Assembly (NCBI GenBank): GCA_049515895.1
Contig: JBEKTQ010000008.1
Location: 1 to 64,000, forward strand
DNA length: 64,000 nt
Source: Candidatus Bathyarchaeia archaeon
Lineage (GTDB): Archaea; Thermoproteota; Bathyarchaeia; Bathyarchaeales; Bathycorpusculaceae
Direction of reading: 5' to 3'
Part shown: positions 1-64,000 of the stretch, piece after piece
Layout of the letters: every line of letters starts with the position of its first letter
Numbering within the stretch: position 1 is the first letter of the stretch
The notes under the pieces: model-generated
The model's database searches: none
Told to the model about the DNA's origin: nothing
The model's input: only the letters and a program-made list of their open reading frames with translations
Position numbers and translations under genes: made by a program

Positions 1-1170
1 GATACTCCGTCTGACGCGGCGAAGGCGCTTAGGTTCGGGGCGGAAGGAATTGGTTTGTGCCGCACGGAAAGGATGTTCAACGCTGCCGACCGAATCGGGA
101 TATTCCAGGAGATGATTTTGGCTGATTCGCCCGAGGATAGGGCTGCTACCCTGCGGAGGCTTCAGCCTTTGCAGAAGGAAGATTTCAAGGCCATGTTGAG
201 GGTGATGCAGGGTTTCCCGGTCACCATACGACTGCTTGATCCGCCGCTCCACGAGTTTCTGCCGTCGGAAGAGGAGATCCAGCGGCAAATCGACGTGTTG
301 CAGAAGAGCAAGGTTGCTCTTGATAATGTTTGTAGGTTGCCAAAGATTCTTCGAACTTTAGACCCGCAGCTTGAACCATTCCTCACCGGGGATCAGCAAA
401 TGCTAAACAGTCTGGCGCGGCTTCAGAAGTCTGAGCTTGACAAGAAGCTGGAAACTCTCCAGAAGATACGCGTTTTGAAAGAAGTCAATCCGATGCTGGG
501 TCACCGCGGCGTAAGATTAGGAATTACTTACCCTGAAATCTATGAGACCCAGGTGGAAGCCATTCTTGAGGCGGCTGCAGAGCTTATCAAGGAAACTGTT
601 GCGGTTAAAGTGGAAATCATGGTTCCGAACGTCTGCACTGCGGAGGAACTGAAGCGGGTGGAGGAACTCATCAAACGCGTCGAGCAGCAAGTCACTGAAA
701 AAACTGGCGTAATCGTTCCGTACAAGTTTGGCTCAATGATTGAAGTCGTAAGGGCTTGCATGCGTGCCGGGAAACTGGCTGAGATGGCGGAGTTTTTCAG
801 TTTTGGGACTAATGACCTGACTCAGGCAACGTTCAGCTTTTCGAGGGAAGATGCAGAGAACAAGTTCCTTCCTCTTTACAATCAGTTGAAGATTTTGCAG
901 GATAACCCCTTTGAAATTCTGGACGTTAAGGGTGTTGGGCGACTGATGTCTATAACTGTGGAGTGGGGGCGAAAGAGCCGGCCCGATTTGGAGATAGGGA
1001 TATGTGGCGAGCAAGGCGGTGAACCTTCTTCGATAGAATTTTGCCATGCTATAGGCTTGGATTACGTCAGTTGCTCACCCTATAGGATTTCTATTGCAAG
1101 GTTAGCTGCGGCGCAAGCAGCCATTAAGGAGGAAAAGGGCCAGCTAAAACCGTTTAAACAACACCTCTGA
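1..1170 (+). CDS. ppdK: Pyruvate phosphate dikinase, C-terminal part (begins upstream of the window)
   Basis: Frame is open from base 1 (DTPSDAAKALRFGAEGIGLCRTERMF). Motifs RLLDPPLHEFLP, EVNPMLGHRGVRL, FSFGTNDLTQ, GICGE. Confidence 0.95.
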   Translation, partial: DTPSDAAKALRFGAEGIGLCRTERMFNAADRIGIFQEMILADSPEDRAATLRRLQPLQKEDFKAMLRVMQGFPVTIRLLDPPLHEFLPSEEEIQRQIDVLQKSKVALDNVCRLPKILRTLDPQLEPFLTGDQQMLNSLARLQKSELDKKLETLQKIRVLKEVNPMLGHRGVRLGITYPEIYETQVEAILEAAAELIKETVAVKVEIMVPNVCTAEELKRVEELIKRVEQQVTEKTGVIVPYKFGSMIEVVRACMRAGKLAEMAEFFSFGTNDLTQATFSFSREDAENKFLPLYNQLKILQDNPFEILDVKGVGRLMSITVEWGRKSRPDLEIGICGEQGGEPSSIEFCHAIGLDYVSCSPYRISIARLAAAQAAIKEEKGQLKPFKQHL

Positions 1171-1579
1171 CAGGAATTATTTCTCCATTTCTTGCTTCAA
1201 TATTTCAGTTAGCGTAAAGGTTTCTTGGAAAAATGATTAAATGTCCACTAAATGGTGTTGTTTAAAAATGAACCCGAACAGTCAGAAGGTTGATTTCAAT
1301 AGTTTATTTCTCGTGGGACCCTCTTTTTCGTTCATTTATGTCACGGATCAGAGCTAAACAGTACAATCGATTGTTTTATTTCTTGTACCGTAAAGTACCT
1401 TATTTCTATAGATGCTATGAAGTCCACAACTGGATTGACGTTATAATTTTCGATTGATGGTTCTTTCAAGTCTTCGGCTGATGGGGGTTCACGTCAACTC
1501 TCGCCCGATAACCTACAGTGTACAGCGTAAGATGACGCAAAAAGGAACATCCAAAAGAGAACTTTGTTTTAATATTGGC

Positions 1580-1610
1580 GCGGTTGTGGGTTACAACCGC
1601 TATTCTTTCT
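1580..1610 (+). terminator. Perfect 8-bp hairpin followed by a T-rich tract; terminator or operator
   Basis: GCGGTTGT-GGGTT-ACAACCGC at 1580-1600, then TATTCTTTCT. Confidence 0.3.
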
Positions 1611-1925
1611 GGTTCTGTTAAAGACACATGAGCTTGAAATAGTATACTTGCCCTTCTCTTTTTTCATTAAAGCCTTTTGAACTCCAGATGAATCCAATCG
1701 GTTCTGCACCTCAAACGGTCCAAGTCTCTATGGGATTTGAACCCAAAATGGGGGCGGGTCCAAGAACCAAAAAGCCAACGACTCTGTCGCGCCGCGCTAA
1801 GCCTAAGTAGTTTTGAAAGCTTCCAAATTGCATGATTGTTTTTTCTGTTTCCCAATTTGATATTGAATTATTGTCCTTTCGTAGCCAAAACACTATTGAT
1901 TTGATAGCATTTTGAGGATTTAATG

Positions 1926-1998
1926 TAGCCCGGGAGAGATTCGAACTCTCGTCGGAGGGTCCAAAGCCCTCTATGCTTGACCACTACACCACCGGGCT
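1926..1998 (-). tRNA. tRNA-Gln (TTG)
   Basis: Reverse complement AGCCCGGTGGTGTAGTGGTCAAGCATAGAGGGCTTTGGACCCTCCGACGAGAGTTCGAATCTCTCCCGGGCTA. Acceptor stem, anticodon arm GAGGG-CT-TTG-GA-CCCTC and T-loop TTCGAAT are present; CCA is not encoded. Confidence 0.96.
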
Positions 1999-2103
1999 GC
2001 CGAAGCTTTTTGTTTGATGATAGACTCTAAGGACGATTTTTTCCTAATAAGCGTTCTTGCAAATCCAAGCAATCCCTGCATCGAATCTGCGGTGCGTTAG
2101 GAA

Positions 2104-3237
2104 TTAGCCGACCAATTTTTTGAGGTAGGGCACCTTTTTCAACCCAACAATTATTCCGAGGCTGACAAACAAGGTGATGACGGTGTTCAATGGAACGCCG
2201 ATAACGGAGTTGATCGTATTGCCATTGAATGCGAAGCCCAGATAGCCCTTTTGAATGGTTTCAAGCACCATCACGTGGAACAGGTACAGAGGCAAAGTGT
2301 TTACGCTGATCAACCTGAGAAGCTTTCTCGCTTTGGAATTGCCGGGCGGATTTGAACTTATTTTCTTAAGGTTCAAATCCTTTTCTGGGCTGGAAGGTGC
2401 CTGGAATGGCTGAACCGAAGTTGAACCTTGAGCTGCGATCAAAAGCAGGAACAGTGAGCAGGCAGCTAATATTAATGTCGGGCTGAGGTAACCTTGGAAA
2501 AAATACATTTCCGTGCCGCCCACAGTGGCCGCTATGACGTAGGTTCCGATCGCCGTCAACGCAATTCCAACAACCGTGTAAAGTGCAAGTTTAGATCGGC
2601 TAATCTGAATAGTCAGCAAATAAGCTCCTAAGATAAAGTACCCTACGTACCCGGTAATCGTCAAAACGTTAGTGTCCAAATGCAGAGGTGTTACCAAGGC
2701 GACGGTTGGGACAACTGTTGCGCCTAGGAACCAAAGTACAAGAATATACTTTATTAGGTCGCGGTTTGCGTGGGCCATGACTATGCGTAAGATTGGCGTG
2801 ACCAGGTAAAGCCCCAGTAGCAGATAGAGGTACCAAAACTGGTAGTAAGGCCCAGTCAGTAAGCCTTGAAGGATACTGCTTGAAGTGATCGGTTGTCCGT
2901 TGATTTGATGTATAACAAGAAAATCCCACGCGAAGAAGATCGCGCCCCAAAAAATGAATGGTAAACCTATTCGCGCCACCCTTTTCTTGAAAAAAACTCC
3001 GATGGGCTCGGTCAGTTTGCTCGGTTGAAGCAGAAGGGCACCTGTCAGAAGCAGGAACAACGGAACCCCCAAGCGCCCGATGCTTTGGTAAACGTCAACG
3101 GTGTTCCATCGGATTATTTCAAACCAGTTCATTTGCTGACTGGTCAAGTCGTTTGCTGCGTGGAGAAGGATAACTCCTACAATAGCTACGGTTCTGATCA
3201 AATTTACAGGAACCGAGAAGCCTCTCTCTTTAAACAA
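2104..3237 (-). CDS. Acyltransferase family 3 (OafA/WecH-like) membrane protein
   Basis: IRTVAIVGVILLH, VPLFLLLTGALLL, FFKKRVARI, FWYLY and TLPLYLFH motifs; about 10 TM segments. Confidence 0.88.
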   Translation of the reverse strand: MFKERGFSVPVNLIRTVAIVGVILLHAANDLTSQQMNWFEIIRWNTVDVYQSIGRLGVPLFLLLTGALLLQPSKLTEPIGVFFKKRVARIGLPFIFWGAIFFAWDFLVIHQINGQPITSSSILQGLLTGPYYQFWYLYLLLGLYLVTPILRIVMAHANRDLIKYILVLWFLGATVVPTVALVTPLHLDTNVLTITGYVGYFILGAYLLTIQISRSKLALYTVVGIALTAIGTYVIAATVGGTEMYFFQGYLSPTLILAACSLFLLLIAAQGSTSVQPFQAPSSPEKDLNLKKISSNPPGNSKARKLLRLISVNTLPLYLFHVMVLETIQKGYLGFAFNGNTINSVIGVPLNTVITLFVSLGIIVGLKKVPYLKKLVG

Positions 3238-3425
3238 TTTTTCCCCTTTTACCCTAAATGCATCCGTTTTAAGAGATCTTTAACCTAAATAAGGGTTAAG
3301 CTGGTGAAAACCTGATTTTGTCGTACAAAAAGCCGTTTCGAGGTTTGTGTTGTTTTGGTGGTTTTTGGCGGAAAACTTATATTTTCACGGCTGGATAATC
3401 CAACCAGACAAGGGAGGCTTAGAGA

Positions 3426-4790
3426 ATTAACAACAAAATAATAATCCTTTTGGGGTTTTTGTGTTTAATGATTTTTTCTTCTTTTGCGCCGAAAAGTCAA
3501 GCCCAACAGTCTTCCGTTGACTGGTCGACACAATTCCATCATGATCTGGCCCGCTCGGGATATTCCACATCAACTGGGTCCCTTTCAAATCAATCTCTGT
3601 GGAGCTACCCGACCGGTAACTCAATAGAATATCTCTCCCCTGCCATTATCAACGGCGTAGTCTATGTCGCATCGGATGATGACTATGTCTATGCTTTGAA
3701 TGCTGCGACTGGCGGTAAAATTTGGAGTTACAAGACTGGTGGCGCTGTGGAGGCTTCGCCTGCCTTCGCCCGCGGCGTGATCTACGAAGGCTCCGACGAC
3801 CATTACGTTTATGCTTTGAACGCTTCAACAGGGACCAAGATCTGGAGCTATGGAACTGGAGGTGAGGTGTATTCTTCTCCAGCTATTGTAGATGGTTTGG
3901 TATACGTGGGCTCCAACGACTTCAATGTGTACGCTTTGAACGCTGAGACCGGCAGCAAAATTTGGAGTTTCCCGACAGGAAATTACGTTTATTCTTCACC
4001 CGCGGTTGTCAATGGCGTGGTCTACGTTGACTCTTACCTTGACGTTTATGCGCTTAATGCTTCAAGCGGGAGCGAGATTTGGAGCTACTCGGCTGGCGGT
4101 CCAATGTATTCTACGCCAGCGGTCGTTAACGGCGTCGTTTATACGGCTTCAAATAATTATGTTTACGCTTTGAGCGCCTCAACCGGCAGCAAGATATGGA
4201 ACTACCCGACTGGTGGCATCGTAGAGTCTTCACCTGCAGTCGCTTACGGTATAGTCTATATAGGCTCAGACGACAAAAAAATCTATGCTTTAGACGTTAA
4301 AACTGGGAGCAAAATGTGGAATTTCGCAACCGGCAACATTGTGGATTCCTCTCCATTCGTTGCCAGCGGCGTGATTTACTTTGGCTCGGAAGACCGTAAT
4401 GTTTATGCTTTGAACTCGTCCACGGGAGGCGAAATTTGGAGTTGCGTCACTGGTAGCGCGGTAGAGTCTTCCCCTTCGGTTGCTAATGGCGTTGTCTACA
4501 TTGGTTCAGACGATAACAATGTTTATGCCTTTGGTTCGATTGTTGTTCCGCAACCCCCGCCTCAATTCCCTTCTTCCTCTCATTCGTCAACTTCTGCTTC
4601 TTCGAAACATTCAACTTCAGCAATCAGCAATAGTTCCATTTTGATTATCGTAGGCGCTATCTTGATTGTAGTCGTAATCACAGATTTAGTTGTTGGAATT
4701 CGCTTGGAAAGAAACTACACTAGAAAAACAATTGATCCAGCACGGAAGGTCGATTTGGGAGTCGAAGTACATGAGCTTTTTGTGCCATAA
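3426..4790 (+). CDS. Secreted PQQ-like (BamB-type) beta-propeller protein with C-terminal membrane anchor
   Basis: About 8 repeats of SSPAVVNGVVYVGSDDxxVYALNASTGxKIWSYxTG, a signal peptide, a Pro/Ser linker and a TM helix. Start placed at ATT 3426 (GGAGG 8 nt upstream); the ORF track start is TTG 3450. Confidence 0.9.
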   Translation: MNNKIIILLGFLCLMIFSSFAPKSQAQQSSVDWSTQFHHDLARSGYSTSTGSLSNQSLWSYPTGNSIEYLSPAIINGVVYVASDDDYVYALNAATGGKIWSYKTGGAVEASPAFARGVIYEGSDDHYVYALNASTGTKIWSYGTGGEVYSSPAIVDGLVYVGSNDFNVYALNAETGSKIWSFPTGNYVYSSPAVVNGVVYVDSYLDVYALNASSGSEIWSYSAGGPMYSTPAVVNGVVYTASNNYVYALSASTGSKIWNYPTGGIVESSPAVAYGIVYIGSDDKKIYALDVKTGSKMWNFATGNIVDSSPFVASGVIYFGSEDRNVYALNSSTGGEIWSCVTGSAVESSPSVANGVVYIGSDDNNVYAFGSIVVPQPPPQFPSSSHSSTSASSKHSTSAISNSSILIIVGAILIVVVITDLVVGIRLERNYTRKTIDPARKVDLGVEVHELFVP

Positions 4791-4833
4791 AGCAGTTATA
4801 CATGGAGAGCAATAGCATGGTAAAAGGCAAAGC

Positions 4834-5502
4834 ATGAACCGTAAAACTAAGCTGCTGACTCTTGTAATTACTGTTTTAGTAGTCTTGTTGAGTGTCGAAA
4901 CATACGCTTGGCAAATAACGGGAAGCAACAGAGGCCAAACTAGTTACATTCGCGTGGCATGTGTCGGAGACAGCATAACCTGCGGAACCTCTTATCCGGA
5001 TGACCTATGGCTGATGCTTGGCTCAAAATATGTAGTGGGCAACTTTGGGATTAACGGAGCCACAGTTTTCCTAAATTCAAGCAACCCATACCTGCAAACG
5101 CCTGCTTTCAAAATTGCCAAGCAGTTTAACCCTCAAATCGTTATTATTATGCTTGGAACTAATGACGCTGATCCAACTCTTAATGAGTCCAATGCAGTTT
5201 TTGTTGCTGATTACGTGAGGCTGGTTTCTCAGTTCCAAGGGCTTGCGAGTAAACCGAAAGTGTGGGTTGTAAACCCGCCTCCGATTTTTAACAACACCGT
5301 TGGTTTAAGCGGAGAGTTCCTTGTGCAGAACATTATTCCAGACATAAAGCAAGTAGCAAACGCGACCGGTGTGTCTATTATAGACGTTTATACTTCTATG
5401 GTTGTTCATCCAGCGTATTTTCTTGACGGCGTTCACCCGGATGTTAACGGGTCGGTGACGGTCGCTACTGTTGTGTATGATGCAGCGTTCTTGCATGGAT
5501 AG
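4834..5502 (+). CDS. SGNH/GDSL hydrolase with N-terminal signal or anchor
   Basis: VGDSIT, NFGING, MLGTND and DGVHP blocks. Confidence 0.92.
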   Translation: MNRKTKLLTLVITVLVVLLSVETYAWQITGSNRGQTSYIRVACVGDSITCGTSYPDDLWLMLGSKYVVGNFGINGATVFLNSSNPYLQTPAFKIAKQFNPQIVIIMLGTNDADPTLNESNAVFVADYVRLVSQFQGLASKPKVWVVNPPPIFNNTVGLSGEFLVQNIIPDIKQVANATGVSIIDVYTSMVVHPAYFLDGVHPDVNGSVTVATVVYDAAFLHG

Positions 5503-5781
5503 CCATTTGATTGATTTACTAATGTCTTGTTCATGTAGAATTTTGCAAAAAAATCTGCCGTGTTAAACAATTTTTTACATTATTTCCCATATGTGGTCTA
5601 TTGCATCGCGAGATAATCTGAATCATTATGTGCAATAGATTTATTAAGACCACAAAGCTTAAATAGGTAAACGTCGAATCTGCTTGTTTGCGCGGGCCGA
5701 GTTTACTATTTCTACCCCAAAATCGGAGAGACTTGAATATAGTGACGGCTCTACGCATATTGAAAGTGAGGTATAGAAGAA

Positions 5782-6720
5782 TTGAGTAAAAAAGAAGTCC
5801 GAACACAACAGCGCTTAGCTGATAAGTGTCCAGAATGCGGAAGCGAAAACTTAGTTCACGATTATGACACGGGTGAAACCGTCTGCGGCGATTGCGGATT
5901 AGTCCTATACGAACAAATGATGGATAAAGGGCCTGAATGGCGAGCGTTTACGCAAGAGGAAAAGGCATCAAGGAGCCGTGTGGGAGTTCCCACGTCTTAC
6001 TCGGTTCATGATAAAGGATTATCCACTGCAATAAGCCAGGTAGATCGAGATGCGTTTGGAAGAAAACTGCCGCTTTCAACAAGGTTGCAGATGTGGCGTT
6101 TAAGAAAATGGCAAATACGAAGTCGTGTCCACTCGTCTATTGACCGAAATCTTGCTCAAGCCATGGCTGAACTAGACAGACTCTCAGACAAAGTTTACAT
6201 TCCGCCTCCAATTAAAGAAAAAGCCGCGGTGGTTTATCGTAAAGCCTTAGACAAAGGCTTGGTTCGAGGAAGATCAATCGCCGCTATCGCTGCTGCCGCT
6301 CTTTATGCTGCTTGTCGTGCAAGCGGAACACCTCGTACACTGCGGGAAATCGCTGAAGCAAGCCTTGTTGACAAGAAGGACGTTGCAAGATGTTACAGGC
6401 TGCTGCTTCGTGAGCTTGAAGTTCACATGCCTATCGCTGACCCATTAACTTACGTGTCAAAAATCGCTGAGAAAACCGGGATTTCAGGCAAAACTCAGGG
6501 TGCAGCTATCCAAATTCTCAGAGAAGCGAGGCGCAAGCGTGCTGCGGCTGGAAAAGACCCAATGGGTTTAGCTGCTGCCGCTCTGTACATTGCTTGTCTG
6601 CAGAATAACGAGAAAAAGACTCAGAAAGATATTGCTGAAGCCGCTGGCGTAACAGAAGTAACCGTTCGAAATCGCTACAAGACACTTAAGAAACAACTAA
6701 ATCTAGAATTGCCCGACTAA
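5782..6720 (+). CDS. tfb: Transcription initiation factor IIB
   Basis: CPECGS...CGDCG Zn ribbon, GPEWRAF, two cyclin repeats, VTEVTVRNRYK. Confidence 0.98.
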   Translation: MSKKEVRTQQRLADKCPECGSENLVHDYDTGETVCGDCGLVLYEQMMDKGPEWRAFTQEEKASRSRVGVPTSYSVHDKGLSTAISQVDRDAFGRKLPLSTRLQMWRLRKWQIRSRVHSSIDRNLAQAMAELDRLSDKVYIPPPIKEKAAVVYRKALDKGLVRGRSIAAIAAAALYAACRASGTPRTLREIAEASLVDKKDVARCYRLLLRELEVHMPIADPLTYVSKIAEKTGISGKTQGAAIQILREARRKRAAAGKDPMGLAAAALYIACLQNNEKKTQKDIAEAAGVTEVTVRNRYKTLKKQLNLELPD

Positions 6721-6739
6721 AGGCACCTGCCTTTTTTAA

Positions 6740-6982
6740 TCAAGAGTCAGTTTCTTCTTTTTCTTTTTCGTCCTTTGAATTCTTGTCTTCTTCAAGTTCC
6801 ATAATTACGGTTCCCACGTAGCCGCATTCTTCGCAGTAATATTGCTTGGGCGCTAAACCACCGATAGTCAGGCCAGTCGCTAGTTTTATTTTCGGGCTGC
6901 TGCAACACGGGCAAAAAATCATTGTTGGGCTTCGATGTTTTATTGACTTGAATACTTCCCGAACGTCATCTAACTTTTTCAT
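6740..6982 (-). CDS. Small Zn-ribbon protein
   Basis: FCPCCSS...YYCEECGY with an acidic tail; directly downstream of aIF-1 on the same strand. Confidence 0.75.
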   Translation of the reverse strand: MKKLDDVREVFKSIKHRSPTMIFCPCCSSPKIKLATGLTIGGLAPKQYYCEECGYVGTVIMELEEDKNSKDEKEKEETDS

Positions 6983-7012
6983 TAATCGCGCCTTTCGTTT
7001 TTGACCTCGCGT

Positions 7013-7330
7013 TTACTGCACTTCAATGTTTTCCTGTGGATAACCAAGTTTCAACAAGAATTCACGTATTCTGTCTCGATGGTCCCCTTGCAGCATAATT
7101 TGGCCATTTTTGCTAGTTCCTCCGCAAGCACAATAAGTCTTAAGCTTTTGAGCAATGCTTGCCAAATTAATGTTCTTATCTTCCATGCCGTCGATAACGG
7201 TAGTTGGCCTGCCAAATTTTCGAGTTTCAAGTCTGACGCGTATTCTCTGTTGCTCTTTTTCTATTTCTCCACAAACGCATAAGTCCTTAGGAAGCCCGCA
7301 TGTTGTACAAACTTCAGCCATGACACTCAA
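7013..7330 (-). CDS. Translation initiation factor aIF-1 (SUI1/YciH)
   Basis: CTTCGLPKDLCVC, LKTYCACGGT, IMLQGDHR. Confidence 0.95.
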   Translation of the reverse strand: MSVMAEVCTTCGLPKDLCVCGEIEKEQQRIRVRLETRKFGRPTTVIDGMEDKNINLASIAQKLKTYCACGGTSKNGQIMLQGDHRDRIREFLLKLGYPQENIEVQ

Positions 7331-7444
7331 CAGTGAATTAGCGAACTGAAATATATAAGAGTTTCAAGTAAAAGGGGGGACGATAGTAACTGGCGTTGCA
7401 CTAAATATTTATTTTCTTAACCTCAAATTAGGGTTGAATGCGAT

Positions 7445-7549
7445 ATGGAACGCACGATTGACAAGCTCCGGAGAATCGGCTTAACCGAATATGTGCTAAG
7501 CATTGATGGAAACTTTCGAGAGCACTTGCATTACGCTCAAAAATGGTAG
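7445..7549 (+). pseudogene. Remnant of a TrmB-family regulator N-terminus
   Basis: MERTIDKLRRIGLTEY, then GT GCT AAG (one base short of E-A-K), matching the TrmB LxxLGLTEYEAK signature; the rest of the gene is absent. Confidence 0.6.
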
Positions 7550-7574
7550 TTCTCTTCCTCTTTTTCTACATTTC

Positions 7575-8084
7575 TCACGCGTTAAGGCTTGATATTCTTT
7601 TTGCAAGTTCAGATATTTGTTTTTCAAACTTGTCTCTCATTTTCTTAAAGCGCATGGCTGCTGAGGGATGAATAGCTTCAATGTACTCGATCCCTTCAAA
7701 CCGCGGGGTCTCCTTCGCCGACGCGCCAAGCAGAACGATTATCTTTGGTTTGATAACGCTGATCTGAGCGGTTAAGTAGGGTAAGCAAGCTGCTACTTCG
7801 TCATGGTAGGGTTTTCGGTTTCTAGGCGAGACATGCTTGACAATGCTTGTTATGAAAAGTTCTTCGCGTTTCAAGCCGTTTTCAGCTAAAACTTTGTTTA
7901 GGAATCTGCCTGATCTTCCAACGAAAGGTCTGCCTACCTCGTCCTCGTGTGCTCCAGGGTTTTGCCCGATTAGCATGACTTTGGCGTTTAATGGTCCTTC
8001 GCCTGGCACGCCGTGTTTTGCTCCTTGCCAAAGCCTGCATTTTTTGCAAGCGTAAATTTGATAGCTCAATTCTTCGAGTGCCAA
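7575..8084 (-). CDS. udg: Uracil-DNA glycosylase family 4
   Basis: CKKCRL, VPGEG, IGQNPG, GRPFVGRSG, HPSA. Confidence 0.92.
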   Translation of the reverse strand: MALEELSYQIYACKKCRLWQGAKHGVPGEGPLNAKVMLIGQNPGAHEDEVGRPFVGRSGRFLNKVLAENGLKREELFITSIVKHVSPRNRKPYHDEVAACLPYLTAQISVIKPKIIVLLGASAKETPRFEGIEYIEAIHPSAAMRFKKMRDKFEKQISELAKRISSLNA

Positions 8085-8235
8085 ATGCGTCGCCTTGTTG
8101 TTGGCTATTGACAGTCACACAACCTTAAAGAAATCGCGGATCATTCTATATTTAGGTCCTAGTTTATTCGGGACAGGAACGAATATAAGGATTTGCAAGA
8201 TTAAGATTTTGCAAGAGTATTTTGAAGGATCCGAA

Positions 8236-8538
8236 ATGAGCAATGAAGTATCTATATCTGAATCGCTTGTCGAAAGCGTCACCCGCGTTCTTTTAAGAGT
8301 TGCTTTCGCTTTTGAACCTCTAGCGCCGACGGCCATTACGGTGCTGATGAATCAGCAGTTGCATAAGTTTAAGGAGTCAGGGGCAATCGGCAATTATAAA
8401 ACCAAGACCAAACGGCTTGGGAAGTTCCATTACCGAATTGAAGTCAATCTGGATATGACTGGAATGCAAGCCGTTCATCTTCTTGGTAACCTATTTCCAA
8501 GGCAATTAAACAGGTTCAGGAGGTGGTTCCATGACTGA
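8236..8538 (+). CDS. Hypothetical protein (~100 aa)
   Basis: Likely start ATG 8236 after GAAGGA; overlaps the next small ORF. Confidence 0.65.
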   Translation: MSNEVSISESLVESVTRVLLRVAFAFEPLAPTAITVLMNQQLHKFKESGAIGNYKTKTKRLGKFHYRIEVNLDMTGMQAVHLLGNLFPRQLNRFRRWFHD

Positions 8539-8683
8539 AATGTCCGAAAAGAAAGGCAAACTGAAAATAACGATCGAGGTTGAGGTAAACGAGGAACTGT
8601 TAGGTTTGGCGAAGGAAGCAGTTGAAAAGATGCCGATGAGAATGCAGGAAATGTGGAAGATGCACGGCGAAAAGAAAGAGTGA
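8531..8683 (+). CDS. Small protein (50 aa), not in the ORF track
   Basis: MTEMSEKKGKLKITIEVEVNEELLGLAKEAVEKMPMRMQEMWKMHGEKKE; strong SD GGAGGTGG upstream and a T-rich tract downstream. Confidence 0.75.
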   Translation: MTEMSEKKGKLKITIEVEVNEELLGLAKEAVEKMPMRMQEMWKMHGEKKE

Positions 8684-8860
8684 ACGCCAAAACTAGCATA
8701 CTGAAATAGTTCTTTTTCCTTATTTTTGAAACAGGCGATTATGTTTCTTTTAATAAAATGGGTGAATTTCTGCTAAGATTTTTGAAATGCATTTTGCCGC
8801 CCTGATGTTTTTTTGCTGGAAGAAACGTTTTATAACTTTAGTCACCATTTTTCTATTGGG

Positions 8861-9163
8861 ATGAATATGAAATTTTTAGTCATTCAGAAAGTAAAACGTG
8901 AGGTTCCCATAGAGAAATGGGCCAAGCTGCTTCCGCTGCAATTCAAATACTTTGACAAGTTGGAAAAAGAAAAAACGCTTGAAGTGTACTATCACCTTAT
9001 CGGTCAACAGGGTAGCATGTGCGTAGTCAACGTTGACTCAGACGAGAAGCTATCAAAAATAATAGGACAAGATCCAATGTTCTTCGAGAGCGAACGAGAA
9101 ATCTACCCTCTAACAACTAGACAAACTCATGAAAAACAAATCAGAGCGCTTCTCCAACCATAA
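8861..9163 (+). CDS. Muconolactone isomerase-like dimeric alpha/beta barrel protein
   Basis: MKFLV start, GSMCVVNVDSDEKL and DPMF...IYPL resemble the MIase family. Confidence 0.6.
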   Translation: MNMKFLVIQKVKREVPIEKWAKLLPLQFKYFDKLEKEKTLEVYYHLIGQQGSMCVVNVDSDEKLSKIIGQDPMFFESEREIYPLTTRQTHEKQIRALLQP

Positions 9164-9181
9164 CAACCAAGGTTTCAAATC

Positions 9182-9742
9182 ATGACTTGCCACGGCGGTT
9201 TCGCTCTGGATGAAGCCACAAGACGGTCATGGTACAACCCAGAGGCTCTACTGCAAGATTTACGCGCAGACATGATTTTCATAGATGTAGGCTGCGGCGA
9301 TGGCTTCTTCAGCATTTTAGCTGCGAAGAAGGTAGGTGAAAAAGGCAAGGTTTACGCCGTGGATTCTGACGCTTCAGCTATTGAAAAACTTGGTGGCAAA
9401 GCCCAAGCAGGCGGGTTAAGAAATATCGTCAGCAAAGTTTCCTCAGCAGAGGAAACGGTTTTCTGTAACGGTTGCGCTGATTATGTCTTTTTCAGCATGG
9501 TGCTCCATGACTTCGCTGATCCAACTAGGGTGCTGCAAAACGCCCGGAAAATGATCAAGCCGACTGGAAAGCTGATTGATTTAGACTGGAAAAAAAGGAA
9601 AATGCATTTTGGTCCGCCATTCAAAATCCGGTTCAGCCAAGATTATGCCTCAAGCTTAATCCGTGATGCCGGCTTCCAAATTGACGGCGTCATAGCTGCT
9701 GGAAATTATCACTATGTCATAACCGCAAAGCCTTTGCTTTAA
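9182..9742 (+). CDS. Class I SAM-dependent methyltransferase
   Basis: DVGCGDG, VYAVD, VLHD, KPTG...DW. Confidence 0.92.
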   Translation: MTCHGGFALDEATRRSWYNPEALLQDLRADMIFIDVGCGDGFFSILAAKKVGEKGKVYAVDSDASAIEKLGGKAQAGGLRNIVSKVSSAEETVFCNGCADYVFFSMVLHDFADPTRVLQNARKMIKPTGKLIDLDWKKRKMHFGPPFKIRFSQDYASSLIRDAGFQIDGVIAAGNYHYVITAKPLL

Positions 9743-9745
9743 GAA

Positions 9746-10351
9746 TCAACTTTGCTCTGCTTTGGCGTAAAGCTCAAGGAGGTCTAGTTTGAAAAGTTTA
9801 GGCTGGCTCAAATATGCTGGATGCGATGCGTCCTTGTAGACTAAGAGTTTAGCGTTGGGTATTTTGCCAGCTAAAGTTCTCATCTCTTCTCCTGAAACGA
9901 TATTGTCTTGAGAACCCCAGATTATCCTCACGGGAAGACTAAATTTGCTGTAGGACTGAACCAGATCTTCCATTAGCGCGTGCGCGGGTGCAATCAAAAG
10001 CAAGCCTCTTACGGGAAACTTTGCAGCGTACCTCAAAGCGATGTAGCCGCCTAAGCTGGCGCCGACCAGAACAGGCACTGCTGAACCGAAAACGCTTTGA
10101 ACGGCTTCCGCCACAACCTGGACGTTTGTTTCTGGGTTCCTTGTCTTTGGTTGGCAACTGCTTTTCAGCCCGTAGGGCATATCTAACGCTAAAAAAGGCA
10201 CATGCTTTTCGATTAGCAAGTCAGTGATGCCGATGCGTTGCCAAATATCGGCTGTGAATGATAAGCCCGGTAAAAAAACCATCGGGACGCCCAGGGCGTT
10301 GTGATACAGTGCTTGACAGCAATGTCCAGCCAAATTCAGTGTTTTTTCCAT
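9746..10351 (-). CDS. Alpha/beta hydrolase (ABHD14-like)
   Basis: VGASLGG nucleophile elbow, WGSQD, HPAY; likely start ATG 10351. Confidence 0.88.
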   Translation of the reverse strand: MEKTLNLAGHCCQALYHNALGVPMVFLPGLSFTADIWQRIGITDLLIEKHVPFLALDMPYGLKSSCQPKTRNPETNVQVVAEAVQSVFGSAVPVLVGASLGGYIALRYAAKFPVRGLLLIAPAHALMEDLVQSYSKFSLPVRIIWGSQDNIVSGEEMRTLAGKIPNAKLLVYKDASHPAYLSQPKLFKLDLLELYAKAEQS

Positions 10352-10451
10352 AATCGAAAGTATGTTCTGGTTTCTTATACGTTTGACTGCCACGAATCTT
10401 GCGCGCGAAAAGAATAATAGCCGTCAACCCTCTCATTGTCTCGGTGACATT

Positions 10452-10928
10452 TTGACGGTTAAAGTTGGCGATAAAGCGCCAGATTTCACGTTGCCTTCGC
10501 AAATGGGCGATAACGTGACGTTATCAGAGTATCTAGGTAAAAAGAACATAGTATTGTATTTCTACCCAAAAGACGAAACCCCGGGATGCACCACGGAAGC
10601 TTGCAGTTTCAGAGACAGTTACGAGGATCTAGCAAGTTTAGGTGCTGAAGTTCTGGGGGTGAGCGGACAAAGTGTTGCGTCGCATAAGTCTTTTGCAACC
10701 CATTACGGTTTGCCTTTTATTTTATTGAGCGACAAGGATAACCGGGTGCGCAAGCTTTACGATGTTCCGTCTACCATGGGTCTCATTCCTGGAAGGGTCA
10801 CATACATAATTGACAAGAAAGGCGTGGTTAGACACATTTTTAATTCTCAGACTCAGACCCGACAGCATGTTGAGGAAGCCAAAGCGACGCTGAAGGAACT
10901 CGAAAAAGAACAACAAGCAGTTATCTAA
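10452..10928 (+). CDS. bcp: Peroxiredoxin (BCP/PrxQ)
   Basis: FYPKDETPGCTTEACSFRD; TTG start after GGTGA. Confidence 0.94.
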   Translation: MTVKVGDKAPDFTLPSQMGDNVTLSEYLGKKNIVLYFYPKDETPGCTTEACSFRDSYEDLASLGAEVLGVSGQSVASHKSFATHYGLPFILLSDKDNRVRKLYDVPSTMGLIPGRVTYIIDKKGVVRHIFNSQTQTRQHVEEAKATLKELEKEQQAVI

Positions 10929-10944
10929 CGCAGGAAGCTCGACA

Positions 10945-12180
10945 TTGCTCTATCTATACAATTCTCTCACTCGGGAAAGTGAGCCTTTTCAGCCTGCAGA
11001 GGACATGCTGGTTAAAATGTACACTTGCGGCCCATCAACTTACCAGAAGCCACACATCGGGAACTACCGCACCTTTCTATTCGAAGACACACTGCAGCGT
11101 TACCTGGAGTATCTCAACTACAAAGTTACCCGGCTTATCACCTTGACCGACTTGGAAGACAAAGCTATCGCTCAAGCGAGAAAAGAAAACTTGACGGTGG
11201 AGGATGTGACAAGAAAAAACGAAGCCGTCTTCTTCCAAGACTTCAAGCTCCTTAGAATCAAAACTCCCGATTACCCAGTGAGGGCTTCATCAGCTGTTGA
11301 CCAAGCCGCACGGTTAATCGCTCAACTCGGCGAGAAAAATTACGTATACTGGTACACGTATAAGGGCGAAAAAAACGCTTATTTTGACCCGCTGAAATTC
11401 AAAGGCTTCGGAAAACTAGCCCATTTAGACATGAGTAAATGGCCTAATAAGAAACGCCGCTTCCACATGGACACGTATCCAGGCACGCCTTGGAACTTGG
11501 GTGACTTCATTGTTTGGGACGGCTGCAAACAAGGTGGAGTCTGTTATGATACGCAGGTTGGCAGTGGCAGACCAGCATGGAACATTCAAGACGCCGCAAT
11601 CGTAACCAAGCATTTGGGCTACACAATCGACGTTGCCTGTGGCGGAATCGACAACTTAGTCCGCCACCACGATTACACGCTTGCCATCGCCGAAGCCGCA
11701 AGTGGTAAGCAATTCAGTCGATACTGGCTCCACGGCGCACACCTATTAGTCAACGGCAAGAAAATGTCCAAAAGCGTCGGCAACGTGGTCTACACAGACG
11801 ACGTTTTAGAAAAGGGTTTCACTGGCGAGCAGTTAAGATTTTTCCTCATCTATGCTCCTTACAGGAAAAGACTGAATTTCACCTTTGAAAGGCTGGCTGA
11901 AACCAGTCGGAAACTTGACTCCTTCAGGAAAATGGTTAAGACAGTTCAGGGAACCCGTGAGGTTTGTTCTAATCGGGAAACGGGGGCACTTGTCGATGGC
12001 ATAGTTTCTGGGTTCGAAACCGCCATGAACAACGATTTAGGCGTGAAAGCCGCTTTCGACAGCGTTTATGAAATAGTCGGTGAACTAAACAGCATGCAGG
12101 AACCTCTGAGTGGAAAAGACTCGAAAAATCTGTTAAATAAGCTGCGCTCGATTGATTCCGTGCTTCAATGTCTTTTCTGA
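10945..12180 (+). CDS. Cysteinyl-tRNA synthetase-like paralog (no anticodon-binding domain, altered Zn site)
   Basis: YTCGP, HIGN, KMSKS and DALR-like helices are present, but GRPAWNIQD and RHHDYT replace GRPGWHIEC and PHHENE; 411 aa. Confidence 0.85.
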   Translation: MLYLYNSLTRESEPFQPAEDMLVKMYTCGPSTYQKPHIGNYRTFLFEDTLQRYLEYLNYKVTRLITLTDLEDKAIAQARKENLTVEDVTRKNEAVFFQDFKLLRIKTPDYPVRASSAVDQAARLIAQLGEKNYVYWYTYKGEKNAYFDPLKFKGFGKLAHLDMSKWPNKKRRFHMDTYPGTPWNLGDFIVWDGCKQGGVCYDTQVGSGRPAWNIQDAAIVTKHLGYTIDVACGGIDNLVRHHDYTLAIAEAASGKQFSRYWLHGAHLLVNGKKMSKSVGNVVYTDDVLEKGFTGEQLRFFLIYAPYRKRLNFTFERLAETSRKLDSFRKMVKTVQGTREVCSNRETGALVDGIVSGFETAMNNDLGVKAAFDSVYEIVGELNSMQEPLSGKDSKNLLNKLRSIDSVLQCLF

Positions 12181-12187
12181 TTCCGAC

Positions 12188-12436
12188 TTATACTAAGTCG
12201 CCTACGAGTTTGACTCTTGCAAAGTTTTCTTCCCGATGCGGTGCCATCTCCAATTCTCCAGTCAAGTCTTTGCCTGCCTGATGCATTCCCAAATGGTCTC
12301 CGTCAGTCCAGAGGCCGCTCTGCGATACATCGTAAACTTTTCCGTTATACGCGAAGTAGGCGGGTTTGCCGTTTTTCCCGTTGTTATCTTCAAGTTCTTG
12401 TTTAGTTACTTTTCTTTGTTCTGTCACAAAAACCAC
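12188..12436 (-). CDS. Cytochrome b5-like heme/steroid-binding protein
   Basis: NNGKNGKPAYFAYNGKVYDVS...HQAGKDLT...APH...VG. Confidence 0.9.
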   Translation of the reverse strand: MVFVTEQRKVTKQELEDNNGKNGKPAYFAYNGKVYDVSQSGLWTDGDHLGMHQAGKDLTGELEMAPHREENFARVKLVGDLV

Positions 12437-12491
12437 TTTCTTACGGTTTAAAATTGAAAAAAGGCATTTAATAATGTTTACGGATTAGCCG

Positions 12492-12887
12492 TCAATAGGC
12501 TGGTAACGATAAACGGTTATTGTGCGGAAGTGATGACACGGCACCCGTGATGAAACTTGCTTTGCCAAAAAGGTCTGGAGCTGAAAAGTCGTTTTCTGTC
12601 TTCCCCTCATGAATTTTGAAAATGAAACTGCCAAAGTTCGTTTGGTTTGAAGAATTTGCCTGGTTCATGTTCAAATGGTTAAACGTTATGAAAACGAAGA
12701 TGCTTGCGATCACAATTATTGCAACAATTGTAACGGCAATCAAAACGATTTCGGGCGTTGAAAGTAGGCTTTTTGAGGTTGGTCTCACCAAATGGGGCGG
12801 AGTAAACTTTACTGCTTGAGTCCCGCATTTGTGGCAGAAATGGGCGTTTTCTTCAAGTTTGGCTCCGCATTTTCGGCAGTAAGGCAA
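12492..12887 (-). CDS. Zinc-ribbon protein with one TM helix
   Basis: YCRKCGAKLEENAHFCHKCG followed by a hydrophobic helix. Confidence 0.8.
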   Translation of the reverse strand: MPYCRKCGAKLEENAHFCHKCGTQAVKFTPPHLVRPTSKSLLSTPEIVLIAVTIVAIIVIASIFVFITFNHLNMNQANSSNQTNFGSFIFKIHEGKTENDFSAPDLFGKASFITGAVSSLPHNNRLSLPAY

Positions 12888-13074
12888 CTATTCGAAACCT
12901 CAACCTTTGGTGTGAGTTGAAAAATTTAAGCCTTGCCAAAAATGAGCAAGCTGCAAAATTATGAATGCACATGTTTTCGGCAAACTTATCCGCGCTTGCG
13001 ATTGCTTTTCATGCGCACAGTGAACTTTCGGGTTTTCTGGAAAAAACATTTGAACTCACACAATCATTGTATTA

Positions 13075-13605
13075 TTAGGTAGATTCGTCTATGCTTTTCT
13101 TGAAAAGTGCTTTGTCAACAGTTCTTGCATCCAAATTGTGTTTCGCCGCGGTCTTCCTCATCGCTGCAAGCAGTTTGATGTAGTTTTGTGGTGTGTAGAG
13201 GTTTGGCGGGGGGTTGCCAAGCAGTGGTTTCCAAACGCTTAAGTCAAAAATTCCGTATTGGTGGGGGTCAAAAAAGGCTAAGATAACGCTTGCGATAACG
13301 GGGCTGACGCCTTCAAGGGTAGTTAAGCAGCTGATCTTGTAGTTGTCGTCGCCTTGCGGCAAATTGAATGCTTGGCTGGATATGCGGCTGACTTTTTCTT
13401 GGCTGTTTCTAGCCACCAATTCTAAGAGTCGCGTTTTCTTTTCGGGTTCTTCTTGGAATTTCCACTCGACCACCTGGGCCAAGTCGACAACTGTTAGAAC
13501 TTTTTGTTTTCGAAATTTGGCTCCTAATTCCCGTTCCCGTTGAGCCTGCCACCCATAGCTTTTGTCGTATTTCCGGCTCCAAGTCACATATTCAGGCTTA
13601 TCCAT
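13075..13605 (-). CDS. Helix-hairpin-helix DNA glycosylase-like protein
   Basis: VEWK, LTTLEGVSPVIASVIL (HhH), YGIFD, RTVDKALF. Confidence 0.6.
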   Translation of the reverse strand: MDKPEYVTWSRKYDKSYGWQAQRERELGAKFRKQKVLTVVDLAQVVEWKFQEEPEKKTRLLELVARNSQEKVSRISSQAFNLPQGDDNYKISCLTTLEGVSPVIASVILAFFDPHQYGIFDLSVWKPLLGNPPPNLYTPQNYIKLLAAMRKTAAKHNLDARTVDKALFKKSIDEST

Positions 13606-13687
13606 AAAGTTCAAGTCATGATTAAAGTGACCGACGCATTTTTGCTTTTCTACATCAAACTAAAAGAAACAATAAAATGGGGGAGGG

Positions 13688-13813
13688 TTAGTTTTGGTCA
13701 ACCAGATGTGCTGTTCCATCTGGGCAGTACACTTTCTCGCTTTTGTTTACGCGCCTGTAGCGTTCACTGCATATGTGCAGCATCTCACAACCATCGCAAT
13801 CTCTACTCAGCAT
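13688..13813 (-). CDS. Small Cys-rich protein (41 aa)
   Basis: MLSRDCDGCEMLHICSERYRRVNKSEKVYCPDGTAHLVDQN; GGAGG 7 nt upstream. Confidence 0.7.
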   Translation of the reverse strand: MLSRDCDGCEMLHICSERYRRVNKSEKVYCPDGTAHLVDQN

Positions 13814-13917
13814 TTTTTCGCCTCCTGTAGGATTTTCCAACATGTTGCGTTGGCTTATAAAATTATGTAACATGTATGTATATACATCTTGGAAACAACG
13901 TGACGCTGTGGGCTGGA

Positions 13918-14619
13918 TTAATGTGCCATTTTTCTCGGGCTTTTCTTCTTGGGTCTATGAGTAGGCCAACATTTCCGGCAATATACCGGTCGGTTTGCAC
14001 GGGGTTGAAATGGCACTTCACACTCGACGCCGCAGTCGCTGCAAACCGCGGTGTGAATGGGTTCCTGATGGAACTGCTGGAAAAGATGGTAATTCTTGAG
14101 GCGTGGCCATCCTGTCTTGGCGTAACGCAGCATTTCAGGGTTATCTTTAAGCCAACGCATCATATGGAAGAAGCTTTTGCCTCTTTTTTCTTCCCGCTCA
14201 GCTAACGGTTCGTAGCCTAAATTGCGGATTTCATCCAGGTAAGCGATTTCGACGAGTCGCTGCGTTTCACCGACAACTCTGACTCGTTTAACGCGGTCTT
14301 CACCGTAGACCTTGCGGAGTTCTTCTGCTGCTACGTCGAAGATGCAGCCTTGACAAATGTGGACTGCCTCTTCTGGCTTAAGGCTAAACCGTCCAACAAG
14401 TTTAGAAACAATGCGCGAGGATTCTTGCAGGTACTCTTTTTCACGGAAAATCTCCTGGTAGAACCGCACGTCTATCAAGTCATACTTAAATTCCCCTGTC
14501 TCTTCCCGGTAGGCGCCTACTACGACGCCAAAAAGCAAGTCGCCGCTGCCCGCGTCGTCAACGATAACTGTCAAACGAGCCTTTTCCCTTCTTCTTCTCC
14601 CAATCCAATATTTAACCAT
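13918..14619 (-). CDS. RNase HII-like N-terminal domain fused to a CxxC-x17-CxxC domain
   Basis: IVDDAGSGDLLFGVVVGAY resembles RNase HII DEAGRG..GPVV; C-terminus HTAVCSDCGVECEVPFQPRANRPVYCRKC. Confidence 0.7.
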   Translation of the reverse strand: MVKYWIGRRRREKARLTVIVDDAGSGDLLFGVVVGAYREETGEFKYDLIDVRFYQEIFREKEYLQESSRIVSKLVGRFSLKPEEAVHICQGCIFDVAAEELRKVYGEDRVKRVRVVGETQRLVEIAYLDEIRNLGYEPLAEREEKRGKSFFHMMRWLKDNPEMLRYAKTGWPRLKNYHLFQQFHQEPIHTAVCSDCGVECEVPFQPRANRPVYCRKCWPTHRPKKKSPRKMAH

Positions 14620-14866
14620 CGTATAAATATAGTGCTCTCAAAAAGAAACAAAACTAAGTAAGAACACCCCCAACCGGATATCTGACCCCGCAGACGGCTC
14701 CTAAAATTTTCATGAAACCCGAAAAAATAGGTCGATAATCTGGGCAGCACTCAACTTATTCGTCGTCTTGAAGCACTCAATTTATAAGGATGAACGATAA
14801 GTAAATGGGTACTGTGTAAGAAGCAATTCTTATACACCGAAAATAATAGGAGTTGAAAATAGTAAA

Positions 14867-15010
14867 ATGTCATATGGCAACCGAGAAATGCACAAGGCAA
14901 CCTGCGCTGACTGTGGAAAAGAATGTGAAGTTCCTTTCAAACCAGACGGCACAAGGCCAGTTTATTGCCGAGAGTGCTACTCAAAACGAAGACCACCAAG
15001 AAGATATTAA
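14867..15010 (+). CDS. Stand-alone CxxC-x17-CxxC protein (47 aa), not in the ORF track
   Basis: MSYGNREMHKATCADCGKECEVPFKPDGTRPVYCRECYSKRRPPRRY; AGGAG upstream and a T-rich tract downstream. Confidence 0.92.
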   Translation: MSYGNREMHKATCADCGKECEVPFKPDGTRPVYCRECYSKRRPPRRY

Positions 15011-15375
15011 GCTAACTTAGCTGAACATCTTTACAAAATCTTTAATATTTTTCTTTTTTATTTTTTTATTGTTTTTTGGGTAATTTTGTTTTGAGTTTTT
15101 TGTTGAATTGAACTTGCAGGTTCAAAAGTTGTTTTGTTTTCGGCGGAATTGGGTTTGATTTGGGTTTGAAATTGGAAAAAATGCATGAAAACGGCTTTCA
15201 GGGGGTAGGTATTTTGAACTATTTTGATGTTTAGGCGGATCATGATTGAACCAAATGCATGTTAAAAAAGTGCGTAGGTCGGGGTTGCCTTGGGAGCAGC
15301 TATAGAGGGGTCGAAATTCGACTTTGCTTAGAGACAGATGCGGCACCTGCATCAAACAATAGTCCCCGGGAAAAA

Positions 15376-15492
15376 GTAGGTTGCAAAAAGATCAAAAATG
15401 AACGAAGAGGAACGCGAAAAAACGGGAAGGAACGGGAAAAGACGGGAAAGAACGGGAATCAACGCGATGGAACGGGAAAAAACGCAACCTAC
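15376..15492. repeat. Nine tandem 10-bp units (consensus AACGGGAAnn) bracketed by perfect 9-bp inverted repeats
   Basis: 15401-15490: aacgaagagg aacgcgaaaa aacgggaagg aacgggaaaa gacgggaaag aacgggaatc aacgcgatgg aacgggaaaa aacgcaacct. GTAGGTTGC at 15376-15384 and GCAACCTAC at 15484-15492. Confidence 0.85.
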
Positions 15493-15564
15493 AAACGCCT
15501 CAAGCCCTGAACCAACAAAGCAACCCAAAACACAAACAACCAATTTTCTACTTGAGAAAAAGGA

Positions 15565-16086
15565 TCATTCAGGGTGCTTTTGATGATAAATTCTGCTGTG
15601 GATGTATAGTGAAACGGTTCCAATCATTAGTGTCAAAAGGCTGCCCGCGAAAAGAGCCAGCACCAGCAGGTTTCCGTAGTTTGCGATTTCCTGTTGCCAC
15701 GCCCAAGGGTAATGTTGGGTCCACAGCGGCCAAGCGCCAATAACCAGGTAAGTGAACGCGAGCACTGTCACAAGCACCGCGGCATGCTCCCTATAGTCGA
15801 CTCTTGCTGGCCGTATGTCTTTTATGCTGTAAACTGCAAGAATCAACGTTCCTATAAGAGCCATAACGAGAAGGATGGGGATTGTAAAGGTCCACAGGGG
15901 CAGGTAAAGGTGAAAGATTTGCCAGTTCAGGTAGTAACCGTGGAAAGTACCGTACAGGTTCGGCATGACAAACCATAAGTCGCTTACGCCGAAAAGAACC
16001 ATTAGCAGACCGATTATCAACTGGTGACCCGTAAAGAACGATGCTGCCTTGTAGGCGGGACTTGTTTGTTTCAGCTCAGTCTTCAC
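15565..16086 (-). CDS. Hypothetical membrane protein (about 4 TM)
   Basis: Several hydrophobic helices; start moved to GTG 16086 so it does not overlap the tRNA. Confidence 0.75.
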   Translation of the reverse strand: MKTELKQTSPAYKAASFFTGHQLIIGLLMVLFGVSDLWFVMPNLYGTFHGYYLNWQIFHLYLPLWTFTIPILLVMALIGTLILAVYSIKDIRPARVDYREHAAVLVTVLAFTYLVIGAWPLWTQHYPWAWQQEIANYGNLLVLALFAGSLLTLMIGTVSLYIHSRIYHQKHPE

Positions 16087-16115
16087 CCATACTGATAGTT
16101 GATTGAAGTCTAATG

Positions 16116-16189
16116 TGGGCCCGAGGAGATTTGAACTCCTGACCAACAGATTATGAGTCTGGCGCTCTACCTAACTGAGCTACGGGCCC
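16116..16189 (-). tRNA. tRNA with CAT anticodon, most likely tRNA-Ile2 (agmatidine-modified)
   Basis: Reverse complement GGGCCCGTAGCTCAGTTAGGTAGAGCGCCAGACTCATAATCTGTTGGTCAGGAGTTCAAATCTCCTCGGGCCCA. The GGGCCC acceptor stem is typical of archaeal Ile tRNAs. Confidence 0.9.
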
Positions 16190-16282
16190 ACGAGGTTTCT
16201 CTTTTAATATTGCTATTTTTTACCACATTTAAACATTTTCCGCTTCCGCCGAAGCACAGCCAGTTTGTTTCAAGCGAAAAAA

Positions 16283-16543
16283 CTAGGGTTTGCCGAACCA
16301 TTTTTCAAACCGTTCCGAATAGAGTGCGAGGGATTCCTTGCGCCAAGCAGCTTCTCCCTCATCTTCCTTTAAGCAGCTAGCGACTTCCAAACGATGAGAA
16401 ATCTCCGCTTTTGCCTCTTCAAGGAAGCCGGCAACATCGTCAAGCATATCGTTACCGCCTGCAGAATAATCTTTCAATGCGTCTCTGAGAAAAACTCTTT
16501 TTTGTTTGATTAACTGGTTAAGTTTGCCTTCTTCAGTTGCCAT
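16283..16543 (-). CDS. Hypothetical protein (86 aa)
   Basis: ATG with GAGG upstream; helical, charged composition. Confidence 0.65.
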   Translation of the reverse strand: MATEEGKLNQLIKQKRVFLRDALKDYSAGGNDMLDDVAGFLEEAKAEISHRLEVASCLKEDEGEAAWRKESLALYSERFEKWFGKP

Positions 16544-16623
16544 ACTAAACGCCTCATTGAGTTAGGATTTGCTTGATTAATAGCATTTGTTATTTGAATC
16601 TTTCTTATCGCTCAAGGAGCAGC

Positions 16624-17484
16624 TTAACGCTGGGTTCTTTCGTAATGGAAAAGGTATTCTTGGGCGTAGCCAGCGTACTTGCCAAAGTAGCTTCGTCCAA
16701 AAGAGTTGAGTTTTTCGTATTCGCTGTTGCTCAGTGATGGATGGGCTGAAAGTTTCTTTACAAGTTCATCTGGGAACTCTTTTGCGTAGTGGGTGAGGAG
16801 TACGCGTTTGATCCAGACATCCACGGGGAAACCCTCTGTTTTTTCGAGCGAAAACAGCAAGACGCAATCAGCCACCTTCAACCCGACGCCGGGAAACTCA
16901 ACAAGCGCCTTTCTCGCGTCAAGGTAAGGAAGTGATTTCAAGCCGTCAAGGTTTATCTTGTCTTCCCGGATTTTTCTGGCTGTCGCCTGCACATACTTTG
17001 CCCTGTAGCCTAAGCCGCACTCCTTCAACCCGTTTTCGCTTGCAGCTGACAGGCTTTCAACAGTTGGAAAAATATAGAACTGTTTCCCGTCAAAAGCCTT
17101 TTTTTCGCCGTATTTCTCGGAAATCTTATAGACCATATGCTCGATGGCTGCTATGCTTTTGTACGTTGCGCATATGAAGCTGATGAGGCATTCCCATGGG
17201 TTCTCGTGAACAATCCGTAATCCTTCAAACCTTTGAAGAGCCTTGCAAATGTAAGGGTCCCTTCCGATGCATTGGCTGATTTGTTCCAAGTCATCGGTTA
17301 AACCGAAATAACGGGTGACAAAGTTGGCGTCGACACCTTCGAATTCGAGTTCCGCTCCACATTGGCGAATTTTAAACATGTTTTCTCCAACGACGCCGTA
17401 CCACCAACCGTTGATTTTCTTCCATCTGAAGACCTGTCCGCAGCAGAGAGAAAAATCCAAGTCAAAAGGGACATTGAGTTGCAT
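16624..17484 (-). CDS. ogg: 8-oxoguanine DNA glycosylase (OGG1 type)
   Basis: CGQVFRW, PWECLISFIC, GLGYRAKY, PGVGLKVADCVLLF, FPVDVW, YAGYAQEYLF. Confidence 0.93.
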   Translation of the reverse strand: MQLNVPFDLDFSLCCGQVFRWKKINGWWYGVVGENMFKIRQCGAELEFEGVDANFVTRYFGLTDDLEQISQCIGRDPYICKALQRFEGLRIVHENPWECLISFICATYKSIAAIEHMVYKISEKYGEKKAFDGKQFYIFPTVESLSAASENGLKECGLGYRAKYVQATARKIREDKINLDGLKSLPYLDARKALVEFPGVGLKVADCVLLFSLEKTEGFPVDVWIKRVLLTHYAKEFPDELVKKLSAHPSLSNSEYEKLNSFGRSYFGKYAGYAQEYLFHYERTQR

Positions 17485-17489
17485 TGCTG

Positions 17490-19598
17490 TTACTGCTCCA
17501 TGAACTTTTCTGGCCTAGGCACATCAAGCGACAGCCCTTTACGTTGACGCAAATCAGCTACAACCTGCGAAGACAGCTTTTGAGGCATTTTTTCCCAGTG
17601 GTCAAAGAACGATTGCCAAAAAGCCCTGCCTGACGTCGCTGACCTGAGCTCTTTTGAGAAGCCGAATGTCTCGGAAACGGGGATGAAGCCTATGATGACT
17701 GTTTGTAGCCCTTTCTGTTCGAAAGAGGTGACTTTTCCTCGTTTTGAGGCAAGTATTCTGGAGGTTTCGCTGGCGATTCCGGCTGAGACTGTGAGTATTA
17801 TTCTGTAGACTGGTTCAAGCAAGGCGGGTTGCGCCGTTAAGAAGGAACCGAAGACTGCCTTACCTACCCCTCGCATGACTTCGTTGCAGTCAAATTCGCT
17901 GCTTAATTGGAAATCGATTAAGCTGACTTTCAGGTGCCGCACGGGTTCGCCGCATAGTGGACCAGCTTTGCAGGCATATTCAAAGCCGCCTATGATTGCT
18001 TCCAAAACCTCTTCGGAGAGGGGTTCAGTTTTCCCGCTGCAATCCAGAAGCACGTTGCGGTGCTCATCAACGGAGAGAATGCTCACTTGCTCTTCAATTT
18101 CCTGCCCGTCAGGCATAACCTGCGCCCAGAAACTGCTCAGCTTGTCGGGACTCTTCGCCAAAGCCACAGTGCCAGTCTTTTCCACGCTCTCCATGTACAC
18201 GACCCTCGGCGAGGAAACCCTGACGTCCAATCCTGCGCTGTTTCTCAGCTGGTTGATTGAGACTTCCAGATGCAGTTCACCCATACCGCTGAGCAGGTAT
18301 TCGCCTGTTTGCTGGTCGGCTGTCACCTTAAGGTTGGGGTCTTCAATTGCAAGCTTCTGCAGCGCCTCAAGCAAGATGGGGATGTCTCTGGGGTTTTTCG
18401 GTTCAACCGCCAAAGTGACGACGGGTTCGGAGACGTAGCTGATGCCTTCGAAGGGAACCATCTCAGCCTTATCCGCCAAATCAACAAGGGTTTCGCCAGC
18501 CTTCACCTCGCCCGTCAAATTTAGGGAAGCCAAGTTGCCAGCTGAAACCCAGCTGACCTCTTCTCTAAGCGAACCCATATCAATAGAAACCTGATTGACA
18601 GTTGTCTCTTTCAGCGCATCGACAAGATACAGCCTCACACCCCTCTCAAGTTTCCCAGAGAACAGTCTTCCCGATGCAAGTGTACCGCCGTTTCCGTCGG
18701 AATGCACGTTGGTTACGCTGAAAACCGCTGGTCCATCGTCGCCGCATTCAATCAAGGCTTTCCCAATCGGCGTATCAATCTGCCCATCCCAAATCTCCTC
18801 AACTCGGTAGGCTTGGGCTTCACGCGGGTTTGGAACTTTCTTGATTGCCATTTCAAAAATGGCTTGGAAAACAGGTAGGTTCTTCTGCAGTTTCGGGGTC
18901 TCGCGCTCTTGGTAAGCTTTTATGATGTCTGAAAATTTGATGCCCTTCTTTTTAGCTATGCCGAAAGTGAATCCCCAGCCATGCAATGCTGCACCAAAAA
19001 CCACGTTACCCAACTGGACATCGACTTTCCATCGGCTCCTAAAGGGCCCTTGGGCGTAGATTTCTATGAGGTCGTTGAAGCCGCCTATAATGTGGTCAAG
19101 TTTCCGCTGTATTTGATCCTCGTTCAGCTGCAGTTCAGTGATGAGCCTGTCAACTTTGTTGATGAAGAGCACGGGGCACACCCGTTCTTCAAGGGCTTGG
19201 CGGGTAAGGATTTCGGTTTGAGCCATAATTTCCTCAACCGCGTCTACAACTACTACGGCGCCGTCGATAACCCGCAGGGCTCTTGTTACTTTGCCCGTGA
19301 AGTCGACGTGTCCAGGGGTATCTACAAGGTTGATTATGTAAGGGGCTTCGGCCGTTTGATAAAGAAGTGTTATGTTGGCTGTTTTGATAGTGATTTTGCG
19401 TTTCTGCTCTTCCTCAAGATAATCCAGCACTCGGGCTGATCCAGCCATAGCGGGCGAAAGCAAACCCGCACCGGCGAGAAGGGTGTCGGCAAGCGTGGTT
19501 TTCCCATGGTCTATGTGGGCAATTATGCCTATATTTCGGATAAGCTCTTTTCTGCTCATAAGAGATTGAATCTGCGATATCTGCTTGAACCTCGGCAT
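17490..19598 (-). CDS. Elongation factor 2 paralog (aEF-2p) lacking the diphthamide His loop
   Basis: AHIDHGKTT, DTPGHVDF, NKVD, GMGELHLE and LRSATSGRAFW are present; domain IV reads DFQLSSEFDCNEV instead of HED..HRG. Confidence 0.9.
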   Translation of the reverse strand: MPRFKQISQIQSLMSRKELIRNIGIIAHIDHGKTTLADTLLAGAGLLSPAMAGSARVLDYLEEEQKRKITIKTANITLLYQTAEAPYIINLVDTPGHVDFTGKVTRALRVIDGAVVVVDAVEEIMAQTEILTRQALEERVCPVLFINKVDRLITELQLNEDQIQRKLDHIIGGFNDLIEIYAQGPFRSRWKVDVQLGNVVFGAALHGWGFTFGIAKKKGIKFSDIIKAYQERETPKLQKNLPVFQAIFEMAIKKVPNPREAQAYRVEEIWDGQIDTPIGKALIECGDDGPAVFSVTNVHSDGNGGTLASGRLFSGKLERGVRLYLVDALKETTVNQVSIDMGSLREEVSWVSAGNLASLNLTGEVKAGETLVDLADKAEMVPFEGISYVSEPVVTLAVEPKNPRDIPILLEALQKLAIEDPNLKVTADQQTGEYLLSGMGELHLEVSINQLRNSAGLDVRVSSPRVVYMESVEKTGTVALAKSPDKLSSFWAQVMPDGQEIEEQVSILSVDEHRNVLLDCSGKTEPLSEEVLEAIIGGFEYACKAGPLCGEPVRHLKVSLIDFQLSSEFDCNEVMRGVGKAVFGSFLTAQPALLEPVYRIILTVSAGIASETSRILASKRGKVTSFEQKGLQTVIIGFIPVSETFGFSKELRSATSGRAFWQSFFDHWEKMPQKLSSQVVADLRQRKGLSLDVPRPEKFMEQ

Positions 19599-19667
19599 AG
19601 CTAACACACAAACAGAATCCAGATATTGTCGTCGTCCTATTAAATTTATAATTCTTCAGGCAGCTCA

Positions 19668-19864
19668 TTATTTTATTATTGTTTGTACTCTGCCGACTTG
19701 CCATCTGTAAGTCGTACCTTAATTCCGCGGTAGTAAGTTGAGCTGTTGGTAAGAATGTCTTTGACGACGCCTTCGGTTAATTTGCCACTTCGCTGGTCTT
19801 GCTTCAACACAATTCTTACACGGTTACCCGACTTGATTTGGCTTGCCTGCTGATTGGGTTCCAT
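19668..19864 (-). pseudogene. YwbE (DUF2196) family protein with a 1-nt deletion near the C-terminus
   Basis: IVLKQDQRSGKLTEGVVKDILTNS...GIKVRLTDG; the conserved QVGRVQ continues in another frame (GGC AA GTC GGC AGA GTA CAA). Confidence 0.75.
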
Positions 19865-20003
19865 TCCGAGCATACTCGCTTCGTTGCTTATGTGCATTCT
19901 CAGTACATATTCAGAAACGTAATCGAAAATACATAGGTTTTCAATGGGGGATTCCGCTTCTCACCGAATACTAAATTTATAATCTCGCTCAGGATGATAC
20001 TCT

Positions 20004-20795
20004 ATGCCCAGAAGGAACGGACAATTGAAAAACCTAACCATAGTTCCCTTGGAACAGCTAATCCAAGAACCATACGCTTCGGTTCTGTGTTTCCCGAGTC
20101 CCAGGAGAACCGAACTGCAAAACCGTCTCGAAGAACTGCGCAAGCACGGCATCTCGGCTCTTGAGTTTTCGGGCACAGCCAGCCTCTTCGGGGTTGCAGT
20201 TCCGGTGTTGGGCAAAGGTTTTGTCGGCATCGTAGTAATAGCGCACTTGAAAAATGGAAGGGTTGCCCTTAAAATCCGAAGGACAGACGCAGACCGAGCA
20301 GACCTACTTCGTGAAGCCAAGATGTTGTCCGTGGCAAACTGTGCAAACGTTGGTCCGAAACTGATGGCAGGAAGCAAAAACTTTCTTGTTATGCAGCTCA
20401 TTGACGGCGACCTTCTTCCAAATTGGCTGGAAACAAACAAAGACCCAAAGAAGATTAAGCTGGTTTTGAGAGACATATTAGAACAATGCTACAGACTGGA
20501 TAGAACTGGCTTGGATCATGGTGAACTTAGCAAAGCACCCAAACACTTGCTTATAGATAAGTCTGGGAGCCCCTTTATTGTAGATTTTGAAACTGCCAGC
20601 GTGGAGCGCAGAGTGTCCAATGTTACGGCGGTTTGCCAGTACCTTTTTGCAGGCAACAGCTCCACATCAAAGATTTTGGCTGAAATGCTTGGTCAAAAGG
20701 ATAAGTGGGAATTTATTGGGGTCTTGAAGGCTTACAAGAAAAGCAAATCCCGACACGACTTTGAAAGCCTGCTAAAGATTTGTCTATCTCAGTAA
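20004..20795 (+). CDS. RIO/Bud32-like atypical Ser/Thr kinase
   Basis: LGKGFVGIV, VALKIRR, LDHGELS, IVDFETAS. Confidence 0.88.
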   Translation: MPRRNGQLKNLTIVPLEQLIQEPYASVLCFPSPRRTELQNRLEELRKHGISALEFSGTASLFGVAVPVLGKGFVGIVVIAHLKNGRVALKIRRTDADRADLLREAKMLSVANCANVGPKLMAGSKNFLVMQLIDGDLLPNWLETNKDPKKIKLVLRDILEQCYRLDRTGLDHGELSKAPKHLLIDKSGSPFIVDFETASVERRVSNVTAVCQYLFAGNSSTSKILAEMLGQKDKWEFIGVLKAYKKSKSRHDFESLLKICLSQ

Positions 20796-20800
20796 AAGCT

Positions 20801-21886
20801 TTAAGCTAAAATGTCTTGCAGCCTCTTCTGTTCCTTTGCCTCTTTTATTTCCTTGGCAATTCGCCTGCCCATGTACATGTTTTCGCCATACTTCAGGTAA
20901 GCATAGGGTGAGGTGCCGATACCGACGTTTGTTCCTGCAACGATGCGTGCGGAGATTTCAAAGGTGAAAATTCTCAAATCATCAGTCACCACGGTTTCCA
21001 AGCAGAAGGGTCCTATGATTCCCGGGGGCGCAAGCTCTTTGGCTTTCCTATGTACGCTGTCGCCCATGCGCATGATTTCAGGCAGCAGCGATTCGCGAAG
21101 AACCAGCGGGAAGTTGCCAACAATAGTGTATGTGGGGTTAACGTCAATCTCCAGTTGTTCGCTTGCGGGAATTTTGCCGATTGAGTCCACCGCCGACTCG
21201 TAGCGTCTGTCCATCGCCAACAGTTCAACGTCATTGTTTAGGATGGAACTGAAGTAGCTTGGGTAAACGTTGACGCCGAGCGCGTACTCCTGCAGATGAA
21301 TCGCAGCTAAGTCCTCGTCTTTGAGCAAGCCGCGTTTTACGAGTTCTCTGAATTTTTTGTGGAAGGCTTTAGGCGAATTCGCTAGGAAGTACCCTCGACC
21401 CCCCTTTGCACCTGGTAGTTTGGCGATGACCAAGCGGTCGATGTCCTCTGGCGTTTTGAATGTAGCTGGCAGAAGTAGCCCTGCCTGCTGTAGCCATTCT
21501 TCTTGCGATTTGCGGTTTGCTTCCCAGTGGAGCAGCTGGCGGTTTCCGAGCATGGGCACGCAGAGTCTGTCAGTTAATTCTTCAGTGCTTAGGTAAGCGG
21601 TGAAGGAGCCGTGTGGAATTAAAATGACGTTTAGGCTGCGAAGTTTCTCCTGCAACCGCTGGTTTAAGAGCTCGGTGAAGTCTTTTACTATGATTAAGTC
21701 ATCCACGAGAGGGTACTTCTTGTACATTATGGCGTCTTTTTCTTTGCATATGCAAACTGTGCGGAAGCCTTCTTCTTTGGCGCCTTTGAAAATGTTAAGC
21801 GAACTGTGCGAACCCAGTGTGCCAATTGTTAACTTTTTCAGGTCGTACTTGTCCACGATTTTAGCGATGTCTGAGCTGGTTATCAC
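20801..21886 (-). CDS. purP: FAICAR synthetase PurP (ATP-grasp)
   Basis: GSHS, PHGSF, GAKGGRGYF, DRRYE, GPFCLE, EISARIVAGTN. Confidence 0.93.
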   Translation of the reverse strand: MITSSDIAKIVDKYDLKKLTIGTLGSHSSLNIFKGAKEEGFRTVCICKEKDAIMYKKYPLVDDLIIVKDFTELLNQRLQEKLRSLNVILIPHGSFTAYLSTEELTDRLCVPMLGNRQLLHWEANRKSQEEWLQQAGLLLPATFKTPEDIDRLVIAKLPGAKGGRGYFLANSPKAFHKKFRELVKRGLLKDEDLAAIHLQEYALGVNVYPSYFSSILNNDVELLAMDRRYESAVDSIGKIPASEQLEIDVNPTYTIVGNFPLVLRESLLPEIMRMGDSVHRKAKELAPPGIIGPFCLETVVTDDLRIFTFEISARIVAGTNVGIGTSPYAYLKYGENMYMGRRIAKEIKEAKEQKRLQDILA

Positions 21887-22980
21887 GTTACCACATCCGC
21901 AAGCCTGCCTTCCTTGATTGCACGCTTAATTTCAATCGCTACCCGCCTGCCTGGGCCAACTTCCATCCCGTACTTGTACTTCATGTAGGGTGAAGTGGGC
22001 TCGACGCACGGGCAACCTGGAACGCGTGGACTAACATCGAAAACGTAGAAGTCCAAATCCTTCGTTATGGCGCCTTGAAGGGCGAATAACCCGACCATGC
22101 CGGGCGGATATTCCTTCTTGCATGTTTCTACAAATTTTTCCGCTGCTTCAAAAATTTTCTCAATTTGGCTTTCTCTCATGGTTGCGCCCATGTGCCCGAT
22201 TTCAATGTTCTGAGTGGGAATATTTAGCTCTAACTGTTCTAACGCTGGCAAATCAAGCACTCCGTCAAGATCGGTCTGGATGCGCCTGTCAAAGCCTAAG
22301 AGGTCAATTTCGTCGGTTAATGGTGACCAAAACAAGTTAGCGTTGAATTTTGCTCCGATAACATACTCTTCAATTACTGCATTTTCCAGCGCTTCACATG
22401 ATATTAAGCCTTGCATTATGCGTTTTTGCGATGTTTTAACGAATTCTTCAGGAGATGAAGCGAAGAAAAAGGCTCTTTCAATAGCGCGTTTCTTTTCCGG
22501 AACTTTTACAATCACTAAGCGGTCAATTTCTTCTGGCGACTTGAAGGTTTTCGGCGTCGCTATCCCCGCCTTCTGAAGCAAGTAAAGCTGGTTTCGCGGT
22601 GTATTGCGTTCTTCCGTTCGCAACATCGAACGGTTACCCATCAAGGGCACAGCGAACTGGTTCTCAATGGCTTCATAGCCGGCGTAGACGGAGAAAGAGC
22701 GATTGGGAACAAAAACCACGTTCAAGTCAGTGAGCTTCTTCACTGATGCTTCGCTTGTTATTTCTGAGAACTTGTCGAGCATGAGCACGTGGTCGAAGAT
22801 ATTTCGGTAATATTTAGTGTAGGTTTTATCTCGGCCTTTCTGGCACACGACCACAGTTTCAAGGCCTTCCTGTTTTGCGCCCGACGAAATCTCAAGTGCC
22901 GAGTGGGAGCCTAAAACGCCTATGCGAATCTTTTTAGAATCATATTTTTTTATTATCTGCTTGATGTTGTCGCTTATCAT
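21883..22980 (-). CDS. PurP-like ATP-grasp paralog
   Basis: GSHSAL, PNRSF, ERAFF, DRRIQT, FDVSPRVPG. Confidence 0.9.
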   Translation of the reverse strand: MISDNIKQIIKKYDSKKIRIGVLGSHSALEISSGAKQEGLETVVVCQKGRDKTYTKYYRNIFDHVLMLDKFSEITSEASVKKLTDLNVVFVPNRSFSVYAGYEAIENQFAVPLMGNRSMLRTEERNTPRNQLYLLQKAGIATPKTFKSPEEIDRLVIVKVPEKKRAIERAFFFASSPEEFVKTSQKRIMQGLISCEALENAVIEEYVIGAKFNANLFWSPLTDEIDLLGFDRRIQTDLDGVLDLPALEQLELNIPTQNIEIGHMGATMRESQIEKIFEAAEKFVETCKKEYPPGMVGLFALQGAITKDLDFYVFDVSPRVPGCPCVEPTSPYMKYKYGMEVGPGRRVAIEIKRAIKEGRLADVVT

Positions 22981-22982
22981 TT

Positions 22983-24035
22983 TTACTCCTTCATGTACCC
23001 TTTGTAGTCGTCTATTACCTGAGCAAGCAAGGGTGCGTTAAACAGTTTATGACCTGTCATCTCGTTTGCCGCAGCCATGTACATTTCGCTGATAATTGTT
23101 TTAAGCTTAGGCGGCAGTTTTGGCGGCTGCGACTTGCACAGAGATTGCCAATCCATTATTCCTTTTGCTTCCCCCTCCATCTTGGCCTGTTCCAAATCTG
23201 CATACCAACTTGTCTTCTTATAGAATTGTCTCGCTATCTCCTTGCTTACATGCACGCCTTCGTAGGTGAAGCGGCACTCGTCAAGTGTCCCCACGACGTC
23301 GACAATCATAAGCTCCCTGCAATTGTCGAAGGCTAACTCGATTTTTCCATCTTCATTTCTAAGCCCAGCTTTCGAAGCCATCTCATTTATTGCTTCATCC
23401 GCCTTGAGGAGAATTGCCTTGATTTCTTCAAGTTCACGGTCGGTTAGGCCACCGATTTTCTGGGCTTCCCGCCAAGTCACGTAGCGGTCTGTCTCCTCAA
23501 GTTTTGTACTGACATCGAAAATTGGGTTGGTAAGTTGCTCGCCTGGCTTAGGGTAATGGTCTAAGTCTAAATCCTTAGGTTTGATTTTTCCCTGTTCGAG
23601 CCTTTTGAAAACTGATGATCCTTCAGGTAGGCCGTTTCGGTAAATGATTTCCAGCGGGATCAAACAGTTCTTTAGCTTACGTGCGTAAATGCTGTAGTCA
23701 TGGGCGAGTTTGCCGCTGTTAACGCTTGTTATGGGCTTGTAAACGTTGACTAAACTAACTTCCATAACGCTTGAGGGCTGTTTTACTTCTTTGATTCTGA
23801 CGGCTTTGCCGTTTGTACCCATCAAGCCACGATAGTGGGATTTCACACCTTTACGCTCTAGCTGTTCAAAGCAGTATGCACCCATGAGGCAGAGAGCTGC
23901 CCCCTTGCCGCCTATGTGGTCAGGCATTTCTCCCCAGTCAAAGACGCTGTAACGGTCTGAAAAGTGAAACCTACCAACGCCCATTTCATCGACGCTTGGG
24001 TCTTTGATTACTTCGAGGTCTTTAACGCTGCCCAT
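22983..24035 (-). CDS. purC: SAICAR synthetase (long archaeal type)
   Basis: MGSVKDL, FSDRYSVFDWG, PLEIIYRN, STKLE, DGKIE, GTLDECRF. Confidence 0.93.
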   Translation of the reverse strand: MGSVKDLEVIKDPSVDEMGVGRFHFSDRYSVFDWGEMPDHIGGKGAALCLMGAYCFEQLERKGVKSHYRGLMGTNGKAVRIKEVKQPSSVMEVSLVNVYKPITSVNSGKLAHDYSIYARKLKNCLIPLEIIYRNGLPEGSSVFKRLEQGKIKPKDLDLDHYPKPGEQLTNPIFDVSTKLEETDRYVTWREAQKIGGLTDRELEEIKAILLKADEAINEMASKAGLRNEDGKIELAFDNCRELMIVDVVGTLDECRFTYEGVHVSKEIARQFYKKTSWYADLEQAKMEGEAKGIMDWQSLCKSQPPKLPPKLKTIISEMYMAAANEMTGHKLFNAPLLAQVIDDYKGYMKE

Positions 24036-24168
24036 CCCTCATTCTCCAAGTTATTTTAATTCTATTACAGTCGTTTATTGCTTATGTCGATTTAATCTTA
24101 GCGTTAACTAACTAACTGAAAAACAGGGAAGCAAAGTCAAGCCTGTAGAAGTGAATGAAAGAGATTGT

Positions 24169-24648
24169 TCACTTGAGTTTCTTTACTGATTCGTTGGCTT
24201 TCTCGAGCTCTTTCTTTTTTAAAGCCTGATAATTCTTCACGTTTTCAGCTACAGCGTTATCTTCTAATGCAAGAATTTTTGCGGTGGCGATTGCAGCACC
24301 CTCTGCTTCGATTGTGACAACCGAGCCTATGCCGCTTGGAACTCTGAGCGATGAAAAAATGTCTGCTCCGCTGAACGTTTCAGAGTATGGTGGACATGCG
24401 ATGACGGGTTTGGATGAGTTGCCATCGATGAAGCCACTAAGCGCGTTCGAGCGTCCCGCGACGGTTATGTAAACTACTTTTTCAATCTCGAATTCTCTGA
24501 TCAGCTCCAGCACTTTCTCAGGCGTCTTATGTGCAGAGGCAACCCGAAACTCGTAGGTGACTCCCAATAGTTTGAGATATTTGGCTATGCCGCGGGAAAA
24601 ATCCAGGTCCCGCTCTGAACCCATAACGATAACTGCTTTTCCAACCAT
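24169..24648 (-). CDS. purE: AIR carboxylase / N5-CAIR mutase
   Basis: MGSERD, ASAHKTP, AGRSNALSG, PVIACPP. Confidence 0.93.
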   Translation of the reverse strand: MVGKAVIVMGSERDLDFSRGIAKYLKLLGVTYEFRVASAHKTPEKVLELIREFEIEKVVYITVAGRSNALSGFIDGNSSKPVIACPPYSETFSGADIFSSLRVPSGIGSVVTIEAEGAAIATAKILALEDNAVAENVKNYQALKKKELEKANESVKKLK

Positions 24649-24771
24649 GACTACATCGGGTAATAGCTAACTGGAAACTAGCTAATTAACATAGCTCGCC
24701 AGAAGTTGTTGCATAAAGGCAACCACATCTGTTTATTACCTGTTGCAGACTGTTTTTTGCTTGTTGGTTTT

Positions 24772-25242
24772 ATGACTGAAAACGTACAGACACCAAAGGA
24801 ATTAGAACTAATCAAACAACTTATCGGAGAATGGAGTGTCGGCATCGCTTTGCGGACAGCTGATGACAAAGTTGTAAGTGGATGCGGTGAAATGACCGCT
24901 GTTGAAATCCCTCCAGTGGGTGTAAACTCCGAAATTGACACTCATATCGAAGGCTACGACGACTATTACGAGAATGACCTGTGGAGTTTTGACCAGCTAA
25001 CTGGGAAGGTTCACCTTTTCGGCATCACCTCGGAAGGCGAAGCACACGACCATATAGGTAACTGGAAAGATGAAAAAACCCTTGAGCTCAAATGGAGGGG
25101 CACCTTCGAAGACCAAGAACTGGAAGAACATATAACTGCAAGATGGGTAACAAAAGACCAGATCGAACTCAAAGAAACCAATTACTCTTTGGGCAAAATG
25201 AGGTTCACCATCGACTACGTTTTCAAAAGAAAAGAAACTTAA
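24772..25242 (+). CDS. Hypothetical acidic beta-barrel protein (DUF1579-like)
   Basis: LKQLIGEW-type start with alternating beta-strand pattern; ATG 24772. Confidence 0.6.
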   Translation: MTENVQTPKELELIKQLIGEWSVGIALRTADDKVVSGCGEMTAVEIPPVGVNSEIDTHIEGYDDYYENDLWSFDQLTGKVHLFGITSEGEAHDHIGNWKDEKTLELKWRGTFEDQELEEHITARWVTKDQIELKETNYSLGKMRFTIDYVFKRKET

Positions 25243-25724
25243 CAAAGTAGCTTGAGCAAAACCTTCATCAATCGGTTTGCCGCCGCTTGAACTGGAACGG
25301 TTAACCCTTCACCGAACTCCATGCTTTTTGGCTCAATCAGGAGCAGGGCAATTTTCGCGCCAGTTGCTTGCTTAATGAACTCGCAGAAAACCCGTAGAGG
25401 CAACAGATGTGTCGTAACCGCGGAGGAATCCGCGATTTTTTCCGCATCCACGAGGCAGGTGGCGCCTGGCTTTAAGCCTAAAAAGGCGGCGTCAATCAGC
25501 AGCACATGCGATGGCTGAAAGTCTTCTATGTCAGAAAGGTAGCTTTCAGGAACCGTTTCAGCCTCGAGAAGAAGAACGCGAGGTGGTAGCCTGTCTTTTA
25601 GGTTTTCGACAATTTCTAACCCGACATTATCATCCGTTCGGATAGGGTTTCCAATCCCCGCCACAACAACCTTCTCTGAATCAAGTAACCAGGTTTTGAT
25701 CTCTTTTTCAATCGAGTAAATCAT
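25239..25724 (-). CDS. hycI: Hydrogenase maturation protease (HycI type)
   Basis: GIGNPIRTDDNVG, ETVPE, LLIDAA, TTHLLPL. Confidence 0.9.
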   Translation of the reverse strand: MIYSIEKEIKTWLLDSEKVVVAGIGNPIRTDDNVGLEIVENLKDRLPPRVLLLEAETVPESYLSDIEDFQPSHVLLIDAAFLGLKPGATCLVDAEKIADSSAVTTHLLPLRVFCEFIKQATGAKIALLLIEPKSMEFGEGLTVPVQAAANRLMKVLLKLLC

Positions 25725-25780
25725 CGAGGCACCTGCAAAAAGAGAATAAGCTCGTAGCTAGAAAAAGCTTGCCGCTTTTG

Positions 25781-26140
25781 TCAGTTTGCTTTCTTAGCTA
25801 GCTTCGGAGGTCTTCGGTGGCTGTCCCAAGCATGATGCAGCGCCAGAGTTGGGTGGTGAATGAGCATTCGCGGTCCCGAGTAACTCATGACCTTTTTAAC
25901 TTTTTCTTTCATGTCTGGTCGGTAGCAGTGAATTATGCATTTGCCACATGTGCTTTTTTTGTCTTGAAATGGACATTTGTCAAGGCGCAAGAAAGCGTAT
26001 TCTTTGAATTGTTTGCATTCGGGGCAGAGTTCTTCGCTGGTTTTGTGGTGACTTTTGCAGTAGATGTCGACCATGTAGCCTATGGTTTTCTTTTCACGCT
26101 TCATTCTTTTGTGTTCTGGGTTAGGAGGTTGCGGCTGCAT
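25781..26140 (-). CDS. YgbA-family Cys-rich protein
   Basis: REKKTIGYMVDIYC, RLDKCPF..K.TCGKCIIHCY, VMSYSGPRML. Confidence 0.88.
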   Translation of the reverse strand: MQPQPPNPEHKRMKREKKTIGYMVDIYCKSHHKTSEELCPECKQFKEYAFLRLDKCPFQDKKSTCGKCIIHCYRPDMKEKVKKVMSYSGPRMLIHHPTLALHHAWDSHRRPPKLAKKAN

Positions 26141-26298
26141 TTCAAATCAATTCAAGAAATATGGTTCAGCACTTCACATAAGGGTTTACCCTAACAAGTT
26201 CGGGTTATTCGAGGCTCTCTTTGCAAACGAAAAGTGCGGAAAACAGTTGAGCAAAAAAGGAATAAAAAAAAGTAGCCCTTAAGAAAAATCGGGATACT

Positions 26299-27753
26299 TT
26301 AGCGGCTGACGGAACTAACTAGCTGTTTGTTAGCATTGAAGACTTCTACGGTTAGCGGCATTTGCCCAACTGCAGCGTGTGTTGCACATCCGAAGCATGG
26401 ATCATATGCTCTGAAAGCCATTTCAATTTTGTTCATTATGCCTTGGTCAACTTTGCCTTCGTGGATTAAGCCTTTCGCTGCGTCGCGTATGCTCATGCAG
26501 ATTGCTGGGTAATTATTAGTTGTTGCAACGATGAGGTTTACGTCTTTGACGAGCGCATCTTTGTCTAAGACGTAGTGATGAATCAGTGTACCTCGTGCTG
26601 CTTCCACAATGCCTACACCTTCGCCTGGTTCGCCTGGCTTGTTGCGGACGTTTGTGCTGGTGATTTCTGGGTCTTTCACAAGTTCCATTGTTCTTTCAGT
26701 GGCGTAAAGCAACTCTATTAAGCGCGCCCAGTGGAAAGCTAAAGTGCTGTGTACCGGTTTGCCGCCCAGTGTCTTGAACATGACTTCGTATTCTGCCTGT
26801 GCCAATGGTGTTGCCATGCCGTCTGAAGCGTTTAATCGCCCCAGTGGACCAACTCTATAGACACCGCTATCTTTGCCTGGAATCTGCCCTTTCCATCCGA
26901 CTTCTTTTAGGTATGGGAATTTGCTGTATGTCCATTCTTCAACGTGCTCACCGATGTGTTCGAGGTAGTCTTGGGATTCGAACTTGAGGAATTCCTTTCC
27001 TGATGGGTCGACTACGCGGATTTTGCCGTCGTAAAAATTAACTTTGTTGTTCTTGTCAACTGTACCCATGTAGTAGGTCTGCATGGTATAAGCTGGACTT
27101 TTGATTAAGTCAACGTATTGCGTGTTGCCAAGTACGATGTCATGGAAGATTTTAAGAGTAAACTGTGCAAAGTCCACGCAAGAAGCTGCCATTTTCTCGA
27201 TTTCTTGCCTGTTTTCTTCGCTCAGGGGCTTGGAGATTCCTCCTGGTAATCCACAGACTGGGTGAGTTGCTTTTCCACCGATGATTTCGGTGATTTTTTG
27301 ACCGTAAGCCCGGTGTTTTATGACTTCTTTGGCAATGGGCATTCCGACTTTTTCTATGACACCCAAGATGTTGCGTTTTTCCGGCGGTGCATCTGGTCCA
27401 ACAATGAAGTCTGGTCCGCCGAGGTAGTAGAAGTGAAGTGTGTGATCGTAGATGTAGTAGGCGCTGTACATCAGTTCCCGAAGTTTTTTTGCTGCGGATG
27501 TTGGTTCAACATGGAATGCTACGTCTAAGGCTTTTGTTGCTGCGAAATGGTGCGCTACTGGGCAGACTCCGCAAATTCTAGTGGTTAATTGCGGCATGAG
27601 TTCTGCTTTTCTGCCGATGCAGAATTTTTCGAAGCCTCTGAGTTCTGGAACCTTGAGGTACGCGTTTTCAACTTCGCCTTCATCGTTTAGGAATATGGAC
27701 ACATTTCCGTGTCCTTCAAGTCTGGTAATAGGGTCTATAATTAATTCTTTCAT
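26299..27753 (-). CDS. mvhA: Group 3c [NiFe]-hydrogenase large subunit
   Basis: ITRLEGHG, RICGVCPVAH, YDPCFGCATH plus a 25-aa extension. Confidence 0.92.
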   Translation of the reverse strand: MKELIIDPITRLEGHGNVSIFLNDEGEVENAYLKVPELRGFEKFCIGRKAELMPQLTTRICGVCPVAHHFAATKALDVAFHVEPTSAAKKLRELMYSAYYIYDHTLHFYYLGGPDFIVGPDAPPEKRNILGVIEKVGMPIAKEVIKHRAYGQKITEIIGGKATHPVCGLPGGISKPLSEENRQEIEKMAASCVDFAQFTLKIFHDIVLGNTQYVDLIKSPAYTMQTYYMGTVDKNNKVNFYDGKIRVVDPSGKEFLKFESQDYLEHIGEHVEEWTYSKFPYLKEVGWKGQIPGKDSGVYRVGPLGRLNASDGMATPLAQAEYEVMFKTLGGKPVHSTLAFHWARLIELLYATERTMELVKDPEITSTNVRNKPGEPGEGVGIVEAARGTLIHHYVLDKDALVKDVNLIVATTNNYPAICMSIRDAAKGLIHEGKVDQGIMNKIEMAFRAYDPCFGCATHAAVGQMPLTVEVFNANKQLVSSVSR

Positions 27754-28739
27754 TTTTTAATCACCTTTCTTTTCAAGATAGATGCTGGTAAACTATACAT
27801 GTAGAATGTGCCAACGGCATCTTTCACTTGACTAAGTAACTCTTCAATCTCTTTTTCGGTGTACGTCGTTTTGCCTGGTTCACCTTCATACCCGAGAATC
27901 GAGGCTAAAGCAGATATCATTGCTGCACCTTGTTCGGGCACATTTGGGGCTGGTCCGCCACAACCCGTGCATGGCATATCAACCTTTAAGCATTGGGCAC
28001 CGCAGCCACTTCTGGTTGCTATCCCCATGCAGATTATGCCTTGTTCAAGCAAGCATTTTTCCGGTTCGGGAGCTTTCTCGTAGACGCGGTAGAGTTTGCC
28101 GATTTTCTTATTTTCACGTTTTCTTGGGCATTCGTCGCAAACTGCTTTAACGGGGGCAAGTATTGAGCCTTTTGGCGGTAATTTGCCGCTTGCTATTGCG
28201 TCGACTGCGCCAGCGATTAGTTTAACTGGTGGTGGGCAACCTGGCAGGTAATAGTCAACGTCAACTGTTTGCGCCAAAGTTTTTACTGTATCGTAGAACT
28301 CGGGGATTTTAAGCGTGCCTTCTTTGACTTGGGTTTGAGTCTTAGGCATTGTGCGTTGGGGGTTGACGTTTGACTTGTCTGCTACGTAAACTTGTTCGAA
28401 AATTTCGTTCTTGTCATTTAAGTTTGCTAATCCAGGTACGCTACCTTGATGAGCGCATGAGCCGAAAGCGACAAGAGTTTTAGATTTTTGCCTCAACAGT
28501 TTAGCCATGTGTTCTTGCTCTGAATTCCGTATGGATCCGTTGAAGAATGTAATGTCAATATACTTGTCAGCCATTGCTTCAACGTCTTTGTATTTGATGT
28601 CCAACGCTACTGGCCAGAAAACCACGTCGGCTATTTGCACTACGTCCAGAATTTTCTCGTTTATATCCAAGACTGCTATCTCGCAGCCGCCGCAACTTGC
28701 AGCCCAGTAAAAGGCTATTTTTAATTTGTTTTTACTCAT
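27750..28739 (-). CDS. mvhG: Group 3c hydrogenase small subunit
   Basis: WAASCGGCE, FGSCA, PGCPP, VCDECPR, CLLEQG..CMG.ATRSGCGAQC, PCTGCGG. Confidence 0.92.
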   Translation of the reverse strand: MSKNKLKIAFYWAASCGGCEIAVLDINEKILDVVQIADVVFWPVALDIKYKDVEAMADKYIDITFFNGSIRNSEQEHMAKLLRQKSKTLVAFGSCAHQGSVPGLANLNDKNEIFEQVYVADKSNVNPQRTMPKTQTQVKEGTLKIPEFYDTVKTLAQTVDVDYYLPGCPPPVKLIAGAVDAIASGKLPPKGSILAPVKAVCDECPRKRENKKIGKLYRVYEKAPEPEKCLLEQGIICMGIATRSGCGAQCLKVDMPCTGCGGPAPNVPEQGAAMISALASILGYEGEPGKTTYTEKEIEELLSQVKDAVGTFYMYSLPASILKRKVIKK

Positions 28740-29629
28740 TGTTTGTTTCCTTCCTCAGTCACTTGCTTTATTATTTTTGATGCATTCACTCGGAGTTCGC
28801 TGAAGGCCAATTCTTCCGGCGTTAAGCCCATTGCTAACCCGAGTAGTTGTGGGTAGTGAAGTATGGGAATTCCATAGGTTTCATTAAATGTTTTCTCTAT
28901 TCGGAGCTCGTTTGTATCGTACATTATATGGCAAAATGGACAAATAGTGATTAGAGCTTGTGCACCAACCATTTTAATATGGTTCAGCTTGTCCCTTGCA
29001 AGTTGCAGCGCAATTTTGTCGCTGACTCCGACGCTTGGCGCTCCGCAGCACTCGGTTTCGTCAATGTAGTCGAGGCAGGTAGCTCCTGTTGCTTCAATGA
29101 GCTCTTTTAGCGTTTGCGGGTCTTCTGGATCGTCGAATCCTATGAACTCTCTTGGTCTCAAAATGTGGCACCCGTTATGTTCAGCAACCTTGAGCGTGCT
29201 AAGTGGTTTCGTAACGGAGGCTTTGATTTTTTCCAAGCCAACATCTTCCTTTAGCATTTGCAAAAGATGCTTTGTCTCAATGGTTCCTTTGAACTCCAAC
29301 CCCACCTCTTTGAGGTGGCAGTTAATCTGCTCTTTTAGAACTTTGTCTTCTTTGAGGATTTTGTTAGTTTTCTTTAGAGAGCCAGCGCAGCCTGGACAGA
29401 GAGTGAGAATGTTCAAGCCTTGCTGTTCCGCTAGAGCCAAGTTTTTTGCTGCCAAGACAAGCATGGTTTCATGACTTACCGGGTCGAAAGGCAGACCGCA
29501 ACAGTTGAACTCAGGCATTTCAACGAGTTCAACGCCGAGCTTAGCCAAAACTTTACGCGCAGAAATCTCGTAGGCTGAAACACGATATGGAATAGCACAA
29601 CCGAGGAAAATAAAGTATTTATTGCCCAG
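28736..29629 (-). CDS. hdrB: Heterodisulfide reductase subunit B
   Basis: FLGC, two CCG motifs, TLCPGC, HNGCH, CPFCHIMYD. Start placed at CTG 29629 (the track gives TTG 29665). Confidence 0.92.
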   Translation of the reverse strand: MGNKYFIFLGCAIPYRVSAYEISARKVLAKLGVELVEMPEFNCCGLPFDPVSHETMLVLAAKNLALAEQQGLNILTLCPGCAGSLKKTNKILKEDKVLKEQINCHLKEVGLEFKGTIETKHLLQMLKEDVGLEKIKASVTKPLSTLKVAEHNGCHILRPREFIGFDDPEDPQTLKELIEATGATCLDYIDETECCGAPSVGVSDKIALQLARDKLNHIKMVGAQALITICPFCHIMYDTNELRIEKTFNETYGIPILHYPQLLGLAMGLTPEELAFSELRVNASKIIKQVTEEGNKQ

Positions 29630-30176
29630 CAGGTTGCCCTCCAGGGGGTTTCTGGGTGGCGTCAATAAATTTCACGCCTTTGAGTACTTTCTTAACGTTT
29701 TCTGCATTGCCTTTCGGTAAAGGTGGAAGCCCTTGGGTTTCACGTTTTTTGATTCTTAATTCGGGAATCTTGTAAGCGTAACCTGATTCAAGTAGACTTC
29801 CGGTTTGATCTTTGAAAACTTGAGGGACACATCCGTTTTCTACGGCTAGATTGCGGAAGACGCGAATTACGCTTGCCACTTCGACGCCTTGGGGGCATCT
29901 ATCGGTGCATGTGAAACAAGCCGCACATAACCATAATGTGTCGCTTTTAAGCACGCGGTCTTTTAGGCCAAGCTGAGCCATATGTATTAGTGTTCTTGGG
30001 CGGTAACTGTCGCTGTATCTTGCAACGGGACAGTCTGAAGTGCAGGTTCCACACTGGAAGCATTTAAGGATTTTTTCGCTGCCGTGCATTTTAAGAAGTT
30101 CATACTTGAATTTGGGGTCAAGTTCTGAAGCTTTAATCGGCTCCCTGCCCGATGAAGTAGCTATTGCCTCAGTCAT
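29619..30176 (-). CDS. hdrC: Heterodisulfide reductase subunit C
   Basis: CFQCGTCTSDCP and LWLCAACFTCTDRCPQGV. Confidence 0.93.
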   Translation of the reverse strand: MTEAIATSSGREPIKASELDPKFKYELLKMHGSEKILKCFQCGTCTSDCPVARYSDSYRPRTLIHMAQLGLKDRVLKSDTLWLCAACFTCTDRCPQGVEVASVIRVFRNLAVENGCVPQVFKDQTGSLLESGYAYKIPELRIKKRETQGLPPLPKGNAENVKKVLKGVKFIDATQKPPGGQPAGQ

Positions 30177-30628
30177 TTACAACTCACTTTGACTGTTTCC
30201 TTGGCACGCGTGCCTATTTTACTTTGAATGCCAAACTCAAATACATAAATGTTCAGTGAATGCAAAGCGAATTCTTCCATGTGCAAGATGGAATTATTTA
30301 TTCCGAACTTTCCAACCAGTCTTCATCCAACCCCTCTTCATTTAGCTGTACTTCCTCGTTGGACACAGAGGCTTTTCAACTTGCAACGCGATTACAAAAT
30401 CGGAATGGATTTCCAGGTTTTTGAACGGAATTCAAGATGCGAATAAAATCACCGTCTAAAATCTTGACTAAACTAAATAGACACGAGAACTTGGTAAACT
30501 CAATCAATTAAACACCCCGAAACAAGTCCTGAGTTACCAAATAGGATGTCTAGTATTTGTGACAGAAAACCATCCGTAAAAATGGCAAAATCGAAAGAAA
30601 GATGAAAAAAGGAAAAAGAAAGGGCAGT

Positions 30629-32074
30629 TTATCTTACTTTGCGATCTACGAGTCTGCCGTCTGTGTCGAACAGTTTTATGTCAAGCGGCATCTGCCCGAT
30701 TGCGTGTGTCGCGCAGCTCAGGCAAGGGTCGAAAGCTCGGATTACGGCTTCAACTCGGTTCAGCATGCCTTCTTGAAGTGCCTTGGCTTTCACATATTTC
30801 TTGGCGACCTGCGTTATTGCTTTGTTGTAGGCGATGTTGTTGTGTTCCGTTGCAATAATCATATTGTTCCACGTGATTAAGCCCTCTGGATCGACTTTGT
30901 AGTGGTGGATCAGAGTGCCTCTTGGAGCTTCAGCGACGCCGACGCCTTCGTAAACATTCACCATTGCCTTCGATGTCACGTGTTCGGATAGGATTTCTGG
31001 GTCTTCCAGCAACTCCTGTGCCTTTTCAACGCAGAAAAGCAACTCCACTAGCCGCGCGTAATGGTAGTGGAAGGTGCTTTGAACTACTCCGTTCTTGCCG
31101 AGTTTTTTGAATTCTTTAAGTTCCTTGTCTGCAAGTGGCGTATCACAGTGTGACGCAACGTTGAGTCTTGCTAATGGACCAACTCGGTAGAAACCTTCTG
31201 GGTAACCAACTGCTTTGAAGTATGGAAACTTCATGAACGAGTAGGGTTCAACGGCTTCACCAATAAAGTCACTGTACTTTGTCGGGTCAATGCACCGGCC
31301 AACTACCTTACCGTTATTGTCCATTATATTCAATGTGCCATCGTAATGTTCAAGTCCCCCATCAGATGTAACCAAACCCATATAGTAGCTTGGGAAGTTC
31401 CCGAAGTTCTCCACTTCATCGTCAAAGTTAACCAGCCACTTCTTATACAACCCTAAAGTTTTCTGTGCACTCTCTAACGCCTCAGGCAAATTAGCTTTCA
31501 AATAATCCGCTTTGTCCTTGCTGAGCGGCCATTTTGCTCCGCCTGGAATAATCCATTCGCTTGAGTGTATTCTTTTGCCAGCGACCTTCTCGATTATTTC
31601 TTGACCAAATTTGCGAAGCTTAACACCTTGCAATGCCAGTTTAGGATCCTTTTCTATTAAGCCGAAAACGTTTCTTGTCGCTGGGTCAGAGTCCATTCCG
31701 AAAAGCAAGTCGGGTGCTGAAAGGTGGTAGAAGTTCAATGCGTGGGACTGTATCATTTGTCCCATATGCATTAGCCGGCGCAGCTTTATTGCGGTTGGCG
31801 GTGGGCTGACCCCGACGATGGCGTCGCATGCTTTGGCGGACGCTAGCAGGTGGCTTACTGGGCAGATTCCGCACGCTCTAGAAGTGATGCTGGGCATTTC
31901 GTAGAATGGTCGTCCTTCAGTGAATTTTTCGAAGCCTCGAAAGTCTGTGACTTGGAATCGGGCTTCTTTCACGGAGTCATCAGCGTTTAGACAAATGGAT
32001 ACTTGGGCGTGCCCCTCTATTCTTGTGATGGGGCTGATTACGATTTGTTTGTTGTTTCTTTCTGTTTTAACCAT
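30629..32074 (-). CDS. hoxH: Group 3d bidirectional hydrogenase large subunit
   Basis: [56 protein letters not shown]. Confidence 0.92.
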
Positions 32075-32609
32075 ATTTTGTTTTACCCTCCATTTTAGGC
32101 GTTCGCCCTTCCAAAAGCTCGGTTAACACGTAGTTAATCAGGTCTGCATGTGGCGGACACCCTGGGATAAAGAAATCAACTTTAACAGCTTCATGAAGCG
32201 GACGAGCTTTAATCAGAAGTTTAGGCACATCCGTCGGGATTGCAGCGTTCAAATCAGACTTTTCCTTGTATGCTCTTTCCAGCACTACTTGGTCACTGTG
32301 ACGCCACGAGTTTCTCAAGGCAGTAACGTTTCCCGTAACTGCACAGTCACCAAGGGAAATCAAAACTTTTGTTCGAGCTCTTACCTTCTCAAGCATGTGG
32401 AGTTGCTCTTCATTTGCGATTGCGCCTTCAATAAGTGTGACGTCAACGTTTTCGGGAAATTCTTTCACGTCAGCAATTGGGCTGTAAACTAACTGTATTT
32501 TCTTTGCTAAATCAACAAGACGCTCATCTTGGTCAAGGAATGACATGTGGCAACCTGAGCAGCCGCTGAGCCAAACCGTGGCAACTCTGACTTTCGCGTT
32601 CGCGGTCAT
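32067..32609 (-). CDS. hoxY: Group 3d hydrogenase small subunit
   Basis: RVATVWLSGCSGCHMSFLD, GDCAVTGNV, PGCPP; 180 aa, single-cluster size. Confidence 0.92.
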   Translation of the reverse strand: MTANAKVRVATVWLSGCSGCHMSFLDQDERLVDLAKKIQLVYSPIADVKEFPENVDVTLIEGAIANEEQLHMLEKVRARTKVLISLGDCAVTGNVTALRNSWRHSDQVVLERAYKEKSDLNAAIPTDVPKLLIKARPLHEAVKVDFFIPGCPPHADLINYVLTELLEGRTPKMEGKTKYG

Positions 32610-33316
32610 TTGCGTTGCCTCCTCGTCAAGACGAACTCGGCGATATCTTTACGCTTGGTGTGGTCAATTGGTTCTGCCTCAATGTATATAGCTCCCACAG
32701 GACAAACTTTTGCGCATTTGCGGCAGGAAGTGCAGCTGCAAGAGTTAGCCCATTTCTCATCAAGATCCATTATTACTTGGCTGTCTTTCCCTCTTAATTT
32801 GAGGTCGAGGGTGTGGACGCCTTCAATTTGGTCGCAGACGCGGATGCATCTTGTGCATAGGATGCATCGGTTACGGTCAATAACTAAGAAGTCATGAGTT
32901 GAATCGACTGGTTCAGCTGTCCAGTTCCTCTCAAACATCACGTGTTCGACTCCAAGTTCCTTAGCCATGGCTTGCAACTCGCAGTGGTCATTGGCGACGC
33001 AGACTGCGCAAATGTGAGTTCTCTCGGCGAGAAGCATTTGCACTACCATCTTACGGTGATCCTTTAGCCGGTCGGAGTTAGTGGTGATTTCCATGTTTGG
33101 ACCCACCGGCGTCGTGCACGCAGAGAAAAGCTTTGGTGAACCGCTGATTTCAACGAGGCAAAGTCGGCAACCGCCGTAGGGGGTTAAGCCTTCAAGCGAG
33201 CAAATTGTTGGAATTGTGATGCCGTTTGTTTTGGCTGCGTTCAGGATGGTGGTGCCTTCAGGAACTGATATTTCAACACCGTCAATTTTGAGTTTAAGAG
33301 TGTTTGATACTGTCAT
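32606..33316 (-). CDS. hoxU: Diaphorase Fe-S subunit
   Basis: IPTIC...GGCRLCLVE, HICAVC...CELQ, RCILCTRCIRVC, CTSCRKCAKVCPVGA. Confidence 0.92.
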   Translation of the reverse strand: MTVSNTLKLKIDGVEISVPEGTTILNAAKTNGITIPTICSLEGLTPYGGCRLCLVEISGSPKLFSACTTPVGPNMEITTNSDRLKDHRKMVVQMLLAERTHICAVCVANDHCELQAMAKELGVEHVMFERNWTAEPVDSTHDFLVIDRNRCILCTRCIRVCDQIEGVHTLDLKLRGKDSQVIMDLDEKWANSCSCTSCRKCAKVCPVGAIYIEAEPIDHTKRKDIAEFVLTRRQRK

Positions 33317-33318
33317 GT

Positions 33319-34968
33319 TTATTCTTCCTCCTCGTGCTTTTTGAAGCATTTACCTGCTTCGCATTTCTTTTCGACGATATGTTTTAGGTATTCGTCTTTG
33401 AAGTAGCGAAGAGTAGTCAAGACTGGATTAGGTGCTGTTTGTCCAAGACCGCAGAGACTTGCGTCTCTTATGAAAACGCCTGATTTCTCCAGAGTGTGGA
33501 TGTCTTCCATTTTTCCGTTGCCTGTGGTTATTTGGTCGTATATTTCTTTGACTCGGGCTAAGCCTGCTCTGCATGGCGTGCATTTGCCGCATGATTCGTC
33601 CACGCAGAAGTCGGTAAAGAATCGTGCTGTGTCGACCATACATGATTCATCGTCGAGCACAACTATGCCACCAGAACCCATTATTGCTCCAGCTTTTGTT
33701 AGTGATTCATAATCGATTGGGAGATCCAGCAATGTGTCAGGAAGGCAACCGCCTGAAGGTCCGCCCACTAAGACAGACTTGAATTTCTTTCCATCAGCCA
33801 CGCCCCCGCCAATTTCGAAAACAACTTCTCTGAGTGTGATTCCCATCGGCACTTCAATTAATCCCGGATTGTTAACTTTACCTGTTAATGAGAAGCATTT
33901 GGTTCCAGAACATTTCGGCGTACCCAACTTTGCGAACCATGCGCCGCCGTTTTGTATGATTTGCGGTATGTTGGCGAATGTTTCAACATTCTGTATAAGC
34001 GTCGGTTTTTGCCATAAACCAGAATTCGCCGGGTATGGGGGACGCGGACGAGGCATTGCTCTCTGACCTTCTACAGAGGCAAGAATGGCTGTTTCCTCTC
34101 CCGCTACAAATGCGCCGGCACCGAACCGTAGTTCAAGGTCAAACTTGAACGATCCCATTTCAAGAATGTTATCGCCAAGTAACGTCATTGCTTTTGCTTG
34201 AGCAATAGCTTTCTGCAAAGTCTGAATTGCTAACGGATACTCGGATCTAATGTAAATATAGCCTTTTTCTGCACCAACAGCGTAAGCAGCGATAAGCATA
34301 CCCTCAAGAATAGCGTGTGGGTCAGCTTCAGCCAAAGTTCTATTTGCAAAGACGCCTGGATCTCCTTCGTCCAAGTTAGCAACAATGTACTTAGGAGAGC
34401 TGTGTGATCTTGACACGAGCGCCCATTTTTGCCCAGTTGGGAAACCGGCGCCTCCACGACCCCTAAGACCACTGGCTCTAACTTCATAGATTACACCCTG
34501 AGAAGTCATAGTTGCAAGGCATTTAGCTATGGCTGAGTAGCCGCCCGCAGAAATGTAATCTTGAATTCTTGAAGGATCAATTTTTCCTGCATTTCGTAAA
34601 ACTAGGCGATGCTGCTTTTTGAAGTAAGATTCATTTTGGTACAACATGCCTTTGACAGGCAAGTCGAGGACGATGTGATCACGGACTATTTCTCTTACTT
34701 TTTCGGGAGTAACGTTTTGATAGAGGTAGTCGCCTGGTTCAATAAGTACCGCTGGTCCTACAGAGCATGTGCCTATGCAACCGGTGCGGGCAACCTTGCA
34801 TATATTTTCTACGCCTAATTCTTTTACTGCTTCTTCAAACGCTTTCAATACTTTGAAAGCACCGAATGGAACACACCCGCTGGAGCAGCAAACGTTAATT
34901 CGGTATTTGTACGCTCTTTGGAAATCGAGTTCCTGCTCAGCTATTCTTTGGAGATCATCAAGTTTCAG
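33319..34968 (-). CDS. hoxF: Diaphorase FMN/NAD-binding subunit (NuoF-like)
   Basis: N-terminal 2Fe-2S domain, LRGRGGAGFPTG, DEGDPG, GEETA, ESCGKCTPCR, SLCGLG. Start is CTG 34968 or ATG 34989. Confidence 0.92.
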   Translation of the reverse strand: MKLDDLQRIAEQELDFQRAYKYRINVCCSSGCVPFGAFKVLKAFEEAVKELGVENICKVARTGCIGTCSVGPAVLIEPGDYLYQNVTPEKVREIVRDHIVLDLPVKGMLYQNESYFKKQHRLVLRNAGKIDPSRIQDYISAGGYSAIAKCLATMTSQGVIYEVRASGLRGRGGAGFPTGQKWALVSRSHSSPKYIVANLDEGDPGVFANRTLAEADPHAILEGMLIAAYAVGAEKGYIYIRSEYPLAIQTLQKAIAQAKAMTLLGDNILEMGSFKFDLELRFGAGAFVAGEETAILASVEGQRAMPRPRPPYPANSGLWQKPTLIQNVETFANIPQIIQNGGAWFAKLGTPKCSGTKCFSLTGKVNNPGLIEVPMGITLREVVFEIGGGVADGKKFKSVLVGGPSGGCLPDTLLDLPIDYESLTKAGAIMGSGGIVVLDDESCMVDTARFFTDFCVDESCGKCTPCRAGLARVKEIYDQITTGNGKMEDIHTLEKSGVFIRDASLCGLGQTAPNPVLTTLRYFKDEYLKHIVEKKCEAGKCFKKHEEEE

Positions 34969-35446
34969 TTTTAACCCCTCCGAGTACATTTTTTATTTTT
35001 CCTATAACTATTTCTTTTGTGGCTTTGCCCACGACTTCCTCGTCAATAACGATGTTAGGTGCCATGGCACAAGCGCCGATGCAGCGTGTAACAAGTAGGG
35101 AAAGTCTTCCGTCAGGAGTCGAGCCACCACGTTTAACATCAAATTCTTTTTCAACAGCCTCAAAAATCTGTTCCACCTCTTTCACGTAGCAGGCAGTACC
35201 CAAGCAACCAGTCACTACGTGTTGTCCTGGCTGCTTAAACTTAAAGAAGCTATAGAAGGTCGCTACCCCGAAAACATGGCTCGGCGGAATGTTAAGTGAC
35301 CCAGAAACATCCATAAGCAAATCCTTATCTAAATAGCCATAAATTTCTTGTGCGCGATGCAATATTTCTAAAAGGGCACTTTCTTGGTAATTGTATTCTT
35401 TCAAAACTTTTTCCAACATTAAACGTCTCTTGTCCATTTCAGCCAA
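34958..35446 (-). CDS. hoxE: Diaphorase 2Fe-2S subunit (NuoE-like)
   Basis: LHRAQEIYGYL, GVATFYSFF, CLGTACYVK, RCIGACAMAP. Confidence 0.92.
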   Translation of the reverse strand: MAEMDKRRLMLEKVLKEYNYQESALLEILHRAQEIYGYLDKDLLMDVSGSLNIPPSHVFGVATFYSFFKFKQPGQHVVTGCLGTACYVKEVEQIFEAVEKEFDVKRGGSTPDGRLSLLVTRCIGACAMAPNIVIDEEVVGKATKEIVIGKIKNVLGGVKTET

Positions 35447-35760
35447 TCATTTGATCCTCCTTCAAGTGTGTTGAACCCATTACCGATCGAAGCCACTACG
35501 GAAATTACTGATATAAAAGCTTAGGGGCAACAATTCATAGGAAATCGTTGGAAACCTCGTAGTATAGCGTTGTTAAGACACAGCTCAATAAATCGTGAAG
35601 AGATTGGAAAAGTGTCGTATAGACCGTATATATGCTTACATATGGTATATCGTTGGTCTTTTTTCGTCTTTATTTCAGAAAGGAATAAATGGACCAGTAT
35701 CCATTCCTATGCAAAAAAGCAAGAAAAAGCTTGCATTAAGTTAGAGGAGAAGAGAGAAAG

Positions 35761-37674
35761 ATGCGTGTAATATCAAAGGAAGATTTTGCTCAGTTTGTCA
35801 ATTCTTTGATAAAAGATAGTTCGTTGAATGTTATGGGTGTCAAAGCGAAAGGCGATAAATTCGCTTTTGGGCCTTTAGAATCTGCAAGCGAGCTTCGAAT
35901 GGATTATGACGTTACCCTTCTTCCGCCGAAGAAGTATTTCTTTCCCCAAAGAGAAACTCTAGTGACTTACAACGTAGGAAAGAGTTTTTCTGCTAAAAGC
36001 CCATCTGAAATCAAGCCCATGGTATTAGTCGGCGTTCACCCATATGACATAGTGGCCCTTCTTCATATGGATGAAATCTTCAGCGAAACAAAATCAGACC
36101 CATATTATTTTGAAAAACGGAAATCATCAATAATTATCGGTGTAAATATTCAGAAAATGTCAAAATGGTGTTTTGCACCTTACATGGGCAGCGCCACTGT
36201 TGAGTACGGATATGATTTAATGCTTACTGACCTTGGAAACCGGTATGTAATCAACATTGGATCAGAAAAAGGTGAAAACCTTTTGGATAAATACGCCAAA
36301 AACGTCAGTGACGCGCTTGCAAGGGACACCCAGTTGGTTGGCCAGAAAAAACGGGAAGTAATGATGATGAGCCAGCAAAAGCTGGATTTTCCCACGGAAT
36401 TAATTCCTGAAATGTTAACAAAATTTTATACAGAAAGCAGTTTTTGGGAGAGACATTCAGAGAAGTGCTTAGCATGCGGTTCCTGCGTCCTCGTTTGTCC
36501 AACATGCTACTGTTTTGACGTCAAAGATAACCCTGACTTATCGCTTGAACAAGGCGAAAGAGTGAGAATATGGGATGGGTGCTTACTTGAAGACTTTGCG
36601 AAAGTCGCTTCAGGTGAAAACTTCAGGGCGACAAGACCAACAAGATACAGACACAGGTACTTTAAGAAAGGCAAATACCTGTATGACCGATTCGGATTCA
36701 TCTCGTGCGTTGGCTGCGGTAGATGCTCATCAAATTGTCTGCCCAACATTGCAAATCCAGTCAACCTATTCAACGATATGTACCAGGAAAGCGTGAGTAG
36801 TGGGCAGGTAACAACTGTATCGACTCCAGAAATTAAGATTCAAACCGAAGGCAACATAGACTACGTTCCTAAACTTGCAACAATCATAAGAAAACAACCC
36901 ATGACCGCTATGGAAACATTGTTTGAAATTAAGTTAGATGACGGTTCAGTTTTAGGTCACAAACCAGGACAATTTGTTGAGCTTTCCGTCTTCGGAATAG
37001 GGGAAGCTCCAATTTCCATTTCGTCGCCGCCATCCAAGAAAGATACTTTTGAACTATGCGTTCGCAAACTAGGCAACGTAACTACAAAAATGCACTCGCT
37101 TAAAATTGGAGACAAGGTAGGAATCAGAGGACCATTCGGAACCGGCTTTGATACAGAATTCCTGAAAGGTAAGGATTTATTATTTGTTGCAGGAGGGCTT
37201 GGCCTTGCGCCATTGCGGTCATTCTTTAATTATGTTCTCGACAACCGAAAAGACTATGGTCAAGTCACTCTGCTCTATGGCTGTAAAGAACCAAAAGAAC
37301 TACTTTTTGCCGATGAACTCCTCGCGCTCGCGAAGAGAGACGATGTAGAGTTCAAGCCTACGGTCGATAGATGCCCAGAGGATGAAGCCTGGACCGGCAA
37401 TACGGGAGTAATAACAACTCTGATTCCTCAAATCAAGATTGATCCTGAAAAAACTTACGCTGTGATTTGCGGGCCGCCAATCATGTACAAATTCGTTATC
37501 GCAGACTTAAAAAAGAGAAATGTCTCAGACGACCATATAATTATGTCCCTAGAGCGGAGAATGAAATGTGGAGTCGGAAAATGTGGACACTGCCAAATCA
37601 ACCAAATCTACGTTTGTAAGGACGGCCCAGTTTTCAACTATTCTAAAATTAAAGGTGTACCGGAGGCGCTATAA
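35761..37674 (+). CDS. Fused sulfhydrogenase beta (Fe-S) and gamma (FAD/NAD(P), 2Fe-2S) subunits
   Basis: N-half CLACGSCVLVCPTCYCF and CVGCGRCSSNC; C-half PGQF, IRGPFG, AGGLGLAP, CGPP, MKCGVGKCGHC, CKDGPVF, all in one frame. Confidence 0.9.
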   Translation: MRVISKEDFAQFVNSLIKDSSLNVMGVKAKGDKFAFGPLESASELRMDYDVTLLPPKKYFFPQRETLVTYNVGKSFSAKSPSEIKPMVLVGVHPYDIVALLHMDEIFSETKSDPYYFEKRKSSIIIGVNIQKMSKWCFAPYMGSATVEYGYDLMLTDLGNRYVINIGSEKGENLLDKYAKNVSDALARDTQLVGQKKREVMMMSQQKLDFPTELIPEMLTKFYTESSFWERHSEKCLACGSCVLVCPTCYCFDVKDNPDLSLEQGERVRIWDGCLLEDFAKVASGENFRATRPTRYRHRYFKKGKYLYDRFGFISCVGCGRCSSNCLPNIANPVNLFNDMYQESVSSGQVTTVSTPEIKIQTEGNIDYVPKLATIIRKQPMTAMETLFEIKLDDGSVLGHKPGQFVELSVFGIGEAPISISSPPSKKDTFELCVRKLGNVTTKMHSLKIGDKVGIRGPFGTGFDTEFLKGKDLLFVAGGLGLAPLRSFFNYVLDNRKDYGQVTLLYGCKEPKELLFADELLALAKRDDVEFKPTVDRCPEDEAWTGNTGVITTLIPQIKIDPEKTYAVICGPPIMYKFVIADLKKRNVSDDHIIMSLERRMKCGVGKCGHCQINQIYVCKDGPVFNYSKIKGVPEAL

Positions 37675-38411
37675 TGAAACCCAAAGCAGCTTTCTTTGAT
37701 TTTGCAGGCTGTGAAGGAGACCAACTGCAAATAGCAAATCTCGAAGAAGATCTGTTAGCTTTGCTCAGCCAAGTCGACGTTGTAAGCTTCAGAGAGGTAA
37801 TGAAAGAACACAGCGACAACTATGATATCGCTTTTGTTGAAGGTTCCTGCACGAGACTGCAAGATGAAGATAGACTAAGACAAATTAGAAAAAACGCTAA
37901 AATCGTTGTTGCAATAGGTTCATGCGCAGCGATTGGCGGAATAAACTCCCTCAAGAATTACAAGGATTTGGATGGTGTAAAGAAAACTGTTTATGGCGAA
38001 AATGCAAGACTGTTTGACTCTTACGCCGCAAGAGCTATAGATGCAGTTATTCCAGTAGATGCCTACGTTTATGGTTGCCCGATCGATAGAGAAGATTTCT
38101 TGCAGGTGGTTAAATCACTGTTGCTGGGAAAGAAGCCTGATACCCCCACATATCCTGTTTGCGTCGAATGCAAAAAAAATGAGAACGTATGCGCTTTTGA
38201 GCGTGGTCAGTATTGTGTTGGACCAGTAACTAGGGCCGGCTGCAACTCATGCTGCGTTAATGAAGGCACAATTTGTTGGGGATGCCGCGGCTTGGTGGAT
38301 AATCCAAACGAGAACTCCCACAAAGAAGTTCTAATAAAATATGGTCAAACAGTCGATGATGCAATAAACAAGTTTAGGTTATATTTCGGTTGGCAGGAGG
38401 CAAAAAGATGA
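37674..38411 (+). CDS. Group 3b hydrogenase small (delta) subunit
   Basis: GCEGDQLQ, GSCA, YGCP, PVCVECK, CVGPVTRAGC, CWGCRG. Confidence 0.9.
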   Translation: MKPKAAFFDFAGCEGDQLQIANLEEDLLALLSQVDVVSFREVMKEHSDNYDIAFVEGSCTRLQDEDRLRQIRKNAKIVVAIGSCAAIGGINSLKNYKDLDGVKKTVYGENARLFDSYAARAIDAVIPVDAYVYGCPIDREDFLQVVKSLLLGKKPDTPTYPVCVECKKNENVCAFERGQYCVGPVTRAGCNSCCVNEGTICWGCRGLVDNPNENSHKEVLIKYGQTVDDAINKFRLYFGWQEAKR

Positions 38412-39712
38412 AAAATTCAAATGTAGAAGTAAACGTCCACCATGTAACCAGAGTTGAAGGACATGGAAACATCTCCGTAAATATTAAAGACGGCATCGTA
38501 GAGAAATGCGAGTGGAGCATTCCAGAAGCACCAAGGTTTTTCGAAGCCATGGTTGTCGGCAGGTCATGGTACGAACTGCATCACATTACCTCTCGAATAT
38601 GCGGCATCTGCTCAATTGGTCATACGCTTGCTTCGCTAAAAGCCACAGAATCAGCCTTAGGAGTAACAATTAGTGAACAGGATTTGAAACTTAGAAAGCT
38701 AGCGTTGCACGGCGAAAACATGCAAAGTCACGTTTTACATTTAGGTTTCCTCGTTCTTCCAGATTTGATGGGCGTAGGTTCAGTCATTCCGCTTGCCTCG
38801 ACGAACCCTGCAGAGGTTAAGATAGTTCTCAAACTTCACAGAATTGCAAATGAAATGTCAAACTTAATTTGCGGTAGAACAACACATCCGCAAAGACTAA
38901 TTCCGGGTGGATTTTCGAAAATTCCTTCAATGAATGAATTGACAACTCTCAGAAAGAAACTGCAAGATTCTATTCCTAATCTTCAAACCGTCGCAGGACT
39001 ATTCAAAAGCTTGGAAAGTAAGTTACCTAATTTCAAAAGAGAAACAGAATTCATTGCCCTAACTGACCCCAACGAGTACGCACTTTACGACGGGAAACTC
39101 GGCTCAACCGATACAGCCAGCGCACCAGTGAAAGAGTACCTTTCATACACCAACGAGTATATTGTACCGCAATCAACCGCGAAATGGGCGAAACATGCCC
39201 GCGGTTCATACATGGTTGGCGCTTTAGCTAGATTTAATCTCAATCATGATCGATTATCTCCAATGGCCAAAAAGACAGCTGCAACATTCAATCTTTCACC
39301 TGTTTGCTATAATCCTTTCATGAATAGTATTGCACAACTTGTAGAATTGGTTCACAGCTGGGAAGATTCGATACGACTTATAAACGAACTTGAAGATAAG
39401 GGCTTGACCACTCAATCCGAGTACAACAAACCAGAAATCAAGGTAAAAGCAGGTACAGGAGTCGGCGCGGTAGAAGTTCCTAGAGGAATACTGTTCCACG
39501 ATTACACTTACAATGCTAATGGAGTATGTACAAGAGCCAACTGCGTAATCCCAACTAACCAAAATCACGCAAATATTCAGTTAGACATGAACGCTCTTGT
39601 GCCACAGATTGCAGATAAACCCCAAAAAGAGATTGAGTTAACACTGGAAATGTTAGTACGGGCTTACGATCCATGCATATCCTGTTCAACGCATGTAACA
39701 AAAATCAACTAG
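38408..39712 (+). CDS. Group 3b [NiFe]-hydrogenase large (alpha) subunit
   Basis: VTRVEGHG, EAPRFFE, RICGICSIGH, YDPCISCSTH plus a 5-aa tail. Confidence 0.92.
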   Translation: MKNSNVEVNVHHVTRVEGHGNISVNIKDGIVEKCEWSIPEAPRFFEAMVVGRSWYELHHITSRICGICSIGHTLASLKATESALGVTISEQDLKLRKLALHGENMQSHVLHLGFLVLPDLMGVGSVIPLASTNPAEVKIVLKLHRIANEMSNLICGRTTHPQRLIPGGFSKIPSMNELTTLRKKLQDSIPNLQTVAGLFKSLESKLPNFKRETEFIALTDPNEYALYDGKLGSTDTASAPVKEYLSYTNEYIVPQSTAKWAKHARGSYMVGALARFNLNHDRLSPMAKKTAATFNLSPVCYNPFMNSIAQLVELVHSWEDSIRLINELEDKGLTTQSEYNKPEIKVKAGTGVGAVEVPRGILFHDYTYNANGVCTRANCVIPTNQNHANIQLDMNALVPQIADKPQKEIELTLEMLVRAYDPCISCSTHVTKIN

Positions 39713-40016
39713 CAACAACAGTCTAAGCGACCAAACTTAATCAAAAACGTAGAGATCTGCAGAAGCGATCCACAGGACACACACAAATATAAGCAAACAA
39801 TTAGCAATCGACCAACACATTCTTCAATTTTTTCATGAGTTTCAATGGTTGAATACGAATAGATGATCCAAGCCACTTTCTTTGAGGCACCGAAAAATTT
39901 TTGCGAATTCCGCCTAAAGAGCGGACCTTTTGAGACACACTCAATAGCTTTCAGGTCTCTAAGCTCATTATTTGGTTTGAAAGACCGACTGAGGACCAAA
40001 TTCAAGTGAACGAATT

Positions 40017-40334
40017 TTAAAGATCCAAGTCGTTTAGAAATTTCCAAAAATCCTCAATGGATCTAATGATTCTAATCTCAAGATAAGAAGAAACCAAGTC
40101 TTCTTTTTCACTAACCGGCCCCTTGAAATAACCGAGGGTATGAGGATAATTCTTTTCGAACTCGGGTGTGTCTACAATTTCCGTTAGACAGACTTTTGTT
40201 CTTGCTCCGCGCTTGTTTAGATCTGTAAACTCCACGGAGTAATACAGGTATTTTCTGCCTTGATTTCCCGTGCTGGGAAAAAAGATTAGCCAATTCATCT
40301 CTTGAAGATGAAAAGTTTTCCAGCTTTCTTGCAA
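40017..40334 (-). CDS. Hypothetical protein (105 aa)
   Basis: TTG start after GAGGT; protein-like composition. Confidence 0.6.
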   Translation of the reverse strand: MQESWKTFHLQEMNWLIFFPSTGNQGRKYLYYSVEFTDLNKRGARTKVCLTEIVDTPEFEKNYPHTLGYFKGPVSEKEDLVSSYLEIRIIRSIEDFWKFLNDLDL

Positions 40335-40566
40335 CGACTACTTAGACCTCAAAACTAAATGCAACCACCAATTAATTAGCGTACCCTTTCCAAGTCTGTT
40401 AATCAATATTCGCACCAAACACTAACACTTTTAAAACTTCCCCAAACGAAGCGTTAGAAAGCGACGCATACATCTACATGACTTCTACTATTCCGTTTTA
40501 GATATCCATGCAAACAAAATCACTTTTTTCTTTGAAAGCTCAATTGCAAACGGTGCCTCTTAACGA

Positions 40567-41253
40567 CTAGGTTCTAGCTTTGCATAGAATGGAAATCCCA
40601 AACAAGTAATTTGCTCTTGATTCGAAAAAGAGCAGTTTCTCAAGAAGTTTGGATAGTGTGGTTATGTTTGATACTTTTTCATGTGGATAGTCTCTTTTGG
40701 ATATCTTGGTCAAAACTGTGACGGGGAAAGCAAGCAAATTCCAGTGTCTGAAATATTCGATTTTGAATCCTGCTGCTTTAAGCTTGGTCTTAAGCTCGTT
40801 ATCAGAATATCTTCTTTTATGTCCCAGGGCGACGTCGTGTTTGCCAAACAAAAAAGGGTATGACGGCACGTTAACCACGATGCAACCGTTAGTTTTTAGC
40901 ATGTTGTGGATTTTTTTCATCACTGAATTGTCATTTTCAATATGCTCCAGCACATCGCCAAGAATTATACAGTCAAATTTCTCATCTATTTTCGAATAGG
41001 TAATGTCTGACAAGAATGCTGCAATGCCTTTCTTTTTTGCAATTTCAACGGCCTTCCAATCGGTATCTGTTGCCACTACGCTGTAGCCTCTATCTAAAAG
41101 GGTTTTGGACAGTCGTCCTGACCCGCAGCCGACATCCAAGACCCTTGCACCTTCAACGAGATCTAAAATTAGTTTGACTTTTACTTTGCTCCAAAAGTCG
41201 TTTTCTTCGATTCGTTCTAGGTCTTCTGCGTGACTATGTACGTTTTTAGCCAT
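40567..41253 (-). CDS. Class I SAM methyltransferase (type found in glycan loci)
   Basis: LDVGCGSG, DVLEHIE, VNVPSY...HD...GHKRRY. Confidence 0.9.
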   Translation of the reverse strand: MAKNVHSHAEDLERIEENDFWSKVKVKLILDLVEGARVLDVGCGSGRLSKTLLDRGYSVVATDTDWKAVEIAKKKGIAAFLSDITYSKIDEKFDCIILGDVLEHIENDNSVMKKIHNMLKTNGCIVVNVPSYPFLFGKHDVALGHKRRYSDNELKTKLKAAGFKIEYFRHWNLLAFPVTVLTKISKRDYPHEKVSNITTLSKLLEKLLFFESRANYLFGISILCKART

Positions 41254-41924
41254 AATTTGAGAACACCCTTCCCCATTTTTAAGGTGTCATTAACAAGGTT
41301 AAGCTTTGAATCGGGCTTATAACTCCAAGTTACAGGCACCTCTTTTATCGTGTACCCGTTTCTCTTGCATTTAAACAACAGTTCAGCATCGAACTCGAAT
41401 CCGTTGCTTTCAACAGTATGAAGCACGTTTTGTAGGGCTTCTCTTTTGAAGGCTTTGCAGCCGCATTGGGTATCCTTCACGTTAAGATTGAACAGGGCAT
41501 TAAATATGTGAGAGAAAGCTTTACCCGCGAACACTCTTACAAGCGGAGGGTAAACCAAAATTCTTGTTCCATAAACCTCTCTTGAGGCAACAGCAACATC
41601 ATTTTGACCTACCCATGAAGCTACTTTCTCAACGTCTGAAATTGGTACAGGAAGATCTGAGTCAAGCAGCATAACGACTTCTCCTTGAGAGTTTTGAACA
41701 CCTTTCTTGAATGCTCCGCCTTTCCCAAGCCTCTTGGTTGATGTTATAAGTTTAATAACCGATGAATTTCTGGAAAATTGGGCCACAATATTGTTTGTTT
41801 TATCATTACTTTCAGACACGACTAGAATTTCACAAGACCCGTTGAATCGTTCCACCAAGCACTCCAAAGTACGCTTAATCCTTTTCTCCTCATTGTATGC
41901 GGGTACCACAATTGACAATTTCAT
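41217..41924 (-). CDS. GT2 polyprenol-phosphate glycosyltransferase (ALG5/DPM1-like)
   Basis: IVVPAYNEE, GKGGA, LDSD, DTQCGCKAF, FEFDAELL, EVPVTW. Confidence 0.92.
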   Translation of the reverse strand: MKLSIVVPAYNEEKRIKRTLECLVERFNGSCEILVVSESNDKTNNIVAQFSRNSSVIKLITSTKRLGKGGAFKKGVQNSQGEVVMLLDSDLPVPISDVEKVASWVGQNDVAVASREVYGTRILVYPPLVRVFAGKAFSHIFNALFNLNVKDTQCGCKAFKREALQNVLHTVESNGFEFDAELLFKCKRNGYTIKEVPVTWSYKPDSKLNLVNDTLKMGKGVLKLWLKTYIVTQKT

Positions 41925-42133
41925 GTTTTGGCACTTGCCAACTTTTTTAAGGCACGCTTGGTTCCAATACATTTCAAGCTGCTACAATAAGACTCTTTTG
42001 GGTAAAAAACTGAATGCTCCTCTGCAATGTAGAAGAAAAGCAGATTTAACAAACGCTTTTTTACAAGGTATGAAATAATGCTTTTCCTTAGGGAGAGGCG
42101 CTGACCATTAAACAATTAAGCCCGCAGGGTTCA

Positions 42134-43759
42134 ATGCAACATTCAAGCGACATATCCAAAGTGTCTCGACTGAAACTGGCAATCAAAGCTAACAAGTGGC
42201 GGCTATCTTTTCTCGTCTTCGCAGTTTTCTACGCTTACCTGCTAACCCTGAGCATTGGTTACATGAGTCCCCAATGGGACGAAATGCCTCACCTCTTCGG
42301 CGGTTTACTCTTAGTTCGAGGACAAACACATACGTATCTTACAACGTATGGCTATTACCCGCCACTTTTTGACCTCATTACAACAGGGTACATGCAAATC
42401 ATCGGCATAACTACCGCTGCTGGCAGATTGGTTTCTGTGACCTTTGCTTTGCTCGCCATCTGGGCTGTATTTGAGTTAGGCACCAAAATGTACGGCCCGA
42501 AGAATGCTCTGCTCGCAAGCATTTTTCTCGGCACAACGCCTGGTTTTTTTTGGGTTTCAAGAGTAACAATGCTTGAAACAATCCTTATCTTCTTCTTTAC
42601 TGCGTTAATGTTTGTTTTCTATTCTTGGATAACCAGAAACAACTACAAAGCGCTAGTTTTCAGCGGCATAGTCTTGGGCATAGGTATCCTGGCGAAATAT
42701 CAAATGGCAGTAGCAGCCGTAGCAATGGCACTCAGCGTACTGACTTTGTCTAGAAAGCGATTGAAGATAAACTTGGCCAAACTCATAGTGATCTTCGTAA
42801 TCGCAATATTGGTCGTAGCACCATGGTTTTTAATGGTTTATCAAATTGATGGACAAACGAAATTCCAAACCATAACATCTGTCTTGGAGAGCGGGTCCCA
42901 AAATACGCCGGCATACAGCAACCGATTTTTTATTCCAGTTTACTACCTGGTTGAACTCACCTCGCCATTCCAAGACATCGCAGTTCACCCGATCTCAATT
43001 CCCATAATGATTCTAGGCTTGGCTGGCTTGGGCTTGTTTGCCTACAGAAGAAAAAAACAAGATATCTTCCTGCTAACATGGTTCTTGGCAGTTTACGTTT
43101 TCTTTACAGTAATTCCGAACAGACAATGGCGCTATGTCGACTCAGTCTTTCCGATTTTAGCTATCTCAGCTGCAGGTTTCCTCATTTTTCTTTATGGAAA
43201 GATCCATTCGTGGCAGTCCATGCAAATGAATCCGGGAAGAATCTCGGTCAATAAGTTGGCAGCGGCACTTTTCATTTTCCTTGCTGCATCAACGATTCTC
43301 TACTCTGCTAACGATGCATACCAAATGACCATTCGAGACGAAACATCTATTCCAATAGCAGAAACTACGACCTATCTAGCCAATCACTTAGATCAGAACC
43401 AGTCAGCTGTGCTTGTTTGTTCTTTCAACCTTTTAGACCAAGACATGTTCCGTTTTTACTTGCCTGCCAACATGTCAACAAACCAGATTTGGCAATACCC
43501 TAGCTTAGCAGTTGACGCTTACACAATCGACTTCAACATCACCCAATTCATAAACCTGTGCGAACAACGCAACGTAAAATACTTAATCCTGTACGATTAC
43601 GGTTCGAACACCCAGTTCTACAACACCACACTAACCTATGCAGACATTCTACAGATTATCTACAACACCGGTAGGTTCGGCGTCCCAACGGACCAGCCAT
43701 TCTTCGGCCAAATGCCCAACAGACTCTTCTTAGTACGGTTTAACCAAACCCAAACTTAA
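42134..43759 (+). CDS. GT39/GT83 (PMT/ArnT-like) membrane glycosyltransferase
   Basis: WDE, YPPLF, GILAKY and RY motifs; many TM helices. Confidence 0.85.
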   Translation: MQHSSDISKVSRLKLAIKANKWRLSFLVFAVFYAYLLTLSIGYMSPQWDEMPHLFGGLLLVRGQTHTYLTTYGYYPPLFDLITTGYMQIIGITTAAGRLVSVTFALLAIWAVFELGTKMYGPKNALLASIFLGTTPGFFWVSRVTMLETILIFFFTALMFVFYSWITRNNYKALVFSGIVLGIGILAKYQMAVAAVAMALSVLTLSRKRLKINLAKLIVIFVIAILVVAPWFLMVYQIDGQTKFQTITSVLESGSQNTPAYSNRFFIPVYYLVELTSPFQDIAVHPISIPIMILGLAGLGLFAYRRKKQDIFLLTWFLAVYVFFTVIPNRQWRYVDSVFPILAISAAGFLIFLYGKIHSWQSMQMNPGRISVNKLAAALFIFLAASTILYSANDAYQMTIRDETSIPIAETTTYLANHLDQNQSAVLVCSFNLLDQDMFRFYLPANMSTNQIWQYPSLAVDAYTIDFNITQFINLCEQRNVKYLILYDYGSNTQFYNTTLTYADILQIIYNTGRFGVPTDQPFFGQMPNRLFLVRFNQTQT

Positions 43760-43762
43760 CCC

Positions 43763-44209
43763 CTAGCCCACTTCCAAAAGTTCAAAACCAGTTACGTCAT
43801 CTTTCGCCCTCCTAGCAGATGCCCCGGCAAGCTCAAGAATGACAATTTCGCCAATTTGCCAAACGTCTACGCCCAAGCGCACGCAGCCTGTAACCGCAGT
43901 GTCGTTTCTTCCAAAACTGGCGTGCATGTGGAGTTTTGGTTTGCCTTTTTCATCTGGGAAGAGTGTTCCCACGCCGCATGCTTCGTGGACGCCTTTAAGC
44001 AGGGTTACCATGGGTTCAGGAGGAAGCACCGCTCCATCTTTTGGTCCCACTACAACTTTGCTTTTGTCTTCCGCACCGCCCAAAAAGAAGCACAGTCCAC
44101 TTAAAATTTTTTTTCCGGAAGCAAATTTTTCTATTACTTCGTGAATGTGCTCTCCCTGACAAAGTCTGAGAATGAAGACTCTTCCCAAGTTTGCTTCGGC
44201 ATAATCCAA
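43763..44209 (-). CDS. PPC domain (DUF296) protein
   Basis: GRVFILRL..GE, GVGTL, KLHMHASFG; TTG start after GGAGG. Confidence 0.88.
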   Translation of the reverse strand: MDYAEANLGRVFILRLCQGEHIHEVIEKFASGKKILSGLCFFLGGAEDKSKVVVGPKDGAVLPPEPMVTLLKGVHEACGVGTLFPDEKGKPKLHMHASFGRNDTAVTGCVRLGVDVWQIGEIVILELAGASARRAKDDVTGFELLEVG

Positions 44210-44309
44210 GTCTACAGACCCTCCTAACGCATTAAGCCGATGGTAATCAAGTATAAAAGAATTAAAGCGCATGAAAAAATGTTTTATGAACCGAGCGCTG
44301 TATTTTGGC

Positions 44310-44474
44310 TTATATCCTGTTCAGGTAAAGTGTTTTCTTGGCTTCTTCTTTTCTCTTTTGCAATGGCACATTTTGCTTGCTTTGCGCTGTAATAACCGCG
44401 CATCCAGTAGGGACGCTGTCGGCTAGCAGCTTGCATTTTTGGGTGGATTGTGCCTCTGCGCTTTCTTTAGTCAT
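44310..44474 (-). CDS. Possible small basic protein (54 aa)
   Basis: MTKESAEAQSTQKCKLL...KKTLYLNRI with AGAGGT upstream; no recognisable motif. Confidence 0.3.
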   Translation of the reverse strand: MTKESAEAQSTQKCKLLADSVPTGCAVITAQSKQNVPLQKRKEEAKKTLYLNRI

Positions 44475-44620
44475 AATTTAAACCTCTTTGATGTTCCCCA
44501 TCGGTATTAAAGCAAGCTTATAAACGTTATCCTGATTTTAGAAGGGTTATTTTGAATACCTCAAATTATCGAACGAAACTAATTTGGGTGCAAAGTGTTA
44601 CTTATGCTAACCTCTACATT

Positions 44621-45217
44621 TTACCTTCTAAAACGGTCATTTTTCCATACGTCTGCACTGTCACTGTAGCCACGTCGCTCCCAGAAACCTAAAGCTTTAC
44701 CTCTGGTAAACTGCAAATGCACCACCCACAAAGCGCTTTTGTAGGCATATTTGCTTGGAACTACGAGGCGCACAGGAAACCCGTAGCCTTCTTCAAGAAC
44801 TTGATCATTAAGCTTGTAGGCCAAAAGCACATCGTTCCCTTGGAGCTCCTCTCGGAAAAGCGAAGTTGTATATGAGTCTGCTGATTCAAAAGTTACAGCT
44901 TTAGCGACATCTTTCGGCTTAGCGAGTTTTTCGATTTCTCGGATGCTTACGCCTTCCCATTTGCAGTCCGGAACGCTCCAGCCCTCCACACAATGGAAAT
45001 CGCTAATTGAAACGGTTTTGGGCAGCTTCATGAAGTCATTCCAGCTGAGCGCGACTTGGTTTTCTACTTCTCCGTCAATCGTTAACGTATAAGTTTCAAG
45101 TTTAAGCTGAGGATTAGTTGAGGTTATGCCTGGATGATCAATCTCCCAACGTAACAGGCGACCAGTCGCATGTTGGTCAGGCGGCAGTTTTTTCTTGTTC
45201 GGCTGTTTGAAATTCAA
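44621..45217 (-). CDS. Molybdopterin-binding oxidoreductase (YuiH/sulfite oxidase-like)
   Basis: LPPDQ, DFHCVEGWS, YTTSL, GFPVRLVVP.KYAYKSA, GFWERRGY. Confidence 0.9.
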   Translation of the reverse strand: MNFKQPNKKKLPPDQHATGRLLRWEIDHPGITSTNPQLKLETYTLTIDGEVENQVALSWNDFMKLPKTVSISDFHCVEGWSVPDCKWEGVSIREIEKLAKPKDVAKAVTFESADSYTTSLFREELQGNDVLLAYKLNDQVLEEGYGFPVRLVVPSKYAYKSALWVVHLQFTRGKALGFWERRGYSDSADVWKNDRFRR

Positions 45218-45270
45218 AGATGTGACCTATAAATCTAAAAGGTTCGCAACAATAAAAGTTTGCTCAGGTT

Positions 45271-46374
45271 TTAGCTTGCCTGGAAGAAATGTGTCAGCTG
45301 CTTCTGACGTCGCTCTTCCCTGCTGAACCCTGAGACTTTAACACCAACCCTTCGAACTTCGAGCGGGGTTTCATCTAAGAATTTTTCAAACAATTCCCCC
45401 ACGTTTCTGTCGATTGTTACTTTGTCTTTGGCTGGTTGCTCAAGCGTTACGGATCTAGTTTTGCTGCTTAAGTCGGTAAGAACAACGTAGATCGCCACCT
45501 GCCTAAAACTCAAATTCCTCACTGCAACGTCTTTCGCGACGTCTTCGGTTAGCTCAGCGGTTTTCTGGAGGATAAAAGCCAGGTCACGAGAATCCTGCTT
45601 CAAGGTACCGATTCTACTTATGGATTCAGCTTCGCCCTGCTCGTGAACAGGCTCATTATCAATAGCGTTGGCTGCGTTATGGAAGTAGACGCCCAGTATT
45701 TTTCCCCATATAGCCACGAGTCGCTGCACGTCAAAGATGGCTAGGTCTCCAACTGTTTTGATGCCTAAAGACTCCATAACTGCTGAGGTCTTCTTCCCGA
45801 CACCTAAGATTCGATCAACTGCTAACGGCGCAAGAAAAATCTTTGCTTCCTCAGGTCTCACTACGGTTAAGCCATCGGGTTTTTGGCTGTCGCAAGCAAT
45901 TTTGGCCACAAGCTTGTTTGTTCCAACGCCAATTGAAAAAGAAATTCCCACTTTACTCTTAACTTCATCTTTTATTATTTGCGCGTACTCCTTAGCCCTA
46001 TCAAAACTGCCTTGAACCTGCTCCGTAACATCCAGGTATGCCTCGTCAATGCTGACCTGCTCAAGGCTTGTTGCGTAGGTCTTGAGAATCTGCATGATGC
46101 GATTGCTTATTTGCTCGTAATATTCGTGGTCAACTGGCAGGAAAACTGCGGTGGTTCCCTCAAGCTTCCGCTTAGCCATAAATAGCGGCATGCCTGACTT
46201 AACGGCGTATTTTCTGGCTATGTAGTTGCTGGTGCTAACGGCTCCGCTTTCTTCCGTACGTCCTGAGTAGACGCCAACAACAACGGGTTTATCTTTGAGG
46301 GTTGGGTTGCGGAGCTCCTCGCATTGCGCAAAGAAATAGTCGAAATCCACAAGCATAACCACACGGTTCTGCAT
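45271..46374 (-). CDS. dinB: DNA polymerase IV (Y family)
   Basis: VDFDYFFAQCE, NYIARKY, SIDEAYLD, KPDG, VRRVGV. Confidence 0.95.
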   Translation of the reverse strand: MQNRVVMLVDFDYFFAQCEELRNPTLKDKPVVVGVYSGRTEESGAVSTSNYIARKYAVKSGMPLFMAKRKLEGTTAVFLPVDHEYYEQISNRIMQILKTYATSLEQVSIDEAYLDVTEQVQGSFDRAKEYAQIIKDEVKSKVGISFSIGVGTNKLVAKIACDSQKPDGLTVVRPEEAKIFLAPLAVDRILGVGKKTSAVMESLGIKTVGDLAIFDVQRLVAIWGKILGVYFHNAANAIDNEPVHEQGEAESISRIGTLKQDSRDLAFILQKTAELTEDVAKDVAVRNLSFRQVAIYVVLTDLSSKTRSVTLEQPAKDKVTIDRNVGELFEKFLDETPLEVRRVGVKVSGFSREERRQKQLTHFFQAS

Positions 46375-46379
46375 GAGCG

Positions 46380-47249
46380 TCAGGTCCCCTTCGCCTTAGG
46401 CATAAGCCAAGAACCATCGCATGGCGCAGTGTTTAACTCAGTTAAGCCTTCCCTGCAAACCCCAAACCTCATTCCATGAGCCACCGCCAAGTCACGGATA
46501 CTTTTCAAAAGCTTGAACCTGACCTCTCTTGGCAAAAGCGTGTTGCCGCCGATTTTTTCGCCCTGTTGGAAATAGAGTGGTTTAAGCTTCTCCGCAACTT
46601 TTGGTAGTGCTTGGGTGAGCCGTATCCAATTGTCTGGTTTGGCCTTGTAAGTTGAACAAGTTAAATGTTTGACGCCTATGCACTCCAAATCCGCGATAAG
46701 TTCTTCCGGCTGATCATTCACGAGAGGTATGATAGGGTCTAACCTTACGGATACGGGTATGCCTGCTTTTACCAAGTCCTGAGCTGCCCTGAGGCGCAAA
46801 GAAGGCAAGGGCGCAAACGGCTCGATAAGCCTCGCTAAATGCTCGTCTTCGGTTGTTATGGTCAACGCAACAGTTGACGGCATATTGCTGAGTAAATCGT
46901 TATCTCGTGTTACCAAGTTGCTTTTTGTAATTATTTGAATTTTGCACTTGCTCCCGGCGAGGATTTCGAGACTTCGCCTAGTCAGGCCTTCTGAAGCTTC
47001 CACGCGTGGGTAAGGGTCTGAAGAGTTGGATAACGATATGGTTTCGCCATTAAGCTTCGCCGCTTCTCGCTTCAAAATGGTAAGTAAGTCCTTTTTCGGC
47101 TTGCAATCCTTGAAGTTTGGAATGTAGCTGGAGGCGTAGCAGTAGATGCATTTGTGGTCGCATCCTGTGTAAGGGTTAAAGGTAAGTTTTGGCGGGCAAG
47201 TACACAGTCCACTTTGCCATGGATCAAACTTCGCGATTAACGGCACCAT
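46380..47249 (-). CDS. Radical SAM protein (spore photoproduct lyase-like family)
   Basis: NPYTGCDHKCIYCYA, SSDPYP, ITKS, RLDPIIP. Confidence 0.88.
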   Translation of the reverse strand: MVPLIAKFDPWQSGLCTCPPKLTFNPYTGCDHKCIYCYASSYIPNFKDCKPKKDLLTILKREAAKLNGETISLSNSSDPYPRVEASEGLTRRSLEILAGSKCKIQIITKSNLVTRDNDLLSNMPSTVALTITTEDEHLARLIEPFAPLPSLRLRAAQDLVKAGIPVSVRLDPIIPLVNDQPEELIADLECIGVKHLTCSTYKAKPDNWIRLTQALPKVAEKLKPLYFQQGEKIGGNTLLPREVRFKLLKSIRDLAVAHGMRFGVCREGLTELNTAPCDGSWLMPKAKGT

Positions 47250-47319
47250 TTTCCCTTACGGTTACTTATGCGATTGAGGTAAACAAAAAGGATTCGCAAC
47301 AAGAACGAGGTTTGAAGCC

Positions 47320-47421
47320 CAAAACCGCTTGCTTAAGTTCAGATGGGGAACCGCCAGTTATAATCTTGCCGTGGTTGATGATGGAGAGTTGCCGGCAGAG
47401 TCTGTCTGCCTCCTCCAGGTA
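47320..47421 (-). pseudogene. Fragment of an ABC transporter ATPase (DrrA/NodI type)
   Basis: Minus-strand frame YLEEADRLCRQLSIINHGKIITGGSPSELKQAV matches the segment after the H-loop; no upstream ATPase sequence. Confidence 0.75.
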
Positions 47422-47471
47422 CCATTTACATTCGCTGAAACAATAATGTCAAAAAATCCGACAAAATCTTC

Positions 47472-47894
47472 TTATGGACAACATTTGCCTTTAGGGATGG
47501 GGTGCCCATGGGGGCATTTTGTCGGATGGTTTAACAACGTGCACAAGGCGTCCATGAACTCTTCATCCATGTGATGTTCCATGCCACAGACAGTTTCTTC
47601 TCGAATATCCGTCTTCAAGGTTTCTTTCATCAGCACTTCGGTTAGTCTATGAGCTCGAATTATTCTCCGCGCTATTTTTCGTCCTTTGTCGGTAAGTTCG
47701 ATACCTTGTCTTACTTTGTAAATTACGAGACCCTCTTTCTCGAGCTTTTTCAGCATTTCCAGCGCGCTTGGAGCTGCAACTCCCAGATGATCTGCTATCC
47801 AGGTTAGGTGTGTAATTTTTTCTCCGTGTTCTTCTGATATCCAGAGTGTTTCTAAGTATTCTTCTACACTTTCAGAGATGCACATTTGAGTCAA
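47472..47894 (-). CDS. DtxR/MntR-family metal-dependent repressor
   Basis: EEYLETL, IADHLGVAAPSALEMLKKL, AHRLTE, CGMEHH, CPHGHPIP. Confidence 0.93.
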   Translation of the reverse strand: MTQMCISESVEEYLETLWISEEHGEKITHLTWIADHLGVAAPSALEMLKKLEKEGLVIYKVRQGIELTDKGRKIARRIIRAHRLTEVLMKETLKTDIREETVCGMEHHMDEEFMDALCTLLNHPTKCPHGHPIPKGKCCP

Positions 47895-47969
47895 TTAGTA
47901 GAGTGTTCTCGCTTGTCATATAAGTTTTGACTTATGCATTTCTTTGCGGTTCTGTTGATTGCGAAAGAC

Positions 47970-47983
47970 TTAGGAACACCTAA
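47970..47983. promoter_or_regulatory. DtxR-type operator 1
   Basis: TTAGG-AACA-CCTAA palindrome between the divergent regulator and NRAMP genes. Confidence 0.8.
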
Positions 47984-48004
47984 ATGTTAATATTCAAGCG
48001 TGTG

Positions 48005-48022
48005 ACTTAGGTAAACCTAAGT
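48005..48022. promoter_or_regulatory. DtxR-type operator 2
   Basis: ACTTAGG-TAAA-CCTAAGT palindrome immediately before the NRAMP start. Confidence 0.85.
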
Positions 48023-48024
48023 GA

Positions 48025-49221
48025 GTGGGAAATATGAACCAAAAAGTGAGCGACTGGCTAAAAAACTTCGGACCAGCATGGATCGTAATGATAGCAGACG
48101 TAGACGTCGCCTCCATCATCACCGGGCTCCAAGCAGGCGCAAGCTGGGGCTACAGAATGATCTTTATACTGATAGTCTTAATTTTCCCACTCTTCATAAT
48201 ACAGGACGCAGCAGGCCGCCTCGGAATCGCCTCAGGCAGAGGGCTCGGAGAACAAATAAGAAACAACTTTGGAAAAAAAGCCGCGGTTTTGGCTGCTATC
48301 CCAATGGGTTTAAGCGACTTTTTGGAGTATATTGCACAGTATGCGGGCATCGCAATCGGCTTCGCATTGATAGGTTTCCCAGTGATTTTGGGGCTCCTCA
48401 TGGTGTTCGGGATCCACACGCTAATCGTTTTCGGGCGCCAGTACCATCAAGCCGAGAAGGTGCTCATACCTGTCAGCTTCTTGCTGATGATCGCAATTGT
48501 CAGCTCAACGTTTGTTTTCCACGTCAACTTTGGATCGTTTGTTACGCTGGGTCTTTCGCCCCTGCAACCCTACGGAAACCCTTCCTTCGCTTATCTGCTT
48601 GCAGCCAGCGTCGGTGCAGTCATCATGCCGTGGATGCTCTATTTCCATTCAGGTGCAGATTCCCGAAGACACAAGGAGGTTAAAGATCTAAAAAACGAAC
48701 GCTTAGAAACTTTAATCGGCGCAGTAGTTTCCGAAATCCTCATGATAATACTTGTCGTGGTTGGGTTAAACGTTTTCAGCGGAGATCGACTGATCAACGT
48801 TAACGAACTGTCGAAAGTGCTTCCTGTGTTTGGCAACTACGCCGTACCGATAATGGGAATGGGATTCATCTTCGCAGGCTTTCTAGCCCTCGTTGTGGTA
48901 TCTCTCGGTTCAGCTTGGGGTGTCCTCGAAGCAACGGGACGTGCAAATTCAAGAACTTCTTTTCTCACAATATACATCTTTGAAAGCCTTCCAGCGCTCA
49001 TTTTAGTTGCTGTCGTCACTGGTTACATTCAATTGATGCTTAACATGATGTTCATCTTCCCCATCGTTCTAATACCTTCCTTGTATTTCTTGGGCAGGCT
49101 TGTAACAAAAAAGGAAGTAATGAACGGGAACCAATACAAGAGATACGAGAAATACGCCTTCTGGATAGCCACGCTAATAGTGGTTGCTGGGGGACTACTT
49201 GGACTATTCAGCGTGCTTTGA
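48025..49221 (+). CDS. NRAMP-family divalent metal transporter
   Basis: FGPAWIVMIADVD, GASWGY, GAVIMPWMLYFHS; about 11 TM helices. Confidence 0.9.
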   Translation: MGNMNQKVSDWLKNFGPAWIVMIADVDVASIITGLQAGASWGYRMIFILIVLIFPLFIIQDAAGRLGIASGRGLGEQIRNNFGKKAAVLAAIPMGLSDFLEYIAQYAGIAIGFALIGFPVILGLLMVFGIHTLIVFGRQYHQAEKVLIPVSFLLMIAIVSSTFVFHVNFGSFVTLGLSPLQPYGNPSFAYLLAASVGAVIMPWMLYFHSGADSRRHKEVKDLKNERLETLIGAVVSEILMIILVVVGLNVFSGDRLINVNELSKVLPVFGNYAVPIMGMGFIFAGFLALVVVSLGSAWGVLEATGRANSRTSFLTIYIFESLPALILVAVVTGYIQLMLNMMFIFPIVLIPSLYFLGRLVTKKEVMNGNQYKRYEKYAFWIATLIVVAGGLLGLFSVL

Positions 49222-49304
49222 AGGCTTCCCGTCAAGATGGCGAATTTGACCCTAAAACTTTTATTGCACCGAGCACCCATTCTCAATTTCTAAGCTGAAC
49301 TGCC

Positions 49305-50153
49305 ATGACTATTATCCAGCTGCTGTACTCCATAATAATTGGGATCATCCAAGGCGTTTCCGAGTGGCTTCCGATAAGCAGTAAAACGCAGATTATTGTC
49401 TCCTCAACGTACCTGTTGAAGCTGACTTTTCAGCAGGCGTACACTTTCGGCTTGTTCATGGAGGTCGGGACATTGACAGCGGCTATAATCTACTTCCGAA
49501 AGGATTTGGTTAAGCTCGTGCAGGTTTTATCGGGTTCGAAGGATGAAATGAAACGCAAACTTTTCTTTTACGTTCTCATCGTCACCTTGATTACAGCCGT
49601 GATTGCTGCTCCTCTGTACCTTATCGCTGATTCTATAACGGGAATAGCGGTTGGCGTTCCCATGCTGGTTATAGGCTTAGTTCTCATAGGCGACGCCGCC
49701 TTGATCAGGTACTCCAAAAAGAGACAGCAAAATGGGGTAGCTCCACGAAAACTGAAAAACCTCACAGTCAAAGATTACCTAGTAATAGGAATCACACAGG
49801 GTATATCGGCGCTGCCGGGCGTTAGCAGATCAGGAATTACCACTAGCGCGATGCTTCTGCTGGGCATCGAACCCGACGAGGCGTTCAGATTGTCCTTTAC
49901 TGCAGGGATTTTCGCTGCCTTGGGAGCTTTCGGGTTGACCTTAATCGCCAGCAAATCAAACGTTGCAGCATCAATCGCGAGTATAGGAATAACAGGTTTG
50001 ATTGTGGCAATAATTACATCATTTATAATCAGCCTGTTTCTCATCGATTTTCTAATTAAATTTGCTGGAAAACAGAAAGTTACCTACCTAACGGCTGCGT
50101 TGGGAGTAATTGCCATAACCAGCGGCTTGTTGTACCTGGTTCTTGGGGTGTAG
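49305..50153 (+). CDS. uppP: Undecaprenyl/polyprenyl-diphosphate phosphatase (BacA)
   Basis: QGVSEWLPISS, PGVSRSGIT, AFRLSF. Confidence 0.92.
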   Translation: MTIIQLLYSIIIGIIQGVSEWLPISSKTQIIVSSTYLLKLTFQQAYTFGLFMEVGTLTAAIIYFRKDLVKLVQVLSGSKDEMKRKLFFYVLIVTLITAVIAAPLYLIADSITGIAVGVPMLVIGLVLIGDAALIRYSKKRQQNGVAPRKLKNLTVKDYLVIGITQGISALPGVSRSGITTSAMLLLGIEPDEAFRLSFTAGIFAALGAFGLTLIASKSNVAASIASIGITGLIVAIITSFIISLFLIDFLIKFAGKQKVTYLTAALGVIAITSGLLYLVLGV

Positions 50154-50275
50154 GTCACTTCCACTAAAAATTGCAAATTTCAAACTTTTTCATTGGGTAA
50201 GTTTTCCAAGATGGCGCCTAGAACAGGAGCATAACTTAGAAACCATTAAATCCCTTTGCCTTCCACTATTAGCGC

Positions 50276-51682
50276 ATGAAGAATTTTTTGGATTTCCTCA
50301 AAGAAGAAAACATGAGCTTGTTCACGGATTTTTACGAGTTAACGATGTGCGCAAGCTACTTTGACAATGAAAACTTTGAGCAAGCTACTTTTGATTTGTT
50401 TATCCGGAGGTTGCCCGAAAACCGCTCGTATTTTCTGTTCGCAGGTCTCGAGCAGAGTCTCCAGTACCTGCAAAATATCAAGTTCACCGACGAGCATCTG
50501 GATTACCTTAAAGCGCAAGGTTTTAATGAGGATTTTCTGGACTACCTCCATGGGTTCAAGTTTACGGGTGAAGTTTGGGCCGTTGCAGAAGGCTCGCTGG
50601 CTTTTCCAAATGAACCCTTAATCCGAGTTACGGCCCCGATAATTGAAGCACAACTTGTTGAGACTTTCCTGCTTAACACAGTCAACCTGCAAACCATGAT
50701 AGCCACCAAAGCCTCGCGGGTAGTGCATGCCGCTAAAGGCAGGCCAATAATCGAATTCGGATTAAGAAGGGAACAGGGCCTTGACGCTGGGATGAAGGTA
50801 GCACGGAGCAGCTATATCGCAGGTTGCCAGGGAACAAGCAACGTTTTGGCAGGGCAGGTTTACGGCATTCCAGTTTTCGGAACAATGGCGCATTCGTTCA
50901 TTATGTCTTATTCGAAGGAGATTGATGCATTCCGAGCCTTCACGGAAACTTTCCCGAACAAGTCGACGCTTCTTATAGACACTTACGATGATATATCAGG
51001 CGCAGAAAAAGCCGCAGTCATAGCCAAAGAACTTGAGGCAAAGGGCTGCAAGCTGGGTGGCGTTCGATTGGACAGCGGCGACTTGTCCAAGACTAGCAAG
51101 AAAATCCGAGAGTTTCTTGACGCACAAGGACTAAATTACCTAAAAATCTTTGCCAGCGGTGACCTAGATGAATTCAAAATTGAGGAACTCCTCGACAATG
51201 GCGCTCAAATCGATTCGTTCGGGGTGGGAACAAAAATGGGCACTTCAGCCGATAGACCTTACCTGGATGTGATTTACAAGCTATGCGAAACCATGAAAGC
51301 AGACGGTGGCTTTTCACCTATCATGAAGCTAAGCAAGGACAAAATCACTCTTCCAGGCAGAAAGCAAGTTTACCGCTTCAAAGACGCCAAGGGCAATTTC
51401 GAGAAAGACACAATTGCTTTGGCGGATGAAAAAATCGAGGCTGAACCTTTGTTGATTAAAGTAATGGAAAAAGGAAAATTGACTTATGCCCTACCATCGC
51501 TAAGCCAAATCCGAGCCAATGCAGCTGTGAGCTTATCTAAGCTTCCAGATAAGTACAAGGCGTTGTCCAGTGCACCTGTTTACACGGTTGAGTTAAGCAA
51601 AAACCTGCTGAACCTAGTGAAAACTCTTAAGCGCCAACTAACAATAAGCGAGATTAATGGTACTTCTTTTGTGCCTGCTTAG
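50276..51682 (+). CDS. pncB: Nicotinate phosphoribosyltransferase
   Basis: FTDFYELTM, EFGLRR, GTMAHSF, LIDTYD, VRLDSGD, FGVGT. Confidence 0.95.
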   Translation: MKNFLDFLKEENMSLFTDFYELTMCASYFDNENFEQATFDLFIRRLPENRSYFLFAGLEQSLQYLQNIKFTDEHLDYLKAQGFNEDFLDYLHGFKFTGEVWAVAEGSLAFPNEPLIRVTAPIIEAQLVETFLLNTVNLQTMIATKASRVVHAAKGRPIIEFGLRREQGLDAGMKVARSSYIAGCQGTSNVLAGQVYGIPVFGTMAHSFIMSYSKEIDAFRAFTETFPNKSTLLIDTYDDISGAEKAAVIAKELEAKGCKLGGVRLDSGDLSKTSKKIREFLDAQGLNYLKIFASGDLDEFKIEELLDNGAQIDSFGVGTKMGTSADRPYLDVIYKLCETMKADGGFSPIMKLSKDKITLPGRKQVYRFKDAKGNFEKDTIALADEKIEAEPLLIKVMEKGKLTYALPSLSQIRANAAVSLSKLPDKYKALSSAPVYTVELSKNLLNLVKTLKRQLTISEINGTSFVPA

Positions 51683-51983
51683 TTTTTCTTTGTTTTGGCG
51701 CTTTTCTCTTGAGTCACCCGCATAACTGTTTCTCCTTGTGCATGCTGTGGCGGAATTTATCACATTGCTTTAAGTGCTTGGATCATGGGCGAGCCCATCT
51801 ATTTTTTTAGTGAAGAGCAGTAAGCAAATCCTTTACTTTCCCCAAGCAATCTTCCTATAGAAGAGATAAGTCGATTTTGCATGTTGTAATCACCTTTTCT
51901 CGCGTTTTTAGTGTGAAATATGGCAAACACTTAATAGCCTTTTCAGAAGAGGTTAAGTGCTACAGTAAAGGGAAGGCAGCATC

Positions 51984-53189
51984 TTGCAAAATCGACCAGC
52001 CATTGTTGCTGTTGGCAGAACCAAGTTCGGGGAGCATTATGGCAAAGAACCCGAGAAACTTATTGAGGAAGCTTGGCTTGCCGCTTCAAACGAATGCAGT
52101 TTAGAACGGAAGGACCTTGAAGCCTGCTATATGTCAGATTGTTTTCTCCCGATTACGAACAAGTTGGGTTTGGAAGAGGGCTTTCTTTCAGAGCTCACCG
52201 AGTTGCATGTGCCCATGGAGGTAACCCGTTCTTTCAGTGCTGCACTGTTAACCGCCTGCCACGCGATTCAGGCAGGAGTTTACAACACTGTCCTCGTCGG
52301 GGGCATCGAAAAAATGACGGATCGCTGGGACAAAATACGGGACGACCTTATGCTGCTGGAAGATCCGTGGAGCTACTTTGCAGGCGGCACTCCGGAAGCC
52401 AATCATGAACTGCTGTTAAGAGCCTACATAAAGAAGCATCACATAACAGGCGAAAACCTGAACAAGCTCAACATCGCCTTAGCACAAGTTTCTGTAAAAA
52501 ACCATGCGAACGCAACCAAAAACAAGTACGCACAGTATCAAAGACCAATCACGGTTGACCAAGTCTTGAACGCGAGGAAAACAGAGCATAAACCTTTAGG
52601 CATGTATGATTTTGCCCCGGTTTCCGATGGTGCCTCGGCGTTGATTCTGACAAGTGAAAGTACCGCCAAGAAGCGATGTGATAAACCAGTTTACGTTTTA
52701 GCGTGCACTTCAGCCACTGACTACTTGAACTACTCGGCGAGGGAGGATTTGTCTCGTTTTGTGGCGGGCGAAATCGCGATGAAGAATGCTGTTCAAGTAG
52801 CTAAGACTGCCTTGTCTGATATACAGGTTATCGAAATAAATGACCAGTCTACGATGATGGAGCTTGTTTCGCTTGAAGATTTAGGCTTCATTGAGTCAGG
52901 GAGCGCGTGGAAAAACATCTATGAAAGCTACGTGAACAATAGGAATTCTTATGAGGTAAACGGTAAGCAGCTTTTCGTTAATACTGATGGGGGGTTAAAA
53001 GCCGATGGGAACCCGTTTGGGGCCACTGGCGGGGCTCAGGTTTTTGAAGTCTATCGCCAGCTAAAAGGTCAGGCTGGAGCCCGGCAGGTTAGCTTCGTTG
53101 ATGGTTCACCGAAGACTGGTTGCGTTTCGGAGTTTGAAGGCTTCGGAACGAAGGCTTACGCGACTATCTTAGGAGAGAAGAAAGATTGA
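51984..53189 (+). CDS. Thiolase-fold protein lacking the catalytic residues
   Basis: VGRTKFG, GGIEKM, VKNHANA, SDGASALIL, VNTDGGLKADGNPFGATG; no ACAS Cys, HD replaced by ND, GHP by GNP. Confidence 0.88.
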   Translation: MQNRPAIVAVGRTKFGEHYGKEPEKLIEEAWLAASNECSLERKDLEACYMSDCFLPITNKLGLEEGFLSELTELHVPMEVTRSFSAALLTACHAIQAGVYNTVLVGGIEKMTDRWDKIRDDLMLLEDPWSYFAGGTPEANHELLLRAYIKKHHITGENLNKLNIALAQVSVKNHANATKNKYAQYQRPITVDQVLNARKTEHKPLGMYDFAPVSDGASALILTSESTAKKRCDKPVYVLACTSATDYLNYSAREDLSRFVAGEIAMKNAVQVAKTALSDIQVIEINDQSTMMELVSLEDLGFIESGSAWKNIYESYVNNRNSYEVNGKQLFVNTDGGLKADGNPFGATGGAQVFEVYRQLKGQAGARQVSFVDGSPKTGCVSEFEGFGTKAYATILGEKKD

Positions 53190-54694
53190 GTAGTGAACCG
53201 ATAGAGCGACGGGTTTCATATTTAGGTGACAGGTTACGCGCTAGCCAATGCCAGTGCTGCGGCAAAGAATATTTTGAAGTTAGAGATTACTGCAGCAACT
53301 GCGGCAGAAAAAGCTATGGAAAAATGGATAGCATAGACCTGTTTTATGACAGGGGAAAACTTGAATTATGCACATTCATCAATGAACCCACCAACAAGTT
53401 CATGAAGCTTTCAAGCTACGTTTACGGGATAATTTCTTTTCACAACGGCAAAATTCGTGTACCAGGAAGATTAACTGACCAGCTAATAGCGGACGGCAAG
53501 GATGTTGACTTGGCAAGCCTTGAAGGGAGAGAAGTAGTTCCCCGTTTCCGCAGGCGTTACTCGGTGGGAAAAAGCGAAGTCGTTCCAACGATTTCGTTGG
53601 CTTTCACTTTAGCCGATGAGTATTACCCACACCAAGAATATCGCATAACCGCACCCAACAAAGAGTATGAGTTACCGGGAGTCGTTGGCTACGGCGTTTA
53701 CTCTTCCAGGTTCCGAATAAAAGAAGCAGGATTAGAACGCGCTGTCCCATTCGTTGATGAAGACTCGGTAACGGCGGCTGTGGAGGCAGGAAAACTCGCC
53801 TTGATTCATTCAGGCATTGACAGCAGGCTAGTTGGCAAAGTTTATGTCGGTTCAGAATCCAACCCGTATTCAGTTAAGCCTATCGCGTCTAAGGTAGCTC
53901 AGGTGCTTAAGCTCGGCGAAGAAGACGGCGATGTTCAAGGCGTCGACGCAGTTGACACCGAGTTCGCGTGTAAAGCAGCTACAAGCATGTTTAAGGATGC
54001 TTGCGCCCTCGTCAGTTACCCACGTTCAGGCGTAAAATATGCAATAGTTATTGGCGCCGATAATGCCCAAGCAGCGCCAAGAGGCTGCCCAGGAGGCGAA
54101 TTGGACACGTTTGTCGGTTATGGTGGTGCCGCGTTCATTTTCGGAAAAAGCGACGTAATAGCTCAGGTGGAAGGGTGGTATTCCTGCACTTCTGATACAC
54201 CTGATTTCTGGCGTCGGGATGGCGAACCTTTCCCGATGCATGGCGGAAGATTCACAGGCGACCCTGCCTACTTCAAGCATGTCCGCAAGGCAACGTGTAA
54301 ACTTATGGAGCGGCATAACCTCAAAGCAAACGATATCGGTTATTTCGTTGCTCATCAGCCTAACCCTCAGTTCCCAGCTAGAATAGCTAAGGAGCTTGGG
54401 TTTAGGGATGAACAGTATTTGCCTGGGCTTATGATTAACAAATTCGGCAACACCTACTCCGGCTGTGTGCCCCTGAGTTTAGCGGCCGTCCTTGACATAG
54501 CGAAACCTGAAGAGCTTATTTTAGTCGGTAGCTACGGTTCAGGAGCTGGAAGCGACGCATACCTGCTTAGAACCACAAGCCAGCTTGTCGACAAGCGAAA
54601 ACAGCAGAAGGTAAACGTCAAATTTCAATCTGAAAACCCATTCATTGAATATGTAGATTACACGACCTATCGGCGTCTTAAACTTGGGATGTAA
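53186..54694 (+). CDS. DUF35 (Zn-ribbon/OB) scaffold fused to HMG-CoA synthase
   Basis: N-terminal CQCCG..YF..RDYCSNCG plus OB-like region; C-terminal DEDSVT, GSESNPY, EFACKA, HQPN, GNTYSG, SYGSGAGSD. Confidence 0.9.
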   Translation: MSSEPIERRVSYLGDRLRASQCQCCGKEYFEVRDYCSNCGRKSYGKMDSIDLFYDRGKLELCTFINEPTNKFMKLSSYVYGIISFHNGKIRVPGRLTDQLIADGKDVDLASLEGREVVPRFRRRYSVGKSEVVPTISLAFTLADEYYPHQEYRITAPNKEYELPGVVGYGVYSSRFRIKEAGLERAVPFVDEDSVTAAVEAGKLALIHSGIDSRLVGKVYVGSESNPYSVKPIASKVAQVLKLGEEDGDVQGVDAVDTEFACKAATSMFKDACALVSYPRSGVKYAIVIGADNAQAAPRGCPGGELDTFVGYGGAAFIFGKSDVIAQVEGWYSCTSDTPDFWRRDGEPFPMHGGRFTGDPAYFKHVRKATCKLMERHNLKANDIGYFVAHQPNPQFPARIAKELGFRDEQYLPGLMINKFGNTYSGCVPLSLAAVLDIAKPEELILVGSYGSGAGSDAYLLRTTSQLVDKRKQQKVNVKFQSENPFIEYVDYTTYRRLKLGM

Positions 54695-54745
54695 CAAATA
54701 CTTTAATAAACAACAGTGAAACACACATAGCGAGGAACCAAGAGA

Positions 54746-55999
54746 TTGCTTCTTAATGACCTCGCACAAGTAGTCTATGCACCTTCAAAAGCCTTTAAGA
54801 AAATTATTGAAAACCCCAAATACCTGGGTGCCCTTTTGGTTCTGCTCCTTTTTGTCGGCTTGGCTATCGGCTTTGAGTTTGTCCAGTTTTCGAGGATTTA
54901 CACTGAGAACACCGTGCCTCAGGTTGGCCAGCTACAGGATTTCCTTAACTCGACATCTTGGAGGAGCAGTTCAAACGTGGCTCTAAGCGACAATTTCGCT
55001 GACCCATTCAACTACAGCATCTTCGTCGCTGCACTAAATACCAATTACAGCATGTTTGGAAACAGCAGCCTCGAAATGGGTGCTATCCACACTAACAACA
55101 TAACGACGGCGTTAGGCAACGTGTTCAACGTCGATTGCAACCCGTCGGGCTTCCAAAACCTTTCTATTACCATAAAACAGGTGGCACCCTCTTCCGCACC
55201 TCAAAATGCAGCTTTGACTTTGTTCTCCCTTAGCGATACGAGTTTTTACACTTATGACCTAACTTCGTCCCTAAACTCAGCCCCCGTTGGCGCGTGGAAC
55301 AACTTAACCATCCCTCTAGGACCCAAATCGTCAGGTTGGACGACAACAGGTACCCCGTCATGGGGTAACGTTACCGCTTTACAGTTAAGCCTAAATTATC
55401 CAGCTAATTCAAACATCACCGCCCGCATCGGCGCTTTGTTCTTCCGAGGACAATACCAGACACCTGTGCAAACTGACAGCCTTGGTCTTGTTGAACAGTT
55501 TCTGTCGTCGTATGGTTTCGAGTTCATTTTAGTCTGGTTCGTGTTAACTGGAATAATCTACCTGTTCTTTTACGGAATGAAAACCTCTCACGTTTGGAAA
55601 CCACTCTTTGTCGCCACTGGTTACGCGTTGATCGTATTGGACATCAGAGCATTGATTAACATTATTGCAGCAGCCACTTTGCCAACCCTCTATTATCCCT
55701 TCGACATAACGCTTGGAGTTCGCTTCAACTTTTATGGAGCAACAGTCTATGCAGGAGCAGCAAGCAGCTTAACAACGCAGTCCCACGCCATCCTCAACAG
55801 CATCAACACCGCAACCGCTGGCTTCGGAACCATAGTTTTCCTGATGTTCGCCGTCTCCTACATCTGGATAGGCTTCTTATCCACAATAATAGTAGGAACA
55901 CTAAAACCAGAGTTCTCAATGACAAAGCGAATTACAATCGCCGTAGTCAGCGTCGCCGCAACGGTCTTCCTGTCTCTTCTGCTAGTAGGACTGGTTTAA
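54746..55999 (+). CDS. Yip1-like membrane protein with a large inserted extracellular domain
   Basis: VVYAPSKAFKKI Yip1-type start, a ~200-aa Ser/Thr/Asn-rich loop with N-x-S/T sequons, then 4-5 TM helices. Confidence 0.7.
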   Translation: MLLNDLAQVVYAPSKAFKKIIENPKYLGALLVLLLFVGLAIGFEFVQFSRIYTENTVPQVGQLQDFLNSTSWRSSSNVALSDNFADPFNYSIFVAALNTNYSMFGNSSLEMGAIHTNNITTALGNVFNVDCNPSGFQNLSITIKQVAPSSAPQNAALTLFSLSDTSFYTYDLTSSLNSAPVGAWNNLTIPLGPKSSGWTTTGTPSWGNVTALQLSLNYPANSNITARIGALFFRGQYQTPVQTDSLGLVEQFLSSYGFEFILVWFVLTGIIYLFFYGMKTSHVWKPLFVATGYALIVLDIRALINIIAAATLPTLYYPFDITLGVRFNFYGATVYAGAASSLTTQSHAILNSINTATAGFGTIVFLMFAVSYIWIGFLSTIIVGTLKPEFSMTKRITIAVVSVAATVFLSLLLVGLV

Positions 56000-56145
56000 A
56001 ACAAAGATGAAATGCCTTTTTCCGCGGCTTTTTGCTTGCTTTCCTTGCTGTTTAGCGCTCAGGTTATTTCTTAAGCAAGATTTATATGATTGAAATTCAC
56101 CTTTGCAATTGAAAACCTTAGCGAAGAACATAGTTTAGGTGATTT

Positions 56146-56442
56146 GTGTTGACGGCAATTAAAGATTTGCAAAATGGGATGAAACGGGTGAGCGTTGAAG
56201 CCAAAGTTGTTGAAAAAGGCGAGCCCCGCGAAGTTAAATCCCGCTTCAAAGACGAAACCTACCGCATCGTGGACGCTGTGGTTGCAGACGAGACAGGCAG
56301 CATCAAGCTGACGCTGTGGAACGAGCAGATTGATCAGGTCAACGTTGGCGACAACATAAAAATAGACAATGGCTACATAACCAGTTTCAAAAGCGAAATC
56401 CAACTTAACGTCGGCAAATTCGGCACACTAAAAGTCTCATAA
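56146..56442 (+). CDS. Single-OB-fold ssDNA-binding protein
   Basis: IKDL..G, VADETGSIKLTLWNEQI, NGY...QLNVGKFG. Confidence 0.9.
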   Translation: MLTAIKDLQNGMKRVSVEAKVVEKGEPREVKSRFKDETYRIVDAVVADETGSIKLTLWNEQIDQVNVGDNIKIDNGYITSFKSEIQLNVGKFGTLKVS

Positions 56443-56599
56443 GGTACCAAGCACTTGACCATCGGTTTTTCTTGAAAGATTAGACGCTCTTCTTAATAAC
56501 ATAATTCGTAAGCTAAAGAATGGGAACAGTGAATAGACTATTTTTAGAACAGCCATTCTATTGCGAAGGATTAAGAGTTTTAGGAACTATACCTTACTT

Positions 56600-57211
56600 A
56601 TGGCAAACCCTAGCCAAAAGGCAAATCAATTCAACAAGAAAAACAAATTAATCATCGCCGCATTGGCGATCGTTGCAGTTTTATTGGCTTCATTTTGGGT
56701 AACACAACAAATCTCCTTTTGGCCATCCAATGCTGTCAAACCCGATGTTACAGCGGTGCCGCCCATCACCGGGTACTACTTGAACTTCCAAGGCAACACC
56801 ACCAAGATATTTGTTGGTTCGGCAACCGTGAGTTCTGGTTCTTACCCTTACCCCACACGCTCAGCTCTTGGGAGCAAATCAGGCAGCCCGCCAGTAGTGG
56901 AGAAGGGTGAGCCATGCGTCATAATCAATGTTACAATTCGCAATGATTATTCTGAACAGTCACCAGTGCCTGACCATTTTCCAGGTCATCCAACTTTGGC
57001 ATATGTTTTCTTGACCGCAAAAATATTCAACGGAGACAAACAAATCAATTCAGTCGATTTAACGCATGTAGGTCTGCCCCCTGATGCCTGGTCATTGGCA
57101 GGTTTACAAGGTGGGGAAAACGAGACCATTTCCATTTACCTGGCGACCACAAGCAGAACGGAAATAACGGGTTTCGAGATTGTTCCCATGTTGATCGGTG
57201 GGCTTCCGTAG
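56600..57211 (+). CDS. Hypothetical membrane-anchored exported protein
   Basis: Basic N-terminus plus TM helix, then an Ig-like region (INVTIRNDY). Confidence 0.7.
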   Translation: MANPSQKANQFNKKNKLIIAALAIVAVLLASFWVTQQISFWPSNAVKPDVTAVPPITGYYLNFQGNTTKIFVGSATVSSGSYPYPTRSALGSKSGSPPVVEKGEPCVIINVTIRNDYSEQSPVPDHFPGHPTLAYVFLTAKIFNGDKQINSVDLTHVGLPPDAWSLAGLQGGENETISIYLATTSRTEITGFEIVPMLIGGLP

Positions 57212-57348
57212 GCATAATTACTAAACTGTACGGTAACCTCCTTTTAGGCATCTATGACACGTGTCATGAATTATACTGAACCTGAGAAAAAACCTTATTA
57301 GTTGAAACAGTTGGGTTCATTTCTTAGAAGGGTGTTGGAGAAGCTAAA

Positions 57349-59292
57349 TTGCAGTTTGAACTTATCGCTCCATACAAAATGTCGCCTGGACAGGCTGAAG
57401 CCGTTGAAAAGCTAGCCGCCAACATCCCCAAGAAACAGAAGCAAACCCTTCTCGGCATCACAGGCAGCGGCAAAACCTTCATCATGGCAAACTTGATCAA
57501 CCGCCTCCAAAAGCCGACATTGATTATTGCGCACAACAAGATTTTGGCGGCTCAACTTTACGGCGAGCTAAGAGAGCTTTTCCCCCACAATCGAGTTGAA
57601 TTTTTCATTTCGTTCTACGATTTTTATCAGCCTGAATCTTATTTGCCGGCTCAGGACATGTACATTGAAAAGGACTCTGACGTGAACGAGGAGATCGAGA
57701 AGATGCGTATGCACGCCGTGTCCAGCCTGGTAAGCCGGAACGACACGATAATTGTTGCCAGCATCAGCTGCATTTACAGCCTTGGAAACCCAGAAGACTT
57801 CAGAAGTATGGCGCTGTACCTGTCGGTTGGAAAGCAAATCGGAAGGCAAGAGCTCATCCGCTCGCTAGTTGAGATGCAGTATGAACGCAACGACATGGAG
57901 CTTGAGCCAGGCAGGTTCCGTGTGCGAGGCAACACAATTGATGTTGTGCCCTCCTACGAGAACGACATTTTACGCATTGAACTCGACGGAAACACTATTG
58001 GCAAACTCAAAGAAGTCCACCAAATAACAGGCGACGTAAAAGTTGCGGTCGACAGGCTAACGCTTTACCCTGCACGCCAATACGTTGTTCCAGAAGAGAA
58101 ACATGCACTTGCACTTGAACACATCAAGCAGGAGCTGGAGCAGAGGCTTCCCGACCTACCGCCGCTCGAAGCACAAAGGCTTAAACAACGCACAAATTAT
58201 GATTTGGAGATGATTAGGGAAATCGGTTTCTGCGCAGGCATGGAAAACTACAGCCGACACTTCGACGGACGCAGACCAGGCGAACCGCCCTTCACCTTGA
58301 TGGATTACTTCCCTAAAGATTACCTGCTAATCATCGACGAGAGCCACCAGACGATTCCCCAATCCCGTGCCATGTACAACGGCGACTACGCAAGAAAAAA
58401 GAACCTTGTAGACTTCGGCTTCCGACTTCCCAGCGCACTCGACAACAGACCTCTCAAGTTTGACGAGTTCGAGGGCAAAATGGGCAAAGTCCTCTTCGTC
58501 TCCGCAACCCCAGCTGAGTACGAGTTGGAAAAGAGCGGTTCACCCGTCGAATTAATCACGCGGCCAACAGGCCTTTTGGACCCTGAAGTTGAGGTTCACC
58601 CCATTGTTGGGCAAATGCAGCATCTGATGGCTGAAGCAAAGAAAACCATCGAGCGGGGAGATCGAATCCTAATCACAACCCTCACAAAGCGAATGGCTGA
58701 GGATCTGGCGGATTATCTAGTTAAGGAAGGCTTCCGCGTTAGGTATATGCACTCTGACATCGACAGTTTAGACCGCATTGAGCTTGTGCGGCAGCTTCGA
58801 GTGGGCGACTTTGACATTTTAGTTGGAATCAACCTGCTGCGTGAAGGCTTAGACATCCCCGAGGTCGCAACCATCTTCATTTTAGACGCCGACAAGGAAG
58901 GGTTCTTGCGGGACGAACGGAGCCTCATCCAAACTATCGGACGGGCAGCGAGAAACGTAAACGGCAGAGTCATCCTGTACGCCGACATTGAAACAAGCTC
59001 GATAAAGCGAGCCATAGAAATAACCAATTACCGCCGCGCCTTCCAGAAACGCTACAACCAAATCCACAACATCACCCCCACGACCATAATTAAAAGCGTC
59101 TCACTCAAGGAAGGAACCATCAAAGGCACAAAGCACCTTCCCAAGTCAGACATTAGACGGCAAATAATCGAGTTGGATGCTAAAATGAGAGAAGCCGCTG
59201 AAAAACTCGATTTCGAACGGGCTATTGAATTGCGGGACACGATTGCCCAGTTGAATTCGGCTTTGGCTAGGAAGATGGAAATTGAAAGCTAG
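57349..59292 (+). CDS. uvrB: Excinuclease ABC subunit B
   Basis: GITGSGKTF, FYQPESY, IDESH, GINLLREGLD, C-terminal UVR domain. Confidence 0.97.
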   Translation: MQFELIAPYKMSPGQAEAVEKLAANIPKKQKQTLLGITGSGKTFIMANLINRLQKPTLIIAHNKILAAQLYGELRELFPHNRVEFFISFYDFYQPESYLPAQDMYIEKDSDVNEEIEKMRMHAVSSLVSRNDTIIVASISCIYSLGNPEDFRSMALYLSVGKQIGRQELIRSLVEMQYERNDMELEPGRFRVRGNTIDVVPSYENDILRIELDGNTIGKLKEVHQITGDVKVAVDRLTLYPARQYVVPEEKHALALEHIKQELEQRLPDLPPLEAQRLKQRTNYDLEMIREIGFCAGMENYSRHFDGRRPGEPPFTLMDYFPKDYLLIIDESHQTIPQSRAMYNGDYARKKNLVDFGFRLPSALDNRPLKFDEFEGKMGKVLFVSATPAEYELEKSGSPVELITRPTGLLDPEVEVHPIVGQMQHLMAEAKKTIERGDRILITTLTKRMAEDLADYLVKEGFRVRYMHSDIDSLDRIELVRQLRVGDFDILVGINLLREGLDIPEVATIFILDADKEGFLRDERSLIQTIGRAARNVNGRVILYADIETSSIKRAIEITNYRRAFQKRYNQIHNITPTTIIKSVSLKEGTIKGTKHLPKSDIRRQIIELDAKMREAAEKLDFERAIELRDTIAQLNSALARKMEIES

Positions 59293-59387
59293 CCCAGAAA
59301 ATGAGGGATTTGCGGCAAAAAGGTTCTAATCTCTCCTACTCAAACAAGTTACAATTTACAGAAGCGGAGAAGGAAACTGGTTTCGTT

Positions 59388-62291
59388 ATGAGAGACAGCA
59401 TCTCGATAAAGGGTGCAAGAGAGCATAACCTCAAAAACATTGATGTAGAGTTGCCCAGAAACAAGTTCATAGTCATTACTGGGCTGTCAGGTTCAGGAAA
59501 ATCCACCCTTGCATTTGACACTATCTACGCTGAAGGACAACGAAGGTACGTGGAGAGCCTATCCGCTTATGCGCGACAATTCCTCGGCTTAATGGACAAA
59601 CCCGACGTTGACTCAATCGAAGGGTTATCTCCCGCAATCTCGATTGAGCAGAAAAGCACAAGTAAAAACCCACGCTCAACCGTTGGCACAGTCACTGAAA
59701 TATACGATTACCTAAGACTCCTCTACGCGCGGATCGGCACACATCACTGCCCAAAATGCGGCAGCTCAATTCACCCACAGAGCCCCGAAAACATAACCAG
59801 CCTCATCATGTCCGAAAAAGAGAAAACACTCATTTTCTTAGCCCCGATAATCCGTGGCATAAAAGGGACACACGAACAAGTTTTCGACGACCTCAAAAAG
59901 CAGGGTTACACCAAAATAAGGGCGGACCAGAAAATCTACGATTCCGATAGCATCAAGGAAGAAGTTAAACTTGTTCGGTACGAGAAGCACTGGATTGAAG
60001 CTGTCATCGACACAGTAAAAATCGCGGATGAAGAACGAAGCCGCATCAGTGAAGCCGTGGAGCAGGCACTTCAATTCGGCAAGGGAACAATGATAGTTAT
60101 CGACGCCCAAAAGGAAGCTGAGGCGGAAAAGAAAAAGGAGCTTGAACGCTTCCAGGACGAAACCATGTACAGCACCTTCGGAGCATGCCCAAACCATCCC
60201 GAAATCGTTTTCGAAAGCCTTGAGCCACGGATGTTCTCATTCAATTCGCCTTTCGGTGCTTGCCCAACATGCCACGGTCTCGGAGAGATAACGGAAATTT
60301 CAGAAGACAAAGTAATCCCTAACAGAAACCTCTCCATCATAGACGGAGCACTCGCAGTCTACGGCAGCATGGACCTTAGCTGGCGTGCCCAACAGCTTGC
60401 TATGGTCGGCAAAAAGCACGGGTTCGACGTTTTCACTCCGATTAAAGATTTCACTGAACCGCAACTGCACGTGCTCATGTATGGTGACAGGGAACCTTTG
60501 AATGGTCAATGGTCCAATGGAGCGAGCATGTGGATGCGGGATGGCTGGGAAGGCGTAATCCCACAAACCATGAGGCTTTATCGTCAGACTGAAAGTGAAT
60601 GGCGAAAAGAAGACATTGAAAAATTCATGACATCCAGACCATGCAACGCATGCAAAGGAAAAAAACTGCAGCCCGTTGTGCTCGCAGTTAAAATTTTAGA
60701 TAAAAGTATCATTGACGCAACTGACCTTTCAATCGAAGAAGCGGTTGACTTCTTTCAAAACTTACCTGCGCAACTCAACGAAAAAGAATTAGCCATAGCC
60801 AAGCAGGTGCTCAAGGAAGTCAACGAGCGGCTGGGCTTTTTGAAGAATGTCGGTTTAGGTTATCTTTCGCTTTCAAGAGCGGCGAAGACTCTTTCAGGCG
60901 GCGAAGCACAGAGAATTCGTTTAGCCACGCAGATCGGCAGCAACCTTATGGGTGTTCTGTACATTTTGGATGAACCCAGCATTGGCTTGCACCAACGGGA
61001 CAACGCTAAACTGATCAGTACTCTACATCGCTTACGCGACTTAGGCAACACATTGATTGTGGTTGAGCATGATGAGGAAACCATACGGAAAGCTGACTAC
61101 ATTATTGATATGGGACCAGGCGCAGGAGTCCACGGAGGACACGTTGTAGCCGAAGGTCCGCCAGATGAAATAATGGCTAACAAGCGAAGCCTCACAGGCA
61201 AATACCTCTCGGGCGAACTGAAAATTGAGGTGCCAGAGTCAAGGCGCAAACCATTAGGCTGCATCACAGTTAAAGGCGCAGAAGAAAACAACCTCAAACA
61301 CCTCAACTTGCAATTACCGCTGGGAGTATTGTGTGGGGTCACAGGGGTTTCAGGCTCGGGCAAAAGCACACTGATGAATTTGACCGTTATTCCCAAGTTG
61401 CGGGAGATGTTCGGGGAGAAAATCGACAAAATTGGCAAACATGAATCAATCAATTTCCCTTCGTTTGTCAGAAACGTAATAGTAATCGACCAAGATCCGA
61501 TTGGCAGAACACCGAGAAGCAACCCAGCAACCTACACCAAGCTTTTCGACGAGATTAGACGCATTTTTGCTTCAACCAAAGAGGCAAAAGCCCGCGGCTA
61601 CAAAGAGGGACGTTTCAGCTTTAATGTGAAAGGCGGCAGATGCGAAACCTGCCAGGGCGACGGCGTCTTGCGCATAGAGATGAACTTTTTGCCAGACGTT
61701 TACGTGCAATGCAGCGACTGTAAGGGTAAACGTTACAACAAAGAAACCCTAAGCATCCTCTTCAAGGGTAAGAACATAGCTGAAGTTCTGGATATGACCG
61801 TGGAGGAAGCAGCTAAATTTTTTGAGAATACACCGCGGATTTCGCGCAAATTAACCACCCTTCTTGATGTCGGCTTAGGCTACATTAAACTTGGGCAAAG
61901 CTCAACGACTCTGTCGGGAGGAGAAAGCCAACGTATCAAAATCACCCGCGAACTAAGCAAAAACAAGTCAGGCCACGTTGTCTACATGCTTGATGAGCCA
62001 ACCACAGGTCTACACTTTGATGACACTAAACGCCTCATCAGGGTGCTGAACAGGCTAGTTGACAACGGCAACACCGTTTACATAATCGAACACAACTTAG
62101 ACGTCATAAAAAGCTGCGACTACCTTGTGGATTTAGGTCCTGAAGGCGGAGCCGCAGGAGGCGAACTGCTGGCACAGGGAACACCTGAAGAAGTCGCGGA
62201 AATCAACTCATCGTATACCGGCAAATTCTTGCAGAAAATACTTAACCGCCCACAACAAGAAATAGGTTTGGCAGTGAAGCAGACTGCATGA
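59388..62291 (+). CDS. uvrA: Excinuclease ABC subunit A
   Basis: GAREHNLKNI, two Walker A motifs, two LSGGE signatures, Zn fingers. Confidence 0.97.
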   Translation: MRDSISIKGAREHNLKNIDVELPRNKFIVITGLSGSGKSTLAFDTIYAEGQRRYVESLSAYARQFLGLMDKPDVDSIEGLSPAISIEQKSTSKNPRSTVGTVTEIYDYLRLLYARIGTHHCPKCGSSIHPQSPENITSLIMSEKEKTLIFLAPIIRGIKGTHEQVFDDLKKQGYTKIRADQKIYDSDSIKEEVKLVRYEKHWIEAVIDTVKIADEERSRISEAVEQALQFGKGTMIVIDAQKEAEAEKKKELERFQDETMYSTFGACPNHPEIVFESLEPRMFSFNSPFGACPTCHGLGEITEISEDKVIPNRNLSIIDGALAVYGSMDLSWRAQQLAMVGKKHGFDVFTPIKDFTEPQLHVLMYGDREPLNGQWSNGASMWMRDGWEGVIPQTMRLYRQTESEWRKEDIEKFMTSRPCNACKGKKLQPVVLAVKILDKSIIDATDLSIEEAVDFFQNLPAQLNEKELAIAKQVLKEVNERLGFLKNVGLGYLSLSRAAKTLSGGEAQRIRLATQIGSNLMGVLYILDEPSIGLHQRDNAKLISTLHRLRDLGNTLIVVEHDEETIRKADYIIDMGPGAGVHGGHVVAEGPPDEIMANKRSLTGKYLSGELKIEVPESRRKPLGCITVKGAEENNLKHLNLQLPLGVLCGVTGVSGSGKSTLMNLTVIPKLREMFGEKIDKIGKHESINFPSFVRNVIVIDQDPIGRTPRSNPATYTKLFDEIRRIFASTKEAKARGYKEGRFSFNVKGGRCETCQGDGVLRIEMNFLPDVYVQCSDCKGKRYNKETLSILFKGKNIAEVLDMTVEEAAKFFENTPRISRKLTTLLDVGLGYIKLGQSSTTLSGGESQRIKITRELSKNKSGHVVYMLDEPTTGLHFDDTKRLIRVLNRLVDNGNTVYIIEHNLDVIKSCDYLVDLGPEGGAAGGELLAQGTPEEVAEINSSYTGKFLQKILNRPQQEIGLAVKQTA

Positions 62292-63898
62292 TCCAAATAA
62301 AGTGCGCCTCAGATTTCAAAAGTTCTGACATACCAAGACACCCTGGAGTTTACATCTTCAAAGACGAGCATGGCGAAATCCTCTACATCGGCAAGGCTAA
62401 AAACCTACGTTCCCGAGTCAAAAGCTACTTCTTAAATAAGGATCAGCCAGCAAAAACGAGACAGCTGGTTTCCAGAATCCGCGGCATCGACTGGATAATT
62501 GTAAACAACGAGGTTGAAGCTCTACTTTTGGAGAACAAGCTGGTTAAGCAGCACACGCCCAAGTACAACATTGACCTTAAAGACGCTAAAACCTTCGCTT
62601 ACATCTCTCTGACAAGGGAACCTTACCCTCGGGTGCTTACCAGCCGTAAAGTGGCACGCAAACTCGAATCGTTCGGACCTTACACCGAAGGCTTCATACG
62701 GCAAGACCTTCAACGTCTCGTCGTCCGCGTGTTTAAGCTGCGCACATGCAAAACCATGCATAAACGCGCCTGCCTGAACTATCACATACACCTCTGCACC
62801 GCCCCATGCATTGGAAAAGTCACCGCCGAAGAGTACGGCGAGCAAATCAAGCAGGCGCGATCCTTCCTGAACGGAAATTACCAGCAAACCATAAAACAAC
62901 TCAACTCCCAGATGGAACAAGCCTCCCAAGGCCAGAAATACGAAACTGCCCTTGAACTTCGCAACCAAATCGCCTCCATCAGGCTTGTCACTGAACACCA
63001 GATTGTAGACCAAGAACGGCGATTCGACCAAGACATCTTAGCCTTCAAGCAGGTCGGCGACAAAATGCTCGCTGTCCAAATGGGAGTCAGGAGAGGCGTG
63101 CTACTTGGGAAAAAACAGTTCAGCGTTGACCTGCAGCCTCAAGTTGAACAGGAATTCCTAAAGGCTTTCTATGCGAGCAATCGAATCCCACGAGAAATCC
63201 TCCTAAACAAGCCTTGCTGGCAAGAACCCGAAGAAAAGAAGGCTCTCGAAGAATTCCTATCGACAAAACGGTTAGCGCCAGTCTCTTTGATCATCCCCAG
63301 AAAAGCAAACAAACTTGCCCTAGTCCAGTTGGCAGAGAAAAACCTTGAGTCAACCTTGGAAGTTGACAGCTCACTGGTCGATCTGCAAAACGAACTTAAA
63401 CTTCCAACCCTCCCGCGGATAATCGAATGCTTTGACATCTCCAATTTGGGGCAGGAACATGTTGTTTCAGGCATGGTCAGCTTCAAAGACGCCAAACCCG
63501 ACAAGAAAAACTATCGGCGATTCAAAATCAAAACCTTCACTGGGCAGGATGACTTCGCCGCCGTCAACGAAGTTGTGGCACGAAGGTACAGGCGGTTGCT
63601 TGAAGAAAAAACCCAGCTGCCCGACTTGGTGCTTATAGACGGCGGACCCGGGCAAGTTAAAGCGGCAAAAGCGGCGCTCCAAACTGTCGGCTTAAATCTC
63701 CCGGTGATGGGGTTAGCGAAGGAGCATGAAGAAATATATTTGCCAGGAGACTCAGCGCCCAAAGTCTTCGACAAGAACAGCCGAATGATGCTTTTGCTTA
63801 GAAAGATCCGTGATGCAGCGCACGACTTCTCTCTGGGTTATAACCTGAAGCGGCGGCAAATGAAAACAAGAGAAGAATTCAAACAAGCCAAAAAGTAA
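62288..63898 (+). CDS. uvrC: Excinuclease ABC subunit C (no C-terminal HhH domain)
   Basis: PGVY..YIGKAKNLRSRV GIY-YIG domain, Cys cluster, UVR domain, RIIECFDIS, IDGG, IRDAAH. Confidence 0.95.
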   Translation: MIQIKCASDFKSSDIPRHPGVYIFKDEHGEILYIGKAKNLRSRVKSYFLNKDQPAKTRQLVSRIRGIDWIIVNNEVEALLLENKLVKQHTPKYNIDLKDAKTFAYISLTREPYPRVLTSRKVARKLESFGPYTEGFIRQDLQRLVVRVFKLRTCKTMHKRACLNYHIHLCTAPCIGKVTAEEYGEQIKQARSFLNGNYQQTIKQLNSQMEQASQGQKYETALELRNQIASIRLVTEHQIVDQERRFDQDILAFKQVGDKMLAVQMGVRRGVLLGKKQFSVDLQPQVEQEFLKAFYASNRIPREILLNKPCWQEPEEKKALEEFLSTKRLAPVSLIIPRKANKLALVQLAEKNLESTLEVDSSLVDLQNELKLPTLPRIIECFDISNLGQEHVVSGMVSFKDAKPDKKNYRRFKIKTFTGQDDFAAVNEVVARRYRRLLEEKTQLPDLVLIDGGPGQVKAAKAALQTVGLNLPVMGLAKEHEEIYLPGDSAPKVFDKNSRMMLLLRKIRDAAHDFSLGYNLKRRQMKTREEFKQAKK

Positions 63899-64000
63899 AC
63901 GCGGCTTTCCCGTTTATGCAAACCGTTTTAGCGTTTGAATGCTTAAATCTATATTCTCCTTAAGACAAACTGTATCCTGCACGTTAGAGGTCAATATTGT

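Follow-up and report, generated by a model that had tools for sequence, protein, structure and literature searches.

The thiolase-fold protein encoded next to a DUF35::HMG-CoA synthase (HMGS) fusion in a Candidatus Bathyarchaeia archaeon has lost the acyl-accepting Cys, the acid/base Cys and both oxyanion His residues, so all the catalytic residues of a thiolase are gone. It is a conserved pseudo-enzyme under purifying selection and not a decaying gene. The two genes lie on contig JBEKTQ010000008.1, in a window of 64,000 nucleotides, which is the whole stretch of DNA that was analysed. We regard their products as a modified form of the known thiolase/HMGS/DUF35 complex, in which the pattern of the PhlABC-type complexes is mirrored. 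The features of the locus are collected in Table 1.

Table 1. Positions in the window of the two genes and of the domains and motifs within them.
Feature	Position (nt)	Strand	Remarks
Thiolase-fold pseudo-enzyme gene	51984..53189	+	ORF of 401 aa, TTG start
Former nucleophile loop, EVTRSFSAA	52218..52244	+	residues 79-87; Thr81 in the place of Cys, beside a 4-residue deletion
EINDQS for E(V/I)HDCF	52833..52850	+	residues 284-289; His replaced by Asn286, acid/base Cys by Gln288
GNPFGATG for GHPVGATG	53007..53030	+	residues 342-349; His replaced by Asn343
EFEGFGTK for the C-terminal thiolase loop HN(I/V)GG(T/S)G	53130..53153	+	from alignment
DUF35::HMG-CoA synthase fusion gene	53186..54694	+	ORF of 502 aa, TTG start
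DUF35-like domain	53186..53620	+	about residues 1-145 of the fusion; invariant MSSEPIERRV N terminus, Zn ribbon, OB-like part
Zn-ribbon C22, C25, C36, C39	53249-53302	+	invariant
Conserved linker			fusion residues 146-163, between the DUF35-like and HMGS domains
HMG-CoA synthase domain	53675..54691	+	about residues 164-502 of the fusion; tetrad intact
HMGS tetrad	E224, 53855-53857; C262, 53969-53971; H390, 54353-54355; N422, 54449-54451

As an earlier sequence-only reading had it, the thiolase-fold ORF is full length and overlaps the next gene by 4 nt (53186-53189); in most orthologues, an ATG serves as the start codon at the same place. The pair encodes all three modules of the archaeal complex together. 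It is surrounded by genes for Nramp, BacA, NAPRTase, a Yip1-like membrane protein, an SSB-like OB protein and UvrB, and no gene for another pathway was found in this neighbourhood. Public records label the thiolase-fold genes 'acetyl-CoA C-acetyltransferase' or 'thiolase family protein', which overstates the capability of catalytically dead proteins.

The thiolase fold itself has been kept. In the 401-aa ORF, Pfam detected Thiolase_C_1 (2e-24, 86.4 bits, with a cut-off of 28) and Thiolase_N (1.2e-9, 38.4 bits, with a cut-off of 26.4). The best match among the sequences of solved structures was 6esq_A, the thiolase of M. thermolithotrophicus (E value of 1.1e-45), and the same chain was the best Foldseek neighbour (TM of 0.82) of an AF2 model with a pTM of 0.85. 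The protein stayed below the cut-offs of the curated NCBIfam models for acetyl-CoA acetyltransferase or thiolase-domain subfamilies, with 273.9 bits for NF004720 (cut-off of 420), which scored 490.8 bits on the intact thiolase of the same genome, and 224.8 bits for NF053570 (cut-off of 600).

The catalytic motifs were compared by aligning the dead thiolase with 6esq_A and the genome's own intact thiolase. This alignment confirmed the three substitutions recognised by the sequence-only reading, namely the missing nucleophilic Cys, EINDQS and GNPFGATG, at the positions given in Table 1. In addition, a fourth signature was found to be gone, HN(I/V)GG(T/S)G being replaced by SEFEGFGT at residues 382-389. 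We then have 29 orthologous pairs, drawn from the genus of the window and from six other families of its order, in which the same substitutions and the same gene adjacency are kept at 29/29 loci, with the frame open and full length in all. The nucleophilic Cys has given way to T (27), V (1) or A (1), next to invariant R82 and S83; the His position of HDCF holds N (13), Y (15) or C (1), followed by invariant D287, Q288, S289 and T290; GNP stands for GHP in all 29; and E383, E385, G386, F387, G388, T389 and K390 are invariant in the C-terminal loop. In the same alignments, the nucleophilic Cys is present in all 25 free intact and 4 operonic intact thiolases. Because the substitutions recur in all 29 orthologues, the loss of the motifs is far beyond chance.

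A protein that is still an acetoacetyl-CoA thiolase, with an unconventional nucleophile or base, would suit the few genomes in which a further thiolase seems to be missing (see below). All four signature motifs are altered, however, and the residues at the nucleophile and HDCF-His positions vary as described above. The sequence-only reading had considered a rescue by the Cys of LTACH or MSDCF, and neither residue qualifies. C92 of LTACH, which follows the nucleophile position by 11 residues along the helix, is the only well-conserved Cys of the dead thiolase; it is a Ser in one orthologue (L023), and it is also found in the 4 displayed intact operonic thiolases, which have the true nucleophile. 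C53 of MSDCF is not conserved. Moreover, single His mutations abolish or nearly abolish activity in relatives: according to passages of PMC12960953, exchange of the HDxF His in the archaeal complex (H284A) gave no HMG-CoA from acetyl-CoA, and H294Y in PfACAT left almost no thiolysis. Residual thiolase activity is thus very improbable.

Next, the selection acting on the gene was estimated. The median dN/dS of the dead thiolase was 0.065 (from the 61 of 231 genus pairs with dS < 2), as low as that of the intact thiolase (0.057, 34/78 pairs); the fusion gave 0.052. A match at E <= 1e-80 was obtained in 214 of the 401 sampled genomes of the class, mostly within the window's own order. A lineage-specific, functionless and decaying gene, which the sequence-only reading had named among the outcomes that would overturn its proposal, is scarcely credible given the 29 open frames, the low dN/dS and the retention across many families of an order. 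What speaks for decay is a TGA that breaks the gene in one relative (G021, 65% complete), together with single stops in other matches. These stops, one each inside the aligned range, were seen in four further matches.

Conservation is not evenly spread along the dead thiolase. The stretches at residues 74-88, 337-351 and 383-397, which correspond to the old active-site loops, are among its most conserved parts, and only positions 81 and 286, the strictly catalytic ones, vary. A pure scaffold would not obviously need such conservation, so the pocket may still do something. One possibility, which we hold to be unlikely, is that the remodelled site (R82, S83, D287, Q288, S289, T290, N343, E383 and E385) has acquired a new function and binds or acts on a ligand, as a non-catalytic acyl-CoA receptor, as a regulatory site or through new chemistry. 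There are precedents: TbSLP, which has no nucleophile, was solved with malonyl-CoA and acetoacetyl-CoA (5ab7 and 5ab6), and Ltp2 and Sal are thiolase-fold aldolases (PMC12329534). An aldolase of the Ltp2/Sal kind was rejected, because the required catalytic Tyr corresponds to Asn286 in the window and is a Tyr in only 15 of the 29 orthologues (Asn in 13 and Cys in 1). Carboxylates and amides excepted, the orthologues have no invariant candidate for a nucleophile or a base. This and the neighbourhood, which holds no gene of another pathway, also argue against a new function, and the conserved loops form part of the thiolase core as well and could simply shape a shared CoA chamber. The more specific idea that the pocket is a non-catalytic acyl-CoA receptor or gate we regard as doubtful. 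Such a pocket would bind free acetoacetyl-CoA, or respond to a CoA ester, and hand it on to the synthase through the shared CoA chamber. If this were true, a channelling enzyme would have turned into a subunit for the capture of substrate or for regulation, placed where archaeal lipid synthesis begins, and the particle in lineages seemingly without another thiolase would rely on a source of acetoacetyl-CoA that is yet to be named.

The downstream gene was described by the sequence-only reading as a DUF35 domain joined to an HMGS with intact Glu, Cys and His, and this description proved correct. The HMGS part scored 354.8 bits with NF003274, the NCBIfam model for archaeal HMG-CoA synthase (cut-off of 244, residues 184-497), and 317.6 bits with TIGR00748, just under its cut-off of 353.35; its match among solved structures was 6esq_I (E value of 1.5e-75). 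GSESNPY (E224), FACKA (C262), HQPN (H390) and GNTYSG (N422), which carry the Glu/Cys/His/Asn tetrad named in the part of PMC12960953 that treats it, are invariant in the 29 orthologues. Judged from its sequence, the synthase looks fully competent, and it is the only HMGS found in the window's genome. A different acyl-CoA substrate, which had also been proposed, found no support, the tetrad being intact and the score lying above the equivalog cut-off.

The N-terminal 160 residues of the fusion contain the four invariant Cys residues of a rubredoxin-like Zn ribbon. When a profile of this domain was compared with solved structures, the sole match was the DUF35 chain 6esq_E (E value of 3.5e-9), over residues 17-89, which take in the start of the OB part; the single sequence matched the same chain with an E value of 4.4e-7. 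The zf-ChsH2 model recognised 14 of 17 members; the window's copy, with 22.3 bits, narrowly missed the cut-off of 23.2. OB_ChsH2_C (PF01796) matched 2 of 17 members and gave no match on the fusion in the genome search. The identity of the domain to free DUF35 genes was 31-37%.

To what does the dead thiolase bind? In models of a 1:1 complex with the fusion, ipSAE was 0.79, 0.75 and 0.79, with 0.00 for the best control, so that the dead thiolase is predicted to bind the DUF35 domain, although this pass may stem from the likeness to the solved 6esq/6et9. Of 157 solved complexes, 116 reach the mark used for ipSAE, as do 2 of 215 mismatched pairs. The pLDDT was at least 91 for the partner and 88-91 for the non-partner chain, and at least 88% of the contacts were common to the runs. 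The modelled contacts join fusion residues 6-138 to thiolase residues 116-150, 201-204 and 250-256. All confidently placed contacts (<8 Å) come from this DUF35-like part, and at that threshold none linked the HMGS domain to the thiolase in the 1:1 model. Invariant residues were not enriched at the modelled interface, either on the thiolase (12/29 versus 115/372, p = 0.30) or on the N-terminal domain of the fusion (15/35 versus 50/125, p = 0.85). Of the structural or CoA-binding pseudo-enzyme that the sequence-only reading had put forward, the conserved and dead protein is observed, and its binding to the DUF35 domain is a prediction of the complex model.

The reading had also asked for an intact thiolase elsewhere. 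The window's genome, which is 100% complete, has exactly one other thiolase; it is intact, it is followed by a free DUF35 gene, and it lies on another contig (C21), unlinked to the dead-thiolase pair (C8). Most simply, this thiolase and its own DUF35 are the source of acetoacetyl-CoA. No match to PF02737 (3-hydroxyacyl-CoA dehydrogenase) or to PF01039 (acyl-CoA carboxyltransferase) was obtained in the window's genome by profile search, and the sole FabH/HMGS-like match was the fusion; beta-oxidation and malonyl-CoA-dependent routes to acetoacetyl-CoA were therefore rejected for this genome. Among 36 relatives that have the dead type, 33 also gave a second thiolase match, and at all 25 loci fetched the second thiolase was intact and followed by DUF35.

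This near-constant company could mean that the free, intact thiolase enters the same assembly, alone or together with its DUF35. It might, for example, form a heterodimer with the dead thiolase, in the manner of a ketosynthase and its chain-length factor, and the single active site of each pair would pass acetoacetyl-CoA on to the synthase via the shared CoA site. Thiolase-fold proteins are obligate dimers, and no other use was found for the intact pair in the window's genome, as it has no detected 3-hydroxyacyl-CoA dehydrogenase. Such a mixed particle would keep channelling, the reason stated for the canonical complex in the portion of PMC11522927 that discusses it. However, the free thiolases of dead-type genomes fall into two fairly dissimilar groups, with an identity to the copy in the window's genome of 65-87% or of about 48% (G027 and G335), which argues against a tightly co-evolved hetero-oligomer. 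In addition, each HMGS chain carries its own DUF35, which leaves the free DUF35 with no obvious docking site, and the loci are unlinked. We consider a mixed particle possible, though rather improbable.

The dead type without any other thiolase was found in twelve genomes of the order (91-100% complete), including both sampled genomes in each of two genera. These cases, about 6% of genomes, may reflect incomplete assemblies; if the loss is real, those lineages stand without a known source of acetoacetyl-CoA. Gene order was compared as a possible sign of true loss of the intact thiolase. In two genomes of genus g22, other genes come after the CobD neighbour, but the synteny is also broken in a thiolase-bearing genus (G157), so that the gene order speaks neither for nor against a loss.

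The sequence-only reading had tied the fusion to a complex remodelled around a dead thiolase. The two do occur together at 29/29 loci, but the fusion also follows intact thiolases: it lies directly downstream of one in 12 genomes, 11 of other orders and one of the window's own order (G383). All three motifs are present in 9 of these 12 operonic thiolases and part of them in 3. G383 had given a single weak PF22691 match and proved to have an intact operonic thiolase, so a low score with this model was discarded as a marker of the dead type. In the phylogenetic tree, the four operonic intact thiolases that were included group with the dead ones in one clade (support of 1.0). Therefore, as far as the tree of these sequences goes, the fusion with an active thiolase probably predates the loss of catalysis.

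Taken together, we on balance favour the view, as somewhat more probable than its negation, that the dead thiolase is a non-catalytic structural or CoA-site subunit that HMGS still needs, with acetoacetyl-CoA coming from the free thiolase/DUF35 pair. According to parts of PMC12960953 and PMC11522927, which cite Vogeli 2018, the archaeal HMGS shows no activity by itself, the thiolase by itself is not soluble, and a CoA site is shared at the interface. By analogy with this work on another archaeon, we infer that the synthase, with the DUF35 scaffold fused to its N terminus, would still need a thiolase-fold partner, and a subunit devoid of thiolase chemistry would have been kept for that purpose. 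The dead thiolase would dock on the DUF35 domain, as modelled, hold the particle together and complete the CoA-binding chamber shared by the two subunits. The intact thiolase, together with its free DUF35, would presumably produce acetoacetyl-CoA in trans, which would then diffuse to the synthase. Historically, the second thiolase/DUF35 pair may have made the operonic active site redundant, after which the site was lost and the subunit retained. A point against this favoured view is that supply in trans forgoes channelling, which is credited with pulling the endergonic thiolase reaction.

The thiolase/HMGS/DUF35 complex is the accepted archaeal means to pull the unfavourable first step of the mevalonate pathway to isoprenoid lipids. 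In a large, widespread and abundant uncultured group of Bathyarchaeia, the thiolase within the particle appears to have been switched off yet kept under strong selection, and its chemistry moved to a separate thiolase/DUF35 pair. This offers a natural experiment on the importance of channelling in vivo, on the structural need of the archaeal synthase for a thiolase-fold partner, a dependency that would have outlived the function, and on the origin of pseudo-enzymes in primary metabolism.

Compared with the archaeal complex, the window's system shares the best solved matches (6esq_A, 6esq_I and 6esq_E), the adjacent genes, the intact HMGS tetrad and, as predicted here, the contact between the thiolase and DUF35 modules. 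It differs in that its thiolase has no catalytic residues, that DUF35 is carried on the N terminus of HMGS, which reduces the genes from three to two, and that the genome has, at another locus, a separate and active pair of thiolase and DUF35; the defining coupling of both reactions in one particle is impossible through the window's thiolase. A dead thiolase beside an active HMGS, or the fusion in Bathyarchaeia, was not found described in the literature searched, which lay outside subscription journals and supplements. TbSLP (whose function is unclear), Ltp2 and Sal, structural neighbours of the window's protein, likewise have an SCP2-type thiolase fold that has lost its nucleophile, and Ltp2 and Sal have a DUF35 partner. 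In contrast to the window's N-D-Q-S, they keep Y-D-(H/C)-(F/Y) with an essential Tyr (PMC12329534), and none of them partners an active HMGS. The closest architectural parallels, as far as the relevant passages of PMC12960953 and PMC6392133 go, are PhlACB, MucABC and PfACAT/HMGS-DUF35, with three modules of which one catalytic module is dead; in PfACAT/HMGS-DUF35 and in Streptomyces albus, DUF35 is also fused to the HMGS module. Yet in the PhlACB/MucABC type it is the HMGS-like module that has lost its catalytic residues, and the Cys of the thiolase is retained (PMC12960953, same passages). These bacterial derivatives, as described there, carry DUF35 on the C terminus of HMGS and have left the mevalonate pathway, whereas the window's HMGS has it on the N terminus and looks competent. 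The window's system thus mirrors the bacterial route that led from the same complex to Friedel-Crafts acylases. A wider parallel comes from another branch of the superfamily. In type II polyketide synthases, the obligate partner of the ketosynthase is the chain-length factor, a paralogue that has lost the active-site Cys. In that pair, the dead and the active protein are paralogues; the window's dead subunit would instead pair, through DUF35, with a different enzyme.

Two ORFs that overlap by 4 nt were studied. The product of the first is a thiolase-fold protein: it matched Pfam Thiolase_C_1 (2e-24) and Thiolase_N (1.2e-9), and its closest solved relative was 6esq_A (E 1.1e-45), the thiolase of the M. 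thermolithotrophicus thiolase/HMG-CoA synthase (HMGS) complex. An AlphaFold monomer (mean pLDDT 77.9, pTM 0.85) had 6esq_A as its nearest structural neighbor (TM 0.82). The protein stayed under all curated NCBIfam cut-offs, with 273.9 bits for NF004720 against the 420 needed. The second ORF encodes a DUF35::HMGS fusion. Its residues 184 to 497 scored 354.8 bits with NF003274, the archaeal HMG-CoA synthase equivalog (cut-off, 244), and it matched 6esq_I at E 1.5e-75. Four invariant Cys, in the pattern C-x2-C...C-x2-C, lie within its first 160 residues. When this domain was searched as a profile of 17 orthologues, the sole solved-structure match was the DUF35 chain 6esq_E (E 3.5e-9, residues 17 to 89); zf-ChsH2 matched 14 of the 17 members and OB_ChsH2_C just 2. 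In most orthologues of both genes, ATG occupies the codon that is TTG in the window (51984 and 53186), and both start calls are therefore supported. The joint between DUF35 and the synthase (residues 146 to 163, 53621-53674; also 53540-53640) was conserved like the catalytic domains, with the motifs P-R-F-R-R-R, P-T-I-S-L-A-F, and Y-Y-P-x-Q, a degree of conservation not expected of a passive linker. The neighboring genes (Nramp, BacA, NAPRTase, a Yip1-like membrane protein, an SSB-like OB protein, and UvrB) are, BacA excepted, unrelated to lipid or CoA-ester metabolism.

Positions of the thiolase-like and fusion ORFs in the window
Feature	Position	Strand	Length and start
Thiolase-like ORF	51984..53189	+	401 aa, TTG start
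DUF35::HMGS fusion ORF	53186..54694	+	502 aa, TTG start

The thiolase-like protein was aligned with 6esq_A and with its own genome's intact thiolase. The results showed that the nucleophile loop E-x-A-C-A-S is replaced by E-V-T-R-S-F-S, four residues shorter and with Thr81 in the Cys position, that E-(V/I)-H-D-C-F reads E-I-N-D-Q-S, and that G-H-P reads G-N-P. The three substitutions claimed in the sequence-only reading are real, and a fourth was added to them: the C-terminal loop H-N-(I/V)-G-G-(T/S)-G has become S-E-F-E-G-F-G-T. The synthase kept Glu224, Cys262, His390, and Asn422, which make up the E-C-H-N tetrad that PMC12960953 names. All four thiolase signatures were altered alike in 29 of 29 orthologues, which we refer to, with the window's protein, as the dead type. 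Variation was confined to two strictly catalytic positions, 81 (T in 27, V in 1, and A in 1) and 286 (N in 13, Y in 15, and C in 1), and the conserved peaks of the protein include the former active-site loops. The Ltp2/Sal aldolase mechanism was rejected as a conserved function, the essential Tyr being Asn in the window and Tyr in just 15 of the 29 orthologues. In public annotation the dead type goes under "acetyl-CoA C-acetyltransferase" or "thiolase family protein"; the former label cannot stand for a protein that lacks the catalytic residues.

An orthologue with 57 to 87% identity was present in 36 of 41 genomes (40 relatives and the window's genome), and two of the five genomes without it are just 58% and 71% complete. 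Twenty-nine complete loci were read, G021 (a TGA-split gene) being left out and six other matches having returned no locus. In all 29, the fusion directly follows the thiolase-like gene, overlapping it or a few nucleotides away. Within-genus pairs with dS < 2 (Nei-Gojobori) gave a median dN/dS of 0.065 for the dead thiolase (61 of 231 pairs), 0.052 for the fusion (43 pairs), and 0.057 for the intact thiolase (34 of 78 pairs); at a dS of about 1.5 these values are rough, and all are far under 1. The recurrence of the substitutions and the fusion under purifying selection, which the sequence-only reading proposed as a test, is borne out, and the dead-thiolase gene is not decaying. An in-frame TGA splits this gene in G021 (C7:28024-29204, L034; genome 65% complete), and the matches in G070, G103, G263, and G302 have one stop inside the aligned range; this may simply come from reading past the natural stop where the two genes overlap. 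Across an even sample of 401 class genomes (at least 80% complete), 214 had a match at E <= 1e-80. Nearly every sampled genome in the large families of the window's order had one (f1, 143 of 147; f7, 25 of 25; f6, 12 of 13), with almost none elsewhere. This cut is blurred at its margin: five matches inspected at the weak end (E 1e-134 to 1e-81) were four intact thiolases and one dead type from another order (G075), another weak match, G404, was left unread, and the motif state was read in just 30 dead-type sequences.

The window's genome (3.18 Mb, estimated to be 100% complete) has one HMGS and exactly two thiolase matches, with PF22691 and with PF00108 alike. The sequence-only reading had offered another source of acetoacetyl-CoA as one of two options, and a search for an intact thiolase found one on contig 21. 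This 392-aa protein has all the motifs (E-S-A-C-A-S-S-G, E-I-H-D-C-F, and G-H-P-V-G), scored 490.8 bits with NF004720, over the cut-off, and is followed immediately 3' by a free 135-aa DUF35. Neither 3-hydroxyacyl-CoA dehydrogenase (PF02737) nor acyl-CoA carboxyltransferase (PF01039) had a match in the window's genome, and its only FabH/HMGS-like match was the fusion. Therefore, acetoacetyl-CoA has no evident source but the free thiolase, which in turn has no evident use outside the mevalonate pathway. Among the 36 dead-type genomes, 33 had this second thiolase as well, the exceptions being G009 (56% complete), G021 (65%), and G033 (97%). In the relatives, all 25 free loci fetched had an intact thiolase followed by DUF35, with HMGS beside them in G038 alone. 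This genome of the window's order has a classical operon of HMGS (355-aa frame), intact thiolase, and DUF35 (C69:886-3318, L036/L039), and lacks both the dead type and the fusion. The derived arrangement is seen in G028, from a sister genus of that family. G026 and G034, of the same order and 98% complete each, have the intact thiolase/DUF35 pair and no dead type. With the fusion as the query, no archaeal-type HMGS was found in G026, and G034 gave a weak 31% match.

The strongest objection to the free thiolase as the supplier is the absence, if real, of any thiolase other than the dead one from some genomes. A single low-scoring PF22691 match was found in 17 of 271 genomes of the window's order (at least 90% complete). 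The class-wide search at E <= 1e-80 called 12 of these as dead type (G325, G280, G225, G402, G131, G390, G257, G204, G110, G361, G033, and G059), one (G383) has an intact thiolase directly upstream of the fusion, and four were left unchecked. Searches of G033, G110, G204, and G325 with PF00108 and PF08541 found the dead thiolase and the fusion only, and both sampled genomes of each of the genera g20 and g22 are among the 12. An apparent loss of about 6% is the chance expectation for assemblies 91 to 97% complete, and a synteny test for true loss of the intact thiolase was uninformative.

According to excerpts of PMC12960953 and PMC11522927, four DUF35 hold together two dimers each of HMGS and thiolase in the archaeal complex (the composition in M. 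thermolithotrophicus is described in PMC11522927). HMGS and thiolase share the CoA site at their interface; when the proteins are produced singly, HMGS is inactive and the thiolase is insoluble; and H284A in HDxF abolishes HMG-CoA formation from acetyl-CoA. These findings imply that the window's operonic thiolase is unable to make acetoacetyl-CoA, and the synthase may still require a thiolase-fold partner for assembly and CoA-ester binding. The predicted pair of dead thiolase and fusion had ipSAE values of 0.79, 0.75, and 0.79 (best of three controls, 0.00), passing a mark that 116 of 157 solved complexes and 2 of 215 mismatched pairs also attain. The partner had a pLDDT of 91 or more, and 88% or more of the contacts agreed between runs. 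All confident contacts (<8 Å) joined DUF35 domain residues 6 to 138 to thiolase residues 116 to 150, 201 to 204, and 250 to 256. The prediction supports binding of the two proteins, but because a like complex has been solved, the pass may reflect no more than that likeness. Segments 111-136, 203-214, and 339-347 of the monomer model had a pLDDT of <50 and overlap the most conserved stretches (109-123, 127-141, 205-219, and 337-351), which would suit elements that become ordered only within the particle. Two points speak against the dead thiolase being a mere brace: the predicted interface showed no enrichment of invariant residues (p = 0.30 and 0.85), and the former active-site loops are still among the best conserved parts. 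The pocket may therefore help to shape or seal the CoA chamber that the subunits share, or it may bind a CoA ester, as TbSLP does.

The fusion-type N-domain occurred in 224 of the same 401 class genomes, and in 12 genomes (11 from other orders and G383 from the window's order) the fusion is preceded by a motif-intact thiolase. The full set of three motifs was seen in G191, G046, G093, G383, G128, G177, G174, G194, and G230 and part of it in G183, G089, and G233, where the genes are cut or split. These operonic intact thiolases share about 40% identity with the dead kind and as much with the free kind. A FastTree phylogeny (LG+gamma) was built from 63 thiolases, with two distant paralogues as the root. 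In it, the operonic thiolases, whether dead or intact, formed one clade (support, 1.0) separate from the free ones; the 29 dead sequences and G075 grouped together (0.77) on a long stem, as did four intact operonic ones (0.999). The alignment showed T-N-K-(L/I)-G-L, K-I-x-D-D-L-M, and an insert after E-S-Y to be common to all operonic thiolases and absent from the free ones. On these data, the older state was probably a fusion working with an active thiolase, with catalysis lost later. Six of the 12 operonic-intact genomes have no other thiolase (G191, G046, G383, G128, G177, and G183), and the other six have extra thiolase pairs. The dead type is nearly always accompanied by an intact free pair. 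This distribution fits loss of the active site under redundancy.

Other thiolase-like genes without the nucleophile were also seen. Genus g94, of another order of Bathyarchaeia, has a second, independent cluster of HMGS-like, thiolase-like, and DUF35 genes (L089 in G224, L096 in G230, L097 in G194, and L098 in G233). Its HMGS-like gene, cut by the locus end, is 44 to 45% identical to the window's HMGS domain. The thiolase-like protein reads E-A-G-S-A-S-G, V-H-D-D-F, and G-N-P-L-G, with the nucleophile Cys changed to Ser, the acid/base Cys to Asp, and the GHP His to Asn. G194, G230, and G233 also carry the fusion with its operonic intact thiolase, besides a free intact pair; neither was seen in G224, which has one intact thiolase on a short contig with its neighbors unread. 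More paralogues without the nucleophilic Cys, often in tandem and adjoining DUF35 genes, were found in G025, G029, G404, and G044 (L069, minus strand, offset 2132; L071, minus strand, 3205; L104; and L108-L110). Their nucleophile loops read F-T-V-S-G-D-G, F-V-G-G-G-T-G, and A-T-C-G-S-T-G, and x-Y-D-P-F or I-H-D-L-F replaces HDCF.

No description of the arrangement was found in the full-text literature searched; Vogeli 2018, subscription journals, and supplements lay outside that search and could conceivably hold a remark on such fusions. The arrangement bears on lipid synthesis in archaea, on pseudo-enzymes, and on metabolic channelling. Among known systems, the archaeal thiolase/HMGS/DUF35 complex comes closest: the window's pair has its modules and likely architecture but lacks its defining feature, an active thiolase feeding the synthase. 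The known derivatives PhlACB, MucABC, and PfACAT/HMGS-DUF35 show the opposite pattern to that of the window's pair, and wherever DUF35 is fused in them it is C-terminal.
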